Shown: piece by piece, positions 1 through 64,000 of the stretch
Layout of the letters: each line of letters starts with the position of its first letter
How positions within the stretch are numbered: the stretch's first letter is position 1
Assembly (NCBI GenBank): GCA_001776935.1
Contig: MFDN01000001.1
Span: 101,449-165,448 of the forward strand
Direction: 5' to 3'
Length of the DNA stretch: 64,000 nt
Source of the DNA: Candidatus Daviesbacteria bacterium RIFCSPLOWO2_01_FULL_39_23
GTDB lineage: Bacteria; Patescibacteriota; Microgenomatia; Daviesbacterales; UBA10151
Notes under the pieces: model-generated
What the model saw: the letters and a program-made list of their open reading frames with translations, nothing else
Told to the model about the DNA's origin: nothing
Databases searched by the model: none
Made by a program: the position numbers and the translations under genes

Positions 1-1407
1 GTAAGTTTTTTAGGTGCTTTCATATTTATGTATCTTTTAGTATCTAAACTCTTTGGCAAAATGGGCGGATTAATTTCTGCCCTTTTTTATAGTTTTGCGC
101 CTTATCACGCTCTGGATTTCTACGTTAGGGGAGCAATGGGTGAAATGTGGGCGCTTATGTTATTCCCGGCTGTTTTTTGGGCAATCCTCAAGCTAGAAGA
201 AAAACCCAATTTAACTCACCTCTTGCTGCTTGGAGTATTTAGCGGATTTTTCTTAATTTCTCATAATTTATCGGTAATGATTTTCTTGCCAGTACTTCTG
301 ATTTGGATTATTTTGTTATTCTGGAAACAGAGAAACCTAAAATTCCTTTGGTATACATCTTTTGCATTTTTAATAGGCTTAACATTATCCGCTTTTTATA
401 TTTTGCCAATGATTATTGAGAAGAATTTAGTTCATGTAGATTCCACAACTTCAGGATATTTTTCGTATACAGAGCATTTTAAAGGATTTAAAAAACTATT
501 TTTGGAAAGAACGTGGGGATATGGTGCATCCGTAAGAGAAGTTCCGGGTGGAGAAAGGGACGGATTGTCTTATCAAATAGGGTGGTTGCATCTTTTGGGA
601 TGGCTTATTGCAATAATATCGGCAAAAACTTTATGGAGGAAAAATAAGTGGTTAAGCGTGGTGATTATATCTTTTTCCTTTTTAACCTTATTTGCCATAT
701 TTATGGTTAATCCAAGATCGCAAGCTGTTTGGGATGCAATTGAGCCGTTAAAATACTTACAATTTCCATGGCGCTTTCTTGTTTTAATAACCTTTTTTAT
801 TCCGTTTATGCTAGGAAGTTTTTCTCTCCTGCATTTTAGAGGTAAAAATTTACTTTTCGGGTCTTTAGTTTTAATGGTAGTTGTTTTGAACTTTTCCTAT
901 TTCAGGCCGGAAAAGTTTATTCAAACTGATGACGAAAAACTTTTAATGGGTGATAATTGGGAAAGACAAATAAAAAGATCAATTTTTGATTTTCTTCCTA
1001 TATTTGCCAAAGAACCCCCGGCAGAACTTGCAGAAAGAAGGTATCAAATTCTAACTGGTGATAGTGATGTTTTTGATTTTACCGAAGGGACAAATTCGAT
1101 TTCTTTTAAGACAGATACCCGCACACATACTATTATTCGTCTTTCCCAATATTATTTCCCAGATTGGAAAATATATGTAGATGGTGTTGAAACTAAGGTG
1201 GAGTACAAAAATAATAGCTTGGGTCTTATGACATTTATTTTGGGAAAAGGGAATCACGAGATTTCTGCAAGGCTTTATGATACTCCTATTAGGTCGTTTG
1301 CGAATTTATTGACTCTTGGAGGCTTTGTGTTTAGTGCAGTACTGTTTTTGAGTTCTTTTAGCAGAGTCCGAAAATGGTTCCGTTATTACAGAGAAAGAAT
1401 GAGTTAA
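1..1407 (+). CDS. Polytopic membrane protein, 5'-partial (the reading frame is open to the window edge); possibly a GT-C/YfhO-like glycosyltransferase
   Basis: Long ORF with many hydrophobic helices followed by a C-terminal soluble region. No stop codon lies between position 1 and the first ATG at 28. The family is not recognisable with confidence. Confidence 0.5.
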   Translation, partial: VSFLGAFIFMYLLVSKLFGKMGGLISALFYSFAPYHALDFYVRGAMGEMWALMLFPAVFWAILKLEEKPNLTHLLLLGVFSGFFLISHNLSVMIFLPVLLIWIILLFWKQRNLKFLWYTSFAFLIGLTLSAFYILPMIIEKNLVHVDSTTSGYFSYTEHFKGFKKLFLERTWGYGASVREVPGGERDGLSYQIGWLHLLGWLIAIISAKTLWRKNKWLSVVIISFSFLTLFAIFMVNPRSQAVWDAIEPLKYLQFPWRFLVLITFFIPFMLGSFSLLHFRGKNLLFGSLVLMVVVLNFSYFRPEKFIQTDDEKLLMGDNWERQIKRSIFDFLPIFAKEPPAELAERRYQILTGDSDVFDFTEGTNSISFKTDTRTHTIIRLSQYYFPDWKIYVDGVETKVEYKNNSLGLMTFILGKGNHEISARLYDTPIRSFANLLTLGGFVFSAVLFLSSFSRVRKWFRYYRERMS

Positions 1408-1413
1408 GTAAAT

Positions 1414-2892
1414 ATGAATGAAAGAGTTGAGCCAATAGATCCAACCCAGGAGTTTACTGCAGATGTTATAAAAAAAAGAGCAGTCAAAGGTGCAGCAATA
1501 TTAACAGGAAGAAATGTTTTAATTCAGGTTGTCTCTTTTTTTTCTACAGCCTTATTGACTATTTTTCTTGCTCCTTCCGAATTTGGTGTGTTTTTTTTGG
1601 TCTCAGCTGTAAAAAACTTTTTGGCTTATTTTAGCGATATCGGTTTTGCAGCAGCATTAATTCAAAAAAGAGAGAAATTAGAAGCTGTAGAGTTAAAAAC
1701 AGTCTTTACAGTGCAACAGGCGTTAATTGTTTTGTTGCTTATTGTGGTTTTTATATCTACGCCTTTAATTAAAAATATTTATAATTTAGATCAGAAAGCA
1801 GTTTATTTGCTTTGGGCACTTACTTTTTCTTTGCTTTTCTCCTCGCTTAAAACCATCCCCTCAGTTTTGATGGAAAGAAAATTGGAGTTTAATAAATGGG
1901 TAATTCCTCAAATTATTGAGACAATTGTTTTTAATTTGACGGCGGTTTATTTGGCTTGGAGAGGATTTGGTATAACAAGTTACACTGTCGCGGTATTGTT
2001 ATCCGGGCTTTTGGGACTTGTGATAACTTATATTGTGCAACCCTGGTTTCCCAGATTTGCATTTTCTCTTAAAGCTTTTAAATCGGTATTGAAATTTGGT
2101 GTTCCCTATCAGGTTAATACTCTTCTTGCGATGATAAAAGATGATGGTATGACTCTGTTTTTGGGGGTAATAATCGGTCCGCAAGGAGTGGGGCTTTTGG
2201 GGTGGGCGCAAAAGTGGGCATATGCACCATTACGGTTTTTTATGGATCAGGTGATAAAAGTTACATTCCCTGCATTTTCCAGGCTGCAGGATGATAAGGC
2301 TGCTTTGTCGGATTTAGTGACAAAATCGATATTTTTTGTATGCCTTCTAGTTTTTCCCGCTTTAGTTATACTTGTATTAGTGGCGCCGATTTTAGTGCAG
2401 ATTATTCCCAAATATATTAAATGGAGTCCTGCCCTGTTTGCGCTTTCTATTTTGGCGCTTACTTCTGCTCTTGCAGCTATTACTACACCTTTAACTAACA
2501 CTCTAAATGCAATAGGCAAGATATATTTAACTTTTAAGCTAATGATTATGTGGACTTTTCTTACCTGGGCTTTTGTCCCTCTTTTTGCTTATTTTTTTGG
2601 TTTAAATGGAGCCGCAATTGGATTTACCCTTGTGGGGTTAAGTTCTTTTGTTGCATTGCGTTTGGTTTCTAAACATGTTGATATAAACTACAAAAGAAGC
2701 GTTGGAAAGCCGTTGCTTGCCTCAATCGTAATGGGGGTTTTGGTATTCCTGACAGGAGGGTTGTTGCCAGCATCATTTCAACAAGTAATTATAATGATTG
2801 TCTTAGGTTTTGTCATTTATCTTTTCACAATTTTTGCCCTTGAACCAAATCTAAAAACCTTAATTATCAATCAAATGAAAAAAAGACAATGA
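1414..2892 (+). CDS. Wzx-like oligosaccharide/polysaccharide flippase (MOP superfamily polysaccharide biosynthesis protein)
   Basis: 492 aa with about 12-14 predicted TM helices and an N-terminal basic stretch before TM1, which is the typical Wzx/PST architecture. It sits 6 nt after the previous gene. Confidence 0.6.
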   Translation: MNERVEPIDPTQEFTADVIKKRAVKGAAILTGRNVLIQVVSFFSTALLTIFLAPSEFGVFFLVSAVKNFLAYFSDIGFAAALIQKREKLEAVELKTVFTVQQALIVLLLIVVFISTPLIKNIYNLDQKAVYLLWALTFSLLFSSLKTIPSVLMERKLEFNKWVIPQIIETIVFNLTAVYLAWRGFGITSYTVAVLLSGLLGLVITYIVQPWFPRFAFSLKAFKSVLKFGVPYQVNTLLAMIKDDGMTLFLGVIIGPQGVGLLGWAQKWAYAPLRFFMDQVIKVTFPAFSRLQDDKAALSDLVTKSIFFVCLLVFPALVILVLVAPILVQIIPKYIKWSPALFALSILALTSALAAITTPLTNTLNAIGKIYLTFKLMIMWTFLTWAFVPLFAYFFGLNGAAIGFTLVGLSSFVALRLVSKHVDINYKRSVGKPLLASIVMGVLVFLTGGLLPASFQQVIIMIVLGFVIYLFTIFALEPNLKTLIINQMKKRQ

Positions 2893-5800
2893 AAAAAATA
2901 CTCTTGCTCTTTTTGCTATTACTGGTGCCTATTCTTTTTGTTCCTTCTGCTTTCGCTCAAAATAAATCATTTATCTCAATAATAAATCCCATAAGAGGTC
3001 AGGATTTTTGGGATATAAAAGAGCAAAAACCAGAGACGGCAGTAGCAGGGCAAATTACCATTTTGAATAATTTCAATTTAGTAGCTACCTGGCTACTGCG
3101 GTTTGATGCTCTTGATGATAAAAATATTATTAATATTTTAAACGAAAGGCCGAAGGATGAGAAAGGGTTGTTTTTAGAAATTACTCCAACCTGGACAACG
3201 CAGGCTAAAATCGAATACCGGAAATCCGACAGCTGGCATGCAGCTGGAAGTGCTTTTTTAACAGGTTACGAGCTAAATGAGCGGAAAAAACTGATAGATG
3301 CAGCTTTTGAGAAATTTGAAAATACCTTTGGATATTATCCATCTTCAGTTGGAGCTTGGTGGATAGACAGCTATTCTTTAAGTTATATGCAGGAAAAGTA
3401 TGCAGTATCCTCGGCGTTGATTGTTTCTGATCAATACTCAACAGACAATTATCAAATTTGGGGACAATATTTTTCAACACCATACTATCCTGCCAAAAAT
3501 AATGCTCTTCACCCTGCGAAAAGTTTAGAGAATAAACTTGATGTTGTAATGGTGCAGTGGGCACAGAGAGACCCTGTAAACAGCTATGGCAATGGAGTAA
3601 CAGAAAGCACGTATAGCGTGCAGGCAAATGATTATATGGACTATCACAGTCTAGGTGTAGATTACTTTTCAAAACTTATTGATATTTATACAAAACAAAA
3701 GTTTAATCGGTTTAACCATTTGGTAGTAGGCCTTGAAAACTCCTATGAATGGAATAAATATTTGGGAGAATATAAGAACCAAATTGAGGTTTTGAGGAAG
3801 AAGAGTGATTCTGGTCAGTTAGCTGTAGTTTCCATGAAAGATTTTGCCTCTTGGTATAAATCAGCTTTTCGGGAACTTTCTCCAAAGCAGTTAATTGTGG
3901 CAGATGATCCCCTAGGCTCTTTTAAGAAAGTTGTTTGGTTTATGAATCCATATTATCGAGCTGGATGGTTTTATAATACTGATGGAAGTGTGTTTAGGGA
4001 TATCAGGCAATATATAGAAGGAGAAGAAGAAATTTGTTTCAAAAAAAGCTGCAAAGAAGTTAATTTTGCAACTTTTGCTACACGAGTTTTAGATGAGGTA
4101 AGTTTTGGACATAAATGGATAATAGATGAGGGTAAAATTTCTGAATTTGAAGTTTCTGAAAAAGATGATAGTTTCGTCCTAAGCTATGTAAATGAGGCAG
4201 GGAAGGATAGAGAAATTGAATTTTTGCCCCGAGATTTGCGTGTAAACGGGAAGGTTTCTTCAATAGATGGGGCGATTCTTGACGCTATAAAACAGGATAC
4301 CTTAATTTCAAAAGAGAAAAAAGAATTTCCCGATAAAGAATTTAATTGGACTATTAGTGGTGTTTTATCTAAGACAATTAGATTTTTATTATTTTTAATA
4401 TTTATTTGTGTGGTACCGGGGTTTGTCGTAACTAATAAGTTATTGGAGAAAAATGATTCTACTTTGCGCAGGATATTTTTAGCCTTGACGGTTGGCGGTG
4501 TTTTATTGACTATAATTTTTTATATAACAAGTCTTTTGAATTTGAGATTTTTGATCTTTGTCTATATTTTTACCGCTTTATTGCTCTTTTTTAGGATGCA
4601 AAGGTCTAGTTTTTCTAAAATTAAATTAGGGAAAAATTGGGATAAATTAAATATAATAACAATGCTTATTGTTATATCTGGGTCGCTTTTTCAAAATATC
4701 CCCAGTTTTAAAAACGGTTTAGTATTCTCGTTTGGAATGGGGCTTTGGGGACCTAATACACACGATGGAATCTGGCATATAAGTTTAATTAATCAGTTGC
4801 TTCGGGGAATACCTGTTGAAAATCCTATCTATGCCGGTACCATTCTAAAAAATTATCACTTTTTCTATGACTTGTTGATTGCAGCGACAGCTTATTTTAC
4901 TAAAATTCCCATTATAGATTTAGTTTTTAGATTTTATCCTGTACTTTTTTCTTTGTTTTTAGGCATAGGTTCTTATCACCTGGTGATGAAGCTTTTCTTG
5001 GGCAGGATGGGAGTTGTAAAGACAAAAGTTGCCGCAATATTAAGTTTATTTTTCATCTACTTTGCAGGAAGCTTTGGATGGATTGCAGAATATTTGCGGG
5101 GAAAAACTTTTGGTGGTGAATCTGCATTTTGGGCTAATCAATCAATTTCATTTAATTTAAATCCGCCTTTTGCAATCTCACTAATTATTATTATTGCCTT
5201 TTTAAACCTTTTGTTAAACAGAAAAACAATGGGAAGCCGGATGGGAATTTTTGTATCAACACTATTATTAGGAAGCTTAGTGGGATTTAAAGCGTATGCT
5301 GCTGTTTTGGCAATATCTTCACTACTTTTTATATCTCTTATAAATATATTTAAGAAGGAATATTCATATCTTTTGATTTCCGCATTTTCGTTATTTTTTT
5401 CTTTTTTTGTGTTTCTGTTTAATTTTCAATCTAATGCGCAACTTATGATTTTTTCTCCGTTTTGGTTGATTCATTCGATGATTGATTCACCGGATCGGGT
5501 AGGATGGACTAAGCTGTCAATTGCAAGAATAGCTGGTTTAGAAACGAAAAATTGGTTTAAATTTCTCTCTGTGGAAGCTATAAGTCTATTAATATTTATT
5601 GCCGGGAACTTAGGCGTAAGGATTTTAAGTCTGGGGTCACTAGTAAAAATAAAAGATATAGTTAAAGATAATAATCTTCTGTTTATTTTAGTATTTACGA
5701 TTTTATCTTTTTTGATACCGATATTTTTTATCCAATCAGGAAACCCCTGGAATGTAATCCAATTTTCTTATTACGGTCTTTATGTAACGGCTCTTGCTAC

Positions 5801-6341
5801 TGGTCCGATTTTAGCTTATTTAATTTTTAGGTTGCCTAAATTATTATCTTTTTTAATAATACTTGGGGTCTTGGTATTAACACCAATTAATTCAGTTACT
5901 ACTGCTACCTACTATTTAGGATTTTTACCTCATGGCAGAATCGATAACAAAGAATTAGAAGCCTTGAATTTTCTATTTAAGCAGGAATACGGGACTGTGT
6001 TGACTTATCCTTATGATAGGAGATTACAGCAAAAAATATCGGAACCTTGGCCTCTGTTTGCCTATGATAGTACTGCTTATGTAGCAGCTTTATCAGGCAA
6101 AGCAGTTTTTTTGGAAGATGAAGGGCAAAATCAGATTCTTTTAACTGATTATAAAAGAAGGCTTATTGCTGCTAAAGATTTTTTTCAAAGCAATTTTCTT
6201 GATGGGAATACGTTCTTGGAGAATAATAAAATTAAATATATTTATATTCCAAAAGCTTTCAAGATTCGCATGGAAGGTTCGTCATTAAGTGTTAAAAATA
6301 TTTTTGAAAATGATGAGGTGATAATTTACAGTGTAATCTAA
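2889..6341 (+). CDS. Large envelope protein of unassigned 'family B': signal peptide, an extracytoplasmic domain of about 480 aa, a polytopic membrane domain and a conserved C-terminal tail
   Basis: 1150 aa. The N-terminus MKKILLLFLLLLVPILFVPSAFA is a signal peptide. The membrane domain carries GxWGPNTHDGIWHISLINQL...AGTILKNYHFFYDLL, shared with the next two genes. A 4-nt ATGA overlap links it to the flippase gene. Confidence 0.6.
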   Translation: MKKILLLFLLLLVPILFVPSAFAQNKSFISIINPIRGQDFWDIKEQKPETAVAGQITILNNFNLVATWLLRFDALDDKNIINILNERPKDEKGLFLEITPTWTTQAKIEYRKSDSWHAAGSAFLTGYELNERKKLIDAAFEKFENTFGYYPSSVGAWWIDSYSLSYMQEKYAVSSALIVSDQYSTDNYQIWGQYFSTPYYPAKNNALHPAKSLENKLDVVMVQWAQRDPVNSYGNGVTESTYSVQANDYMDYHSLGVDYFSKLIDIYTKQKFNRFNHLVVGLENSYEWNKYLGEYKNQIEVLRKKSDSGQLAVVSMKDFASWYKSAFRELSPKQLIVADDPLGSFKKVVWFMNPYYRAGWFYNTDGSVFRDIRQYIEGEEEICFKKSCKEVNFATFATRVLDEVSFGHKWIIDEGKISEFEVSEKDDSFVLSYVNEAGKDREIEFLPRDLRVNGKVSSIDGAILDAIKQDTLISKEKKEFPDKEFNWTISGVLSKTIRFLLFLIFICVVPGFVVTNKLLEKNDSTLRRIFLALTVGGVLLTIIFYITSLLNLRFLIFVYIFTALLLFFRMQRSSFSKIKLGKNWDKLNIITMLIVISGSLFQNIPSFKNGLVFSFGMGLWGPNTHDGIWHISLINQLLRGIPVENPIYAGTILKNYHFFYDLLIAATAYFTKIPIIDLVFRFYPVLFSLFLGIGSYHLVMKLFLGRMGVVKTKVAAILSLFFIYFAGSFGWIAEYLRGKTFGGESAFWANQSISFNLNPPFAISLIIIIAFLNLLLNRKTMGSRMGIFVSTLLLGSLVGFKAYAAVLAISSLLFISLINIFKKEYSYLLISAFSLFFSFFVFLFNFQSNAQLMIFSPFWLIHSMIDSPDRVGWTKLSIARIAGLETKNWFKFLSVEAISLLIFIAGNLGVRILSLGSLVKIKDIVKDNNLLFILVFTILSFLIPIFFIQSGNPWNVIQFSYYGLYVTALATGPILAYLIFRLPKLLSFLIILGVLVLTPINSVTTATYYLGFLPHGRIDNKELEALNFLFKQEYGTVLTYPYDRRLQQKISEPWPLFAYDSTAYVAALSGKAVFLEDEGQNQILLTDYKRRLIAAKDFFQSNFLDGNTFLENNKIKYIYIPKAFKIRMEGSSLSVKNIFENDEVIIYSVI

Positions 6342-8347
6342 TGTTAGCCATTCTTTTTCTAAATCTTTTTATATTTATTTTTTTAGTATTTTTAACTATT
6401 TTCCTGCCCGGTTTGCTATTTTTGTCAAAGGTATATAGAAAAATAAATAAAGTTGAAATTATTTCACTCTCTTTTTGTTTAGGAATTGTTTTATTTGTAG
6501 GTTTAGGAATTATTTTGGGGTTTATTCATTTAAGATTTTTATTATTGCCTACCCTATTAATATTGGGGTTTTTATCCATAATAAAATTTAGGAAATTTGC
6601 CTTTTCTGTGTGGACAAGCTTTAGGACAGATAAGCTTTTGCTTTTGATTATCTTGGCCGGTATTTTAATGCAGGGATTCATTAGCTTCCCGAGCGGGTAT
6701 CATTATAAGGAAGGGTTGCTATTTTGGAGTTCTCAGGGGTTTGATGGTTTTTGGCATATTTCTATAATGGAGGAAATAAAAAAAGAATTTCCGCCCCAGA
6801 TTCCTACTTTTGCAGGAGAGAAATTGGTAAACTATCATTTTCTTTCCGATATTTTGATGGGAGAATTTGCTAGGATTTTTTCTTTTTTTTCATCATTGGA
6901 TTTATATTTTAGGTTTTTCCCGGTGTTATTTTCCTTCCTGATGGGTATTAGTGTGTTTGCTTTTGTCCAGAAATGGCAAAATAGAAAGATCGCTTACTGG
7001 GCGCTAATTTTTACCTATTTTACAGGCAGTTTCGGATATGTTATTACCTTTCTAAGAAACGGACAATTATTTGGGGGCGAAACCGTTTTTTGGGCTGCCC
7101 AACTAAATACAGTGATTGCGAATCCGCCGCACGCAGTTGCCATTAGTCTTTTGCTTTCTTTTTTATTATCTCTCTTGCTTTTTTTTGAGGAAAGAAAAAA
7201 AATTTGGTTTTTTATTACAATTGTTTGCGCCTTAATGATTGCTGGTTTTAAGGTGTCTGCGGGTGTAGTTCTTTTGGCAGGTTTAGGTGCCGCTGCTTTG
7301 GTTGATCTTATTGTGAACCGAAAGCTGGATTTATTCTATTTACTTATTACTCTTGGGGTATCAAATTTTGCCGTTATAAAATTTATGACTAAAGGAGTGG
7401 GGGAATATTTAATTTGGGAACCTTGGTGGTTTATTAGAACAATGGTGGTAGCCAAATTGGATTGGATGGATTTGGAGTTAAGGAGGCAGCACTATGCATC
7501 AAAGGGAACGTGGCATTCCTGGCTTAGGGTTTTACAGATAGAAATAATGGCTTTTTCCATATTTTTGGTTGGGAATCTAGGAATGAGAGTAATTGGATTT
7601 ATAGAAATATTTAAAAAAATATTATTAAAAAAACAATGGCTTTATAATAAACCTTTTGAAGCAGGCATTTTGGCGATGATGCTCACTGGCTTTATAATCC
7701 CACTATTTTTTCTGCAAAAGGGGATTGCGTACAATACCGTTCAGTTTATGCAATATTTTTTGCTGTTTTTTGGTTTTTACGGCGCTATTGCAACGGAGAA
7801 AATAAGTGAGCAAATAAAAAATAAGCTGTTTAGGTTCCTCTTTGTAATACTTGTGATTATTCTTTCTGTACCGACAGTGATTGGCAATCTTGTAGAATTT
7901 TACGGACCGGGGAAAACACCTTTGGCAAAGATTTCAAATGAAGAGATGGAGGCATTGCAATTCTTAAGGACTCATTCGGAGGAAGATGACATAATCCTGA
8001 ACCCATCTTTTGATAAATCCTTAAAGGATAGATACAATTCCCAGCCTTTTCCTATATATGCCTGGTACAGTACCGGGTACATCTCCGGTCTTACAGGACG
8101 AAGGACGTATCTTTCATTAGAAGAAATGGTGATCCAGACAGGATTTGATTATGAAGGACGAGTTTTAAAAGTAAATAGTTTTTTTGAAAAAAATGATACT
8201 TTAGCCAATAGAAAATTGCTTAAGGAAGAAGGGATTAGTTTTGTGTATATTCCGAAGGATCAATTAAAGGCGCAACTGGATTTAAAACAAAATTACCTGG
8301 ATCTTATTTTTGAAAACTCAGAAGTAATAATTTACAAAGTAATTTAA
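6341..8347 (+). CDS. Polytopic membrane protein, 'family B' paralog 2 (putative GT-C-like glycosyltransferase or polymerase)
   Basis: 668 aa. It contains SQGFDGFWHISIMEEIKKEFPPQIPTFAGEKLVNYHF, WEPWWFIRTM, and a C-terminal YIPK...NSEVIIYKVI tail shared with paralogs 1 and 3. A TAATG overlap links it to the upstream gene. Confidence 0.6.
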   Translation: MLAILFLNLFIFIFLVFLTIFLPGLLFLSKVYRKINKVEIISLSFCLGIVLFVGLGIILGFIHLRFLLLPTLLILGFLSIIKFRKFAFSVWTSFRTDKLLLLIILAGILMQGFISFPSGYHYKEGLLFWSSQGFDGFWHISIMEEIKKEFPPQIPTFAGEKLVNYHFLSDILMGEFARIFSFFSSLDLYFRFFPVLFSFLMGISVFAFVQKWQNRKIAYWALIFTYFTGSFGYVITFLRNGQLFGGETVFWAAQLNTVIANPPHAVAISLLLSFLLSLLLFFEERKKIWFFITIVCALMIAGFKVSAGVVLLAGLGAAALVDLIVNRKLDLFYLLITLGVSNFAVIKFMTKGVGEYLIWEPWWFIRTMVVAKLDWMDLELRRQHYASKGTWHSWLRVLQIEIMAFSIFLVGNLGMRVIGFIEIFKKILLKKQWLYNKPFEAGILAMMLTGFIIPLFFLQKGIAYNTVQFMQYFLLFFGFYGAIATEKISEQIKNKLFRFLFVILVIILSVPTVIGNLVEFYGPGKTPLAKISNEEMEALQFLRTHSEEDDIILNPSFDKSLKDRYNSQPFPIYAWYSTGYISGLTGRRTYLSLEEMVIQTGFDYEGRVLKVNSFFEKNDTLANRKLLKEEGISFVYIPKDQLKAQLDLKQNYLDLIFENSEVIIYKVI

Positions 8348-10443
8348 TTTACTTTCCAGATTTCTATACTGTTGTTATCAAATAACTTTAAGAAATCTGT
8401 TTTATTAAGGTCTAATTTTGGTCTTAATATTTTTGGAAAATATATGTAATTTATTCCTATTTCTTTTAAAGTTTTATCTAAATTATGCGGATTTTCTATA
8501 TCAATAAAAATTTTTCTTTCCATTTCTAATCTTTTATTTAAATCATAACCCATGATATCAACCTGCTCTGTGTCTGCAATATAAGTTCTTCTTGCAGAAA
8601 ATGCAGATACGTAAGCTGTGTCAAACCAAGCCCAAATAGGAGGTGTAGCAATATTAAGGTTTAGATATTTATCATGTGGTGGAGTAAGAATGACGGTGTT
8701 ATTATCAGTCTTAAGCTTTAGGAAATTTAATGCCTCTATTTCGTCCGAAGTAATTTTTGCAAGAGGAGGTTTATGGTAGAAATCGTAAAGCAGGCCGATT
8801 TGCGTAGGAACGGAAAGCGCTACGATAATAACTATAAAAAGTATCTTTAGGATTTTTAATTTTATTTTATTTTGAATCAGTGAAACAGTAAGCGCAGCTA
8901 AAATTCCGAAAAGCAGCAGGAAGTACTGCAAGAATTGACTTGTATTTCCAGCCACACCTTTTTGTAAAAATAATAAGGGTAAGATTAAAGAAATTATGAT
9001 AATAAATATAATTAACTGAAATAAGTAATTGTTTGATGACTTTTTCAGCAGTTTAACAAGGTGTATAAGGCCTAAAAATTTGGTTCCCAAATTTCCCAAA
9101 AAGAAAATTAAGAATCCGGTTGTTTCTATTTGTAAAACTCTTTTCCAATTTCCCTCAGCGATATATGTTTGCCTTTTAAGTTCCAAATCCAGCCAATTTA
9201 ATCGAGAGGGCGCAACTATCATAGTCCTAATAAACCACCAGGGTTCCCAAATTAAAAATGAGGCGGAATTTTGGGTGTTGGGAATATACAAAATAGCAGA
9301 AAGTAAACTGCTTAAAGCAAACAAGGAAAAAACATTAAATTTCTTTTCCCTAATTATTTGTATTAACCCTACAATGCCCAAGCCGATCAAAATAACCAGA
9401 GCTGCATATACTTTAAATACGGCTAATGTGCCTGCGACTATGAAGCATAGCAGGAATATAACTACATCTTTTTTTGAAAGATAAATATAAAATAAATACA
9501 AAAATAACATAACTAAAATGTTAGAAATAATTTGAGGTGGATTGCCGATAGAGCTTTGAATTTGAGTTGCCCAAAATATACTTTCGCCTCCTATGCTTTG
9601 GTTTTTTATCCATGTTGCGATATAACCAAAACTCCCTGCAAAGTATACAAAAAAGACAGACCAGACACCGCTTGAGTAAGATCCTCCCAATTTTTTTCCT
9701 AACAAGTAAGCTATTGATCCAAGTAACACAGAAAAAATAAAAGGAAAAAATCTAAAATATAAGTCTAAGTTAGAAAATTGGAAGAACTTACTAAATTGGG
9801 CAGGAGCTATATCTGAAAAGAAATGATAATTAACTAATTTTTCTCCTGCAAAAGCAGGATTTTGAAGTGGGTAGCCTTTTTTAATCTCCTCCATTAAGGC
9901 AATATGCCATGCTCCGTCGTGACCATTTGAACTCCAAAAAACTAAATCTTTATTAAAATATGTACCGCTTGGCGCAATCACTGCCATCTGACCGGTTATG
10001 CCCAGTATAAAGACAAAAAATAAAAAAATAAGCTGCTTTTTGGGAAGCAGATCTAAATTTATTCTAAAACCGGAATACCGTGCCGCCTTTTGATCTGAGA
10101 TTTCAGGATCGAAGACTTGTTGCGGTGGTGAATGTTTCAGAGAAGAACTTGCTCGAAGGGATACCCCGCAGTCTGCTGCAGAGTAGTTCATTTTCGATCG
10201 GAATATATTTTTTGTGCAGAATAAACTCATGAGTCCGAATATTGGTATAAGAAGAAAAGAAGCGTTTATTATCAACAGGCCATAAGCCATAAGAGTAAAT
10301 AATACAAATCCAATGATAGTGCCTATTGTAATTTTTTCAAAAAATGTAAGCATTATCTTACTCCTTTGCAAAAGTAAAATCCCGGGCAAGGTAAAAAATA
10401 TCAAAGTAAATAATAAGAAAAGAGTTGGGTATGCAAAGGCCAT
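8344..10443 (-). CDS. Polytopic membrane protein, 'family B' paralog 3
   Basis: 699 aa. It contains SSNGHDGAWHIALMEEIKKGYPLQNPAFAGEKLVNYHFFSD and WEPWWFIRTM, and has the same C-terminal tail type. It lies tail-to-tail with paralog 2 and shares stop codons with it (TTAA). It also carries a compositionally odd insertion of about 55 aa after TM2. Confidence 0.6.
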   Translation of the reverse strand: MAFAYPTLFLLFTLIFFTLPGILLLQRSKIMLTFFEKITIGTIIGFVLFTLMAYGLLIINASFLLIPIFGLMSLFCTKNIFRSKMNYSAADCGVSLRASSSLKHSPPQQVFDPEISDQKAARYSGFRINLDLLPKKQLIFLFFVFILGITGQMAVIAPSGTYFNKDLVFWSSNGHDGAWHIALMEEIKKGYPLQNPAFAGEKLVNYHFFSDIAPAQFSKFFQFSNLDLYFRFFPFIFSVLLGSIAYLLGKKLGGSYSSGVWSVFFVYFAGSFGYIATWIKNQSIGGESIFWATQIQSSIGNPPQIISNILVMLFLYLFYIYLSKKDVVIFLLCFIVAGTLAVFKVYAALVILIGLGIVGLIQIIREKKFNVFSLFALSSLLSAILYIPNTQNSASFLIWEPWWFIRTMIVAPSRLNWLDLELKRQTYIAEGNWKRVLQIETTGFLIFFLGNLGTKFLGLIHLVKLLKKSSNNYLFQLIIFIIIISLILPLLFLQKGVAGNTSQFLQYFLLLFGILAALTVSLIQNKIKLKILKILFIVIIVALSVPTQIGLLYDFYHKPPLAKITSDEIEALNFLKLKTDNNTVILTPPHDKYLNLNIATPPIWAWFDTAYVSAFSARRTYIADTEQVDIMGYDLNKRLEMERKIFIDIENPHNLDKTLKEIGINYIYFPKILRPKLDLNKTDFLKLFDNNSIEIWKVN

Positions 10444-10509
10444 ATCTTTTATTTTACATTATCGGAAAAACAAATTCTTACCCGCTGTTATTTTGCATGA
10501 TATACTGGA

Positions 10510-12255
10510 ATGAAGATGAAAAGATTATTTAAGAATGTGCAATCAATGGTGGATAAGAGAGGATTAATATTATCGCTTATTTTATTAGTGTCGTCATTTT
10601 TGAGAGTTTGGAGTCTTGATTTGGTTCCGGTATCATTATTTGGGGACGAGATTGATGTAGGCTATCATGCTTATTCAATTTTAAAAACAGGTAAAGATTA
10701 TTCGGGTAATTTTTTACCCATTCATTTTGAGTCATTAGCAGAGCACAGAACAGCTTTTTTCCCTTATTCTGCAGTACCAACTGTTGCATTATTTGGAATT
10801 TCGGCTTGGGGCGTAAGGCTTCCGGTTGCTATTTTTGGAGTACTGGGTATTTTGGCTTTTTATTTGTTGGTTAAAGAAATAACGAAAAATGAAAAATTAG
10901 GATTATTGGGAGCAGTTTTGCTTGGCATTTCCCCATGGCATATTCATTTTTCCCGGGTCGGTTTTGACGGACCGCAAATGCTTTTCCTATTCACAATAGG
11001 AATTTATTTTTTGCTAACCTCTTTGAGGGGTAAAAATACCCTATGGTTATCCGCAATCTTTCTTGCACTTACTCCGTGGGCTTATAACACGGCTAAATTA
11101 TTTCTTCCTTTAACGATTTTGGCAATTTTGATTATTTGGCGCAATGAACTGATGAAGATACCCCGAAGCCGATTGTTGACTGCCATAATAGTATTTACCA
11201 TAATTTCTCTACCATTTGCGCTTAGCACCCTTTTTGGCGGAGGTTCAGAGAGATTTCAGGGAATATCGATATTCAATGATCCAACCGTTGTACCTCAGAT
11301 GGGCTTTGACAGACAAAATGACTTAAAGGTAAGGGGTAGTAGTAGTTTCTTGCCTTCTATTGCTGATAAGCTATTTCATAATAAACTTACTGCATACTCA
11401 AAAATTTTTACCGATAATTATTTTCAATCTTTTTCTACCCAATTCTTTTTTATAAAAGGGGATGCTCTTAATCCCAGGCAATCTTCCGGTTTTGAGTTTT
11501 TTAAAATCCAATCTATCTTTATGATTGTGGGATTAGTTTTTTTAATAATTTCTCAATTAGATAAGAAGGTCAAAGTCTTTATAATCTTCTGGGTTCTGGC
11601 AGCGCCGATACCTTCTGCTTTGACACAAGGAGGAGGGGATCACGCTACAAGGTTAATTTTAATGCTGCCTGTCTTGGTTATTTTTATTACGTTTGGAATC
11701 TATTACATATATTTCAAAGTTAACAGAAAATTTAAAATCTTTTATATTCTTATTGTTTTAATAAGTTTACTATTAAGTTTTATTTTTTATCAGCATGATT
11801 ATTGGGTGCATTACCCTTGGAAGTCTGAAAGATGGTGGCATGCCGGATATAAAGAGGCAGTAACTTCAGCAGTAAGGAAAGGAGCCGATTACGAGCGGGT
11901 TATTATCAGTTCTGCGGATGAGCCATCGCTAATATTTTTCTTAGGTTGGTCTATGTATCCACCTGAGATTTTTCAATATGAATATAGTTCATATTTATCC
12001 AAAAACAAGAATGCTAATTCAACCTTAAATTTGGGCAAATATATATTCCCTCCCATAGGACAAGGGATAAATCTTTATGAAATGGGTTCAAAATTACCTG
12101 AAAATACTCTTTATCTGGCAACTGCAAAAGAGATTAATTTAAATCTAATTAAAGAACCGGGTAGGGTCCCGTCGGATATACTTTTGATTGATGCAATTTC
12201 ATATCCCTCAGGAGAACCTGCTTTTTACTTATTTGCCAAAAATGAGAAAAATTAA
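10510..12255 (+). CDS. PMT/ArnT-superfamily GT-C glycosyltransferase (PMT_2/GT39-like), paralog a
   Basis: 581 aa. It has the loop-1 motif LFGDEIDVGYHAYSILKTGKDYSG (a DE motif), SPWHIHFSRVGFDG, and a C-terminal soluble domain with W.HAGYKEAV. Confidence 0.65.
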   Translation: MKMKRLFKNVQSMVDKRGLILSLILLVSSFLRVWSLDLVPVSLFGDEIDVGYHAYSILKTGKDYSGNFLPIHFESLAEHRTAFFPYSAVPTVALFGISAWGVRLPVAIFGVLGILAFYLLVKEITKNEKLGLLGAVLLGISPWHIHFSRVGFDGPQMLFLFTIGIYFLLTSLRGKNTLWLSAIFLALTPWAYNTAKLFLPLTILAILIIWRNELMKIPRSRLLTAIIVFTIISLPFALSTLFGGGSERFQGISIFNDPTVVPQMGFDRQNDLKVRGSSSFLPSIADKLFHNKLTAYSKIFTDNYFQSFSTQFFFIKGDALNPRQSSGFEFFKIQSIFMIVGLVFLIISQLDKKVKVFIIFWVLAAPIPSALTQGGGDHATRLILMLPVLVIFITFGIYYIYFKVNRKFKIFYILIVLISLLLSFIFYQHDYWVHYPWKSERWWHAGYKEAVTSAVRKGADYERVIISSADEPSLIFFLGWSMYPPEIFQYEYSSYLSKNKNANSTLNLGKYIFPPIGQGINLYEMGSKLPENTLYLATAKEINLNLIKEPGRVPSDILLIDAISYPSGEPAFYLFAKNEKN

Positions 12256-13402
12256 ACAGTATTGTTTCATTATTTTTCTTCTTTCTGTTTTTTGGTTACT
12301 TGTAACATATATACAAAATGTCATATTTCCTGTTCGTTTTCTGCCGCATAACTTCTTCATTTTAGAATTATTAGACAAAAGAGTGGAATTGTTGCCTGGG
12401 TTGCTGTTGATGATGGGGGCGGGCAATATAATTCTATTATGGCTTATTAGCAAGCGATTTTTTTCTTCCCCTTACTATTTTCTCCCTTCGATAATTTATG
12501 CTTTATCACCATGGAGCAGCTATTTGATAGCTGCAGGATCTTTCTATATTTACTTATTATTTTTATTACTCATAATATTCTACGGGTTAATTCTGTTGAA
12601 ATCTGGATGCAGGTTTTGGGGAACAATATTAACAGCAGTCGTAACGGCAATAACTTTGTACAGTTCTTTTTTCCTATTTGTTATCCTACCTGTCTCTTTT
12701 ACAGGGATAGTGATTCTTAAGGTAATCTCTTTTAAAGAATTTAAAAACACAATTATCTTACTTATAATTTTAACCTTTCCTTTATTAATTTATATCTCTG
12801 GAAATTATCCGGGCTTAAGAAATATTTTTTTTAGTGAAATTAATGTAATTTCTGACCCCGGCCTTTTGAATGCTGTTAATAAATACCAAGGTGCTGCCAG
12901 AAGTAAGGGCTTAGGCGGCCTGGCTAAAATCTCAGAGAATAAGTACATATTTTTAACGGAATATCTCTTTTTAAAATATGCAAAGTCTTTTGTTCCTGCA
13001 ACCTACTTTACCCCTGCAGAAAAACTTTTAAATTTCTCATTCAGTCCCCCAATATATTTAGGTTTTCTGATACCCTTTTTATACGGTCTTTACAAATTCT
13101 TGAACCCTTCGATTTTAAGGAAGATATTATTGTTATCAACAGTACTTGTTATTCCTTCGGTATTGGCCAAACCCTTGGTTGATTTAAATCGCCTGGTTCT
13201 TTTTGCACCTGTTGTAATTTTTGTTATTTCTTATGGATATGTCAAAATGATTGAGCAAAAAGAGAAGACAAAATTCTTAATTCTATTGTCGATAGTTATC
13301 ATCGTATTTCAGTTGTTTGTTACCTTTTTTGATATTCAAGCAAGAGAAAGAGATAGGTTTGTAAAATACTTCGATCAAAATTATCAAATAGGTAAACAAT
13401 GA
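12242..13402 (+). CDS. Small polytopic membrane protein, a possible partner of the adjacent PMT-like genes
   Basis: Two TM bundles are separated by a soluble loop. The start is taken at the internal ATG (MRKIKQ), giving a 14-nt overlap with the upstream gene. The six-frame ORF track begins at 12188. Confidence 0.5.
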   Translation: MRKIKQYCFIIFLLSVFWLLVTYIQNVIFPVRFLPHNFFILELLDKRVELLPGLLLMMGAGNIILLWLISKRFFSSPYYFLPSIIYALSPWSSYLIAAGSFYIYLLFLLLIIFYGLILLKSGCRFWGTILTAVVTAITLYSSFFLFVILPVSFTGIVILKVISFKEFKNTIILLIILTFPLLIYISGNYPGLRNIFFSEINVISDPGLLNAVNKYQGAARSKGLGGLAKISENKYIFLTEYLFLKYAKSFVPATYFTPAEKLLNFSFSPPIYLGFLIPFLYGLYKFLNPSILRKILLLSTVLVIPSVLAKPLVDLNRLVLFAPVVIFVISYGYVKMIEQKEKTKFLILLSIVIIVFQLFVTFFDIQARERDRFVKYFDQNYQIGKQ

Positions 13403-15036
13403 ACAGATTAAAAATATTTAAAAATAAAATTCTTTTATTGATTGTTCTGTTCACACTTTTGGGTGGATTCTTCAGATTCTATATGAATACCGACAATCCG
13501 CCCAGTCTAAATATTGATGAGATATCTTATGGATATAGTGCTTATTCAATTTTAAAAACAGGTAAAGACGAAAACGGAATTTTTATGCCTTTGGTTTTTA
13601 AATCCATAGGAGATTATAAAAACCCTGTTTTAATTTATTCCCTTGTACCGTCCATTGCTATATTTGGACTGAATGAATTTGGAGTAAGGTTTACAACAGC
13701 TTTAGCAGGTACCTTATCCATTCCGGTTTTTTTTCTTCTTCTTAGGACTTTACTCAATAATACACGTATTGCCTTCATAGGCGGTATTTTGCTTTCAGTT
13801 TCTCCTTGGCATATTTATTATTCGCGCTACGCATCAGAGAGCCTTATAGCAACTTTTCTTTTAATGCTGGGAATTTGGTTTTTTTTGAAGATATTCGGGG
13901 GGGAAAAATGGTGGACGGTAGGTGCATCCCTAGCACTAACGTTATCGTTATACACATATCATTCCCATAGGTTATTCATTCCATTGTTTTTAATTTTTGT
14001 GATTTTTGCAAAAATTAAGCTTTTAAGGTCGGTAAAATCAAGCATGTATATATTTATAATTATGACTTTTCTACTAATCATCCCATTGATTATTCTAGTA
14101 ATAATTGGTCCGGCTAATACCAGAGCTAAAATGGTTTTTCTTTCTTTGGATATCGATTTTACAAGATATGTGATACTTGATCACCTGCACAAGCAGGGTG
14201 AGAATTTTCTCCTTTTATTTTTTTGGGTAAAGAGATATCTGAATTATTTCCAACCGGATTTCCTATTTTTTTCAGGATTGAATATGACATTGCCAGGTTC
14301 AATAGGTCTGGGGGTGTTATTCCTTTTTGAACTACCGTGGTTTGTTTTAGGAATTATCAAATTGATTAAAGATAAGATACCAGCCAAATTGATCATTGTT
14401 GCCTGGACTTTATTTGGACTCTTACCAGCTTCCCTTACAAATAATGAGCAGAGCACGGTTAGGAGTCTTTTGGTTCTGCCGGCTTTATTAACAGTTACGG
14501 CACTTGGTGCAGATTTTTTCATTCATTTGGTTTTCTCCATAAGAAACTTATATTTAAGAATTGGCACAATATTAACTTACTCAATTTTTATTGCAGTTTT
14601 GTTAATTCATGCGTTTTTGGTTTTTGTTGTGCATTTCCCCATACAAAGAGGAGAAGATTTTATGGAAGGCACAAAGCAGACAGTAGAGTATGCGCTTTCT
14701 CAAAAAAAGCAATATAAAGAAATCATTTTTGATCCTTACAGGGGAATAGAAGCTCCCTATATAGTGAGCATTCCTCATATGTACATTCTCTTCTATTCGC
14801 AATACGATCCTGCTATTTATCAACAAGAGCAAAAAACTCGGCCGGATGGTTCTTTTGGTTTTGATAATTTTACCGTTCGGAAAATTGATTGGAGGGTAGA
14901 CAAATCTAAAGAAAACACTTTATTTATAGGTAGCCCTTGGAGTTTACCGGAAAACGAACTAAGAGAGGGAGAAATATTGAAAAAGGTGTATCTTGTAAAC
15001 GGAGGCTTGGCATTTTTAATAGTATCCCCAAAGTGA
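13399..15036 (+). CDS. PMT/ArnT-superfamily GT-C glycosyltransferase, paralog b
   Basis: 545 aa. It contains LNIDEISYGYSAYSILKTGKDENG and SPWHIYYSRYASE. An ATGA overlap links it to the upstream gene. Confidence 0.65.
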   Translation: MNRLKIFKNKILLLIVLFTLLGGFFRFYMNTDNPPSLNIDEISYGYSAYSILKTGKDENGIFMPLVFKSIGDYKNPVLIYSLVPSIAIFGLNEFGVRFTTALAGTLSIPVFFLLLRTLLNNTRIAFIGGILLSVSPWHIYYSRYASESLIATFLLMLGIWFFLKIFGGEKWWTVGASLALTLSLYTYHSHRLFIPLFLIFVIFAKIKLLRSVKSSMYIFIIMTFLLIIPLIILVIIGPANTRAKMVFLSLDIDFTRYVILDHLHKQGENFLLLFFWVKRYLNYFQPDFLFFSGLNMTLPGSIGLGVLFLFELPWFVLGIIKLIKDKIPAKLIIVAWTLFGLLPASLTNNEQSTVRSLLVLPALLTVTALGADFFIHLVFSIRNLYLRIGTILTYSIFIAVLLIHAFLVFVVHFPIQRGEDFMEGTKQTVEYALSQKKQYKEIIFDPYRGIEAPYIVSIPHMYILFYSQYDPAIYQQEQKTRPDGSFGFDNFTVRKIDWRVDKSKENTLFIGSPWSLPENELREGEILKKVYLVNGGLAFLIVSPK

Positions 15037-15052
15037 TAAGATAGGATTATTC

Positions 15053-15952
15053 ATGAGTTTGAAGATATCAGTAGTAATTAATACTTTAAATAACGAAAAG
15101 GATATAAAACGCGCCTTGGAGAGCGTTAAGTGGGCTGATGAAGTAGTAGTATGTGATATGCATTCAGAGGATCAAACATCCGAGATTGTCAGGAAGATGG
15201 GCGTAAAGATGGTATTCCATAAGCGTCTAGAATATGTTGAACCAGCCAGAAATTTTGCTGTATCCAAAGCTTCCGGTGATTGGGTTTTAATAATAGATCC
15301 TGACGAGGAAGTCCAGGCTAGCTTAGCTGAGAAGCTAATGCAAGTTGCCAATAATATGAAACAAATAAGTTACCTAAGGCTGCCCCGAAAAAACATTATT
15401 TTTGGCAAATGGATGAAAGCATCTATGTGGTGGCCGGATTACAATATAAGGTTTTTTAAAAAAGGGGAAGTAGAATGGACAGATAAGATTCACAGGCAAC
15501 CTAAAGCAAGCGATGAAGGATTAGATTTGCCGGCGGATGAAAAATTTGCAATTATTCATTACCATTATGAGTCGGTATCGCAATATTTGGAAAGAATGTT
15601 TAGGTATACAGGTGTTCAGGCAGATGAATTGAAAAAAAGCGGATGTGTGTTTGATCCTAAAGATTTAATTAGAAAACCACTTGGTGAATTTTTGGGAAGA
15701 TTTTTTGCAAATAAGGGCTTTGAGGATGGTTTACATGGTTTATCTTTAAGTTTGCTTCAGGCATTTTCTGAATTTGTGGTGATTTTGCGCCTTTGGGAAT
15801 TGAGCGGATTTAAGTCACAGGAAATAGATTTAAGGCAATTAAAAGAGATAGGCAGGCAATCAGGAGAAGAAATCGACTATTGGTTTAAATATGGTAATCT
15901 TTCAAAAAATACTTTCAAAAGATTTTTCCAAAAGATTGGAAATAAGCTTTAA
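15053..15952 (+). CDS. Glycosyltransferase family 2
   Basis: GT-A N-terminus ISVVINTLNNEKDI...ADEVVVCDMHSEDQT and a DPDEE (DxD-like) motif. Confidence 0.6.
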   Translation: MSLKISVVINTLNNEKDIKRALESVKWADEVVVCDMHSEDQTSEIVRKMGVKMVFHKRLEYVEPARNFAVSKASGDWVLIIDPDEEVQASLAEKLMQVANNMKQISYLRLPRKNIIFGKWMKASMWWPDYNIRFFKKGEVEWTDKIHRQPKASDEGLDLPADEKFAIIHYHYESVSQYLERMFRYTGVQADELKKSGCVFDPKDLIRKPLGEFLGRFFANKGFEDGLHGLSLSLLQAFSEFVVILRLWELSGFKSQEIDLRQLKEIGRQSGEEIDYWFKYGNLSKNTFKRFFQKIGNKL

Positions 15953-15954
15953 AT

Positions 15955-16758
15955 ATGTTAACAGTTATTGTTATTACTAAAAACGAAGAAAGTAGAATTA
16001 AAGCCTGTTTGGAATCAGTGAAATTTGCTGATGAGATTATAGTTTGCGATAACGGATCAGAAGATAATACTATTCGTATTGCAGAAAAATATACAGATAA
16101 AATTTTCCAAACAAGGCTACAAGATTTTGCCGAAATAAGGAATTTTGCTACAGAGAAAGCTTCAGGGGAATGGATGCTCTTTGTAGATGCAGACGAAAGG
16201 GTTACGGAGGCTTTAAGGAGCGAAATAGAAACAATGATAAGCTTCTCAGATTTTTCCGCATATGCGCTATCCCGTAAAAATATTGTATTCGGGCAAGAAG
16301 TAAAATACGGGCCTTTTTGGCCGGATTGGGTTATAAGGGTTTTAAAAAGGACTGATTTTCAGATGTGGGTTGGCAAAGTTCATGAGATGCCTCATTTTAG
16401 TGGGAAATTAGGGTATAGCAAAAATTCCCTTTTGCACCTAACTCATAGAGGAGTAGATCAATTTATGAAAAAAGTACTGGATTGGTCTGCAATCGAAGCT
16501 CGATTGCGGTTGGATGCTAATCATCCCAAAATGACTAAATGGCGGTTCGTTAGGATTTTTATAACAGAGTTGCTTAATCAGGGATTCAAAAGGAGAGGTT
16601 TCTTTGGCGGTACAGTGGGGATAATAGATTCGTTCTTGCAGACTTTTCATTTATATATAACTTATGTCAGATTGTGGGAAATGCAGCAACCAAAGTCTCT
16701 TACCCAAACTTATGATGATTTAGATCAGCAATTAATAGATGATAATTTTAAGTACTGA
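15955..16758 (+). CDS. Glycosyltransferase family 2
   Basis: LTVIVITKNEESRIKACLESVKFADEIIVCDNGSEDNT and a VDADER motif. It is a paralog of the preceding gene. Confidence 0.6.
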   Translation: MLTVIVITKNEESRIKACLESVKFADEIIVCDNGSEDNTIRIAEKYTDKIFQTRLQDFAEIRNFATEKASGEWMLFVDADERVTEALRSEIETMISFSDFSAYALSRKNIVFGQEVKYGPFWPDWVIRVLKRTDFQMWVGKVHEMPHFSGKLGYSKNSLLHLTHRGVDQFMKKVLDWSAIEARLRLDANHPKMTKWRFVRIFITELLNQGFKRRGFFGGTVGIIDSFLQTFHLYITYVRLWEMQQPKSLTQTYDDLDQQLIDDNFKY

Positions 16759-16778
16759 TACTTTAAGGATTAAAAAAC

Positions 16779-17852
16779 GTGAAGATTGCACTTTATTCCC
16801 CATATTTAGATACTTTTGGAGGTGGAGAAAAATATATGATGACTATTTCGGAAATATTTTCCCAAGATAACGAAGTAGAGGTGCTATTGGATCAACACCT
16901 AGTTGAGACGGGGGCAGATTATTTAAAGGGTAAATTATCCAAAAGGTTTAATTTAAATTTGGGAAAAGTCAGATTTATAAGCGCTCCTGTTGGAAAGAAC
17001 TCTTCTTTTATTGCAAGACTGATTTTTCTTAAAAAATATGATGTATTATTTTATTTAACAGATGGAAGTATTTTTTTACCAACTTCAAAAACCAATATCT
17101 TGCATATTCAATCTCCCCTCAAAGGACAACCCTCTACAAGCATCTGGGGAAAAATTAAGCTTAAGGGCTGGAATACAATTATATATAATTCTGAGTTTAC
17201 CAGAAGGAATTCGGAAGGAAACTGGCCACACTCATCCGTGGTTGTTTATCCGCCGGTTGATACGGACAAAATAAAAGCTCTTCCCAAGAAAAATTATATA
17301 TTATCTGTGGGTAGATTTTTCGGATACTTAAAAGATAAAAAGCATGAGTTACTCATTAAGATATTTAGAAATCTGTATAAAGAAGGTAAGATAAAAAATT
17401 GGAGTCTTCACCTGGTAGGTTCTGCCGGCGAAGGAGATAAAAATTATCTTGATGAATTGAAAGCTTTAGCAGAAGATATGCCGGTAAAATTTTATCCGAA
17501 TTTAGGGTATGATGAATTAATAAGACTGTATGGAGAGTCTTCTGTTTATTGGCACGCAATGGGGTTTGAAGAATCGGATCCTACCAAAATGGAACATTTT
17601 GGGATTTCTACAGTAGAGGCTATGGCAGGCGGTTGCGTGCCAATTGTGATCAATAAAGGGGGACAAAGGGAAATAGTGGAGGATGGTAAATGCGGTTTTT
17701 TGTGGAATAACTTGGATGAATTTCAAGAGTTAACAACTAAAATTATCTTAAATAAGACATTAAGAGATGAATTTTCAAAACAAGCTGGTCAGAAAGCTAA
17801 AGTGTATTCAAAAAAAACATTTGAGGAAAAAATATTGAAGCTTTTAAAATGA
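16779..17852 (+). CDS. Glycosyltransferase family 4 (GT-B)
   Basis: C-terminal EHFGISTVEAMAGGCVPIV...GGQREIV, the GT4 E-x7-E region. Confidence 0.6.
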   Translation: MKIALYSPYLDTFGGGEKYMMTISEIFSQDNEVEVLLDQHLVETGADYLKGKLSKRFNLNLGKVRFISAPVGKNSSFIARLIFLKKYDVLFYLTDGSIFLPTSKTNILHIQSPLKGQPSTSIWGKIKLKGWNTIIYNSEFTRRNSEGNWPHSSVVVYPPVDTDKIKALPKKNYILSVGRFFGYLKDKKHELLIKIFRNLYKEGKIKNWSLHLVGSAGEGDKNYLDELKALAEDMPVKFYPNLGYDELIRLYGESSVYWHAMGFEESDPTKMEHFGISTVEAMAGGCVPIVINKGGQREIVEDGKCGFLWNNLDEFQELTTKIILNKTLRDEFSKQAGQKAKVYSKKTFEEKILKLLK

Positions 17853-19318
17853 AAATAATTAAAAATAGGTGGTTTAAGATTCTTATATTTATTTTTATTT
17901 TTGTTTTTACATTTATACTGCGTGCACATAATTATGAGAAAACTCCGGGCGCTCTTCATCTGGATGAAATGTTGTATGCCTGGTCAGGAATTTATTTAAT
18001 TGAAACCGGTGTGCCTGTTTCCTGGTCTACTCTGGACTATCCAAAAAGGGCGGAAGTTTTTAAAGGGATAATAAATTATAAAGGTGGGCAACCGGAGACT
18101 TCTGTAACTTTATATAAGCCTTGGTTGGATGAACCGCCGCTTTTTTCGCTGATAGTGGGATTTTTTGCTCATATTAACGGGGCAGCAAGAACAGATTTTA
18201 TCCCTTCTTCGTATATTCGAATTCCCAGCATTATTTTTGCAAGCCTTGTTTCAATATTTATTTTTTTAATCGCGAGAATGGTTAGCAATTTTTGGGGAGG
18301 AATATTGGCCATGCTTGTGTACGGAACGGTTCCCATAATGGTTATTGCTTCAAGAGTTGCTCTTCCGGAAAATCTTATCGCCTTAATTTTTGTAGTTATT
18401 GCTTATTTGTTGTTAAAGTTTTATCAGCATCCCCGCTTTATCTATATTTTGCCAATCCCCTTATTAATTGGAATTGCGGGTCTTTCAAAGCCTACCGGAT
18501 TTTTCTTGCTATTTTTGCCCATATATTTTGTTTTAAAAAAATTTGCAGAAATAGGCAAATTAAAAACATCTTTTAAATATGTATTGTATTTATTTTTATT
18601 TTGCCTTCCTTTTATAGGGGCATTTATCTTATACGGTATTTATTATGATGCGGATATTTTTTGGCAAATTACATCAATTCAGTCTTTTAGACCTGTCGGG
18701 TTCAAGAGTTTAGGATGGTTTTTTGTTTCTCCTTCATATGGTACATCAATACTTACTGATGGTTGGTATATTTTTTGTCTTCTTTCTGCAGCGTATTTTA
18801 TTTTTTCACCAAAAGAGGGTCTTAAAAGAATGATCAGTTTGTTTTTCATCTATTGGGTGGGGGTTGTGATGTTAACAGGAGGCGAAGGTGATATGTTGGC
18901 TTGGTATCGCTTTCCTGCATTTCCTTTTTTAGCAATTTTGGGGGGATGGGGTTTGCAAATATTAGTCACTAAGGCCAACCTTTTTACCTCATTTTTAGCA
19001 GTTGGTTTATTGTTAGGTAGCAGATCTTTGCTGGTAAATGCCTTCAGGTCAAATATTACTCCAATAGGATACAGGTTATTTTTAGGCTTATTTTTACTAC
19101 CTTCAATATTTAATTCCATTTTCGAAAAGCAATGGTTGTTAAAATTAAGCAAACTATTAACAGTAACAATAATCGGGATAGGAATATATTTTAATGTGGT
19201 CTATATTTATAATACTTTTGAATTGGAATGTGAAAGCAAATCTTGCCCGATTGTTCCTTCGACATTCCTTTCCACCTTGCATTTTCCGTTAATTTGGAGA
19301 TGGATAGTCTTAAAATAA
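17849..19318 (+). CDS. ArnT-like GT-C glycosyltransferase (GT83/GT39 superfamily), family C paralog 1
   Basis: 489 aa polytopic protein with LHLDEMLYAWSGIYLIETGVPVSW (DE loop motif) and WLDEPPLFSL (KPPL-like motif). ATGA overlap. Confidence 0.55.
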   Translation: MKIIKNRWFKILIFIFIFVFTFILRAHNYEKTPGALHLDEMLYAWSGIYLIETGVPVSWSTLDYPKRAEVFKGIINYKGGQPETSVTLYKPWLDEPPLFSLIVGFFAHINGAARTDFIPSSYIRIPSIIFASLVSIFIFLIARMVSNFWGGILAMLVYGTVPIMVIASRVALPENLIALIFVVIAYLLLKFYQHPRFIYILPIPLLIGIAGLSKPTGFFLLFLPIYFVLKKFAEIGKLKTSFKYVLYLFLFCLPFIGAFILYGIYYDADIFWQITSIQSFRPVGFKSLGWFFVSPSYGTSILTDGWYIFCLLSAAYFIFSPKEGLKRMISLFFIYWVGVVMLTGGEGDMLAWYRFPAFPFLAILGGWGLQILVTKANLFTSFLAVGLLLGSRSLLVNAFRSNITPIGYRLFLGLFLLPSIFNSIFEKQWLLKLSKLLTVTIIGIGIYFNVVYIYNTFELECESKSCPIVPSTFLSTLHFPLIWRWIVLK

Positions 19319-19331
19319 TCTTAGAAAATGT

Positions 19332-20984
19332 ATGAACATAAAGATTTTAGTAGGGTTTATTGTTATATTATTCATTGCTTTTGTATTAAGATTTTATAAT
19401 TTTACCTTAGTGCCGCCTTCCCTAAATTGGGATGAGGTGTCCATTGGCTATAATGCCTACTCGATTCTAAAAAGCGGTAAAGATGAATGGAATCAGTTCC
19501 TTCCTCTTCACTTTAAATCCTACGGCGAATATAAATTGCCTGCGCAAGTTTATATTAGTATTCCGGGAATTTATTTGTTTGGATTAAACGAATTTGGCGT
19601 AAGGATCACACCGGTTATATACGGAACAGTGACAGTTTTTATTATGTTTTTCTTGGGGAGGAATTTATTTGGTAACAATTTCGTCGGTTTTATATCAGCT
19701 TTTCTTTTGGCGATTTCTCCTTGGCATATTCAGTTAACCCGTGCGTCTTTTGAATCATCCCTTGCAACACTTTTTGTTACATTGGGTATTTGGTTTTTTG
19801 TCAAAGGTTTTAAGAAGCAGATTTGGTTTGTGTATTCTATGATACCTTTTGCTATTTCTGTTTTTACTTATAACTCTGCTAGAATCTTTGCCCCGGTATT
19901 TTTGATTGCTTTGTTTTTGATATACAGGAAAGATCTGATTAGATTTAAAAAGTTTGTAATACTTGCAATTGTTATATTTGTAATCTTACTTCTTCCTCTT
20001 ACCCCTTATCTTTTAAGCGGAGAAAGGAGTGCAAGATACAAACTTGTTAGCATCACTGATGACCCGGGTTTGGTTTTAAGAATTAATGAGAATCGGGGAA
20101 AGACCAATCTTCCTGAGCCATTACCTAAGGTAGTGCATAATAAAATTACATATACAGGTATTGCTTTTGCAAAGAATTTTCTTGCCCATTTCTCTCCAGA
20201 ATTCTTGTTTATCTCGGGTGCTCCGCATAAGCAGCATCACGCTCAAAGAATAGGACAGTTGTATTATTTTCAGGCAGTGTTTTTGTTGATCGGTTTAATC
20301 GGATTATTTAAATTAAAACAGAAATTCAAAGGATTGCTTTTGTCCTGGGTATTATTGGCTTTTTTACCTGTTTCGGTTACAAATGACAGCATACCTCATG
20401 CCCTCCGTACTTTAATTGCAGCACCCTTTTTCCAATTAATTACTGCTTTTGGGATGCTTATAGTTTCTGTCTGGCTGCGAAATAGATCTATTTTATGGAA
20501 AGGATCGGTAATTTTGGTTGTATTGATAATTTTTGTATTGCAATTTGTAAGTTACATAAATAATTATTATCAGGTATACCCAAAATTGTATTCGCGGGAC
20601 TGGCAGTATGGCTATAAGCAGGTTGTTGAGTATATCAAAAACCACTATTTTGAATATGATCAAATTATTTTTACCAGGCACTACGGCGAGCCGCATATGT
20701 TTACTTTATTTAATTTAAATTATGATCCGGCAAAATATCAAAATGATCCGAATTTAATGAGATTTGAAACTCATGATTGGGTTAGGGTTTTAAGATTTGA
20801 TAAGTTCTATTTTCCTGATTTAGGCGATGAAGGAACTAGATTTGTCGACATAGTTTCAGAAAATCCCAGCAAGAAATTACTATTTATTGGAAGGGCTGTA
20901 GATTTTCCTAAAGAAGTGCCAAGAATCTTTTCGATTGACTTTCTAGACGGAGAAAGAGCATTTGATATCGTTCAAGTAAAATAA
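19332..20984 (+). CDS. PMT/ArnT-superfamily GT-C glycosyltransferase, paralog c
   Basis: LNWDEVSIGYNAYSILKSGKDEWN, SPWHIQLTRASFES, and C-terminal SRDWQYGYKQVVEY. Confidence 0.65.
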   Translation: MNIKILVGFIVILFIAFVLRFYNFTLVPPSLNWDEVSIGYNAYSILKSGKDEWNQFLPLHFKSYGEYKLPAQVYISIPGIYLFGLNEFGVRITPVIYGTVTVFIMFFLGRNLFGNNFVGFISAFLLAISPWHIQLTRASFESSLATLFVTLGIWFFVKGFKKQIWFVYSMIPFAISVFTYNSARIFAPVFLIALFLIYRKDLIRFKKFVILAIVIFVILLLPLTPYLLSGERSARYKLVSITDDPGLVLRINENRGKTNLPEPLPKVVHNKITYTGIAFAKNFLAHFSPEFLFISGAPHKQHHAQRIGQLYYFQAVFLLIGLIGLFKLKQKFKGLLLSWVLLAFLPVSVTNDSIPHALRTLIAAPFFQLITAFGMLIVSVWLRNRSILWKGSVILVVLIIFVLQFVSYINNYYQVYPKLYSRDWQYGYKQVVEYIKNHYFEYDQIIFTRHYGEPHMFTLFNLNYDPAKYQNDPNLMRFETHDWVRVLRFDKFYFPDLGDEGTRFVDIVSENPSKKLLFIGRAVDFPKEVPRIFSIDFLDGERAFDIVQVK

Positions 20985-20997
20985 CAAAAGATCTTAT

Positions 20998-21030
20998 AAC
21001 CGCTCCGTTCTGCCTTTGGCGGGAGCAGGA
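20998..21030. terminator. Candidate bidirectional intrinsic terminator between convergent genes
   Basis: The 48-nt convergent gap contains a GC-rich imperfect inverted repeat, ccgctcc-N16-ggagcagg, in an otherwise AT-rich context. Confidence 0.3.
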
Positions 21031-21032
21031 GT

Positions 21033-22679
21033 TTATGGGGCGCATTTTAGTTGGGGATTAGTGCTATAGCCGTAAAGAATGGTTTTCCCTAGTAGGTCTT
21101 TAAATTCATAGCTTAAGGTAAATGCATGGTCTTTGGCTTGATCTTTTGATAAAGTTGCATCATCAGTAACTATTATTTCATTTGCACATTGATCAATATC
21201 CCATCTGATATTTCTTATATCAATATTATCGATCTTTCTATATTTATTAAAGTCTACATTGGTGTAATAGTTTCTCAACACTTGGGGGTTTGTCTGTTTT
21301 TGTAGTTGGTAGGGCTCGGTTTTCTTATATGTCGCCATTAGAATATAAGGGGCATCATAGATTTCCGTATCTAAAACAAAAGATTGGTCCTTTAATTTTT
21401 CACTAAGATTTGCAACTTCTAAATAAGGATATCCAAATGAGGAAGATCGTTCGCTTTTAAATATAATAAAATATGACATATACAACATTAGGCAAGATAT
21501 CAAACCTAGAAAGATTCCTAAACTATATTTAATGAGCTTAAGATGAAAGATTTGTAATAAATTGAATAATCCAAAACTAATCAAAATGCTAATACCCCAA
21601 AGCGTAGGTAACATTCTTAATGTATAAAAAGGGTCGCCTGTTAAAGCAGCAGGCAAAGATCCAAAAGCTATGCACAGGAAAATAAGTTTAATAACGCTAT
21701 CAGTGCGATTATAGTAAACATATTTAATTCCTAAAAAGAACGGAATAATCATCCAAAAATAAAATACACTCATATCAGGCATTGATCTAAATGATTGGTT
21801 TTCCGCCTCGAAAAATAAACTTCTGGGTGAGTATGAAGATATATATTGTGAGGAAAACTTATTAAGTATATATAGGCTTCTGCCAAAAACGAGAATTTTC
21901 TTAAAGGTTCCTCCATATTTTTCAAATGTTTGTTTTTGGGTAAACCCTTGTGTATTAAATCTTTGCAGTGACCCGGGGGTTGTTAAAAGTAAAAGTTGTG
22001 GCAGGGAAATAAGGAAGAAAATTATTATTCCAATGAAAATAATTTTTTTATTCTTGATGAAGTTTTTTTTAAAAACAATGATAATTAATATTAGAAAAAC
22101 AAAGGATAAAACCCTTTCTGCGTGGTACGCATATGCGGAGAATGCTAAAGTCGCAGTGGCCGGAATAAAGAAAATAATTCTTTTAATAGATAAAATAAAA
22201 AAGAACATGCTTGTTGCAAATATAATCAAAGCAAAATTTGCCTCGACCGCCACTCTGCTTTGAAAGATGGCCCAAGGTGATAGGCTTAGTACCAAAGCAG
22301 ATAGAATGGCTAAAGAGGAGTTGTGTCTAATTTTCGACCTTTTAAGGATTAAATAGGTGATTAACACTAAAAACGTTCCTGATAGAGCTGATAAGAAGCG
22401 TATAGAAAATATATTCAGTCCGAATAATGCTATTGGGATAGTAGTGAAATAGGCATACAAAGCAGGCTTAAAGTCTCCAAATGATCTTAAAAAAATAGGG
22501 AAAGGCTGACCATATTCATCTTTGCCGGTATTTAAAAGTGAATAAGCATTATAACCAAGCGAGGCTTCGTCAACGTAAAGTCCGGCAGGAATATTATCCA
22601 AAGATACAAATCTAAGAAAGACTGACAGTAGCAAAATGATACAAATAGGCACTATTTCTTTAAAGAGCTTTTTTGACAT
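21033..22679 (-). CDS. PMT/ArnT-superfamily GT-C glycosyltransferase, paralog d
   Basis: LYVDEASLGYNAYSLLNTGKDEYG and SPWAIFQSRVAVE. Confidence 0.65.
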   Translation of the reverse strand: MSKKLFKEIVPICIILLLSVFLRFVSLDNIPAGLYVDEASLGYNAYSLLNTGKDEYGQPFPIFLRSFGDFKPALYAYFTTIPIALFGLNIFSIRFLSALSGTFLVLITYLILKRSKIRHNSSLAILSALVLSLSPWAIFQSRVAVEANFALIIFATSMFFFILSIKRIIFFIPATATLAFSAYAYHAERVLSFVFLILIIIVFKKNFIKNKKIIFIGIIIFFLISLPQLLLLTTPGSLQRFNTQGFTQKQTFEKYGGTFKKILVFGRSLYILNKFSSQYISSYSPRSLFFEAENQSFRSMPDMSVFYFWMIIPFFLGIKYVYYNRTDSVIKLIFLCIAFGSLPAALTGDPFYTLRMLPTLWGISILISFGLFNLLQIFHLKLIKYSLGIFLGLISCLMLYMSYFIIFKSERSSSFGYPYLEVANLSEKLKDQSFVLDTEIYDAPYILMATYKKTEPYQLQKQTNPQVLRNYYTNVDFNKYRKIDNIDIRNIRWDIDQCANEIIVTDDATLSKDQAKDHAFTLSYEFKDLLGKTILYGYSTNPQLKCAP

Positions 22680-23373
22680 AATTTTTTTTAATAACTGAAG
22701 CAGCTCCTAAGGCTATAACAATACTAATATAGGGGAATAAAAGAATCGGGCCTAATTTAAAGTAGGGAGAGATAAACCCAGTTATGATAATAGAAGCGAG
22801 CAAATACGCAGTTAAGGCCTTAATTTTTCCAAAGGATAATGCATGTATTAGTACACCTATTATAAAAAGGGGTAGCAGAAAGGGGGAGTATTTTTCAAAC
22901 TCATCAATACCTGATTTCTCTCTTGGATGGCTTGAAAAAAAATATAGATTTGGATCAACAGAATATGATATGTTTCTTAGGTATTTTCCGAGAGACATAC
23001 TCCAATTCTTATAGAAATTTTGAGACAGCTTATTGGTAAATAAGATTCCTAAACCGTCCGCATATACGCCATGTCTTTGTGTTTGTATTTTTTCATCAGT
23101 AGGACTTAGGGTCTTTAAGGTGTAGTCAAAATGATTTTTAATCAGTAGAGTAGATAATATAACAAACAGTACTCCCATTATGACCGATAATTTTAATCCA
23201 GAAAATACATTAAAAGAGGCAAAAAATAAGATAAAAGTAATGAGTATTAGCAGCAGTCCATACAAAAAATTTTCCTTTAAAATAAGTATCCACCAAAAGT
23301 TTGCAAAAGTAATTAATATAAAGACAATTAGCTTAAGATAATAAGAGTGCAGAGATGGGTTTGTCTTATTCAT
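22660..23373 (-). CDS. Small polytopic membrane protein, a possible partner of the PMT-like genes
   Basis: 237 aa: TM bundle, soluble loop of about 80 aa, then a second TM bundle. It is flanked by and overlaps PMT-like paralogs d and e. Confidence 0.5.
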   Translation of the reverse strand: MNKTNPSLHSYYLKLIVFILITFANFWWILILKENFLYGLLLILITFILFFASFNVFSGLKLSVIMGVLFVILSTLLIKNHFDYTLKTLSPTDEKIQTQRHGVYADGLGILFTNKLSQNFYKNWSMSLGKYLRNISYSVDPNLYFFSSHPREKSGIDEFEKYSPFLLPLFIIGVLIHALSFGKIKALTAYLLASIIITGFISPYFKLGPILLFPYISIVIALGAASVIKKNYVKKAL

Positions 23374-24988
23374 TAATCTCCATTATATATAAATAGAATG
23401 CAGGTGTTAAATTGGGCAAAGTAATTGTGTGAATTTTTTTAAGTTGCGACTGCGCAGGAGGAATATTAGATGCTGGTACTATATAAAGGATAGCTTCTGC
23501 TATGTTTTCTCTTTCCCACGAAATCTCCCTTATTTGGTATTTATCAAAGAAAGTCCCTTCTCTATTGCTTTTGCTTTCCAAAATTCTCTGAGGGTCAAGA
23601 TTTGTGTTATATGGGATATAAACACTTGGGAGCCCCGAATAGATATTTCCCGGGCCGAACCTTGGGTCAATTATTATTTGCTTAAATTCTTTATATTTTG
23701 GTTTGATAAAAAGCGCCATTTGTTTGTATCCATATTGAAATCCTTCTGCATGATCTTTCGGAAAATGATAATAAAAAACAGCCAAAAAAAATATAAATGA
23801 AACAGTTAAAACTATAATAAATATTATTTTCCAGATAATATTTACAGACCTCCAGAATATCAAAATTCCAATAGAGCATATGATAGAGATCGGGATAACT
23901 GTAATGAGATTTCTGGAGGTGCTTTGAGGACCAGTGGTTAAAGATGCAGTAATAGGAGTTGTTATTAAGAGAGTATAAATAAATTTAGTTTGCTCTTTAA
24001 ATAATAGTCTTGTCTTAATAATTCCAAAAATAAAAAAAGGAAGAAAAGGGAATAGAAAAACTCCTATTTGGAAAGGATCTCCTTGTGGAAGCAAATTATA
24101 GCCGGTGAAGAAAAGGTAGGAAAGGTTAAAATACAAAGAATATTTTTCCCAAATTGCCTGTAAAATAAATGCTAACTTTTGCCAAAAGAGAAAGCTAGGA
24201 TCTTCTAATTTCTTTGCCAGGTATGGTTCTTTTAAAATATTTTCAGTTCCGGCCCTTGTAGTATTTTGCAAATTATTGATTGAATCTAAGATAAGCGGAG
24301 TGATAAGGATTAAGAATAATATGATTCCCAAAAAGTAAAGTTTTCTATTGGTAATTTGCTTGCGGTTTAGGATTAAAAGCACTCCTATGATAAATGGTGT
24401 AAAAACCCACTCAGCGTGATATCCGTATAAAGATAGGGCAAAGGATATAAAGGTCAGTAAAATTATGACAACATTGTTTTTCTTCAAACTTAGAAAGAAT
24501 AGATAGATTCCTGAAGTGAAAAAGAATAGAGCTATATTGGCTTCGTAAGCCATCCTGGAGGCCAGTATATGTATGGGTGAGATAGAAAGAGCAAATGAGC
24601 TAAGCAGACTTAAGGATTTATTTTTGGTGAGCTCGAAAACTAATAAGCCCAAAATTAATATTGTTAAACTGCCAAGTAAAGCAGAAGGAGCTCTGGCTGC
24701 AAAGTCAGTATTACCAAAGATTGATATAGTCGGAATTGTTAAGTAGGCGGTTAGTGGAGCTTTGTATGTATTGTGGGACTGAAAAGACAGGGGCAGAAAA
24801 CGATTGTGTCCGTCTCTAAGAGTTTTAGATACAGAATATGCGTCATATGCAATAGATATTTCATCATTTGATAAATGAGGAGGAACTAAATTTAAATATA
24901 AAAACCGTGTGAGTATTGTTAAGCTTACAATAAGCATAATTAAGATTCTAAAGTCTAATTTAAAATCCATAGAAAATAATTTTTTCAT
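23366..24988 (-). CDS. PMT/ArnT-superfamily GT-C glycosyltransferase, paralog e
   Basis: HLSNDEISIAYDAYSVSKTLRDGHN, SPIHILASRMAYE, and C-terminal GFQYGYKQMALF. The start is placed at the ATG that makes an ATGA overlap with the upstream gene. The ORF track extends to 25027. Confidence 0.6.
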   Translation of the reverse strand: MKKLFSMDFKLDFRILIMLIVSLTILTRFLYLNLVPPHLSNDEISIAYDAYSVSKTLRDGHNRFLPLSFQSHNTYKAPLTAYLTIPTISIFGNTDFAARAPSALLGSLTILILGLLVFELTKNKSLSLLSSFALSISPIHILASRMAYEANIALFFFTSGIYLFFLSLKKNNVVIILLTFISFALSLYGYHAEWVFTPFIIGVLLILNRKQITNRKLYFLGIILFLILITPLILDSINNLQNTTRAGTENILKEPYLAKKLEDPSFLFWQKLAFILQAIWEKYSLYFNLSYLFFTGYNLLPQGDPFQIGVFLFPFLPFFIFGIIKTRLLFKEQTKFIYTLLITTPITASLTTGPQSTSRNLITVIPISIICSIGILIFWRSVNIIWKIIFIIVLTVSFIFFLAVFYYHFPKDHAEGFQYGYKQMALFIKPKYKEFKQIIIDPRFGPGNIYSGLPSVYIPYNTNLDPQRILESKSNREGTFFDKYQIREISWERENIAEAILYIVPASNIPPAQSQLKKIHTITLPNLTPAFYLYIMEINE

Positions 24989-25806
24989 ATCTTTGGGTTG
25001 ACTAGTAAGAAAAGTGTTAAAACCCAAAGAGAAAGATAGAAGGTTTTATTGATTTTTTGTAGCCCTAAAATAATTAGGAAAAGGAAAATTGGCGAAAGCA
25101 AATAAAGGGACTGAAATTTATCCGGCGATCTATCAATTCCCGCAGTAAAGAGAGTGACGAAAAATGCCATTAAACAAAAGTTCCTAAATACTTTTTCCTG
25201 TTTAAAAAGCAAACTAAAACCCATAAAAAGCGGATAGATATTTGCAATTAAAAGAACATCAGAAATATTTTTTAAATTCAAAAAATCAAAAAAATTTGTA
25301 AAAGCAGCGTAGATATAAACAAGCTTTGAATAAAGTAGTTGACGCATTTTGAATGGCAGGAATAGGGCATCTTCCGTGTGTCTTTTAATATGGTAATTGA
25401 TTTCCGGCGAATTAAAGATTAGTTGTGTATCTTGTAAGTTGAGAGGGTATTTTATAATTTCTCCTGAGTAAATATTCCCCACGAATAAAGAAATAGCGAA
25501 GAATATTAAGATCCATTTTTTTGGCCAACGTTTATATAAGATAAAAAAACTCAAAGAAATTAGTGGTAACAATGAGATGAGATTAATATAAGGTAAATAA
25601 TTAAAAAGCGGAATAAGGCTAAAAGAAATAATTATGAGGTAACTTAAATAATAACTTTTGTTTAAAAAGCTTTGAAAAAAATATATTGATAAGACAAGCA
25701 AGAATGAATTAGTTAAAGCAACTGATAAGCTGTGATGGGAGAACAAATTTAATATAAAAGCTAAGAGGAAACATAAAGTTGTAGAAAGTATAAATTTAAA
25801 TTTCAT
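24985..25806 (-). CDS. Small polytopic membrane protein, a possible partner of the PMT-like genes
   Basis: 273 aa with two hydrophobic bundles separated by a soluble loop. Confidence 0.5.
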   Translation of the reverse strand: MKFKFILSTTLCFLLAFILNLFSHHSLSVALTNSFLLVLSIYFFQSFLNKSYYLSYLIIISFSLIPLFNYLPYINLISLLPLISLSFFILYKRWPKKWILIFFAISLFVGNIYSGEIIKYPLNLQDTQLIFNSPEINYHIKRHTEDALFLPFKMRQLLYSKLVYIYAAFTNFFDFLNLKNISDVLLIANIYPLFMGFSLLFKQEKVFRNFCLMAFFVTLFTAGIDRSPDKFQSLYLLSPIFLFLIILGLQKINKTFYLSLWVLTLFLLVNPKI

Positions 25807-25832
25807 AAAATACTATCATAAACTAACTCAAC

Positions 25833-27389
25833 TTAAAAACTGGAAAGGCTTAAAGCAGGCAAGTTCCCCCAGTGTGCTACAAGGTATGGTAAAAATAAGT
25901 TATTATAGATAATACTTTTATAGATAAGATAGGCTAGGAAAATAAACCAGATAAATCTAACAAATTTATATTTTCCAAAGAAAAATCTTGCCAGTAAAAA
26001 TGAGGTAAATATCAGAAAGATCCATCTGTAGTGCACGATGCTTGGTTTAAGACCTAATGCAATACGTCCCCAGTAATAGCTGCTTGAGAAGGCAATAAAA
26101 AAGAATGCATAAGCAGTGGCTATTTTTGGAGTTTCGTATATTTGCCAAATCGCTATTGCAGCAGTGCCTGCTAAAAAGGGCACTAACGAAATTAGATACC
26201 AAGGATAATTTTCACTTCCTATGAGCATGATCAGCAGATAGTGTGTAAAAAGAGGGAGAAGTAAATAAAGAAGATTCCTGCTTTTAATATTGAGGGATAC
26301 AATAACAAAAGAGAGTAAACCCCAAACCCACCATCCATCTACAGGAAAATTTTTAAACTTAAGTGCTTCAAGCATAGTGATTGGCTTTAGAGCGCCAAAG
26401 TAACCGCGGGTAGCATTCGCATTGAGGATATCTAAAAAGATATCTTTTTGAAGCCATAAACCCCAAGCAAAATATAAAAGCATTGGAATTGATGCAGAAA
26501 GAAGAAAAGCAAAAGTTATTTTTTTGGGAATTTTATTTATTATCAATAGAATCAAAGATCCGATTAAAAATCCTATTGCAGGTTCTTTAGCCAGAAAAGC
26601 CAATCCGCCAAATAAACCAGAAAATAAAATAATTGGTATTACCAGAGGCACCCTAGTTTGTTTTTGATATATTTTTATCCCTAAAAATAAGAGTATTAAA
26701 TGTATTAAGATAAAGGGAGGCTCGATATTTTCTAAAAATGCTGTTCTTGTGGCAAGCAGATAAGTTGGGACAGTAGAATAAACTATAACAGCCAAAGTTG
26801 CTACTTGAGGGTTTTGGGTAATGATATAAATAAAAATAAATAATAATGCCGCAGTAATAATAGCTATTGCTAGCGCAGGTTTTCTGAAAGCGTCAGGTTT
26901 GACTTGATCTGCTGTTTGAATACTTGAATTTTCTCCTAAACTGTAAATTAATCCTCCTAAAGGGGGATGATCAAAAAAAGGTGCTACAAAAAACATAAGT
27001 TCAGTACCTTTCATATAATCCATTTGTTCTTTTGCAAAAATCGGTCTGGCGTTTCGTTTAAACTCCTGTAAATTAATAAGGGTGTTTTCCGATTTCATAG
27101 CAAATCCCACTAAATTTCCGGCTCTGGGGTTATTTTTTTGACCTGTGTAAACATGTGAGATTGTAGTCCAGGCTACAGGTAGGCCGGTAGAACGCAAGCT
27201 AAGTCCTTGCCAGACATAATTAAATTCATCTGTGATCGGAGGAGGGATAGTTTCATACCCAAACCATCTATAAAAAGTGCTCTGCCATATGATAATGACA
27301 GAAATTAATATAGAAACTAAGAAAGGCAGTATTTGGAGGAGTTTATTATAGTTTAATTGAGCAAAAATAACTTTTATAGCTGAAGACAT
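25833..27389 (-). CDS. ArnT-like GT-C glycosyltransferase, family C paralog 2
   Basis: 518 aa. It contains ITDEFNYVWQGLSLRSTGLPVAW and FFDHPPLGGLIYSL, homologous to the 17849..19318 product. Confidence 0.55.
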   Translation of the reverse strand: MSSAIKVIFAQLNYNKLLQILPFLVSILISVIIIWQSTFYRWFGYETIPPPITDEFNYVWQGLSLRSTGLPVAWTTISHVYTGQKNNPRAGNLVGFAMKSENTLINLQEFKRNARPIFAKEQMDYMKGTELMFFVAPFFDHPPLGGLIYSLGENSSIQTADQVKPDAFRKPALAIAIITAALLFIFIYIITQNPQVATLAVIVYSTVPTYLLATRTAFLENIEPPFILIHLILLFLGIKIYQKQTRVPLVIPIILFSGLFGGLAFLAKEPAIGFLIGSLILLIINKIPKKITFAFLLSASIPMLLYFAWGLWLQKDIFLDILNANATRGYFGALKPITMLEALKFKNFPVDGWWVWGLLSFVIVSLNIKSRNLLYLLLPLFTHYLLIMLIGSENYPWYLISLVPFLAGTAAIAIWQIYETPKIATAYAFFFIAFSSSYYWGRIALGLKPSIVHYRWIFLIFTSFLLARFFFGKYKFVRFIWFIFLAYLIYKSIIYNNLFLPYLVAHWGNLPALSLSSF

Positions 27390-27420
27390 TTGAATTCATT
27401 ATGACAGGGAGAAAATTCAG

Positions 27421-29064
27421 TTGCAATATTGTAATCATGTTATGATTAAGTTTGAGAATATGCATTTTTTAATATCAAAATTAAAACAAACAAAGTATTT
27501 ATTAGTTTTAATATTGATATTTGCTTTTGCTATAAGAGTCTATAATCTTGCAGAGGTTCCGCCATCTTTGAGCTGGGATGAGGCTTCTATTGGTTATGAT
27601 GCCTGGTCAATTGTGCAGGATGGTAAAGATCAGTGGGGAGAACGCTTACCGTTAATATTCCGATCTTTCGGGGAGTATAAGTTCCCTTTTCATATTTATA
27701 CAACCGCTGTGTTTGTGAGTATTTTGGGATTATCGGAATATGCGGTGCGGCTGCCTTCTGCTTTGTTTGGCGTGGTTAATATATTTTTGATTTTTTTCTT
27801 TGCAAGAAACCTTACGGGAAGTGTCTATATCGGTCTATTGTCCTCATTATTTTTGGCTATCTCTCCGTGGCATATTCAATTTTCCAGGGTCAATTGGGAA
27901 ACTAACTTTGCATTATTTTTCTTCTTTTTGGGCAATTTAGCTTTTCTAAAAGTTGTGAAAAGAGAAAGAGGAAAAATATTGATTCCAATTTCTTATTTTC
28001 TTTTTGGCTTGACCACCTATTCTTATAATGCTGCAAAAGTCTTTGTCCCCTTTTATCTGCTATTTTTGACAATAATTTATTTTAAACGTCTAATCAGATA
28101 CAAAGCGATGTTTATTCTTGGAATAGGCGGCTTCCTGTTAATTATTTTTTTAACTTTATTAAATCCTAAATTATCAGGTACTGTCAGGTTTCAGCAGGTG
28201 GATTTTCCTAATGATTGGATAATTTCAACCGCCACATACAAACTCACAAATAACAGGATATTCTCCAGAGGGGAACTTTTTATCAGGCAGTACTATTCCC
28301 ATTTTTCGCCTAAATTTTTACTTTTATCCGGAGATGAAAATTCCAGACATTCCTCTCAAGTTATGGGACAAGCATATATATTTGATGTTTTGTTTATTAT
28401 TATCGGTTTATTTATTTTATCCAGAAGAAGAACAAAAGAAGATTTAGTGTTATTAGTATGGTTTTTTATGGCTTTTATACCTGCTTCGATAGCCAAAGAG
28501 GCTCCGCATGCTTCAAGAGCGATGTTTGCTTTAGGAAGCTTTCATATTGTTTCTGCAACTGGACTTTCTCACTTTTTTTCGCATTTCAGAAACAATATAC
28601 AAAAAAAAGCCTTTATTTTTTTTGCTGCATTATTTATCACTGTGCTTTTTGGCAGATATTTCTATTTGTATTTAACAAGCTATCCAGTCGGGTATTCTCA
28701 GGATTGGCAGTACGGCTATAAGCAAATTTTCACAAAATATAAAGACGAATTTCAAAAATATGATAATATTTTTATTTCGGACGCATATGCCCAGCCGTAT
28801 ATTTTTGCTCTTTTTTACTTAAAATATGATCCAAAGAAATTCAGGGCAGAAGCTGTGCGCAACAGCATGGATCAATGGGGATTTTCAACAGTTAAAACCT
28901 TTGATAAATTTATTTTCGGAAAAGTAAAAGATGCAGAGGCTGTAAAAGGCATAAGTTTAATCTTTGCTTCGCCTTCCGAGTATCTGGCAAAAACTCCTTC
29001 TAAAGATGTAATATTGAATTTGGACGCAAGCCCAGCTTTTTATGTTTATGAATACGCAAAATAA
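27421..29064 (+). CDS. PMT/ArnT-superfamily GT-C glycosyltransferase, paralog f
   Basis: LSWDEASIGYDAWSIVQDGKDQWG, SPWHIQFSRVNWE, and C-terminal SQDWQYGYKQIF. The true start may be an internal ATG. Confidence 0.65.
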   Translation: MQYCNHVMIKFENMHFLISKLKQTKYLLVLILIFAFAIRVYNLAEVPPSLSWDEASIGYDAWSIVQDGKDQWGERLPLIFRSFGEYKFPFHIYTTAVFVSILGLSEYAVRLPSALFGVVNIFLIFFFARNLTGSVYIGLLSSLFLAISPWHIQFSRVNWETNFALFFFFLGNLAFLKVVKRERGKILIPISYFLFGLTTYSYNAAKVFVPFYLLFLTIIYFKRLIRYKAMFILGIGGFLLIIFLTLLNPKLSGTVRFQQVDFPNDWIISTATYKLTNNRIFSRGELFIRQYYSHFSPKFLLLSGDENSRHSSQVMGQAYIFDVLFIIIGLFILSRRRTKEDLVLLVWFFMAFIPASIAKEAPHASRAMFALGSFHIVSATGLSHFFSHFRNNIQKKAFIFFAALFITVLFGRYFYLYLTSYPVGYSQDWQYGYKQIFTKYKDEFQKYDNIFISDAYAQPYIFALFYLKYDPKKFRAEAVRNSMDQWGFSTVKTFDKFIFGKVKDAEAVKGISLIFASPSEYLAKTPSKDVILNLDASPAFYVYEYAK

Positions 29065-30688
29065 GATTAAAATAGTTATTCTGATTTTAATTATATTTCT
29101 TGCAGCTTCCTTGCGCCTTTATAAATTGGATCAAATCCCCCCTTCTTTAAATTGGGATGAAACTGCCGGGGCTTATAATGCTTATGTAATTGCAAACTGG
29201 GCAAGGGACGAATGGGGCCAGTTTCTTCCTTTAATCTTTACCTCTTTTAGGGATGACAAGCACCCTGTGCATGTATACATCACTGCAGTGGTTGTGAAAA
29301 TCTTCGGATTATCAGACTTTACCGCCAGGCTGTCGGGAGCGCTGGTTGGGATATTTTCCGTGCTGGTAATTTATTATTTGGCTGGCATTTTTTTTAAAAA
29401 TAGCTTGGCAGCGTTATTTTCCGCCTTTTTTTTGGCTGTATCTCCTTATCACCTGCAATTTTCAAGGGGGTTATGGGAAGTTAATTTTGCTCTTTTTTTC
29501 TTTTTGCTGGGTCTTTTGATGTTTTATTTAGGAATAAAAAAGAAAGCCCGGCTTATTAATATTTCTTTTTTCAGCTTTGGACTTAGCCTATTGTCTTATC
29601 ATTCGTCAAAAGTAGTTGTTCCTATGATGGTGCTTTTGCTGGTTGTTTTGTATTTTAAGGATCTTAGAAAACTTTCATTAAATTTTTACACAGGCATATT
29701 TATTTTCCTTATTTTTATTACTTTATTATTTATCGATCCGCGCCTGGTAGGATTTGCCAGGGCAAAGCAAACACAATTCGGCCAGGATGTTATTGAAAAG
29801 ACTCGAATATATCAAAAAACAAAAAATTCCACACTTGGACTGGCAGAAATTGCATTAAATCAGTATATAACTCATTTTTCTCTAAACTATTTATTTCTTT
29901 ACGGCGATCAAAGTCCGCGAAATTCTGTTAAAACAAGTGGGGAATTCTATAAATCAGATGGCTTATTTTTTATTGCCGGTCTTTTGTACCTAATAAAATT
30001 AAGATCAAGAGTTAGTCTGGTCTTACTTTTTTGGTTGCTGCTGGCACCAATACCATCCAGCTTGGTAGGCGGAGCTCCCAGCGCTACAAGAGCAATTTTT
30101 ATGGCGGGAAGCATGCATCTTTTGGCGGGGGCAGGCGCAGCAGGCATTGCCGGATTGCTGGGTAAAAAACTTAAGGTTTTTGTCGTGATTTTAATTCTTC
30201 TTTTTGTGAGCGTACAGGCTTATTTTTTTCTTGGCTACTATTTTAATGCCTATCCCAAAAAAGACCCTCATGAGTGGCAATACGGGATGAAGCAAATTGT
30301 AGAATTTGTTAAAGAACACGAGGAATATGACTATATCTTTATGACTGATATACGTTCTCAGCCGTATATATTTTTTCTATATTATTTAAAACACCCTCTA
30401 CCTGAATATTTAAACAGTGTGGTGTACAATAATAGTGAAGAGAGTGTAAAATATAATACTGTTTCCTATTTTGGCGGGTATTACTTGGGAAAAGAGGGGG
30501 AGGAAAGAAGGATTAATGTCTATTTTGGAGGTTGGGATCCGATTGAAAGCACTCCTGATAAAGGAAGGCTTTATGTAGTCAGTCCAAGCCAGTATGATGG
30601 GCTTAAGCACAGGTCAAGTTTTGATGTTAAAAAGATAATTTATTATCCTGACGGAGGAAAAGCTTTTTATATCGTAAGCGCAACTTGA
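29042..30688 (+). CDS. PMT/ArnT-superfamily GT-C glycosyltransferase, paralog g
   Basis: LNWDETAGAYNAYVIANWARDEWG, SPYHLQFSRGLWE, and C-terminal HEWQYGMKQIV. It overlaps paralog f by about 20 nt. Confidence 0.65.
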   Translation: MFMNTQNKIKIVILILIIFLAASLRLYKLDQIPPSLNWDETAGAYNAYVIANWARDEWGQFLPLIFTSFRDDKHPVHVYITAVVVKIFGLSDFTARLSGALVGIFSVLVIYYLAGIFFKNSLAALFSAFFLAVSPYHLQFSRGLWEVNFALFFFLLGLLMFYLGIKKKARLINISFFSFGLSLLSYHSSKVVVPMMVLLLVVLYFKDLRKLSLNFYTGIFIFLIFITLLFIDPRLVGFARAKQTQFGQDVIEKTRIYQKTKNSTLGLAEIALNQYITHFSLNYLFLYGDQSPRNSVKTSGEFYKSDGLFFIAGLLYLIKLRSRVSLVLLFWLLLAPIPSSLVGGAPSATRAIFMAGSMHLLAGAGAAGIAGLLGKKLKVFVVILILLFVSVQAYFFLGYYFNAYPKKDPHEWQYGMKQIVEFVKEHEEYDYIFMTDIRSQPYIFFLYYLKHPLPEYLNSVVYNNSEESVKYNTVSYFGGYYLGKEGEERRINVYFGGWDPIESTPDKGRLYVVSPSQYDGLKHRSSFDVKKIIYYPDGGKAFYIVSAT

Positions 30689-30704
30689 AATTAGCAGGTA
30701 ATTT

Positions 30705-31493
30705 ATGAAAAAGAAAACGCTTTCTGTAGTTTTAGCAACACATAATGAAGAAAAAAATCTCGCTGATTGTTTGGAAGCAATCAAAGGGATTGCAGACGAA
30801 ATAGTGGTTGTGGACGGGGATTCTGAAGATAATACCGTAAATATTGCCAAAGACTTTAATGCAAGGGTTATTATTACGAATAACCCTCCCATTTTTCATA
30901 TAAATAAAAATAAGGCCATTGATGCAAGTAGAAGTGATTGGGTTTTGCAACTGGATGCTGATGAGATAGTATCTGCTGACTTAGCAAAGGAAATTATTAA
31001 AGTGATAAATTCAGACTTGGAGATTAATGGTTATTGGATTCCCCGAAGCAATCTTTTTTTAGGGAGTTTTTTGAAAAAAGGGGGGCAATATCCGGATTAT
31101 ACTTTAAGGCTTTATCGTCGCGGGAAAGGAAGACTACCGGCTAAAGATGTGCATGAGCAGGCAGTGGTAGAGGGTAAAGTAGGATACTTAAAAAACGATC
31201 TTTTGCATTTAAGGGATAAAAACTTTTCAGAATATTATGTAAGATTTAGAAGGTATACGGATTTACTTGCAGCTCAATTAGGAGAAAGAGGGGTAAAGAT
31301 CAGTCTGTTCTCATTTGTAAATTACATATTTATTAAGCCCCTGCATTGGTTTCTTAAGGTTTTTGTAAGACATAAGGGATTTGTAGACGGATATCCTGGA
31401 TTTGTTTTTGCATTCTTTTCATCACTTCGGTTTCCTGTTTCTTATTATAAATTCTGGAGGCGGCAGAGGTTTCCTGATGAAAATAGGACTTAA
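30705..31493 (+). CDS. Glycosyltransferase family 2
   Basis: LSVVLATHNEEKNLADCLEAIKGIADEIVVVDGDSEDNT and LDADE. Confidence 0.6.
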   Translation: MKKKTLSVVLATHNEEKNLADCLEAIKGIADEIVVVDGDSEDNTVNIAKDFNARVIITNNPPIFHINKNKAIDASRSDWVLQLDADEIVSADLAKEIIKVINSDLEINGYWIPRSNLFLGSFLKKGGQYPDYTLRLYRRGKGRLPAKDVHEQAVVEGKVGYLKNDLLHLRDKNFSEYYVRFRRYTDLLAAQLGERGVKISLFSFVNYIFIKPLHWFLKVFVRHKGFVDGYPGFVFAFFSSLRFPVSYYKFWRRQRFPDENRT

Positions 31494-32547
31494 TGTTACT
31501 CCCCTACATTCCGGCCATAGATTAAGAGGAATAGGATACTATACCCGCAACCTCCTGACTTATTTAAAAAGAGAAAAAGATTTAGAGGTCTTAGAATTTA
31601 CTAAATTATCGGAAATAAAAGGCGCTCAAATTATTCATTATCCCTGGTTTGATTTATTCTTTCATACTCTTCCAATTTTGAAACCTATTCCTACCATAAT
31701 TACAGTTCATGACACTATTCCGCTTGTATTTTCTAAACAATATCCGGTAGGAATTAGGGGGAAAGCTAACATGTATCTGCAAAAATTGGCTTTGAAAAAT
31801 TGCAAATTTATTATCACGGATTCTTTAAGCTCAAAAAAAGATATCCTAAAATATTTAAAATTCAAAGAGGAAAAAATTATAGCAATACCATTAGCAGCAG
31901 ATCCAAAATTTAGAATTTTGCAAGATCCCGTATTAATGCCTATAAGGAGAAAGTATAATTTGCCAGAGAAATTTATTATGTATGCGGGAGATGCCAACGC
32001 AATTAAAAATTTGCCTTTTTTGGTTGATGTTTTTAGGCAATTAATTTCGGAATCTGATTTTCAAGAGATTAAACTTGTTTTGGTTGGTGGAGTATTTTTG
32101 AAAAACGTTGAGAATATAAATCATCCGGAACTGGAGAGTTTGAAAATGCTTAATAGGAAGATTAGGGACTATGGCTTAGAAGACAAGATTATTAGGCCGG
32201 GCAATGTCGACGAGGATGAGTTAGTAGCCTTTTTTAACCTAGCTACTGTATATATTCAACCTTCCTTATATGAAGGATTTGGCTTGCCTGTTTTGCAAGC
32301 ATTTGCTTGTGGCGCTCCGGTAATTTCTTCAAACGGAGGAAGTCTGCCGGAAGTCGGCGGTCAGGCAGCTCTGTATTTTGATCTTAGTAATTTAAATCAA
32401 CTTAAGTCACTGCTTGTTGATGTGTTAGGAGATAAATCATTAAGGCATAAATTATCTGAACTTGGATTAAAGCAAGCTGGCAGATTTTCATGGGAGAAAA
32501 CAGTCAGACAAACAATAGAAGTATATCGTAGGGCTATTACTAAATAA
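31477..32547 (+). CDS. Glycosyltransferase family 4 (GT-B)
   Basis: EGFGLPVLQAFACGAPVISSNGGSLPEVGG. The start is taken at MKIGLNV. The ORF track begins at 31402, inside the upstream gene. Confidence 0.55.
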   Translation: MKIGLNVTPLHSGHRLRGIGYYTRNLLTYLKREKDLEVLEFTKLSEIKGAQIIHYPWFDLFFHTLPILKPIPTIITVHDTIPLVFSKQYPVGIRGKANMYLQKLALKNCKFIITDSLSSKKDILKYLKFKEEKIIAIPLAADPKFRILQDPVLMPIRRKYNLPEKFIMYAGDANAIKNLPFLVDVFRQLISESDFQEIKLVLVGGVFLKNVENINHPELESLKMLNRKIRDYGLEDKIIRPGNVDEDELVAFFNLATVYIQPSLYEGFGLPVLQAFACGAPVISSNGGSLPEVGGQAALYFDLSNLNQLKSLLVDVLGDKSLRHKLSELGLKQAGRFSWEKTVRQTIEVYRRAITK

Positions 32548-32549
32548 TA

Positions 32550-33728
32550 ATGTTTACTAAAATATCTATTCTATTTTTAGCCTGGATAGTAGGGTTGTTT
32601 GCTGTTTCATTTTTAGCAATTTATTTTCTACCAGAATTCGGAAACAGATTTCCTTATGCTGATCAGGTGCTTAGAGTAACGGGTTTGCCTTCTTTTGTGT
32701 GGGGGTTTGGTAATTTTGACGGGGTGCATTATTTAAGAATTGCCCAAAATGGTTATAATGCACAATACTCTCAAGCTTTTTTCCCCCTTTATCCTTTGCT
32801 GGTTAGATTTTTAACGGAGGTAAATTTACTTATACCTAAAAATCCGACAATTGATAGTAGAATATTTGTAGATCCAAGCTATTTTTATAATGGGTTGATA
32901 TTATCGAATATTTTTTTATTTTTAGCACTCATTGTTTTTTATAAATTATTAAAGCTGGACTTTAGTCCAAAAGTGGCTTATGGATCTTTAGTTTTACTTT
33001 TGTCGTTTCCCACAGCATATTATTTTAATTCCATTTATACGGAGTCTCTTTTTTTATTTTTGGTTTTAGGGTCACTTTATTGTGCAAGAAAAGATAATTT
33101 TTTACTAGCAGGGCTATTTGGAGGTTTAGCTTCCGCTACAAGAATTTTCGGTTTACTTTTGATTCCGGTTTTGTTGATTGAATTGTGGCTAAAATTTAAA
33201 AATAAAAGCTTGGAGATGGAAGAAATATCCAAAACGGTTATAGGTCTCCTTTTGGTTCCTTTTGGAACATTGCTTTATATGTTATTTTTACGCTTAAACT
33301 TTGAGAATCCACTATATTTTCTAACTTCCCAACCTCTTTTTGGGGCTGAAAGAACATCCGGTAGTCTTGTTTTTTTGCCGCAAGTGATTTATAGGTACTT
33401 AAAAATTTTTATGACAGTTCCCCCTACCACGCAATTATTTTTTAATGCTTTATTAGAATTTTCATTTACAGTTTTAGTTTTTGCATGTTTGTTGTTATTT
33501 ATAAAGAAAATTAGGCCCAGCTACCTTGTATTTGCTTTAGGATGCCTGATTATACCGACACTAACAGGGACATTTTCTTCAATGCCCAGATATTCCCTGA
33601 TGGGTTTTTTACTTTTGCCGCTTATAGTGCAAGCTTTAGGCAATTATTATAAAGTATTGGTGGTTTTTTTTGTGGCTATTGGTATAATCTTGGTAAGTTT
33701 ATTCACGCGAGGGTACTGGGTAGCATGA
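32550..33728 (+). CDS. Polytopic membrane protein, PIG-V/DUF2029-like GT-C mannosyltransferase candidate
   Basis: 392 aa and very hydrophobic. It contains YSQAFFPLYPLLVRFL, a motif I associate with PIG-V-type lipid-linked-sugar mannosyltransferases. Recognition is weak. Confidence 0.45.
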   Translation: MFTKISILFLAWIVGLFAVSFLAIYFLPEFGNRFPYADQVLRVTGLPSFVWGFGNFDGVHYLRIAQNGYNAQYSQAFFPLYPLLVRFLTEVNLLIPKNPTIDSRIFVDPSYFYNGLILSNIFLFLALIVFYKLLKLDFSPKVAYGSLVLLLSFPTAYYFNSIYTESLFLFLVLGSLYCARKDNFLLAGLFGGLASATRIFGLLLIPVLLIELWLKFKNKSLEMEEISKTVIGLLLVPFGTLLYMLFLRLNFENPLYFLTSQPLFGAERTSGSLVFLPQVIYRYLKIFMTVPPTTQLFFNALLEFSFTVLVFACLLLFIKKIRPSYLVFALGCLIIPTLTGTFSSMPRYSLMGFLLLPLIVQALGNYYKVLVVFFVAIGIILVSLFTRGYWVA

Positions 33729-34396
33729 AAATTTCAATTGTAATTCCTGCATATAACGAGGCAAAAAATATAGGGTTAGTCCTGGATTCCTTAAGAAGGG
33801 AAAAGTTCCCTATTGTAGTTGTGGATGATGGCTCTAAAGATAAAACATTCGATATTGCATCAAAATATGTAAGGACTTTGAGGGACTTAACTGTTTTAAG
33901 GCATAAAGTAAATTTAGGGAAAGGAGCTGCCTTAAAGACTGGATGCGAATCTGCCATCCTAAGTGGAGCAGAGGGTATTATTATTATGGATTCGGATGGA
34001 CAGCATCGGGTTGCGGATCTTCCAAAATTTATAGAAGTATTAAATGGTGGAAAATATGATATAGTTTTTGGCTCAAGGGATATAAACATGAACATGCCCT
34101 TAGTAAGGTTTATAGGCAATAAAGTAGCCTCGGCATTAATTTCTTTTCTTTTTGGGATTTATATCTCGGACCTTATTTGTGGTTTCCGGGCGTTTACCAA
34201 GACTGCGTACCGAAAGTTAAACTTAAAATCATCCAATTATGGAATAGAAACTGAGATGGTTGCTAAGGTAGGAAAGCTCCGCCTAAAGCATTGTGAAATA
34301 CCAGTGGAGACTGTATACTATGATAAATTCAAAGGTGTTACCATTCTGGATGCTTTAGGAATTCTCTTTGATGTATTCATTTGGAAAATAAGGTAA
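33725..34396 (+). CDS. Polyprenyl-phosphate sugar synthase-like GT2 (GtrB/DPM1-like)
   Basis: MKISIVIPAYNEAKNIGLVLDSL...VVVDDGSKDKTFDIA...GKGAALKTG...IIIMDSDGQHR. ATGA overlap with the upstream gene. Confidence 0.6.
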   Translation: MKISIVIPAYNEAKNIGLVLDSLRREKFPIVVVDDGSKDKTFDIASKYVRTLRDLTVLRHKVNLGKGAALKTGCESAILSGAEGIIIMDSDGQHRVADLPKFIEVLNGGKYDIVFGSRDINMNMPLVRFIGNKVASALISFLFGIYISDLICGFRAFTKTAYRKLNLKSSNYGIETEMVAKVGKLRLKHCEIPVETVYYDKFKGVTILDALGILFDVFIWKIR

Positions 34397-34403
34397 TTTA
34401 AAT

Positions 34404-34736
34404 ATGATAATTGGCTTGCAACTTGTAGCAATAGTATTTGCATTAATAATGATTTATTTTGCCTATCTTCACTATAGTAGGGGTGAGCTAAATGGAGTAG
34501 AGGTATTGTCATGGTTAATTATTTGGCTTAGCGCGATTATAATCGTAGTTTTTCCCGATTTACTTCGGACTTTTGCGCAAACTTTTGCTATTTCCCGGCT
34601 GTTTGACTTAATGATAGTAGGCGGATTTATAGTTGTCATTCCCATGATCTATATATCTTATGTAAGGACGAAAAGGCTTGAGAAGAAATTAGAAGACTAT
34701 ATTAGGAAAGAAACTTTAAAACAAACTAAAAAATAG
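34404..34736 (+). CDS. DUF2304-family small membrane protein (GtrA-like accessory of GT2 lipid-sugar synthases)
   Basis: 110 aa. YSRGELNGVEVLSWLIIWL...VFPDLLRTFAQTFAISRLFDLMIVGGF...ISYVRTKRLEKKLEDY matches the DUF2304 pattern as I recall it. It lies directly downstream of the GtrB-like gene. Confidence 0.55.
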   Translation: MIIGLQLVAIVFALIMIYFAYLHYSRGELNGVEVLSWLIIWLSAIIIVVFPDLLRTFAQTFAISRLFDLMIVGGFIVVIPMIYISYVRTKRLEKKLEDYIRKETLKQTKK

Positions 34737-34741
34737 TCAGT

Positions 34742-35575
34742 ATGGTAAATGATCTCCCCAGAATATCTATAGTGATGCCTTGTTTGAATTGTGTTGACTA
34801 TATCGAAAGATCGATTAGGTCTTGCGTGGAACAAGATTATCAAAACATAGAACTTTTTATTAAAGATGGAGGTTCAACAGACGGAACCGTTGATGTAATT
34901 AAATTTTATGCACAAAAATACCCTAAAATTATAAAATGGATTTCGGTAAAAGATAAAGGACAGTCTGATGCCATTAATTTCGGAATGAAAAAGGTCAGCG
35001 GAGAAATCTGTACTTATTTGAATGCAGATGATGTATATAAAAAAGGCGCTTTGAAACAAGTAGCAGAATATTTTTATCAGCATCCAAATGTTTTCTGGTT
35101 GTACGGAAAGGCTGATATTATCGATGCAGAAGATAAGACGATTAGAAAGTGGGTAACTTTGTATAAGAATTTTTGGCTCAAAAATTATTCCTATACTAAT
35201 CTTTTGGTTTTAAATTATATTTCGCAAATGGCTTGTTTCTGGAGGAAAGAAGCGGCAAAGGAAGTGGGGAAATTTGATAGAGACGAACATTATGTGATGG
35301 ATTATGATTATTGGTTGAGACTGGGACAAAAATTTAAAGCAGGTGTTTTAGATTTGTATCTTGCAAGTTTCAGAATAGTGCCGACAGCTAAGAGTGCGAC
35401 AGGGTTTATTAATCAATTTCAAGACGAATATGAAGTAGCTAAGAAATATACAAGAAACAGCGTAATTATTTTTCTGCATAATTTGCATTATAAACTTATT
35501 ATCTTTATCTATTATATTCTGAAAGTTCTACAAAATTTTTCCTCCAAAGGATTTAATGAAAAAATCAATCAGTAA
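34742..35575 (+). CDS. Glycosyltransferase family 2
   Basis: ISIVMPCLNCVDYIERSIRSCVEQDYQNIELFIKDGGSTDGT. Confidence 0.6.
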   Translation: MVNDLPRISIVMPCLNCVDYIERSIRSCVEQDYQNIELFIKDGGSTDGTVDVIKFYAQKYPKIIKWISVKDKGQSDAINFGMKKVSGEICTYLNADDVYKKGALKQVAEYFYQHPNVFWLYGKADIIDAEDKTIRKWVTLYKNFWLKNYSYTNLLVLNYISQMACFWRKEAAKEVGKFDRDEHYVMDYDYWLRLGQKFKAGVLDLYLASFRIVPTAKSATGFINQFQDEYEVAKKYTRNSVIIFLHNLHYKLIIFIYYILKVLQNFSSKGFNEKINQ

Positions 35576-36529
<954 letters not shown>

Positions 36530-37264
36530 ATGAAGCATAAACAAAGAAGGTTTTTGCATAAAGGAAATTTTATTTCTTTGATAATTCCGGTTCTAAATGA
36601 GGAAAAAACTTTAGCAACCATTATAGATAAGTGTTCTACTCAGTCGGTGGTTAAGCAGTTAGTTATAGTAAATGACGGATCGACAGACGATACCCGTAGA
36701 ATATTAAATAAGATTAGTAAAAAAAGCAGTTCAAGACTCATTATTACAATATTGCATCATGATAATAACTTAGGGAAAGGTGCAGCAATAAAAACCGGAT
36801 TAGGCAAGGCGACAGGTAAATATGTGATGGTGCAGGATGCTGATTTGGAATATTCACCTGATGAAATCAAGCATTTATATAATAAGGCTGAAGAAACGGA
36901 AAGCGGGATAGTCTTTGGTACAAGATCGAATCATAAAAAAAAGGGGTATTTACTTGCTCAGCTGGGAAATTGGTATTTAAATTTGATGTTTAATTTTTTG
37001 TTTGGATATCATTTAACGGATAGCTATACCTGTTACAAATTAATACCCAGAACGATTTGGGAAAAGATGAAGCTGAGGTCAAATGGATTTGAAATTGATG
37101 CTGAGTTAATTGCAAAATTAGGTATATGGGGATACAAGATTACGGAGATTCCAATTTCGTATTTCCCCCGTAAATATTCTGAGGGTAAAAAAATTAAATG
37201 GTTAGATCTTTTTAAAGCAACAGGAGCCGCAATAAAAGTACGCCTTTTAGGAAGCAGTATCTAA
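36530..37264 (+). CDS. Polyprenyl-phosphate mannose/glucose synthase-like GT2 (DPM1/Ppm1-like, soluble)
   Basis: ISLIIPVLNEEKTL...VIVNDGSTDDT...LGKGAAIKTG...VQDADLEYSPDE. Confidence 0.6.
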   Translation: MKHKQRRFLHKGNFISLIIPVLNEEKTLATIIDKCSTQSVVKQLVIVNDGSTDDTRRILNKISKKSSSRLIITILHHDNNLGKGAAIKTGLGKATGKYVMVQDADLEYSPDEIKHLYNKAEETESGIVFGTRSNHKKKGYLLAQLGNWYLNLMFNFLFGYHLTDSYTCYKLIPRTIWEKMKLRSNGFEIDAELIAKLGIWGYKITEIPISYFPRKYSEGKKIKWLDLFKATGAAIKVRLLGSSI

Positions 37265-38197
37265 TCCTATCCAGGCGCCACCACCAAGAACAGATTTTTC
37301 TATGGCTGAAAGAACTTTTACTATCAAAACGCCTGTATTCATATCGGAAGTGATTTTTTGAAGCCCACGGATGGCCATAACAAATTCTAATAATTGTGCT
37401 GTTAGAGCAGCACCTTTTTCGTACTTGGGATATTGAGGTGGTTGGTTTAATTTATAATATGTTATTTTCTGATTAGAAATATTTGTATCGTCAAATTCTA
37501 TCTTTTCGTCTGTTCCTTCTATAGTAAGCTTTCGAATTTTATGAGTTCCGAACCAGCTGATATTTATTACAGCTTCAAGGTTATTTGCAAAAAGCATTTT
37601 AAATTTTACTGTATCATATAAATTATTTCTAGACTGATTAATTGAACCGACGGCTTTAACTTTTATAATTTGGGATTTTACTAAATCTAAAATTATGGAT
37701 ACCGGATGAGGGCCCCAGTCCCAGATAACGGAGGCGTCCTTACGGATGGGACTACATACACCCTCAAAATTTATTGATTTAACACTTTTAATTTTTTTGA
37801 ATAATGTTTTAACTCTACGATAGGCAGGATTATATAGATAAAGATGACCGGTTAATACTTTAGGTTTTGTTATTTTCCAGATTCTTTGCAACTGAAGGGC
37901 TCGGTCATAATTTGCAGTTAAGGGTTTTTCTATTAATAAATTATGGTTTAAAGCCAAAAGTTTTTTTGCTATATCAAAATGGGTAGAAATGGGCGTTGCA
38001 ATAATGAATCCATCAATATCCTTATTTTTTAACAGATCATTAATTGTTAAAGTTTTAATGTATGAATTTGGTAAGGAGTCAAGTGATTTTTGAGTTTGAG
38101 AGCAGATATATTTGATTTCAATATCTTTAATATTCTTAGCAGTGTGAAGATAATTCCGACCCCACTTACCTGTGCCGATAAGCGCTAAAGTAATCAC
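37247..38197 (-). CDS. Gfo/Idh/MocA-family NAD(P)-dependent sugar oxidoreductase
   Basis: A Rossmann N-terminus (M/V)ITLALIGTGKWG starts at a GTG. The ORF track extends 50 codons further upstream (to 38347), through a GC-rich hairpin-rich stretch, and I interpret that extension as non-coding. Confidence 0.55.
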   Translation of the reverse strand: MITLALIGTGKWGRNYLHTAKNIKDIEIKYICSQTQKSLDSLPNSYIKTLTINDLLKNKDIDGFIIATPISTHFDIAKKLLALNHNLLIEKPLTANYDRALQLQRIWKITKPKVLTGHLYLYNPAYRRVKTLFKKIKSVKSINFEGVCSPIRKDASVIWDWGPHPVSIILDLVKSQIIKVKAVGSINQSRNNLYDTVKFKMLFANNLEAVINISWFGTHKIRKLTIEGTDEKIEFDDTNISNQKITYYKLNQPPQYPKYEKGAALTAQLLEFVMAIRGLQKITSDMNTGVLIVKVLSAIEKSVLGGGAWIGLDTAS

Positions 38198-38336
38198 CCT
38201 ATAACCGCTTCGCCAAACATAAGCACTCTTAGTGCGGGGATGAAGGCGAAGCAAGGTTACAGTCTTCCGCGGCATGAGATGCGAAGCGGATGTAAACTTA
38301 GAATCAAGAAAACCACGGCTTAAAAGCCGCGGAAGT
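38198..38336 (-). promoter_or_regulatory. GC-rich structured RNA element (candidate attenuator / riboswitch-like leader or small RNA) between two sugar-modification genes
   Basis: About half G+C, against roughly one third in the flanks. Perfect complementary pairs: 38326-38335 with 38264-38273 (10 bp); and 38205-38214 with either 38281-38289 (9 bp) or 38245-38252 (8 bp), which are mutually exclusive. The terminator sits at the 5' end. Confidence 0.4.
38305..38332 (-). terminator. Intrinsic (rho-independent) terminator directly after the 38337..39395 gene
   Basis: On the minus-strand RNA, CCGCGGC-UUUUAA-GCCGUGG forms a 7-bp stem followed by UUUUCUU. Confidence 0.5.
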
Positions 38337-39395
38337 TTATAGCCCATAGGTTTGCCTAAACCAGTTAATAGTTTGCTTGAGGCCTGTTATAAGATCTACT
38401 TTTGGTGCATAATTCAACTGATTTTTTATTTTTGTTAAATCAGGGCATCGCCTTTGCGGTTCCCCGGCTGGATAATTTGGCGGATAATTTTTTCTTCGGG
38501 GTTTAACACCATTGCCTAATATTTCAGCTATGGTTTGTGCCAACTCAAACATTCCTATTTCCGGTTTGTCATTGCCGATATTGTAGGCTTCGCCTTTTTT
38601 TCCGGTGATCAATACTTTAAAGATAGCTGTAATTGCATCCGATATATAACAAAAAGTTCTTGTTTGAACACCTTTATCGTGTACTGGTAAATCTTTGCCC
38701 CGTAAGCCATTATAAATAAATGTTGGTACCACCCGGTAATCGATATGCTTCATGCCAGGGCCATAGATATTAAACGGTCTGACTATTTTTATAGGAACTT
38801 TGTAAATTTGATGGTATGTTACGCATAAGGTTTCTGCAAGTCTTTTGGATTCATCGTAGCAAGCTCTTGGTCCAACGCTTGAAACGTGTCCGGCATATGT
38901 TTCCGGAGTGGGAACAAATTCGGGATGAGGATCTCCGTAAATTTCACTTGAAGAAAAAAATAAAAAACTCTCCGGTTTGGTAACCCGCGCCAATTCTAAA
39001 AGATTTTTGGCTCCAAGGATTGCACTTTCGATTGTTTCTAAGGGATATTTTTTATAATAATAGGGGGAAGCTAAGCCTGCCGCGTGAATTATATAATCAA
39101 CTTTTTCATTTGTAATGACTGGAAGTCTGATGTCTCCATCCAGAAATTGGAAATTTTTATCCTTAATATTTAACAGGAAGTTTTTCTTGGAACCTGTGAT
39201 ATAGTTATCAATTGAAATTACCTTGCATTTATTTTTAAAGACTTTTTTGTTCAGAAGATATAAAACTGCATTAACATAAGAGCCTATAAACCCGGATCCT
39301 CCTGATATCAAAATTATTTTTCCTTCCAAAGCGGTTGCCTCCTGTTTGATATCGTTGACAATCGTATTTAGGATTCGAGAAGTTATTTTGGACAT
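38337..39395 (-). CDS. UDP-glucuronate decarboxylase (UXS/ArnA-C-like) short-chain dehydrogenase/reductase (SDR)
   Basis: ILISGGSGFIGSYV, SSSEIYGDP, ACYDESKRLAETLC, and RPFNIYGPGM. Confidence 0.65.
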   Translation of the reverse strand: MSKITSRILNTIVNDIKQEATALEGKIILISGGSGFIGSYVNAVLYLLNKKVFKNKCKVISIDNYITGSKKNFLLNIKDKNFQFLDGDIRLPVITNEKVDYIIHAAGLASPYYYKKYPLETIESAILGAKNLLELARVTKPESFLFFSSSEIYGDPHPEFVPTPETYAGHVSSVGPRACYDESKRLAETLCVTYHQIYKVPIKIVRPFNIYGPGMKHIDYRVVPTFIYNGLRGKDLPVHDKGVQTRTFCYISDAITAIFKVLITGKKGEAYNIGNDKPEIGMFELAQTIAEILGNGVKPRRKNYPPNYPAGEPQRRCPDLTKIKNQLNYAPKVDLITGLKQTINWFRQTYGL

Positions 39396-40649
39396 TTATA
39401 CTATTGTTGCTTCGGGGACAGGTATTATAAAATGACCACCGCCTTTTTTATAATCGGATAATTTATTGATGAGAGGAGTTGCAAAATTCCACGCTAAAAT
39501 AAAAATATAATCCGGCCTAGTTTCGGCAATTTTGCTGAACGGAACTACAGGGATATGTGTGCCTGGTGTATATAGCCCCTGTTTATATTCGCTGTCGTCC
39601 ACTATGTAATCTAAAATATTGGGCCCAATTTTATAATAATTAAGTAGAGTATTTCCTTTTGCCGGTGCGCCATATCCTGCAATAGTTTTATTCTTCTTTC
39701 TCAAATCTGTCAGAATCTTGATTAGTTTTCTTTTATTTTTTTCGATTTTGCTTGCAAATTTGTTGTATGTTTTAATATCATCCAGTTTTAATTTTTTCTC
39801 AAGCGCTATAAATTCAAAAACGGCTTTTTGAACTTTAAATTTTGCAGGATTTTTTTTGACATATACTCTTAAAGAACCGCCATGAGTGTTAACTTTTTTA
39901 GCGTCAAAAATTTCCATTTCGTGTCTTTTGAAAAGTGCTATCAGAGGACGAAGTGATAAGTAAGATAAATGTTCGTGGTAGATTGTGTCGAATAAATTTT
40001 TTTCTATAAAATCAACAAGGTAAGGGAACTCAATTACAAAAACTCCGGTTTCTTTAATAAGCGTTTTAACTGATTTCACTATTTCGTCTAAATCATTAAT
40101 ATGGGCAAATACATTATTTGCCGTAACAACATCGGCATAACCAAATCTTTTAATAATTTCTTTTGCAAGTTTTAAATTTAAATAGCGCGGTAGAGTTTTA
40201 ATGCCGTTTTTAGTTGCTTCTTTTGCTATTTTTACTGCCGGGTCTACGCCCAGTACTTTGATACCATTTTTTTTTAAAGGTTTTAGCAAAATTCCGTCAT
40301 TACTGCCAATGTCGATTACGTGCGAATTTTTATTTAGTTTAAATCTTTTGATTAGGTCGTTTGCATATTCTTCAAAGTGCGCTATAAAAACTGATGACGT
40401 TGATGAAACGTAAACATAATTTCTAAAAAGTAGCCAGGGAGATACGACATGGGTTAGTTGCAATTGACCGCAATCTAAACAAAAATTGACCTGCAGTGGA
40501 AAAAATTTTTCCTTTGTTTTTAAATCTTTTTTTGCTATGAATGCATTGGCAGGAGGAGTGGGCGATAAGGAAACCACTCTTTCTAAATTTTTACCCTCAC
40601 ACATCCGGCAGGACTTCAATTGAAACACTAAAGGGTTAGTGTTTTTCAT
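39396..40649 (-). CDS. Sugar C-methyltransferase (class I SAM MTase with N-terminal Zn-ribbon; TylC3/C-methyltransferase family)
   Basis: CRMCEGKNL...CLDCGQLQL zinc ribbon, the SAM-binding motif VIDIGSNDG, and a C-terminal C-methyltransferase-type domain. Confidence 0.65.
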   Translation of the reverse strand: MKNTNPLVFQLKSCRMCEGKNLERVVSLSPTPPANAFIAKKDLKTKEKFFPLQVNFCLDCGQLQLTHVVSPWLLFRNYVYVSSTSSVFIAHFEEYANDLIKRFKLNKNSHVIDIGSNDGILLKPLKKNGIKVLGVDPAVKIAKEATKNGIKTLPRYLNLKLAKEIIKRFGYADVVTANNVFAHINDLDEIVKSVKTLIKETGVFVIEFPYLVDFIEKNLFDTIYHEHLSYLSLRPLIALFKRHEMEIFDAKKVNTHGGSLRVYVKKNPAKFKVQKAVFEFIALEKKLKLDDIKTYNKFASKIEKNKRKLIKILTDLRKKNKTIAGYGAPAKGNTLLNYYKIGPNILDYIVDDSEYKQGLYTPGTHIPVVPFSKIAETRPDYIFILAWNFATPLINKLSDYKKGGGHFIIPVPEATIV

Positions 40650-41052
40650 CTGAGGTAATTTTAATTCTTACAGTATCACCCTCGTATTGTTCTTGTTGTC
40701 GTGGTTCGGTGGTAATGGCTAGAAAAACAGTATCCTCCAAAAATTCCATGGAGTGAGCAATCATTGGCCGGGATAAAACTAAATCCCCTGGTTTTAAAAT
40801 TACCGATTCCACAGTTGAATTTTTCTTAGTCATATCTTTTTCTGAGTATCTGAATCTGCCGCTTACACAAAAAACATAATGGGAGTCTTTTTTATGATAA
40901 TGATTACCTCTTTCTGTACCAGTTTTGCTGGTGATATATAGCACTGCCCTGAATTTTGTTTTATCAGAAACATTAGGTAAACGGGTGATATATCCTCTTT
41001 CGTCTATAAATTCCGGCTTTACATGAGTTACTTTAATTGACATATAATACAA
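40636..41052 (-). CDS. FdtA/QdtA-like NDP-4-keto-6-deoxyhexose 3,4-ketoisomerase (small cupin)
   Basis: FIDERGYITRL...ERGNHYHKKDSHYVFCVSGRF closely parallels the FdtA motif RGFHAHKKLEQ..VC..GS. Confidence 0.55.
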   Translation of the reverse strand: MYYMSIKVTHVKPEFIDERGYITRLPNVSDKTKFRAVLYITSKTGTERGNHYHKKDSHYVFCVSGRFRYSEKDMTKKNSTVESVILKPGDLVLSRPMIAHSMEFLEDTVFLAITTEPRQQEQYEGDTVRIKITSDEKH

Positions 41053-41057
41053 TGCTT

Positions 41058-41086
41058 AATATATAGAGGATTAGATTGATTGTCAA
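41058..41086 (-). promoter_or_regulatory. Candidate sigma70-like promoter for the minus-strand operon starting at 41052
   Basis: On the minus strand, TTGACA-N17-TATATT lies about 14 nt upstream of the ATG. Confidence 0.35.
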
Positions 41087-41108
41087 GATGATATAGATTT
41101 TATATATT
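41080..41108 (+). promoter_or_regulatory. Candidate sigma70-like promoter for the 41143 gene; its -35 overlaps the divergent promoter's -35
   Basis: TTGTCA-N17-TATATT on the plus strand. The TTGTCAA/TTGACAA hexamers of the two promoters are the same base pairs. Confidence 0.35.
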
Positions 41109-41142
41109 CATTTAAGAGAGTCTTATTATATAATTTAGACTG

Positions 41143-42981
41143 ATGAAAAAATTATTTCTTGATACCCCTGTAAAGGGTTTGCTGTATTGGTATATTTTTA
41201 TTTTTTTCTCAACTGAAATTTTATCTAATTTTAAGCTCTTAGAAAGAGGATATATTTTATCTGGGGAGATAACTTTTTGGACAGTATTTTTATTTTTTCA
41301 TCGTAAAAGAGTTTTGTATTCATTACGAAATATTAACTTAGGTTCCAAAAGCCTCTTGTTTATACTGATACTTTTATTATTAACCTTTATTCAGGGGTTT
41401 TTAAGCGCTCCGAGTACGACAGACAGTATGGTTTATCATATTCCGCGGGTGATGTATTGGATACAAGAGAAGACCCTTTTTCAGGATGTTATCCGGAATT
41501 CGCATGATTACATGGCTCCATTTGGGGAATATATTTTACTTCATTTGTATCTTATTTTTGGAAACGATAGGATGTTATTTTTTTCGCAATGGATTGCGTA
41601 TGTTGTTTCAATTTACGTTATCGGCTTAATTGGTTTTCAGCTTGGTGTATCTCAAAAATCTATAAAATTAATCAGGTTATTTGCGGCTACCTTGCCCATA
41701 ACGGTTATGCAGGCTTCGAGTACCCAGGTTGATATGGTAGTTACAGCATTACTTCTTATATGCTTGCATCTAAGTTTATTTCTGAAGGACCATTACTTAG
41801 CTAAACATTCCGTATTGCTGGGTTTTGTTATAGCTTTGGGATTTTTAACTAAAGCAACGTTTGCTTTCTACGTACTAATACCAATAAGCGTGTTGTTTCT
41901 TTCTTACTATAATAAATTTAAAAAATCTGCTTTCATAATAGCTCCTGTACTTCTTATAGTCATAATTTTGCAATTTCGATTCATCTCCCAGAATTTTTTG
42001 CTATATGGAAATCCTCTCGGAGTAAAATTCTCTGAAAAAGGTGAAGAGGCAGTATACATCAATGAAGTGATTTCCCCATTTAGTATGTTATCTAATCTAA
42101 CACGTAATTTATTCGTTCATTTGCCTGTTCCTCTCTTCCCATCTCTTATACGAAACGGAATAGTAAATTTGCATAATTTAATGGGATTTGATGTTAATGA
42201 TTCAAGGATTACCTGCTGCGGAACTAAATTTGTTGTTAATTCTATCCTGTATCCTCAGGAAGATATTGTTGCTAATCCTCTTCATCTGATACTTATTTTG
42301 GCGGGAGGTTTTTTTATAATATTTGAAAAAGGAAAATTAAACAGGGATAAACAAGTTAAAGTTTTATATTTATCGTCGATTATTTCATTTATTGTATTTT
42401 CCGCATTAATTAAATGGCAGCCTTTTCATCCTAGACTTGAGATACCTTTTTTCCTGGTCGGGGGTATGAGCTCTATTATAATTTTAAGTCAGGCAAATAA
42501 AAAAAGAATTTTGCATATCTGGGTTGCTTTATCAGGTGTGTTAGCTATTATGATTATAATTTTAAATGTATCCAGGCCTTATATTTCCTATAATTTGTTT
42601 TATGATTTAGTTAAGTCTTTTCAACCAATAACAGCAAGCGTGCCTGAAGCTTTTTATATAAAACCCCGCGAGCAGCAATATTTCAATGCCCGATATTATT
42701 GGTACGAGCCTTACATTGCGATTACAACATTAATTGCTCAAAAAAATAACAAAGACACTACTATTGCTTTTGATTTACCGGATGGTTTTGAGTATCCCCT
42801 GTGGGCTTTGATGAAAAAGCAGAATATAAAAGCACGCATAATCCCTTACTCGCAGATAGATGATGAAACTGTGTTAGTTTCATCATCTGTGGACCCCTTT
42901 ACCAGGATAGGTTATAAAACAGTTTGCATAGAGAGCACAATAAAATACGGCTATGTCTGTTTATCCGAGAGGATAAGATAA
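41143..42981 (+). CDS. Polytopic membrane protein, GT-C-like glycosyltransferase candidate
   Basis: 612 aa with about 12 TM segments and a C-terminal soluble domain. Family unassigned. Confidence 0.45.
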   Translation: MKKLFLDTPVKGLLYWYIFIFFSTEILSNFKLLERGYILSGEITFWTVFLFFHRKRVLYSLRNINLGSKSLLFILILLLLTFIQGFLSAPSTTDSMVYHIPRVMYWIQEKTLFQDVIRNSHDYMAPFGEYILLHLYLIFGNDRMLFFSQWIAYVVSIYVIGLIGFQLGVSQKSIKLIRLFAATLPITVMQASSTQVDMVVTALLLICLHLSLFLKDHYLAKHSVLLGFVIALGFLTKATFAFYVLIPISVLFLSYYNKFKKSAFIIAPVLLIVIILQFRFISQNFLLYGNPLGVKFSEKGEEAVYINEVISPFSMLSNLTRNLFVHLPVPLFPSLIRNGIVNLHNLMGFDVNDSRITCCGTKFVVNSILYPQEDIVANPLHLILILAGGFFIIFEKGKLNRDKQVKVLYLSSIISFIVFSALIKWQPFHPRLEIPFFLVGGMSSIIILSQANKKRILHIWVALSGVLAIMIIILNVSRPYISYNLFYDLVKSFQPITASVPEAFYIKPREQQYFNARYYWYEPYIAITTLIAQKNNKDTTIAFDLPDGFEYPLWALMKKQNIKARIIPYSQIDDETVLVSSSVDPFTRIGYKTVCIESTIKYGYVCLSERIR

Positions 42982-43010
42982 TTTAAATTTAATCGGTTAT
43001 AATAATCAGT

Positions 43011-43718
43011 ATGAATAATTATGTAAAGCATTTAGAGGAATTATCGACCTCGACAACTTTGAAGAGAAAGAAGAATTACGTTGATTATAACTTAAAAAAA
43101 TGTTTTAGAGATTTAGGATTTAACGGAATAAAAGTTTTGGAAGTAGGTCCGGGTCTAGGTGAATTTGAGAGTTATTTAAACGATAGAGGAGTCTCCAGTA
43201 TTGATATTGTCGATAATGATAAAAATATACTTAATTATGTCTCAAAAAAATACAGAATAAATAGATGCTATTTAACAAAAGATATTTCACTTGTAGATAA
43301 AAAGCTGGGTAGTTATGACTTCATTTTTTTGATGCAGGTTTTAGAACATTTGCCACAGGATAAATATGATGTTGTTTTGCGTCTGTTGTATAAACATTTA
43401 AGAAAAGATGGATATTTGGTTGTTGTTGTGCCGAACGCGAATAATCCATTGGGTCTGACCGAAAGATATGGAGACCTGCAGCATACAGGAAGTTTTACCG
43501 AGCAATCGCTTAGAGATTTAGTAAGCCTATCAGGTATAGAAAATTACTCAATGGAAATAAGAGGATACGAGATACCGCCTTATGATTTTATTAATCTATT
43601 TAGAATAATTTTTCAGAAAATTCTGCATCTTATGCTTTTGTTGGCTATGATTGCAAACGGGGGACTATTTTTCAAAACTATGACTCCAAATATTGCCTTG
43701 ATTATTAAAAAGAATTGA
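43011..43718 (+). CDS. Class I SAM-dependent methyltransferase
   Basis: VLEVGPGLGEF (motif I) and an acidic residue after beta-2 (DIVDND). Confidence 0.55.
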   Translation: MNNYVKHLEELSTSTTLKRKKNYVDYNLKKCFRDLGFNGIKVLEVGPGLGEFESYLNDRGVSSIDIVDNDKNILNYVSKKYRINRCYLTKDISLVDKKLGSYDFIFLMQVLEHLPQDKYDVVLRLLYKHLRKDGYLVVVVPNANNPLGLTERYGDLQHTGSFTEQSLRDLVSLSGIENYSMEIRGYEIPPYDFINLFRIIFQKILHLMLLLAMIANGGLFFKTMTPNIALIIKKN

Positions 43719-43731
43719 AGTGTTTTTTGTA

Positions 43732-44532
43732 TTACTTTAAAATATAAGGTTTCCAGAATTCTTCATCGTATTTTTTCCATGCATGACAACCAAAAGGAAG
43801 TTTGCCTTTATTGATTATAAAACATTTGTGTGGAAATCTTTCGAAGGCAAATTGTATCGCTATTTGGAATGGAGGCACTTTAAAGGTTGAATCATACTTT
43901 GGTGCTTCCAGAGACCAGAAGCCATCCTCGTTGAAGGGGTAATTATCAGCCGGAGCGTTTAACCACATTTTATGAGATTTGCCTGACAGCAAAGCCATTA
44001 AGAACCACAATTTTCTTGTAAAGGGATTTTTAGATTTTCTGGTAGCGGTTTTATTAACAATTCTTAATATTTTAAGGAACTTTTGAATATTTCTCAAAGA
44101 GAAACCGCCGTTACCTCCGGAAGAAGGGTAGCCTTTTTTATAGGATAAATAACCAATTACGGAGTTAAACCATGGCGCTGCGATAAAATCATAGCCTGAC
44201 TTAGTCCATTTTTCCAATTGGTTGGAAAATATCAGTGCATCAAGTTGATAGATTAGCATATAATCATAATTTCGAAAGATTTCGTAGAATTCTACACTAA
44301 GATACATCTCGTTTGCTTTTCTTAAAGTTCCAAAAAAATTCCTATTAACCTTTACAACCTTATAACCACAAGAGGTAAAAGCCTTTGAGCTTATGCTTTC
44401 CGGAATTACAAAAAAAGTATCGTATTGGGGAAGATGTTTTTTTAAATGACTTAGGGATATTTTGTCTTCGGCGGTAAGATTGGGCCGGTGTGTAGGTATG
44501 ACAATGACCAGTCTGTTGTTGATTTTAGTCAT
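43732..44532 (-). CDS. Hypothetical protein, possibly a nucleotide-diphospho-sugar (GT-A-like) transferase
   Basis: 266 aa with LVIVIPTHRPN and GGNGGFSLRN. No confident family assignment. Confidence 0.4.
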   Translation of the reverse strand: MTKINNRLVIVIPTHRPNLTAEDKISLSHLKKHLPQYDTFFVIPESISSKAFTSCGYKVVKVNRNFFGTLRKANEMYLSVEFYEIFRNYDYMLIYQLDALIFSNQLEKWTKSGYDFIAAPWFNSVIGYLSYKKGYPSSGGNGGFSLRNIQKFLKILRIVNKTATRKSKNPFTRKLWFLMALLSGKSHKMWLNAPADNYPFNEDGFWSLEAPKYDSTFKVPPFQIAIQFAFERFPHKCFIINKGKLPFGCHAWKKYDEEFWKPYILK

Positions 44533-45541
44533 ATCGATTATTAGCTGCTCGAATTTCTTCTATGAGTTTTTGTACCCGGAGGCCTTCTTCAAATGAAGGT
44601 GTAAGTTCGTTTTTATTAATAATTGAACTTATAAACCTTGAAGTTAATTTTTTCAGAACACCGACTCTTTCATCTTCATCTGTCTTAATTGCATGTTTGT
44701 GTGGTATAGGTAATTGTTTTGTGTTATTTTCTGTATGAATTTTTATGGTGAAGTTTGCAGTTATTCTGTTTTCATTTTCCAGTACGATTGTGCCCTTTTC
44801 GCAGATAAAGATTAATTGATGTCTGTTTAAGCCGGAAACATTGCAGCAAAGGTGTGCATATCCTGTTGTGCTGTTTTCAAACTTTAATAATAAATCTACT
44901 CCAGTATCTGCGCCGTTTAAACTTTCTTTTGAGTAAGAAAGAAGACTTTCAAAATTTAATATTTTTCCTGCAAAATATTCCAGGTAATGTAAGGAGTGGG
45001 AAAAGTAGAATGATAGAGCTCCCCCTCCTTCTTTTGTATCTGTTTTCCATGAAGATTTTTTATTTTTAATATCATAACTCTGGAAATCCCAATTTAGAAA
45101 GATCTGTCTTAATTTTCCAAAAGTTTTTTTATCTATCATTTCTTTAACTTTTTTCCACTGTTCAATTTCAGGGAAAATGAAGTCAATTGCATGAATTATT
45201 TTTTTCTCCCTGGCTAAATCCAGTAGTTCTCTTGCCTGTCTGTAAGTTGCTGCAAGCGGTTTTTCTGCCAGGATATGTATTCTCATACCTAGGGCAACCT
45301 TGGCTATTTCATACTGGACATTAGGAGGAACAGCTATAGCTATAGCGTCTAATTGCTCATTGTCCAGCATTTTTTTCCAGTCAGTGTATATTTTTTTTAA
45401 GCCTATTTTTTCACAGTAACTTAGCAATCTGTCTGTTTTTTCTCCGTAAATAGATACAACTTTACAACCCGGGGTAGAATTAAAGGCAGGCAGTAAACCA
45501 TAAAGACCAAAACCTGAGCCGATTATTCCAACCTTTATCAT
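44525..45541 (-). CDS. Gfo/Idh/MocA-family oxidoreductase
   Basis: N-terminus MIKVGIIGSGFGLYGLLPAF. Confidence 0.6.
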   Translation of the reverse strand: MIKVGIIGSGFGLYGLLPAFNSTPGCKVVSIYGEKTDRLLSYCEKIGLKKIYTDWKKMLDNEQLDAIAIAVPPNVQYEIAKVALGMRIHILAEKPLAATYRQARELLDLAREKKIIHAIDFIFPEIEQWKKVKEMIDKKTFGKLRQIFLNWDFQSYDIKNKKSSWKTDTKEGGGALSFYFSHSLHYLEYFAGKILNFESLLSYSKESLNGADTGVDLLLKFENSTTGYAHLCCNVSGLNRHQLIFICEKGTIVLENENRITANFTIKIHTENNTKQLPIPHKHAIKTDEDERVGVLKKLTSRFISSIINKNELTPSFEEGLRVQKLIEEIRAANNRYD

Positions 45542-45577
45542 ATTAGTATTATACTCAACTTTATGGTATTGCTTTAC

Positions 45578-46858
45578 TTAAACTTGTGAATTTTTGACTA
45601 TTTTAAAATCCGGCAGGGGAATAATGAAATCGGATTTCAAACCACGGGCTTTTAACTGTTCCATAATAAATTTTGCATAATGCCATGCTAGTATCACTAC
45701 AAATTTAGGCTGTTCGTCGATTAGTCTCTGATTGTTAACTATTGGGATATGTTTGCCGGGTAAAAACATATTTAATTTTAATGAAGTAGGTTGCTCCGCA
45801 ATATACGGCAAAAGTTCTTTATCTATTCCATAATAATTTAGAAGTGTTGAGCATCTGGCGGGACAGGAATTCCCTGTAACGGTTTTACCAGTTTTCTTTG
45901 CATTAATTAAAAAATCTATAAATTTAAGCCGGGCTACTTTAACGCGACTCGCAAATTTTTCATATGTTTCAAGTTTACCAAGACCAAATTCTTCTTCAAC
46001 CTTTAATAATTTTCTGACAGCAGGGTTGACTTTTCTGCCTTTTCCTTTTGTTGCAATTACACGGATATTTCCTCCGTAGCGACTTCCTCTTTCCACATTG
46101 GTAATTGTGAAATCGTATTGGTCGAAAAGTTTTATATATGCTTTTAAAGAGTAGGTTCTTAAATGCTCATGATAGATAGTATCAAATTGGCCGCCGGCGA
46201 TTACATCAAGTAAATAATGAGTTTCATTAACGAATACTCCATCTTTTTTCAATAAATTGTAAGCGCCCATGACAAATTCACCTATTGTTTGCATGTGTGC
46301 AAATGTGTTTGTTGTTATAACCAGCGAAGCCTCACCCTGTTCTTTTTTAATCTTTTTGGCAGTTTTAATATCAAAAAACGCTTGGATCGTTTCGATACCG
46401 CTTGCCTGAGCAATTTTGGCAATATTGGTTGGTTCAACTCCAAGGGTTTTTACGCCCATCTGTTTAAAGCTGCTGAGCAATGTTCCGTCATTTGAGCCGA
46501 CATCAACGACTAAATCCTTACTGGTTAGGTTATAGTTTTGAATTAATGAGTGACTTATATTTCTCTGATAATCAGCCAATTCTTTTGTGATGCCGCTTCT
46601 GTAAGGGTAATCCGGATGATATACTTCACTTCCTGAAACGCAATAATCTAACTGTACGCAAGTACACTTTTGACACCAGATCATTCTCAGGGGGTATGTT
46701 TTTTCTGGTTCGTTTAACGTTTCTTTCGAAAGGAGGGTATCGCATAACGCTTGATGTCCAAGATCTAAGACAAGATGTAGTTTATCCGAATTACAGATTT
46801 GACATCGGTCGATGTGTCCTGCATTGATAAAATGATGTTTTGGATAGCTTAGCTGCAT
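45578..46858 (-). CDS. Sugar C-methyltransferase, paralog 2
   Basis: CQICNSDKL...CQKCTCVQLD zinc ribbon and VVDVGSNDG. About 40% identical by eye to the 39396..40649 product. Confidence 0.65.
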   Translation of the reverse strand: MQLSYPKHHFINAGHIDRCQICNSDKLHLVLDLGHQALCDTLLSKETLNEPEKTYPLRMIWCQKCTCVQLDYCVSGSEVYHPDYPYRSGITKELADYQRNISHSLIQNYNLTSKDLVVDVGSNDGTLLSSFKQMGVKTLGVEPTNIAKIAQASGIETIQAFFDIKTAKKIKKEQGEASLVITTNTFAHMQTIGEFVMGAYNLLKKDGVFVNETHYLLDVIAGGQFDTIYHEHLRTYSLKAYIKLFDQYDFTITNVERGSRYGGNIRVIATKGKGRKVNPAVRKLLKVEEEFGLGKLETYEKFASRVKVARLKFIDFLINAKKTGKTVTGNSCPARCSTLLNYYGIDKELLPYIAEQPTSLKLNMFLPGKHIPIVNNQRLIDEQPKFVVILAWHYAKFIMEQLKARGLKSDFIIPLPDFKIVKNSQV

Positions 46859-46892
46859 AGGTTTATTTTATTGTATATTATGTCATTTTAAA

Positions 46893-47930
46893 CTATATAT
46901 TTCCAGTTTTAGTTTTCTTATAAAATTGTTCTGTTTCCTGAACTATTTTTTTGAGTTCGGCTTTGCTTTTTACATTTTCTGTGCCGCAGTAATAATTAAT
47001 AAGCCTGCATTGCTTATCTGTTATTTTGAATTTGATTTTGGAAAATTCTTTTACAATCTCATTATAAGGATCAGATTTCCAGTAATCTGACATTACTTTT
47101 TTGAAATATATTTTTCCATGCATCTCGGGCCGTTGATAGAAAATAATATGAGGTTTATTCATGTAGATGCAATAGCTAAGAGGTGAGCTTGCATCGTTTG
47201 AAACTGTTAAATCTGCAGTTTGAATAATGCTTTTAACTCTGGGAAGGAAATTTGGGTCTAAAATGTGCCCGGCAGTAACGCATTCAATTCCTTTATCCAG
47301 ATAAAACTTATGCCTTCCCAGTAAAACATCCCTCCAGTAAATACACACGCGTATAGTGTCAAAACCTTTGGCAATAGACTTTATTTTTTTATACGACCAT
47401 TCCATATCATATTCGTTAGTGAGTCCGATTAAAGAATGAGAGGGAAAAAATAGTATGGTTTTGCCTAGTCTCCTCTTTTCTCTTTTAAGTTGGTCTTGTG
47501 TTAAGTAATGAGAGGCATAATGAATAAGAGGTCCTATGGCATAGGTGTGCGGCCTGTATTTTTTAAGTATTCCTTCCCTGTATTTACTGTATGTAACAAA
47601 AGAAGGGAGGTTTGATTCCAGTTCAATATCTGCAACCTGCTCTGATAGAAATGTTCCATGCTCAATAATGAATTTAAATTGGTAATTTTTAGGCAATCCT
47701 AAGAATTTCTTTAAAATCGTTGCATGACCGTACCAGTCATTTACTGGTTGCAGCTCACAGGTAAAAGGCGAAAACATTTGTATATGCCTGGAAAGTTGAA
47801 GGATTGATGTAAAGGGCATACCGGACCGTTTCTGTATCTCGTAATCGTATAAAGCTTTACTGACTGGATTTTTATTAATCTTGTATAAAATATTTTTGGC
47901 AAATATTCTTAAGTTCTTTTTGGGATCCAT
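46893..47930 (-). CDS. TagB/TagF-like CDP-alcohol (glycero)phosphotransferase family protein
   Basis: ILFFPSHS, and LTVSNDASSPLSYCIYMNKPHIIFY resembling the TagF block LITDYSSV.FDF..L.KPIIFY. Confidence 0.45.
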   Translation of the reverse strand: MDPKKNLRIFAKNILYKINKNPVSKALYDYEIQKRSGMPFTSILQLSRHIQMFSPFTCELQPVNDWYGHATILKKFLGLPKNYQFKFIIEHGTFLSEQVADIELESNLPSFVTYSKYREGILKKYRPHTYAIGPLIHYASHYLTQDQLKREKRRLGKTILFFPSHSLIGLTNEYDMEWSYKKIKSIAKGFDTIRVCIYWRDVLLGRHKFYLDKGIECVTAGHILDPNFLPRVKSIIQTADLTVSNDASSPLSYCIYMNKPHIIFYQRPEMHGKIYFKKVMSDYWKSDPYNEIVKEFSKIKFKITDKQCRLINYYCGTENVKSKAELKKIVQETEQFYKKTKTGNI

Positions 47931-47957
47931 ATAAATAAAAGATTGTTTAGAAAACTG

Positions 47958-48410
47958 TTATCTAAACTTTATGCCCCAGTCATAGGAGACAATATCGTTT
48001 TGCAAAGGGTCCATTCTTTGAATTTCATCGGGGTCATGCGATATATCGGTGCAGTTTGCGACAATTGCCTCTTGTGTACCAATACCCTTAAATCCATTCC
48101 AAACCATAGGAGGAATTGTAACAAGTGAGTAGTTATTATCTCCAATAAAAATTTCCATCAGTTCACCTTTAGTGGGGGAATTTTCCCGATTGTCATAAAG
48201 AACCAGTTTAATCATGCCTTTAACTACAGCGTAATTTAGGGTCATTTTTATATGACTATGCCATCCTTTTACAACTCCGGGATAAACAGCAGAAAAATAA
48301 ATCTCACCAAACTTCTTAAACTCCGGATCAGTATCTTTCATCATATGCATGATGATGCCTCTTTCGTCTGCAATCTTTTTTAATGGTTTAATAATTACTC
48401 CGTGTATCAT
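47958..48410 (-). CDS. RmlC-like cupin (NDP-4-keto-6-deoxyhexose 3,5-epimerase family, short form)
   Basis: KKIADERGIIM and VVKGWHSHIKMTLNYAVVKG. Confidence 0.55.
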   Translation of the reverse strand: MIHGVIIKPLKKIADERGIIMHMMKDTDPEFKKFGEIYFSAVYPGVVKGWHSHIKMTLNYAVVKGMIKLVLYDNRENSPTKGELMEIFIGDNNYSLVTIPPMVWNGFKGIGTQEAIVANCTDISHDPDEIQRMDPLQNDIVSYDWGIKFR

Positions 48411-49330
48411 TTTGTCTGGTAATATTGATATGTTTTTGTCAGCCCTTCAATGATATCTGTTTTAGGAAACCAATTCAATATCTTCTTAGCTTTTTCAAAA
48501 TTGCAGGATATATGCATAATCTCATTGGGGGGATATGGTTTTGAGAATGAAATCAAGCTTTTTTTACCGCTAATTTTTTCCAGATGTCCCACGATTTCTT
48601 TTAGTTGGTATGTATTATTTGCGCCTATATTAAAAACTTCATATGACTTCAATTTATCTTTTGCAATAAAATTGATAGCTTGAAGGTAGGCATCTATGAT
48701 GTCTTCGACATAGGTAAAGCCCAATTTTTGCTCCCCATAAGTTAACTCCAGGGGTGTATTCGTGATTATAGACTTAATAATTAGAGGAATTACCTTTTTA
48801 TTATCCATTTCACCATAAGGGTAGGAAAGTTTTAATGTTAATCCGAGGATTTTTCCGTGAAGAATATAAAATTTAAATATGTCCTCAAATGCTACTTTTG
48901 TTGATGCGTAATAATTATAGGGATTTATGAAATCAGTTTCAGATAAAGGATTATTTGATAAGTTATATTCAAAACAGGTACCGGTATTGATAAAAGCTTT
49001 AGTTTTATATTGATCAGCCATCATAAGAAGAATTGAGGGATACGTAATATTTACTTCATTTATTTCCTGGGCATCTTGCCAGCTTTCGTCGGATTTAACA
49101 TATTTCATTGCAAGATGAATTATGAGATCAAATTTCTCATGAGCAAAAATATGAGACAGATCCTTAAAAGACTTCATTTCCAGAATATTAATTTTCTTCG
49201 CAATGGATTTTATTCTCCATAGATCCGAAGAATTGCGCTTAATAATGAAAATTTTGTGATTTGTGAGTATTAGTCTTTTTAAAAGATGACTGCCTACAAA
49301 TCCTGATCCGCCTGTAATTAGGATATTCAT
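48407..49330 (-). CDS. NAD-dependent epimerase/dehydratase (extended SDR), probable NDP-4-keto-sugar reductase/epimerase
   Basis: MNILITGGSGFVGSHLLKRL. It is a paralog of the 61804..62742 product. ATGA overlap with the downstream cupin gene. Confidence 0.6.
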   Translation of the reverse strand: MNILITGGSGFVGSHLLKRLILTNHKIFIIKRNSSDLWRIKSIAKKINILEMKSFKDLSHIFAHEKFDLIIHLAMKYVKSDESWQDAQEINEVNITYPSILLMMADQYKTKAFINTGTCFEYNLSNNPLSETDFINPYNYYASTKVAFEDIFKFYILHGKILGLTLKLSYPYGEMDNKKVIPLIIKSIITNTPLELTYGEQKLGFTYVEDIIDAYLQAINFIAKDKLKSYEVFNIGANNTYQLKEIVGHLEKISGKKSLISFSKPYPPNEIMHISCNFEKAKKILNWFPKTDIIEGLTKTYQYYQTK

Positions 49331-49336
49331 AATAAT

Positions 49337-50305
49337 TTAGTAAATTTGGTTGTAGTATTTATAGATACGGTGAATTGATGATTCTATATTCCATTTTGGT
49401 TTCCATCCCAATAATTTACTTGCTTTAGTATAGTTTAAAGACTGATAAGCTATTTCATTTTCGGCTTTATTCAAAATTACGCAATTTATCTTTTTGTTTA
49501 ATAATTTTTCAATTAAACTGATTAGCTCTAAAACCGATAATGTTTCTTTAGACCCGAAGTTAAAAGCCTGACCTTTAATTTTTTGCAGACTGGAGGCAAG
49601 CAGCAGATAACCCTCTACAACGTCTTTTACATAAATATAATCTCTCACATATTTGCCGTTACTTCTTAATTGCAAAGGTTCGTGTTTGACAATCGATGTC
49701 ATTATTCCCGGGAAGATTCTGGAAAAATTTAAATCACCTTCACCGTACACATTGCCGAATCTGCTTATCACAACAGGAATTTGGTAAGTTTTGAAATAGG
49801 CTTGGCAGATAAGATCTGCCGCTGATTTTGAAACTTCGTAAGGATGACTTCCTTCTAAGGCATCTTCTTCAGAATACTTTTTTTTGCATAACTGCCCGTA
49901 GGCTTTATCAGATGAGGCAACTATCAATCCTTTTATTTGCGGGTTTAATCTTGAGCACTCCAGTATATTAATAGTCCCTGTTATATTGGATTGGAAAGTT
50001 TGTAAAGGTTCTTTGTAGGCTACTTCAACTAAAGGTTGAGCAGCAAGGTGAAATATAAAGTTGATCCTAAATTTAGTTATCAGTTTCATTACTTCTTTAA
50101 AATTGCTTATGTCAACTTTTATTGGGGTTGTTTTTCTAGCCATATTATTGATGGAAAAATAAGATTTTTTATCAAGGCTTAAGTATGTGGTGATGATCTT
50201 ATTGTTATATTTAATAAGTTCTTCGATTAGATGAGATCCGATGAAGCCTGTTCCGCCTGTAACCAAAATATTTTTACCTGCCAGCATATTTACCATATTT
50301 TCCAA
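49337..50305 (-). CDS. rfbG: CDP-glucose 4,6-dehydratase
   Basis: FHLAAQPLV, SSDKAYG, YEVSKSAADL and FGNVYGEGD match the DdhB/RfbG blocks. It sits immediately downstream of the cytidylyltransferase gene. Confidence 0.75.
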   Translation of the reverse strand: MENMVNMLAGKNILVTGGTGFIGSHLIEELIKYNNKIITTYLSLDKKSYFSINNMARKTTPIKVDISNFKEVMKLITKFRINFIFHLAAQPLVEVAYKEPLQTFQSNITGTINILECSRLNPQIKGLIVASSDKAYGQLCKKKYSEEDALEGSHPYEVSKSAADLICQAYFKTYQIPVVISRFGNVYGEGDLNFSRIFPGIMTSIVKHEPLQLRSNGKYVRDYIYVKDVVEGYLLLASSLQKIKGQAFNFGSKETLSVLELISLIEKLLNKKINCVILNKAENEIAYQSLNYTKASKLLGWKPKWNIESSIHRIYKYYNQIY

Positions 50306-51063
50306 GGAGGATTATCTGTGTTCCAGATCTTATTTAATTCCTCTAATTCTTTATAGGTATCAATTGCATACCAAAAACCCTCGTGTAAGAATAAAGACAG
50401 CTGTTTTTCCTGAGTCAGTCGTTGTAATCCCTCATGTTCCATTTCGCCGGGTCTAATATAATCAAAGAATTTTCTTTCAAAAATCATAAAGCCCCCGCTT
50501 ATCCAATCATCCAGAATTGGTTTTTCAACAAACTTTTTAACTAAACCATTATTGTCAGATTGTATTAAGCCGTATTTTGATTTTGGATGAACTCCGGTAA
50601 TTGTACCGGTTGTCTTTTTCTTTTTGTGATGTTCTACTAATTTACCAATATTTATATCCGAAACTCCATCTCCGTATGTAACCATAAATGATTCATCTTC
50701 TGGAATATATTTTTTACACATCAATATCCGCTCCCCGATTAAAGTATTTACTCCGGTGTCAACAAAAGTTATTTTAAAATTATCAGCATCCTGTCTGCTA
50801 TTCAGATAATACTTAGCTTTATAATTTGAAGTTTGAAGGGTAAAATCCGAGGTGAAAGCTTTCTGATTTAGAAAGAATTCTTTAATGTAATCTGCCTTAT
50901 AACCAAGCGCCAGCACGAACTCGTTGTACCCATAATGGGCATAAATTTTCATGATATGCCATATAATTGGTTTATTACCGATATACACCATTGGTTTGGG
51001 TTTATATTCTGTTTCTTCTTTTAATCTTGTGCCGGTTCCGCCACAGAGGATAATAGTTTTCAT
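50290..51063 (-). CDS. rfbF: Glucose-1-phosphate cytidylyltransferase
   Basis: MKTIILCGGTGTRLKEETEYKPKPMVYIGNKPIIWHIMKIY and ...PWKIW are highly similar to RfbF/DdhA. Confidence 0.8.
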   Translation of the reverse strand: MKTIILCGGTGTRLKEETEYKPKPMVYIGNKPIIWHIMKIYAHYGYNEFVLALGYKADYIKEFFLNQKAFTSDFTLQTSNYKAKYYLNSRQDADNFKITFVDTGVNTLIGERILMCKKYIPEDESFMVTYGDGVSDINIGKLVEHHKKKKTTGTITGVHPKSKYGLIQSDNNGLVKKFVEKPILDDWISGGFMIFERKFFDYIRPGEMEHEGLQRLTQEKQLSLFLHEGFWYAIDTYKELEELNKIWNTDNPPWKIW

Positions 51064-51124
51064 ATGGTTATATTATCATAATTTCTTATAACTGATATAC
51101 CTTTTAACTATAATTTTACTTTTT

Positions 51125-52162
51125 TTAATATGATTGGTATATATAAGACTGAATTTTATCAAACTCTCTGATGCTGTCTTTTCTTGAAAATGCGTGTTTT
51201 TTTAGGTTGTTTTTTCCGGAAGGAGGTAGGATAAGATTATAAACCTTTTTTGCAAAACCTAAGCTGTATTTATTTACTGCTCTTTGTATGCTCAGGAAAG
51301 ATATTCTAAGAAAAGGTATATACATAAACGAGTTAGCAAGGTATAAGTTTACAGCCAACAGAATTTTTTCTTTTGCTTCTGTTTGCGGGATTCTTTCTTT
51401 TTTTGCAAGGTGTTTTGCTATCACATCTAACCATACTCTATATTGTTTTGTGTATTTTGCCTTGCAGCAAATAACATCCAAATCATCGGTATAAGTACTG
51501 GCCGAGTTTGGTGTTTTCTCGCGGGCGCAATAAAAAATTGGTAAAGTTTTAGATTTACCGTTTATACATAAAATTATTGCCTGAAATATTTCTACCAGAT
51601 TATCATTTTTAATTTCGGGGTATTCTGCCAAATAATTAAAAACTTGTTTTATATCAGAAGTTTTTGTCACAGCGTATAGAAGTTGCATATAGCTTGATAG
51701 CAGTTGAGTCACTCTTTCTGAGGGTCTATTTGAGTTTATGTCCAAATCTACGCTGGCAAGATAAAAAGGGTATACGGAAATATTTTCTTTATTTCGGTTT
51801 TCAAAAAAAACATAATGCCCGTGAGCGGAAGAATAATCAGGATTGTCTTCTAAGAAATTGAGACATTTTTGAATAGCGTCGGGAATTACAAAATCATCAT
51901 CAGCGCAAAATAAAACGTATTCTGTTTTAACATGTTTATAAATTAACGGGAGTTTTTTTGCATAAGGATAATTTGGATAATGAAAATATTTAACATTCCT
52001 ATAATTTTTTACAAAAGGGAATGAAGCAGTTGTGGAATCGGCAACCAGTATAGGGAAAGCACAATTCGAATAATAGTCAAGCAACCTTTTAAGCTGTCGG
52101 TGTCGATTATAAGTTGGAATAAGTATGGTTACGTTTCCAGATATTTTTTTCTTCTTAGGCAT
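51125..52162 (-). CDS. GT2-like glycosyltransferase
   Basis: TILIPTYNRHRQLKRLLDYY...FPILVADS and a DxD motif (CADDDF). Confidence 0.5.
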   Translation of the reverse strand: MPKKKKISGNVTILIPTYNRHRQLKRLLDYYSNCAFPILVADSTTASFPFVKNYRNVKYFHYPNYPYAKKLPLIYKHVKTEYVLFCADDDFVIPDAIQKCLNFLEDNPDYSSAHGHYVFFENRNKENISVYPFYLASVDLDINSNRPSERVTQLLSSYMQLLYAVTKTSDIKQVFNYLAEYPEIKNDNLVEIFQAIILCINGKSKTLPIFYCAREKTPNSASTYTDDLDVICCKAKYTKQYRVWLDVIAKHLAKKERIPQTEAKEKILLAVNLYLANSFMYIPFLRISFLSIQRAVNKYSLGFAKKVYNLILPPSGKNNLKKHAFSRKDSIREFDKIQSYIYQSY

Positions 52163-53129
52163 GATAGCCCTCCAAAATTTTTTTGTAAAAATTTAGATTG
52201 CCGGCTTGTTCTGCAATAGTGCAAAGGAGGGTTATCTTTGCAGTGTAGTTTTGTTTGCTGTCCAAAAAGGCTTTTACCTGTTTATAAAGCCCCGGTTTAA
52301 AATCAATATCTACCTGGTTATCAAGGCTTACTTCCGAAATCTCAAAACTACCTTTCTTTTGCACCTGCAGCTTCTCAAGAGGTTTCAATATCAGTCGCTT
52401 ATTTTTTGTAAGTATTTCAATACCCCATCTGCCCGGGGCTTCCCAGTTTGCCTGATATGAAAATATTGCGTTATTTTCAGTAATACCGGCTCCGGCAAAA
52501 ACAGATGCTTTAGGATGCCAAGGTAGTCTGCCTTTTATATAAGCAGAGAATATTTTTGGTTGTCCTCCTAGAAAAAATGCCAAGTCGATTACGTGTGAGG
52601 AATTATGCATAAGCCAGTTTTCTTTAACGCCTGGAGCCTTTTTTAAAGGGGTGATTCTGTCGGCAATTTCCGTAAATTCAAAGTGTAAAGATAATACGCC
52701 TCCATCTTTTTTTATTATCTCCCTTGCTTCTGCAACTGAGGAGTAGAAGCGTCTATTATAAGCAACGAAAATTTTTGTTTTGGAGACCCCGGCTTTTGTT
52801 GCGACTGTTTTGATGTCTTCAAAACTTGAGCCGCCCGGCTTCTCAATCAGTATAGATTTTACGCCATATTGTATCAGTTTGATTGCGACAGTACCTAGCT
52901 GGTCTTCGCTGACTGCAATTATTGCTTCTTGAATTGGGAAATTGTTTTTAGACAAATAGTCTTCCAGCCCACCGATAGAAGGCTTTATGCCAGTTGTTTT
53001 TTCAAATTGCGTTGCTGATTGTTTGCCCCGTCCGACTACGACAAATTCTTTTCGTAACTTTTTTAGGACTTTGGCATATTCAATGGCCATTGGTCCGGCT
53101 CCTGCCAGCAAAATCGTTTGCTTGTTCAT
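52155..53129 (-). CDS. Gfo/Idh/MocA-family oxidoreductase
   Basis: Rossmann N-terminus, family-typical length, and an 8-nt overlap with the neighbouring gene. Confidence 0.55.
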   Translation of the reverse strand: MNKQTILLAGAGPMAIEYAKVLKKLRKEFVVVGRGKQSATQFEKTTGIKPSIGGLEDYLSKNNFPIQEAIIAVSEDQLGTVAIKLIQYGVKSILIEKPGGSSFEDIKTVATKAGVSKTKIFVAYNRRFYSSVAEAREIIKKDGGVLSLHFEFTEIADRITPLKKAPGVKENWLMHNSSHVIDLAFFLGGQPKIFSAYIKGRLPWHPKASVFAGAGITENNAIFSYQANWEAPGRWGIEILTKNKRLILKPLEKLQVQKKGSFEISEVSLDNQVDIDFKPGLYKQVKAFLDSKQNYTAKITLLCTIAEQAGNLNFYKKILEGYHA

Positions 53130-53133
53130 AATT

Positions 53134-54105
53134 TTATGTAAACGGATAGAGTGTGAATTTTTTAGCTGCTGATTTATTTAGAAATTTATGCAATTGATTA
53201 AGCAGTGTTAAGTGAATCTTTGAGGCTTCATCGTAAGAAGCAAGACCGCATGTTCCGTTTTTAAATATTTTCTCAGCCACGATATTTGTTAATCCGCTTT
53301 GGAAGGGGAGATTGGTTTCTGTTTCAGTCCATTTCCAGCCATTTTTCGATTGGGATATCCATGCTTTCTTTTCTGATTCCTTTGAAATGCATCGGTAGGT
53401 TTCGGATAAGACTTCAATTATATAAGGACTATCCCCCGAAGGATAACAGGTGAGTGATCCAAAGCTGCCGTTTTTAAAATGGATATTAAGGGTTCCGATT
53501 AATTCTAAAAATCCCGGCCGTTTACTTTCTATTGGTTTTGAATTAAGGCCTTTTGTATCAATCGTAAAATCATAGCAATCGGTCAAAAAGGCTATAAAAT
53601 CAATAAAATGAACAGCATTGGTAACAAGTCCCCATTGGCTTCCGGAAACGATTAAATGGATTTTTTTACTTCTTAATTGTTCTTTAATCTTTTGATAGAA
53701 GGGCATAATTCTCATGCTGAAATTAACCCATGCTTTAATTTTTTTCTTTTTTATTTGTTTTTTTATAGCTTTGTAGTCTTGGGCTTTTTGAAAAAGGATT
53801 TTTTCCAGTATTAAATATTTAACAGTGGAATTTTTCAATAATTCTTCCGTCACTTTTCTTCTGACATTTGAAGACGTTGCAATTATTGCCAGATCTATAT
53901 TTTTAGGTAAATCTTCCATTGTCTGCAAAAAATTTATTTCGTGGTTTAAAGAAGATGGAATTTGATCATAACGCTGACGGGCTGTTGATAAAGACTCTGC
54001 AGAAGGGTCAAAGACCGTGATTGAAAGCGGGGAAGTAATTTTTTTTAAACCCTGCAAATGTCTTGAGCCAATATTACCAGCCCCAATAATGCAAATTCTT
54101 TTCAT
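53134..54105 (-). CDS. Gfo/Idh/MocA-family oxidoreductase
   Basis: MKRICIIGAGNIGSRHL. Confidence 0.6.
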   Translation of the reverse strand: MKRICIIGAGNIGSRHLQGLKKITSPLSITVFDPSAESLSTARQRYDQIPSSLNHEINFLQTMEDLPKNIDLAIIATSSNVRRKVTEELLKNSTVKYLILEKILFQKAQDYKAIKKQIKKKKIKAWVNFSMRIMPFYQKIKEQLRSKKIHLIVSGSQWGLVTNAVHFIDFIAFLTDCYDFTIDTKGLNSKPIESKRPGFLELIGTLNIHFKNGSFGSLTCYPSGDSPYIIEVLSETYRCISKESEKKAWISQSKNGWKWTETETNLPFQSGLTNIVAEKIFKNGTCGLASYDEASKIHLTLLNQLHKFLNKSAAKKFTLYPFT

Positions 54106-54111
54106 AACGAC

Positions 54112-54139
54112 AGTATATCGTAATTATTAATGTTTGCAA
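54112..54139 (-). promoter_or_regulatory. Candidate promoter for the minus-strand operon starting at 54105 (near-leaderless)
   Basis: On the minus strand, TTGCAA-N16-TATACT ends 6 nt before the ATG. Confidence 0.35.
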
Positions 54140-54147
54140 GATTACAC

Positions 54148-54175
54148 TTGCTTCTTGTAACGCAAGCGTTATAAT
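54148..54175 (+). promoter_or_regulatory. Candidate promoter for the plus-strand operon starting at 54193
   Basis: TTGCTT-N16-TATAAT lies 17 nt upstream of the ATG. It is embedded in a small GCAAG/CTTGC palindromic cluster. Confidence 0.35.
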
Positions 54176-54192
54176 AAAATTTAAATCTTAAG

Positions 54193-55272
54193 ATGAGTAA
54201 ACAGAAAAATTCATTACCCCCGATTATTTTAGATGATGTGCAGCAAATCTGTACAAATGCAGCTTGGGCGTTAAAACGTCTGGAAGGAAAGACTATTTTA
54301 ATTGCTGGAGCTGCAGGTTTTCTGCCCAGTTATTTTGTGCATACACTAGCTTATGCAAACCTGGAAATGCTTAAGCGCCCCTGTAAAGTTATATGCCTCG
54401 ATAATTTTCGTACAGGAAAAGCAGAAAGACTGCTCCCCTGGAAGGGACATAAAAATATCAAATTTCTGACAAAAGATATCATTAAGCCGTTAAACATAAA
54501 AGATGACATTGATTACATTATACATGGTGCAAGCATTGCTTCTCCTGTCTGGTATCGTAAATTCCCCCTGGAAACAATAGATGCTAATGTGATTGGAACA
54601 CGAAGACTGCTTGATCTAGCCCGGGTACAAAAATCAGCGGGTTTTTTATACCTTTCATCAAGCGAGATTTATGGCGATCCGCTCAAACAATTTATTCCCA
54701 CGTCTGAAGACTATTGGGGGAATGTATCTTCTACGGGTCCCAGGGCATGTTATGATGAATCAAAGCGTTTGGCAGAAACATTGTGTATGACATATTATCG
54801 GCAATTTGATGTGCCGGTTAAAATAATAAGACCTTTTAATGTATATGGACCGGGGTTGCGTTTAGACGATGGACGGGTAGTACCGGATTTTATTAAAAAT
54901 GCACTTGAGAAAAAAACAATTACAATTTTTAGTAATGGTAAGGTGACCCGCAGTTTTTGTTATGTTACCGATGCTATAAGTGCAATGATTATGTTATTAA
55001 CCAACGATAAAGCAGACGGAGAAGCGTTTAATGTTGGCAATGATGAAGAAGTAACTATCTTTAAGCTGGCTAAAACAGTTGATGAAGTTGTCGGCAACAA
55101 AGAAGGAGTTAATTTTGTGGAAAATTCGGACAAAGCTTATCTTAAAGATAATCCGCAGAGACGTGTTCCAAATCTTGGTAAAATCCAAAAAACAATCGAC
55201 TGGACTCCAAGAATTCCTCTTGCCGAAGGCCTAAGGCGCACAATTTGTTTTTACAAAGGAGATAAAGAATGA
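54193..55272 (+). CDS. UDP-glucuronate decarboxylase-like SDR, paralog 2 (degenerate glycine-rich loop)
   Basis: YLSSSEIYGDP, ACYDESKRLAETLC and RPFNVYGPGL are present, but the NAD loop is GAAGFLP instead of GxxGxxG. Confidence 0.6.
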   Translation: MSKQKNSLPPIILDDVQQICTNAAWALKRLEGKTILIAGAAGFLPSYFVHTLAYANLEMLKRPCKVICLDNFRTGKAERLLPWKGHKNIKFLTKDIIKPLNIKDDIDYIIHGASIASPVWYRKFPLETIDANVIGTRRLLDLARVQKSAGFLYLSSSEIYGDPLKQFIPTSEDYWGNVSSTGPRACYDESKRLAETLCMTYYRQFDVPVKIIRPFNVYGPGLRLDDGRVVPDFIKNALEKKTITIFSNGKVTRSFCYVTDAISAMIMLLTNDKADGEAFNVGNDEEVTIFKLAKTVDEVVGNKEGVNFVENSDKAYLKDNPQRRVPNLGKIQKTIDWTPRIPLAEGLRRTICFYKGDKE

Positions 55273-56624
55273 AAGTAGGAATAATTGGTTGTGGATATGT
55301 GGGGCTGGTCACAGGAGTGGGTTTTGCCTTAAAAGGTCACAAGGTTACCTCTGTGGAGATAGATAAGTCCAGGGTTGGGCAGCTTACAAAAGGGATTGTC
55401 CCTTTTCATGAGCCGGGAGTTCAAAAGGGACTAAAGTCAGTTTTAAAACAGGGTAATATAAGGATTTCCAGCTCAATGGATGATATAGCAGATTGCGAGG
55501 TAATCTTAATTTGTGTTCAGACGCCCCCGCAGCCGGATGGAGTTATTAATTTACAAATACTTGAATCAGCTACCCGTAATCTTGTATCCGTATTGGAGCA
55601 GAGCCCACGTTTGCGGACAGTAGTTGTTCGCAGTACAGTTATTCCCGGTACCACAGATAAGCTTGTGGCTCCTATTTTGCAAGGTAACTCTTCAGCGCTT
55701 GCTAAAAAAACAGCAATAGCGTTTAATCCGGAATTTCTCAGGGAAGGATCTGCGTTACAGGATTTTCTGAATCCGGACCGGATAGTAATAGGGACAAAAT
55801 CGGGTATGGCAAAAAAGATGCTCAAAAAACTCTTTTTGCCGTTTAAGGCCTCTATTGTCTGGACTACTCCTTCTACAGCCGAACTTGCCAAGTATGCCTC
55901 CAATACATTGTTAGCGACTCTTATTTCTTTTTCAAATGAAATAGCCAGAGTATGCGAACGAACACCTGACACTGATGTTGAAGATGTGTTGGGAGTGGTA
56001 CATCGGGATCGGCGGTTCAGTTTTCCTGAGGGTAAAGGTTCATTAACGGCAGGTATTCTTTCTTATCTAAAGGCAGGTTGTGGATTTGGAGGAAGTTGTT
56101 TGCCAAAAGATTTGTCTGCGCTTATTGCTTACGCGCGCTCGGTAGATCAGGAAACCCCTCTTTTACAGGCAGTTGCAACAGTAAATGTCGGGCAATCTCT
56201 TAGGATTATAGATATGGTTTCAAAGGCTCTCGGAGGATTAGAAAAGCGCAAGGTTGCTGTATTGGGAGTAGCCTTCAAGGGTGGAACCGATGACTTACGT
56301 GAATCGCCGGGTTTGCGGATAGTAGATGCATTATTAAGTAAACAGGCTCAGGTTTTTATATACGATCCATTAGTAAAACCGGTTGCACTTGAAGGATATA
56401 AAAATAAAAGAGTTACTATTGCATCGAAATTGATGGAAGCTTTGCAATACGCAGATGCCTGTATTGTAACATCGAACTCTCCCGAATTTAAAACACTTAG
56501 GCGTTGGATGAAGCAAGAAAAAAATAATCATAAAGTTATCATTGACGGGCGCCGTATCCTAAAAGTATCAGGGGATTTGGAGAGTAATTACTACGCAATA
56601 GGAAGGGCGAGAAAGCCGGTATAA
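55269..56624 (+). CDS. ugd: UDP-glucose 6-dehydrogenase (UDP-glucose/GDP-mannose dehydrogenase family)
   Basis: MKVGIIGCGYVGLVTGVGFA and GFGGSCLPKD. It is coupled to the UXS-like gene by an ATGA overlap. Confidence 0.75.
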   Translation: MKVGIIGCGYVGLVTGVGFALKGHKVTSVEIDKSRVGQLTKGIVPFHEPGVQKGLKSVLKQGNIRISSSMDDIADCEVILICVQTPPQPDGVINLQILESATRNLVSVLEQSPRLRTVVVRSTVIPGTTDKLVAPILQGNSSALAKKTAIAFNPEFLREGSALQDFLNPDRIVIGTKSGMAKKMLKKLFLPFKASIVWTTPSTAELAKYASNTLLATLISFSNEIARVCERTPDTDVEDVLGVVHRDRRFSFPEGKGSLTAGILSYLKAGCGFGGSCLPKDLSALIAYARSVDQETPLLQAVATVNVGQSLRIIDMVSKALGGLEKRKVAVLGVAFKGGTDDLRESPGLRIVDALLSKQAQVFIYDPLVKPVALEGYKNKRVTIASKLMEALQYADACIVTSNSPEFKTLRRWMKQEKNNHKVIIDGRRILKVSGDLESNYYAIGRARKPV

Positions 56625-56633
56625 GTGATGGGT

Positions 56634-56661
56634 TTACAATTATTGAGTATCATTGTATACT
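56634..56661 (+). promoter_or_regulatory. Candidate internal promoter upstream of the DegT-family gene
   Basis: TTACAA-N16-TATACT ends 10 nt before the ATG at 56672. Confidence 0.3.
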
Positions 56662-56671
56662 TTTTCCCAAT

Positions 56672-57895
56672 ATGAAGAGTTCCGCTTCCGACAAAAAAGA
56701 CTCATTAAGACTTACTACCGCCATAGCGTTACATGGCAAAGAGGAGGAAGAAAGAGTGCTTAAAGTATTAAGAGAACACAGAACAATAATGGGTCGGGAG
56801 ATTGAGGAATTCGAGAGAAGGCTTGCAAAGATCTTTGAAAAAGAATACGGCATTATGGTAAATTCCGGATCTTCTGCAAACCTTCTGGCTATAGAACTTT
56901 TAAATCTTCCGCCTGGGACTGAAGTCATTACCCCTATTTTGACTTTTTCTACAACAGTTGCCCCCCTTATTCAAAAGGGACTGGTTCCTGTCTTTGTTGA
57001 TGTGCTGGACGGGAAGTATGTTATAGATGCAGATAAGGTGGAAGCTGCAATTAGTAAAAAAACAAAAGCATTAATGGTCCCTATCCTAATGGGGAATGTT
57101 CCGAATCTGGAAAAATTACAAAAAATAGCTAAGAAACACAACCTTTATTATATAGATGATTCCTGTGATGCAATTACGTCACTTTATAAAGGAAAATCCT
57201 CAGGGGCTTACTCCGACATTTCGACAACAAGTGTATATGGTTCACATGTCATTACTGCAGGCGGTAATGGAGGTGTGGTGATGGTAAACAAGGAAGAATT
57301 GAGGGATAAGGCTAAGGTTTTAAGGGGGTGGGGGAGAAGTTCAGCGATTTTCTCTGAATCGGAAAAAATTGAATACCGTTTCTCCAGCAAAATTGGCAAT
57401 ATTCCTTATGATGGAAAATATATTTTCGAAGAAATAGGATATAATTTTCTCCCCATGGAACTAGGAGCTGCATTTGGCAATGCCCAGCTTGATAAGCTCA
57501 AATTGTTTATAAAAATAAGAGAAAGAAATGCAAAGATATTAAGTAAATTGTTTGGTCAGTATCCTGATTTATTTATTGTGCCGATAGAAGACGAACAGGC
57601 AAGACCGCAGCGCCAGGTTTTTCCTGTAACGATTAAAAAAGGCGCTCCGTTTACCAGACTTGAATTGGTGACTTTCTTGGAAAAAGAAAATGTGCAGACA
57701 AGACCAATCTTTACAGGCAATATCTTAAAACAGCCCGGATTTAAAAATATTACCCACCGCGATACCCAAAAGGATTACGAGGTGACAGATAATATTATGG
57801 AACGCGGATTCATTATAGGAGTTCATCAGGGATTAACTTTAGATCATTTAGACAAGTTGAGTAATTTGCTTCATAAATTCATCAAGCAATTTTAA
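56672..57895 (+). CDS. DegT/DnrJ/EryC1/StrS-family PLP-dependent sugar aminotransferase (or E1-type 3-dehydratase)
   Basis: 407 aa with family-typical length and composition. Context: an FdtA-like ketoisomerase and a CDP-4-keto-6-deoxyhexose pathway are nearby. Confidence 0.55.
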   Translation: MKSSASDKKDSLRLTTAIALHGKEEEERVLKVLREHRTIMGREIEEFERRLAKIFEKEYGIMVNSGSSANLLAIELLNLPPGTEVITPILTFSTTVAPLIQKGLVPVFVDVLDGKYVIDADKVEAAISKKTKALMVPILMGNVPNLEKLQKIAKKHNLYYIDDSCDAITSLYKGKSSGAYSDISTTSVYGSHVITAGGNGGVVMVNKEELRDKAKVLRGWGRSSAIFSESEKIEYRFSSKIGNIPYDGKYIFEEIGYNFLPMELGAAFGNAQLDKLKLFIKIRERNAKILSKLFGQYPDLFIVPIEDEQARPQRQVFPVTIKKGAPFTRLELVTFLEKENVQTRPIFTGNILKQPGFKNITHRDTQKDYEVTDNIMERGFIIGVHQGLTLDHLDKLSNLLHKFIKQF

Positions 57896-59967
57896 TCTTG
57901 ACAGGAGATATTTATTTGTGTTGTTTTGGTTCTGTTTAGTAAGCTGCAGAGATTTGTATAAAAAACTTTAGAGCTGTTATTTTGTAATACTTCATTTATT
58001 ATTTTTTCAGCTTCCAAGAAATGTTTATTAAAGATTAACCCTTCTATGAAAGGTAGCCATTCGTTCGGATCCTTTGGCTGAAGATTATTTTCTGTTACCT
58101 CTTTTGTTAGCTGAGTTAGTTTACTCCAGTCCTGTAACTGTCTTGCAAGAGACGCCTTTTGAAAAAAATAACACCAATTATGGGAGGGTTCACGTCCAAA
58201 AATAACAGACGGTGGAGAAGTTTTGTTGTCCTTTTGGAGTAATTTATCAGCATCAGAATATTTGATGTTATTTATCAATAATTCATCTGAGCTGTCTGGA
58301 AATTCCAGCCGATTGCCATCCAAAATCCATAAACAGGACTGGTCATTGGGGGTAGAAATTATTACAGTATTTTTGAAATCTTTTACGTAGGTGATATTTC
58401 GGTCTTTAATGGAGTCAACAGCCTGATTCTTTATCTTCTCCGGTATGCCTATGTCCTGTAAAAAGTCGCCTCTAAAATGTTTTTGGGGTGAATCTTCGTA
58501 ATTAAAGAATAAGTTTCCCGGTGCCCATATTTGATAATCTACCCAATAAATTCTATGCCATTTAGTCTTATTGATAAGATTTTTAAATAAGCTTTGATTT
58601 ATATTGTCCGGAAAATAAAATATCAGCATAGCTTCATCTCTTATTTTGGGAGAACGCCAGTATAGCTGCCACCAAATATTTTTTTGTTTATCCCAATTTA
58701 AAGAAAAAAGGAAGCTATTGGTAATATGGGTTGTGACAGATAATGCTACGAGGGATATTATAATTACCTTTCGCAAAGGGGATGAGATTTTATATAATAA
58801 GAACCCTATTAAGAAAAAAGATGCTCCAGCTATGCTGGTAATAGTATAGCGGTCAAAAGCATAAAACAATCTGACGTAACGTCCTGAAATAATTATTGGT
58901 ATAAGTGCTCCTGTTACAGTGATTAATCCAATAATTAGAAGCTGTTTGCCCAACATCTTTACAGACAGGGAGTTATCAAGGTTTTGGTCTTTTTTCCATT
59001 TATCAGCCGTCTTAAAATAAAGATAAAGCAATAAGGCAGCAATAGCACCTAATGATAAAGCAATAACAGATGCATTCAAAGGTATGCGGGGGATTCTTAT
59101 AAGAATCGGGAGAAAATACGAGAGTGCTATGGTTGAAAATCCACTGTAGAGTACTTCCAGGGGTATTTTGGCAATCCATAAAGGATTTGAGTAATATGTT
59201 TGCATTACCCAATTAATATCTGTTTCCGGACGGATGCTTTTAAATATGAGAATACGCCATAATAAAAATATCCCCATGCTGGTGACATAAGGACTCCAAT
59301 ATTTCCAGTATGACAATATTTTTCTGAATGTATTAAGAGAAAGAAAGTTAAAGTTAACTTTTAGAACATACATTATCAGTAATATTCTGAGGATTTCTGT
59401 GCCTATGAAAAATTCCAGTAAGAAAAAGACACTGATTTGTAGTATTAGTGCGAAAAAAGTAAAAAGAAAAGCCTTAAGTTTTTTGTTTGCCTTTATGGCG
59501 AGTATGGTGAAAAATACAGAATAAGTCCACACTGTTAAAGTGAGTATCCATATACCAAACCCAAGTGGAAGTGGTTGTTCTAAGAAACCAGGATAAATTA
59601 GGAATAGTAATGTAATTGAAGTTATAACTGATAATTTGTCCGGCCAGAGTTTTTTAAGCAGATAGAACAAAGCATATCCTCCAAATAATCTGACAATAAA
59701 CATACAAATATGCCAGAGTAATACGTTATCCCCCAGTAATTGATATAAAAAAGCAAGCAAATATCCATGTGCCGGTCTGTCGATTATCAAACTTTCTATT
59801 AAGCCTTGTGAGCCATAGAAATGGGCGACATAACCAAAGAAGAAGTCATCGCTGTAAAAACCCAAATATGGGATAAGAGGAAAATAAGCCAAAAGACTCA
59901 AAACGGTAATTAATAACAACGAAATAGTTGTTGGATTTACGTGCCTTAAGGATTTTAGATTGGTCAT
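57892..59967 (-). CDS. Polytopic membrane protein with a C-terminal soluble domain, GT-C-like candidate
   Basis: 691 aa. The N-terminal loop YSDDFFFGY (acidic pair) lies between TM helices. It shares a TTAA stop with the convergent DegT gene. Confidence 0.45.
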   Translation of the reverse strand: MTNLKSLRHVNPTTISLLLITVLSLLAYFPLIPYLGFYSDDFFFGYVAHFYGSQGLIESLIIDRPAHGYLLAFLYQLLGDNVLLWHICMFIVRLFGGYALFYLLKKLWPDKLSVITSITLLFLIYPGFLEQPLPLGFGIWILTLTVWTYSVFFTILAIKANKKLKAFLFTFFALILQISVFFLLEFFIGTEILRILLIMYVLKVNFNFLSLNTFRKILSYWKYWSPYVTSMGIFLLWRILIFKSIRPETDINWVMQTYYSNPLWIAKIPLEVLYSGFSTIALSYFLPILIRIPRIPLNASVIALSLGAIAALLLYLYFKTADKWKKDQNLDNSLSVKMLGKQLLIIGLITVTGALIPIIISGRYVRLFYAFDRYTITSIAGASFFLIGFLLYKISSPLRKVIIISLVALSVTTHITNSFLFSLNWDKQKNIWWQLYWRSPKIRDEAMLIFYFPDNINQSLFKNLINKTKWHRIYWVDYQIWAPGNLFFNYEDSPQKHFRGDFLQDIGIPEKIKNQAVDSIKDRNITYVKDFKNTVIISTPNDQSCLWILDGNRLEFPDSSDELLINNIKYSDADKLLQKDNKTSPPSVIFGREPSHNWCYFFQKASLARQLQDWSKLTQLTKEVTENNLQPKDPNEWLPFIEGLIFNKHFLEAEKIINEVLQNNSSKVFYTNLCSLLNRTKTTQINISCQD

Positions 59968-59979
59968 TTCTTAATGATA

Positions 59980-60819
59980 TCAAATAATTTTGTTACTTTT
60001 TTTGTGTTTTAACAGACGGATATAGTCAGTAAGTTCTGTTAAAGCTGTTTTTCTTTGCTGGTTCCTCTTTTCTATAAATTTTGCCTTCGCTCCGCCTTCT
60101 TCTGTATTTTCATTTTGTTTTTGAGTGGGTGGATACGCAAATGGTATTTCTATGGTGAGAATCCTTAATCCAAAAGAAAGAGCTTTTACCAGGGGGAATG
60201 TTTGTGCCTCTGAATATTCTTCAAATAGAGAAGTAATAAGCTGATCATTTCGTAGAGCCACAGGACCAAAGGCTATATCCAGTATCTGGTTTGGAGGTAA
60301 TAATCCTGTCTTATGAAGCAGGTGATTGTATTTTTTGTTCCAAATTTTTTCTGAATCATACATATAACCGGGATAGCTTTGACGAAAATGGTTATCCTCC
60401 CTGTTAGGAACAACTATATCTGCTTCTCCGTTGATAATTGGTAACGCGATAGTTTGGGCAAACATTTCGACAATACTGATTTTTTCCGGCTCTGTCCGGA
60501 TAATCACTTTTACTCCATCCAGCTTTGCGGCTTTTTGGATAGCCAATTTTCTTCCCATGGCTCGCTGGGGGTTGTTTCTTGAAACGACGAGAACTTTAAG
60601 CTCTGATAGTTCCTGTTTAAATGCTTCTGAACTTGCGCCGTCAGCAATTACCAGTTGATAGCCCGCCATTTTTACTATTCGTACTAACTCTAAAGCAAGA
60701 TCTCCGCGAACCTTATCTGTGTCCCCGATATTTTCGAGAGGCCCGGGATACCAGTTAGGGTAAAGAGTAGTTGCTGCAATTGCTATTAATTCTGGATTTA
60801 CTCTAAGTACGGAATTCAT
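59980..60819 (-). CDS. Hypothetical soluble protein
   Basis: 279 aa with no recognisable motifs. It sits between the membrane GT and the GtrB-like gene. Confidence 0.4.
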   Translation of the reverse strand: MNSVLRVNPELIAIAATTLYPNWYPGPLENIGDTDKVRGDLALELVRIVKMAGYQLVIADGASSEAFKQELSELKVLVVSRNNPQRAMGRKLAIQKAAKLDGVKVIIRTEPEKISIVEMFAQTIALPIINGEADIVVPNREDNHFRQSYPGYMYDSEKIWNKKYNHLLHKTGLLPPNQILDIAFGPVALRNDQLITSLFEEYSEAQTFPLVKALSFGLRILTIEIPFAYPPTQKQNENTEEGGAKAKFIEKRNQQRKTALTELTDYIRLLKHKKSNKII

Positions 60820-60842
60820 AAGTAATGGCTGTAATGGAATGA

Positions 60843-61811
60843 TTAATGTCTATCTGGTAGAAGCGTATTGTTCAAATTCCGGCGCGATACAATTTCCTCT
60901 ACCAGATATACCGGGCGTGCTTTTGTTTCTTCCACTATTACTTGTATATATTTTCCAATAACGCTTAAAGCTAAAAGTTGAATTCCGCCAAAAAGAACAA
61001 TGGAGAATATTATCAACATTGATTCTCTTATGGTCTGTCCGAATAAATAGAATAAGAACAAATATACAATTATGCAAATGAATGAGAAAATGACTATAAT
61101 AAGGCCCAAATATACAATAATATCTAAAGGTAAATACGAAAATCCAAAAAAACTTCTTTCTGAATGATGAATATATCTAAATATGTTATAAGAGGTTTTT
61201 CCGTATTGTCTTTTCCGGCGCTGGTAGATGATAAACGTTGTTTTAAAACCAACCCATGCTCTTAAGCCTCTATAGAATCTGTATTTTTCAGGTAATTTCC
61301 TCATGGCATCCATAACGTTTTTATCGAGTAATGCAAAGCTGCCTGTATCAACGGGAACATCAATGTTTGAGATAGCCCTTAAAATTCTATAATAAGCTTT
61401 TCTTATAAATGTCATAACAAGGGTATCCTCAATCTTATTTCTTGTGCCGACAACAACCTTAAAACCTTTTTCCCACTCTCTAATAAATGTAGAAATAATT
61501 TCCGGAGGGTCCTGCATATCGCATTCATATAAAACAAACGCATCGCCGGTTGCATAATCCAGTGATGCCTGCGAAGAAGATTCTGGACCAAAGTTTCTGG
61601 AAAGAAAAATACCGGATACTCTTTTGTCTTTTGCTACTTTTTTAATTTCCTTTTTTGTCGCGTCAGTGCTGCCGTTATCTACAAATATAAATTCGAAATT
61701 GTATTTTTTTTCACTATCAGCCAGCTTTGCCAATTCCTGATAAGCAAGAGGAACATTAAGCTCTTCGTTAAAACAAATTATTCCAATGGAGACTGTTTTT
61801 TTATTAGTCAT
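60843..61811 (-). CDS. Polyprenyl-phosphate sugar synthase (GtrB/ArnC/DPM-like GT2 with C-terminal TM helices)
   Basis: VSIGIICFNEELNV...FIFVDNGSTDAT, two C-terminal hydrophobic helices, and a start at MTNKK that forms an ATGACTAA overlap with the upstream gene. Confidence 0.6.
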   Translation of the reverse strand: MTNKKTVSIGIICFNEELNVPLAYQELAKLADSEKKYNFEFIFVDNGSTDATKKEIKKVAKDKRVSGIFLSRNFGPESSSQASLDYATGDAFVLYECDMQDPPEIISTFIREWEKGFKVVVGTRNKIEDTLVMTFIRKAYYRILRAISNIDVPVDTGSFALLDKNVMDAMRKLPEKYRFYRGLRAWVGFKTTFIIYQRRKRQYGKTSYNIFRYIHHSERSFFGFSYLPLDIIVYLGLIIVIFSFICIIVYLFLFYLFGQTIRESMLIIFSIVLFGGIQLLALSVIGKYIQVIVEETKARPVYLVEEIVSRRNLNNTLLPDRH

Positions 61812-62742
61812 AATAGCAAGAATTCTCTTTAAACCAGTTAACCGTCTCCTCAATACCCTGACTTAAATTCTTTTTAGGATACCATTTAAGTTTTTGTTTT
61901 GTTTTTTGAATGTTGGCTTGCCACATAAACTTTTGGGGGTTTTTCAAATCGTCATATATGATTTGGTTTTTAAAGTCCACCTTCTTTGTTAACAATTCTA
62001 ACATATCTTTAACGCATGTTTGTTTGCCACTACCGATATTCAGGATCTCTCCACTTAATTTATCGGGGTTATTTATACATTGAATGAAGGCTTCAATTAC
62101 ATCTTCGATAAAAATATAATCCCGGACCGTGTTTGGGTTTTTAATATGGATTGTTTCTCCTTTTAGCATTTTATGGATAGTTTGAGGGATTAAACGTAAA
62201 GGATGGTCGAAAGGACCATACGGAGAGAAGAGTCTTAATGTAACAAGTGGTTTTTTAGTTTTTACGGCGTAGGATTTGGCATATAAAGTTGTGGCCAGTT
62301 TTGCTAAGGCGTAATTGCTGGTTGGTTCACAGCGGTTGTACTCCTTCATAGGAGTATTCTTATCTCCATATTCAGAGGAACTACCCGTATTGATGAAACA
62401 TTCATAATCAATCGAATCTGTGCTTTCGATAAGATTTACGGTACCGAATAAATTTACTTGCATTGACTTATTCAATGAAGTATCGAGTCCTCCATATAAT
62501 CCTAAATTTGCAAGGTGAATAACTACGTTTGGTTTAATTGTATGAAGCAGTTTTAAAAGACGTTTTCTGTTCAGCAAATCAACTTCATGCGGATGCAGTT
62601 TTGTGAGAATATCTTTAATTCTCCAAATATTTGAGTTTTTCCTTTTTAAAATATGAACTTCATAATTTTCCCTTATAAGTCTTCGGATAAGATTTGTTCC
62701 AACGAAACCTGTTGCGCCTGTTACAAAAATTTTCTTCTTCAT
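61804..62742 (-). CDS. NAD-dependent epimerase/dehydratase (extended SDR)
   Basis: KIFVTGATGFVGTNLIRRL. Paralog of the 48407..49330 product. Confidence 0.6.
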   Translation of the reverse strand: MKKKIFVTGATGFVGTNLIRRLIRENYEVHILKRKNSNIWRIKDILTKLHPHEVDLLNRKRLLKLLHTIKPNVVIHLANLGLYGGLDTSLNKSMQVNLFGTVNLIESTDSIDYECFINTGSSSEYGDKNTPMKEYNRCEPTSNYALAKLATTLYAKSYAVKTKKPLVTLRLFSPYGPFDHPLRLIPQTIHKMLKGETIHIKNPNTVRDYIFIEDVIEAFIQCINNPDKLSGEILNIGSGKQTCVKDMLELLTKKVDFKNQIIYDDLKNPQKFMWQANIQKTKQKLKWYPKKNLSQGIEETVNWFKENSCYYD

Positions 62743-63921
62743 TTATGGGAGGGTTTTGAGTTTCTTGAATGCTTTCTTTATTCTCTCAAGGCCCAATCTT
62801 AAGTTTTGGATGTCTGTTGCGTATGAAATGCGAAGATATCCTTCGCCAAAGCGTCCAAATGCGGTTCCTGCAAGCAAGGCTACGTTGGCTTCTTTCAGCA
62901 GAAAAGAGGCAATCTCCTGGGAAGTTCTGCCGAATGATTTAATATTTGGAAAAGCATAGAAAGCGCCGTGAGGTAAAAGAGTTGTTACTCCCGGCATTGA
63001 ATTTAAAGTCTCAATAACGAAATCACGGCGTTTTTTAAATTCCCCAACCATTTCTTTTACTGATTTTTGCGGTCCTAAAAATGCTTCTAATCCTGCTTCT
63101 TGCGTAAATGTTGCCGTACAGGCAAAGGAATGGGTGAGAAAATATTCTATCTTTTTCATAATTTTTTTAGGTGCAACAAGCCAGCCTAACCGCCATCCTG
63201 TCATGGAATAAGTTTTTGAAAAACCATCAACGATGATTGTTTGTTTACGTATCTTAGGTATGCTGTAAATGCTATGATAAGGTTCCTGAGTATAAAGTAT
63301 GCGGCTGTAAATTTCATCTGTTAAGATCCAGCTTTTAAAGCGACAGGCTAGGTCAGCAATTTCCTCCAGATCTTTTTTTGGAATAAGGGTGCCTGTGGGA
63401 TTTCCCGGATAATTTAAAATGATGAGTTTTGTCTTTTTGGAAATCTTTCTTCTAAAAACATTCATATCAAAGCTGAACTGCTTTTTTTCGGTAAGAGGAA
63501 CAGATACAGCCTTACCGCCGAAAAATTCAACCAGGATTTTGTAGGCAGGGAAAGCAGGGTCAGGATATAGTACTTCGTCGCCCGGCGAAACAATGGAGGC
63601 AAGAGCTGTAAACAATGCAGTTTTGCAACTGGGAGTTACTGCAATTTGCGAAACATCAACTTTTATACCCTTTTGTTTAGTTGTCCAATCTGCTATCGCA
63701 TGTCTTAGCGGCAGAATTCCAAGGGAGGGAGTGTATTTGGTTTTACCGGAGCGGATTGCTTTTATGGCGGCTTCCGTAATGTTTGGAGGAGTTTCAAAAT
63801 CAGGTTGGCCAATTTCAAAATGAATGATGGATTTGCCCTGTCGTTCAAGGTCTACTGCTTCTGCAAGAACCTTAAAGGCGCCTTCAGGTTCCAGTTTTGA
63901 CATTCGGGAAGCAAGTTTCAT
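62743..63921 (-). CDS. Class I/II pyridoxal-phosphate aminotransferase (aspartate aminotransferase family)
   Basis: 392 aa with the typical fold-type I length and composition. It is probably a housekeeping flank of the island. Confidence 0.55.
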   Translation of the reverse strand: MKLASRMSKLEPEGAFKVLAEAVDLERQGKSIIHFEIGQPDFETPPNITEAAIKAIRSGKTKYTPSLGILPLRHAIADWTTKQKGIKVDVSQIAVTPSCKTALFTALASIVSPGDEVLYPDPAFPAYKILVEFFGGKAVSVPLTEKKQFSFDMNVFRRKISKKTKLIILNYPGNPTGTLIPKKDLEEIADLACRFKSWILTDEIYSRILYTQEPYHSIYSIPKIRKQTIIVDGFSKTYSMTGWRLGWLVAPKKIMKKIEYFLTHSFACTATFTQEAGLEAFLGPQKSVKEMVGEFKKRRDFVIETLNSMPGVTTLLPHGAFYAFPNIKSFGRTSQEIASFLLKEANVALLAGTAFGRFGEGYLRISYATDIQNLRLGLERIKKAFKKLKTLP

Positions 63922-64000
63922 GGTTGTTTTAATGGAGCAATAATCATATTTTTGTAAAATTCTTCACGCGGAAGAAGAGGTGAAAGATCTTCAATCGGGT

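What the first reader, a model, noticed from the sequence alone, without database searches (positions are those of the whole stretch)
38198..38336. GC-rich, highly self-complementary intergenic element of about 140 nt with a terminator and mutually exclusive helices
The stretch between the UXS-like gene (stop at 38337) and the Gfo/Idh/MocA gene (Rossmann motif begins at about 38197) is much GC-richer than its surroundings. On the transcribed minus strand it begins with a clean intrinsic terminator, CCGCGGC-UUUUAA-GCCGUGG followed by UUUUCUU. It also contains perfect long-range complements:
- 38326-38335 pairs with 38264-38273 (10 bp), overlapping the 5' arm of the terminator
- the segment 38205-38214, just 5' of the putative GTG start, pairs with either 38281-38289 (9 bp) or 38245-38252 (8 bp)

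This alternative-pairing layout is typical of attenuators or riboswitches, or of a processed small RNA. I could not match it to a known riboswitch class. The six-frame track instead translates it as a 50-aa R/K/S/L-rich N-terminal extension, which looks non-protein-like.
Basis: seen in the sequence. Interest (0 to 1): 0.7.

Follow-up and report, generated by a model that had tools for sequence, protein, structure and literature searches.

The report
Orphan palindromic insertion between coupled genes
A 139-base, GC-rich, hairpin-forming stretch has been inserted in one groundwater Daviesbacteria species between two sugar-pathway genes that abut directly in all six relatives examined, so it is a lineage-specific insertion and not a conserved riboswitch, and it probably now forces the downstream enzyme to be made with an extra 50-residue leader.

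Summary
Window 38198-38336 is about 50% GC in a 34.6% GC genome.

The riboswitch/attenuator reading is not supported:
- Six orthologous Daviesbacteria loci with the same gene order have only -4 to +2 nt between the SDR stop and the Gfo/Idh/MocA start. The 139 nt are therefore a lineage-specific insertion into a translational-coupling junction.
- Rfam finds nothing.
- The opposite strand folds almost as well (z -3.7).
- The helix that competes with the terminator is transcribed after the U-tract.
- No compensatory changes exist among the three alleles available.

No second copy was found in 74 kb of this genome or in exact-word scans of public genome, metagenome and viral collections. BLAST of plasmids and phages and two peptide searches were also empty. 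The end repeats are not significant, so mobility is unproven.

The frame from ATG 38347, which overlaps the SDR stop, stays open into Gfo in all three alleles, including one with an in-frame 87-nt insert. The homologous GTG start lies at the foot of a -30 kcal/mol helix.

My best reading is an orphan MITE/RPE-like palindromic insertion that is read through in frame. Interest is modest.

The parts
38198..38336 (-). Inserted GC-rich palindromic element, 139 nt. The boundaries could shift by a few nt if TA or TATA is a target duplication.
   Evidence: Six orthologous loci have -4 to +2 nt here. GC is about 0.5. Fold z is -4.2.
38313..38332 (-). Hairpin H1 (CCGCGGC UUUUAA GCCGUGG), terminator-like.
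   Evidence: -13.7 kcal/mol. In allele L090, G.U at 38330/38315 becomes G-C.
38306..38312 (-). U-tract UUUUCUU that follows H1.
38264..38273 (-). Distal perfect complement (GCCGCGGAAG) of 38326-38335. It competes with H1 at equal total energy.
38293..38299 (-). AAGUUUA, which pairs with UAAACUU (38333-38339) and encloses H1 in the MFE fold. The 87-nt extra segment of allele L090 is inserted just 3' of it (after 38292), flanked by 13-nt direct repeats ATTCTRAGTTTAM.
38266..38290 (-). Middle hairpin (UCCGC..GCAU CUC AUGC.GCGGA).
38199..38262 (-). Stem-loop B. A 16-pair outer helix (CUGUAACC..GCUUCGCC with GGCGAAGC GGUUAUAG) encloses the hairpin GCACU AAG AGUGC. It is -30.1 kcal/mol and ends one base before the GTG start.
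   Evidence: The allele L088 SNP 38257 A>T breaks one pair.
38345..38347 (-). ATG that opens the 366-aa frame. It overlaps the SDR end by 11 nt (ATGGGCTATAA) and arises from a lineage-specific Gln/Asn/His to Gly codon change.
38195..38197 (-). GTG that aligns with the Met start of all orthologous Gfo/Idh/MocA proteins.
   Evidence: Its start region has a mean unpaired probability of 0.227, the 2nd percentile of 48 gene starts.
38194..38220 (-). Out-of-frame 8-codon mini-ORF (AUG UUU GGC GAA GCG GUU AUA GGG UGA). Its stop overlaps the GTG start (GTGA).
   Evidence: Read directly. Its function is untested.
38337..39395 (-). Upstream gene: NAD-dependent epimerase/dehydratase (SDR, UXS-like), 352 aa.
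37247..38197 (-). Downstream gene core: Gfo/Idh/MocA oxidoreductase. It is annotated in public records as 366 aa starting at 38347.

Best explanation
Window 38198-38336 is a lineage-specific insertion of an orphan, GC-rich DNA segment made of two overlapping palindromes. It resembles MITEs and Rickettsia palindromic elements (RPEs). It sits in the junction between two genes (SDR, then Gfo/Idh/MocA) that were translationally coupled before the insertion. It is not a conserved riboswitch or attenuator.

Shown:
- The segment is absent from six orthologous operons.
- It is fixed in this species and polymorphic there.
- Both strands have strong palindromic structure.
- No other copy or relative could be detected.

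Inferred mechanism:
- The element is co-transcribed with the FdtA-like / C-methyltransferase / SDR / Gfo operon.
- The ancestral Gfo start (GTG 38197) now lies at the foot of a -30 kcal/mol helix, in a genome that mostly lacks Shine-Dalgarno sites.
- Gfo is therefore probably made by ribosomes that (re)initiate at ATG 38347, which overlaps the SDR stop codon, and read through the element. This melts the structure and yields a protein with a 50-residue leader (79 residues in one allele) whose sequence is unconstrained.
- When no ribosome follows the polymerase, hairpin H1 plus its U-tract can form and stop transcription. The net effect would be to lower Gfo expression and make it depend on translation, compared with the upstream genes.
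For: Insertion:
- Six independent orthologous loci have identical gene order and a 352-aa SDR, with the SDR stop and Gfo start spaced by -4, -1, 0, +1, +1 and +2 nt. The window has 139 nt.
- Gfo homologues are 293-317 aa and cover only about 85% of the 366-aa ORF.

Not an assembly artefact:
- The same 366-aa product is on 34 contigs from NCBI, JGI, ENA and Logan.

Foreign or odd nature:
- GC is about 50% against 34.6% for the genome and 16-36% for other spacers.
- Both strands fold well, with z -4.2 and -3.7.

Read-through:
- The frame from ATG 38347 is open in all three alleles (P0123, P0001, P0126).
- The L090 allele's extra 87 nt equal 29 codons with no stop, and only one of its three frames is open.
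- Shuffles give P(no stop) of 0.17 for the window allele and 0.13 for the 87-nt piece, each to be multiplied by 1/3 for phase.
- The GTG 38197 start region is more structured than 98% of 48 gene starts in the window.
- 37 of 50 genes lack any SD-like motif.
- Two SDR C-terminal substitutions unique to this lineage create the ATG and an AGG 8 nt upstream of it.

Weak constraint on the element's sequence:
- 5 of about 10 strain differences in about 5 kb fall within the 139 nt, and 4 of those 5 change the peptide.

Precedent:
- In-frame palindromic RPEs, the terminator-like SPRITE and co-transcribed Correia/ERIC elements are reviewed in PMC10969869.
Against: Mobility is not shown:
- No second copy was found in the 64-kb window, in 10 kb beyond it, or in about 35 kb of related Daviesbacteria loci.
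- Exact-word scans found no related copy in GTDB species genomes (20-mer), JGI metagenomes (18-mer) or IMG/VR.
- BLAST against plasmids and phages found nothing.
- The terminal inverted repeat is only 6 nt (shuffle P 0.09). The flanking direct repeat is 6 of 7 nt (P 0.12).

Translation through the element rests on three alleles and post-hoc probabilities of roughly 0.05 each. An 8-codon mini-ORF whose stop overlaps the GTG could instead deliver ribosomes to the native start.

No expression data were available. If H1 terminates efficiently, Gfo could simply be silenced.
Confidence: 0.55

Rival explanations
1. Lineage-specific cis-regulatory RNA. Whatever its origin, the element is kept because H1 acts as an internal intrinsic terminator or attenuator that lowers Gfo expression relative to the three upstream genes. 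The bistable helices or stem-loop B would gate translation of Gfo.
For: - H1 is the best terminator-like site in 20 kb, and both alleles keep it. L090 even improves it (G.U to G-C, and a longer U-run).
- The H1 fold and the long-range-helix fold have equal energy, -56.0 kcal/mol.
- Two of three helix SNPs preserve pairing.
- The minus strand folds 4.6 kcal/mol better than the plus strand.
Against: - The element is absent from six orthologous operons.
- The competitor helix is transcribed after the U-tract, so it cannot act as an antiterminator.
- There is no Rfam match.
- There are no compensatory changes, and one pair-breaking SNP.
- The element is the most polymorphic stretch of the locus.
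- Terminator-like sites are not enriched in this genome (15 found against 13.4 expected).
Confidence: 0.2
2. In-situ origin without mobility. The palindromes grew at this junction by fold-back or template-switch replication errors and slippage, or they are the decayed remnant of a larger lost insert. On this view the segment is neutral junk that happens to keep a frame open.
For: - Short motifs are reused in direct and inverted copies: CCGCGG twice, GCTTCGC three times, and GGYTAYAR at the left end, centre (inverted) and right end.
- The left copy overlaps the host codons Leu-stop, which are conserved in relatives.
- An 87-nt indel is flanked by 13-nt direct repeats, the signature of slippage or deletion.
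- No other copy exists anywhere searched.
Against: - The 50% GC composition is hard to derive from 30-35% GC flanks.
- No part of the element matches any other sequence in the window (longest match 13 nt).
- The direct and inverted end similarities are not significant.
Confidence: 0.17
3. Independent small RNA gene, on either strand, inserted between the genes.
For: Both strands have strong structure. On the minus strand the hairpin is followed by a U-run.
Against: - The terminator-like hairpin lies at the 5' end of the element on the minus strand, not at its 3' end.
- No promoter-like site of at least 9/12 lies within or just upstream of the element on either strand.
- There is no Rfam family and no homologue elsewhere.
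Confidence: 0.04
4. A genuine, selected N-terminal protein domain of the oxidoreductase, such as a targeting or membrane-anchor peptide.
For: - The frame is open in all alleles.
- The L090 allele adds a hydrophobic stretch (FTIFYLSVVFAAGGFLTF) after a basic N-terminus, which resembles a signal anchor.
Against: - No orthologue has it.
- No relative exists in 1.84 billion representatives.
- 4 of 5 strain substitutions are non-synonymous.
- Its composition is set by the GC-rich palindromes.
Confidence: 0.04

Closest known systems
Rickettsia palindromic elements (RPEs)
   Same: They are about 100-150 bp palindromic inserts in small AT-rich genomes. They are tolerated because they stay in frame and are translated as extra peptide (PMC10969869). 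Here a 139-nt palindrome is read in frame as a 50-aa leader, and an allele differs by an in-frame 87 nt.
   Different: RPEs are multi-copy families with conserved peptides. This element is single-copy in everything that could be searched. It sits at a gene junction and creates an N-terminal extension through a new overlapping ATG, where RPEs interrupt a domain.
Bacterial MITEs co-transcribed with neighbours (Correia/CREE of Neisseria, ERIC, RUP, BOX, and SPRITE of S. pneumoniae)
   Same: The size class is the same, and the transcript forms long hairpins. Insertion is at or next to gene ends in operons. SPRITE carries a Rho-independent terminator-like hairpin. Correia has TA target duplication, and here TA/TATA flank the insert (and my own knowledge).
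   Different: There are no significant terminal inverted repeats or target duplication. There is no copy family and no parent IS. The phylum (CPR, Daviesbacteria) is one where I found no report of MITEs: one literature search returned one unrelated paper.
Mobile GC clusters and double-hairpin elements of AT-rich fungal mitochondrial genomes
   Same: They are GC-rich palindromic mini-inserts in a very AT-rich, compact genome, sometimes in frame in coding sequence. This comparison is from my own knowledge and was not tested.
   Different: The genetic system is different, those elements are multi-copy, and there is no sequence relationship.
Transcription attenuators and riboswitches
   Same: There is a terminator-like hairpin whose 5' arm has an alternative partner, and a start codon sequestered by a helix.
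   Different: The element is not conserved in orthologous leaders. The alternative partner lies downstream of the terminator. There is no ligand-binding family match and no covariation.

Membership tests
Riboswitch / conserved cis-regulatory RNA | Present upstream of orthologous genes in related genomes | tested here: not met
   Six orthologous loci have -4 to +2 nt between the genes.
Riboswitch / conserved cis-regulatory RNA | Match to a curated family, or covariation that supports the helices | tested here: not met
   Rfam gives no hit at the gathering score and only two chance hits at E<=10. Of 48 pairs, 0 have double-sided changes. That test has almost no power with three near-identical alleles.
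Transcription attenuator | Antiterminator formed from sequence transcribed before or with the terminator's 5' arm | tested here: not met
   The competing segment 38264-38273 lies 3' of the U-tract 38306-38312.
Intrinsic (Rho-independent) terminator | G+C-rich hairpin immediately followed by a U-run | tested here: met
   8 pairs, 6 of them G-C, -13.7 kcal/mol, then UUUUCUU.
Intrinsic (Rho-independent) terminator | Transcripts end there | not testable with these tools
   No RNA data were available.
MITE | Small, non-coding, and an insertion relative to empty sites | tested here: met
   139 nt, with empty sites in six relatives.
MITE | Terminal inverted repeats | tested here: inconclusive
   Only CTATAA/TTATAG, 6 nt, shuffle P 0.09. 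The strong inverted repeats are internal.
MITE | Target-site duplication | tested here: inconclusive
   GGCTATA/GGTTATA match at 6 of 7, P 0.12. TA or TATA would restore a plausible junction: CTATAG G GTG, or GTGA.
MITE | Multiple copies per genome and/or a related autonomous IS | tested here: not met
   No copy in 74 kb of the genome or in related loci. No related hit in the genome, metagenome, viral, plasmid or phage searches. The whole genome could not be searched.
Rickettsia palindromic element-like in-frame insert | Palindromic insert that keeps the host reading frame open | tested here: met
   The frame is open in three alleles, including the +87-nt allele.
Rickettsia palindromic element-like in-frame insert | Family of copies that encode a conserved peptide | tested here: not met
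   The peptide has no relatives.
REP / BIME (RAYT-associated) | 20-40 nt palindrome preceded by a conserved GTAG-type tetranucleotide, in many copies | tested here: not met
   H1 is preceded by CTTC and is single-copy. Bacteroidota loci with the same 20-mer do have GTAG or ATAG before it.
Integron attC site | RYYYAAC and GTTRRRY core sites at the two ends | tested here: not met
   Read. The ends are TATAAAC and GTTATAG and the centre is CTGTAAC. None fits the cores.

The most novel reading that the evidence does not exclude
CPR (and perhaps DPANN) ultra-small genomes may carry an undescribed class of GC-rich palindromic mini-inserts that survive by staying in frame, as RPEs do in Rickettsia.

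In this case the insert would have captured translational coupling through a newly created overlapping ATG. It would be giving birth to a new N-terminal peptide, and in one allele the nested 87-nt module adds a signal-anchor-like hydrophobic segment.

One hint comes from a Woesearchaeota genome. The identical 20-nt hairpin CCGCGGCTTTTAAGCCGTGG lies inside a GC-rich insert of about 40 codons, in frame, within a DEDDh exonuclease gene. It is read in the same phase (PRLKSRG there, PRLLSRG here).
Probability: 0.12. Interest if true: 0.6.

Novelty: new member of a known kind. Interest (0 to 1): 0.3.

Why it matters
- Annotation. Public records (for example KKR17239.1, KKQ83424.1 and OGE21314.1) describe a 366-aa oxidoreductase. 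Its first 50 residues are the translation of an inserted palindrome. Orthologues show that the enzyme proper starts at GTG 38197.
- Biology. The locus is a clean natural example of an insertion that breaks a stop/start overlap in an extremely compact genome. It suggests a route by which expression can be rescued: a new overlapping ATG and read-through. That is one way new N-terminal sequence can arise.
- Scope. Small palindromic inserts have hardly been described in CPR bacteria. A family of them would be a new source of genome plasticity there, but a single orphan copy does not establish that.
- Screening. GC-rich, well-folding spacers in AT-rich genomes should be compared with orthologous loci before they are called riboswitches.

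Tried and rejected
- Rfam at E<=10 on 800 nt, and at gathering score on the whole window and on seven hairpin loci. Only chance hits and two unrelated tRNAs.
- ARAGORN on the window and on loci. No tRNA or tmRNA.
- BLAST and nhmmer of the element against the window, 10 kb beyond it, eight Daviesbacteria loci and all fetched loci. No second copy.
- GTDB genome scan with the H1 20-mer. Seven hits, none in CPR. Five form an FCB-group hairpin family and share only the hairpin. The other two are within chance expectation (about 1-2.5).
- JGI metagenome scan with the 3'-arm 18-mer. All 74 hits are unrelated coding sequences.
- Three IMG/VR scans. Zero hits.
- Distant BLAST against plasmids and phages. 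No match.
- 50-aa peptide against 1.84 billion representatives. Only two repetitive, unrelated proteins.
- 79-aa peptide against the 5.8-billion set. No candidates. That tool appears insensitive for short queries, since it did not recover the parent proteins.
- tblastn of the leader and the 87-nt-encoded peptide against the window and related loci. Nothing.
- Anticodon-arm reading of H1 (CUUUUAA loop). Rejected, because the stem register gives a 6-nt loop.
- attC core sites and the REP GTAG. Not present.
- The GC-rich peak at 30000-30222. It lies inside a membrane-protein ORF and is unrelated.
- +1 frameshift fusion of SDR and Gfo. Considered and dropped for lack of a slippery site.
- Assembly artefact. 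Rejected, because the same sequence occurs on 34 contigs from independent assemblies.

Full report
**Source and setting**

The window is a 34.6% GC contig. It is identical over 13 kb to a Rifle groundwater metagenome contig (PRJNA268031). Its proteins carry Candidatus Daviesbacteria names (GW2011_GWF2_38_7, GW2011_GWA2_39_33).

The finding lies in a minus-strand operon: a cupin/FdtA-like gene, a C-methyltransferase, a 352-aa SDR epimerase/dehydratase (38337-39395) and a Gfo/Idh/MocA oxidoreductase. An 11/12 sigma-70-like promoter match lies at 41086-41058.

**Checking the observation**

- The stretch is 47-52% GC, more than 3 sd above the window mean. The few other spacers in this very compact window are 16-36% GC.
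- The hairpin CCGCGGC-UUUUAA-GCCGUGG plus UUUUCUU is at 38332-38306 and has -13.7 kcal/mol. It is the best terminator-like site in 20 kb. Such sites as a class are no more frequent than in shuffles (15 against 13.4).
- The 10-bp, 9-bp and 8-bp perfect complements are confirmed.
- The 156-nt region folds to -56 kcal/mol against -40.1 +/- 3.75 for dinucleotide shuffles (z -4.2).
- Forcing the 10-bp long-range helix that competes with the terminator stem gives exactly the same energy, so the region is bistable at equilibrium. The 9-bp alternative costs 13 kcal/mol.

**What the orthologues show**

A search with the 366-aa ORF found one cluster at 99% identity or more and then nothing closer than 62%. 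Homologues at 52-62% identity are 285-327 aa (P0050, 56%, is a 219-aa partial) and cover about 85% of the query, so they lack the first 50 residues.

I fetched six independent orthologous loci (L004, L005, L006, L091, L092, L093). All have the same gene order and a 352-aa SDR. In all six the SDR stop and the Gfo start are separated by -4, -1, 0, +1, +1 or +2 nt (TAATG, TAAnATG, GTGA and similar). Their Gfo proteins begin M-I/T/V-T-L-A-L-I-G, which aligns with GTG 38197 of the window. Pfam's Rossmann domain starts there as well.

The 139 nt are therefore an insertion, specific to this species' lineage, into a translational-coupling junction. This alone removes the idea of a conserved riboswitch or leader for this operon.

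**Nature of the insert**

Rfam gives nothing. The plus strand folds almost as well (-51.4 kcal/mol, z -3.7), so most of the self-complementarity is a DNA-level palindrome and not a strand-specific RNA design.

The anatomy is two overlapping palindromes:
- A: GGCTATAAACTTCCGCGGC ... GCCGCGGAAGACTGTAACC, 19 nt at 79%.
- B: CTGTAACC-TT-GCTTCGCC ... GGCGAAGC-GGTTATAG, 16 pairs, -30.1 kcal/mol.

They share the central CTGTAACC, and short motifs are reused: CCGCGG twice and GCTTCGC three times.

The ends carry CTATAA and TTATAG. This can be read as a 6-nt inverted repeat (shuffle P 0.09) or as a 6-of-7 direct repeat (P 0.12). Removing the insert with a TATA or TA duplication restores a plausible junction (CTA TAG G GTG, or GGG TGA overlapping GTG), but this is not significant evidence.

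**Search for other copies**

None was found in any of the following:
- the window, 10 kb beyond its right end, and about 35 kb of related Daviesbacteria loci;
- GTDB species genomes, scanned with the hairpin 20-mer;
- JGI metagenomes, scanned with an 18-mer of the 3' arm, where all 74 hits were unrelated coding sequence;
- IMG/VR;
- plasmids and phages;
- protein space, searched with the translated leader.

The rest of the roughly 1-Mb genome could not be searched. Mobility is therefore unproven, and the MITE hallmarks (terminal repeats, target duplication, copy number) are inconclusive or not met.

**Variation within the species**

Three alleles exist in flanks that are otherwise at least 99.7% identical.
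- L088 (GWF2_38_7) has 38257 A>T. This breaks an A-U pair of stem-loop B and changes Thr to Ser.
- L090 (JGI Ga0209417_1016081) has three substitutions. 38315 T>C turns G.U into G-C in H1. 38299 A>G turns U-A into U.G. 38305 G>T is unpaired.
- L090 also has an extra 87 nt after 38292, flanked by 13-nt direct repeats ATTCTRAGTTTAM. The extra piece itself forms two hairpins, and the whole 243-nt region has z -4.6.

Counting on the three-allele alignment gives 0 compensatory pairs, 2 one-sided pair-preserving changes and 1 broken pair. This is uninformative for RNA structure.

About half of all strain differences in roughly 5 kb fall within the 139 nt, and four of five change the encoded peptide. 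The sequence is therefore weakly constrained. The reading frame, however, is not broken in any allele. The 87 nt are 29 codons, and only the in-phase frame is stop-free. Shuffles give 0.17 (window allele) and 0.13 (87-nt piece) for stop-free frames, before the one-in-three chance of the right phase. This is suggestive but post hoc.

**How it most likely works (inference)**

- This genome mostly lacks Shine-Dalgarno motifs (37 of 50 genes), so initiation should depend on open, AT-rich start regions or on coupling.
- The ancestral start, GTG 38197, now sits one base after a -30 kcal/mol helix. Its start region has a mean unpaired probability of 0.227, lower than 98% of 48 gene starts in the window.
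- An ATG at 38347 overlaps the SDR end by 11 nt (ATGGGCTATAA) and opens the frame that runs through the element into Gfo.
- That ATG, and an AGG 8 nt upstream of it, arise from two substitutions unique to this lineage in a C-terminal motif that is otherwise conserved: WFK(Q/E)xY(Q/N/H)L* in six relatives, WFRQTYGL* here.

I therefore favour re-initiation at this ATG. Ribosomes would translate through the palindromes, unwinding them, and produce Gfo with a 50-aa leader (79 aa in L090). This is the same way Rickettsia palindromic elements are tolerated in frame (PMC10969869).

A ribosome that starts 11 nt upstream of H1 would also hinder formation of the terminator hairpin. Termination at H1 would then be sensitive to translation. 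That is the only attenuator-like behaviour the geometry allows, because the long-range competitor (38264-38273) is made after the U-tract.

An alternative route to native-length Gfo is an 8-codon mini-ORF (38220-38194) whose UGA overlaps the GTG (GUGA). I cannot separate the two routes without proteomics.

**Comparison with known systems and verdict**

The element behaves like small palindromic inserts: MITEs such as Correia, ERIC and SPRITE; RPEs; and the GC clusters of AT-rich mitochondrial genomes. It fails or leaves open the membership criteria that need a copy family, terminal repeats and target duplication. It is not a riboswitch, an attC site, a REP or a tRNA-like sequence. One literature search for MITEs in the Candidate Phyla Radiation returned only one unrelated paper.

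I rate it a new, orphan member of a known kind, with modest interest. The practical consequence is that the public 366-aa annotation contains 50 element-derived residues.

The most novel reading still open is an RPE-like class of in-frame GC-rich inserts in ultra-small genomes. It is hinted at by the same 20-nt hairpin lying in an in-frame insert of about 40 codons within a Woesearchaeota DEDDh exonuclease gene. Only the hairpin is shared, and two hits outside the FCB group are within chance expectation.

Noticed in passing
L090 1134-1220 (JGI Ga0209417_1016081); corresponds to an insertion after window 38292: A strain allele carries an extra 87 nt inside the element. It is AT-rich, forms two hairpins, and is flanked by 13-nt direct repeats ATTCTRAGTTTAM. 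It is exactly 29 codons with no stop and encodes a hydrophobic stretch (FTIFYLSVVFAAGGFLTF) after the basic N-terminus, which resembles a signal anchor. It could be a nested insert or the ancestral state of a repeat-mediated deletion.
   Followed up: partly
L013 3740-3865 (Woesearchaeota MAG CAZOCP010000005.1): A GC-rich (up to 61% in a 35% GC genome), strongly folding (-65 kcal/mol) stretch of about 120 nt lies in frame inside a DEDDh/RNase T-like exonuclease ORF. It sits between the conserved N-terminal part and the H-x4-D motif. It contains the identical 20-nt hairpin CCGCGGCTTTTAAGCCGTGG, read in the same phase (PRLKSRG against PRLLSRG here). It resembles an RPE-like in-frame insert in a DPANN archaeon.
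   Followed up: partly
L007 5144-5163, L008 83-102, L009 925-944, L010 6723-6742, L011 756-775: The same 20-nt hairpin recurs in Bacteroidota and Ignavibacteria MAGs. It is usually preceded by GTAG or ATAG, occurs twice in one Prevotellaceae MAG next to tRNA genes, and in three loci is followed about 20 nt later by GGCTTYAGCCGAAA. It looks like a REP-like or other unannotated hairpin family. No Rfam match.
   Followed up: partly
window 38194-38220 (-): An 8-codon mini-ORF (MFGEAVIG) lies inside the 3' arm of stem-loop B. Its UGA overlaps the GTG start of Gfo (GUGA). A UAAGAG sits in the loop 5 nt upstream of its AUG. This could be an alternative coupling route.
   Followed up: no
window 41058-41086 (-): The best promoter-like match in 20 kb (TTGACA-17-TATATT, 11/12) lies about 6 nt upstream of the first gene of the operon. 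Several other genes have TATAAT-like hexamers 7-12 nt before the ATG, and 37 of 50 genes lack SD-like motifs. This hints at frequent leaderless or short-leader mRNAs in this genome.
   Followed up: partly
window 37247-37264: The 3' ends of the convergent Gfo/Idh/MocA gene (-) and GT2 glycosyltransferase gene (+) overlap by 18 nt, with no terminator-like site between them.
   Followed up: no
window 38343-38345 and 38362-38364 (SDR C-terminus): Two substitutions unique to this lineage occur in a C-terminal motif that is otherwise conserved: K to R (AGG) and Q/N/H to G (GGG). Together they create an AGG-N8-ATG that overlaps the SDR stop. This may be compensatory evolution after the insertion.
   Followed up: partly
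window 30000-30222: The highest GC peak of the window (59%) lies inside a 548-aa membrane-protein ORF (Ala/Gly-rich segment) and is unrelated to the element.
   Followed up: yes
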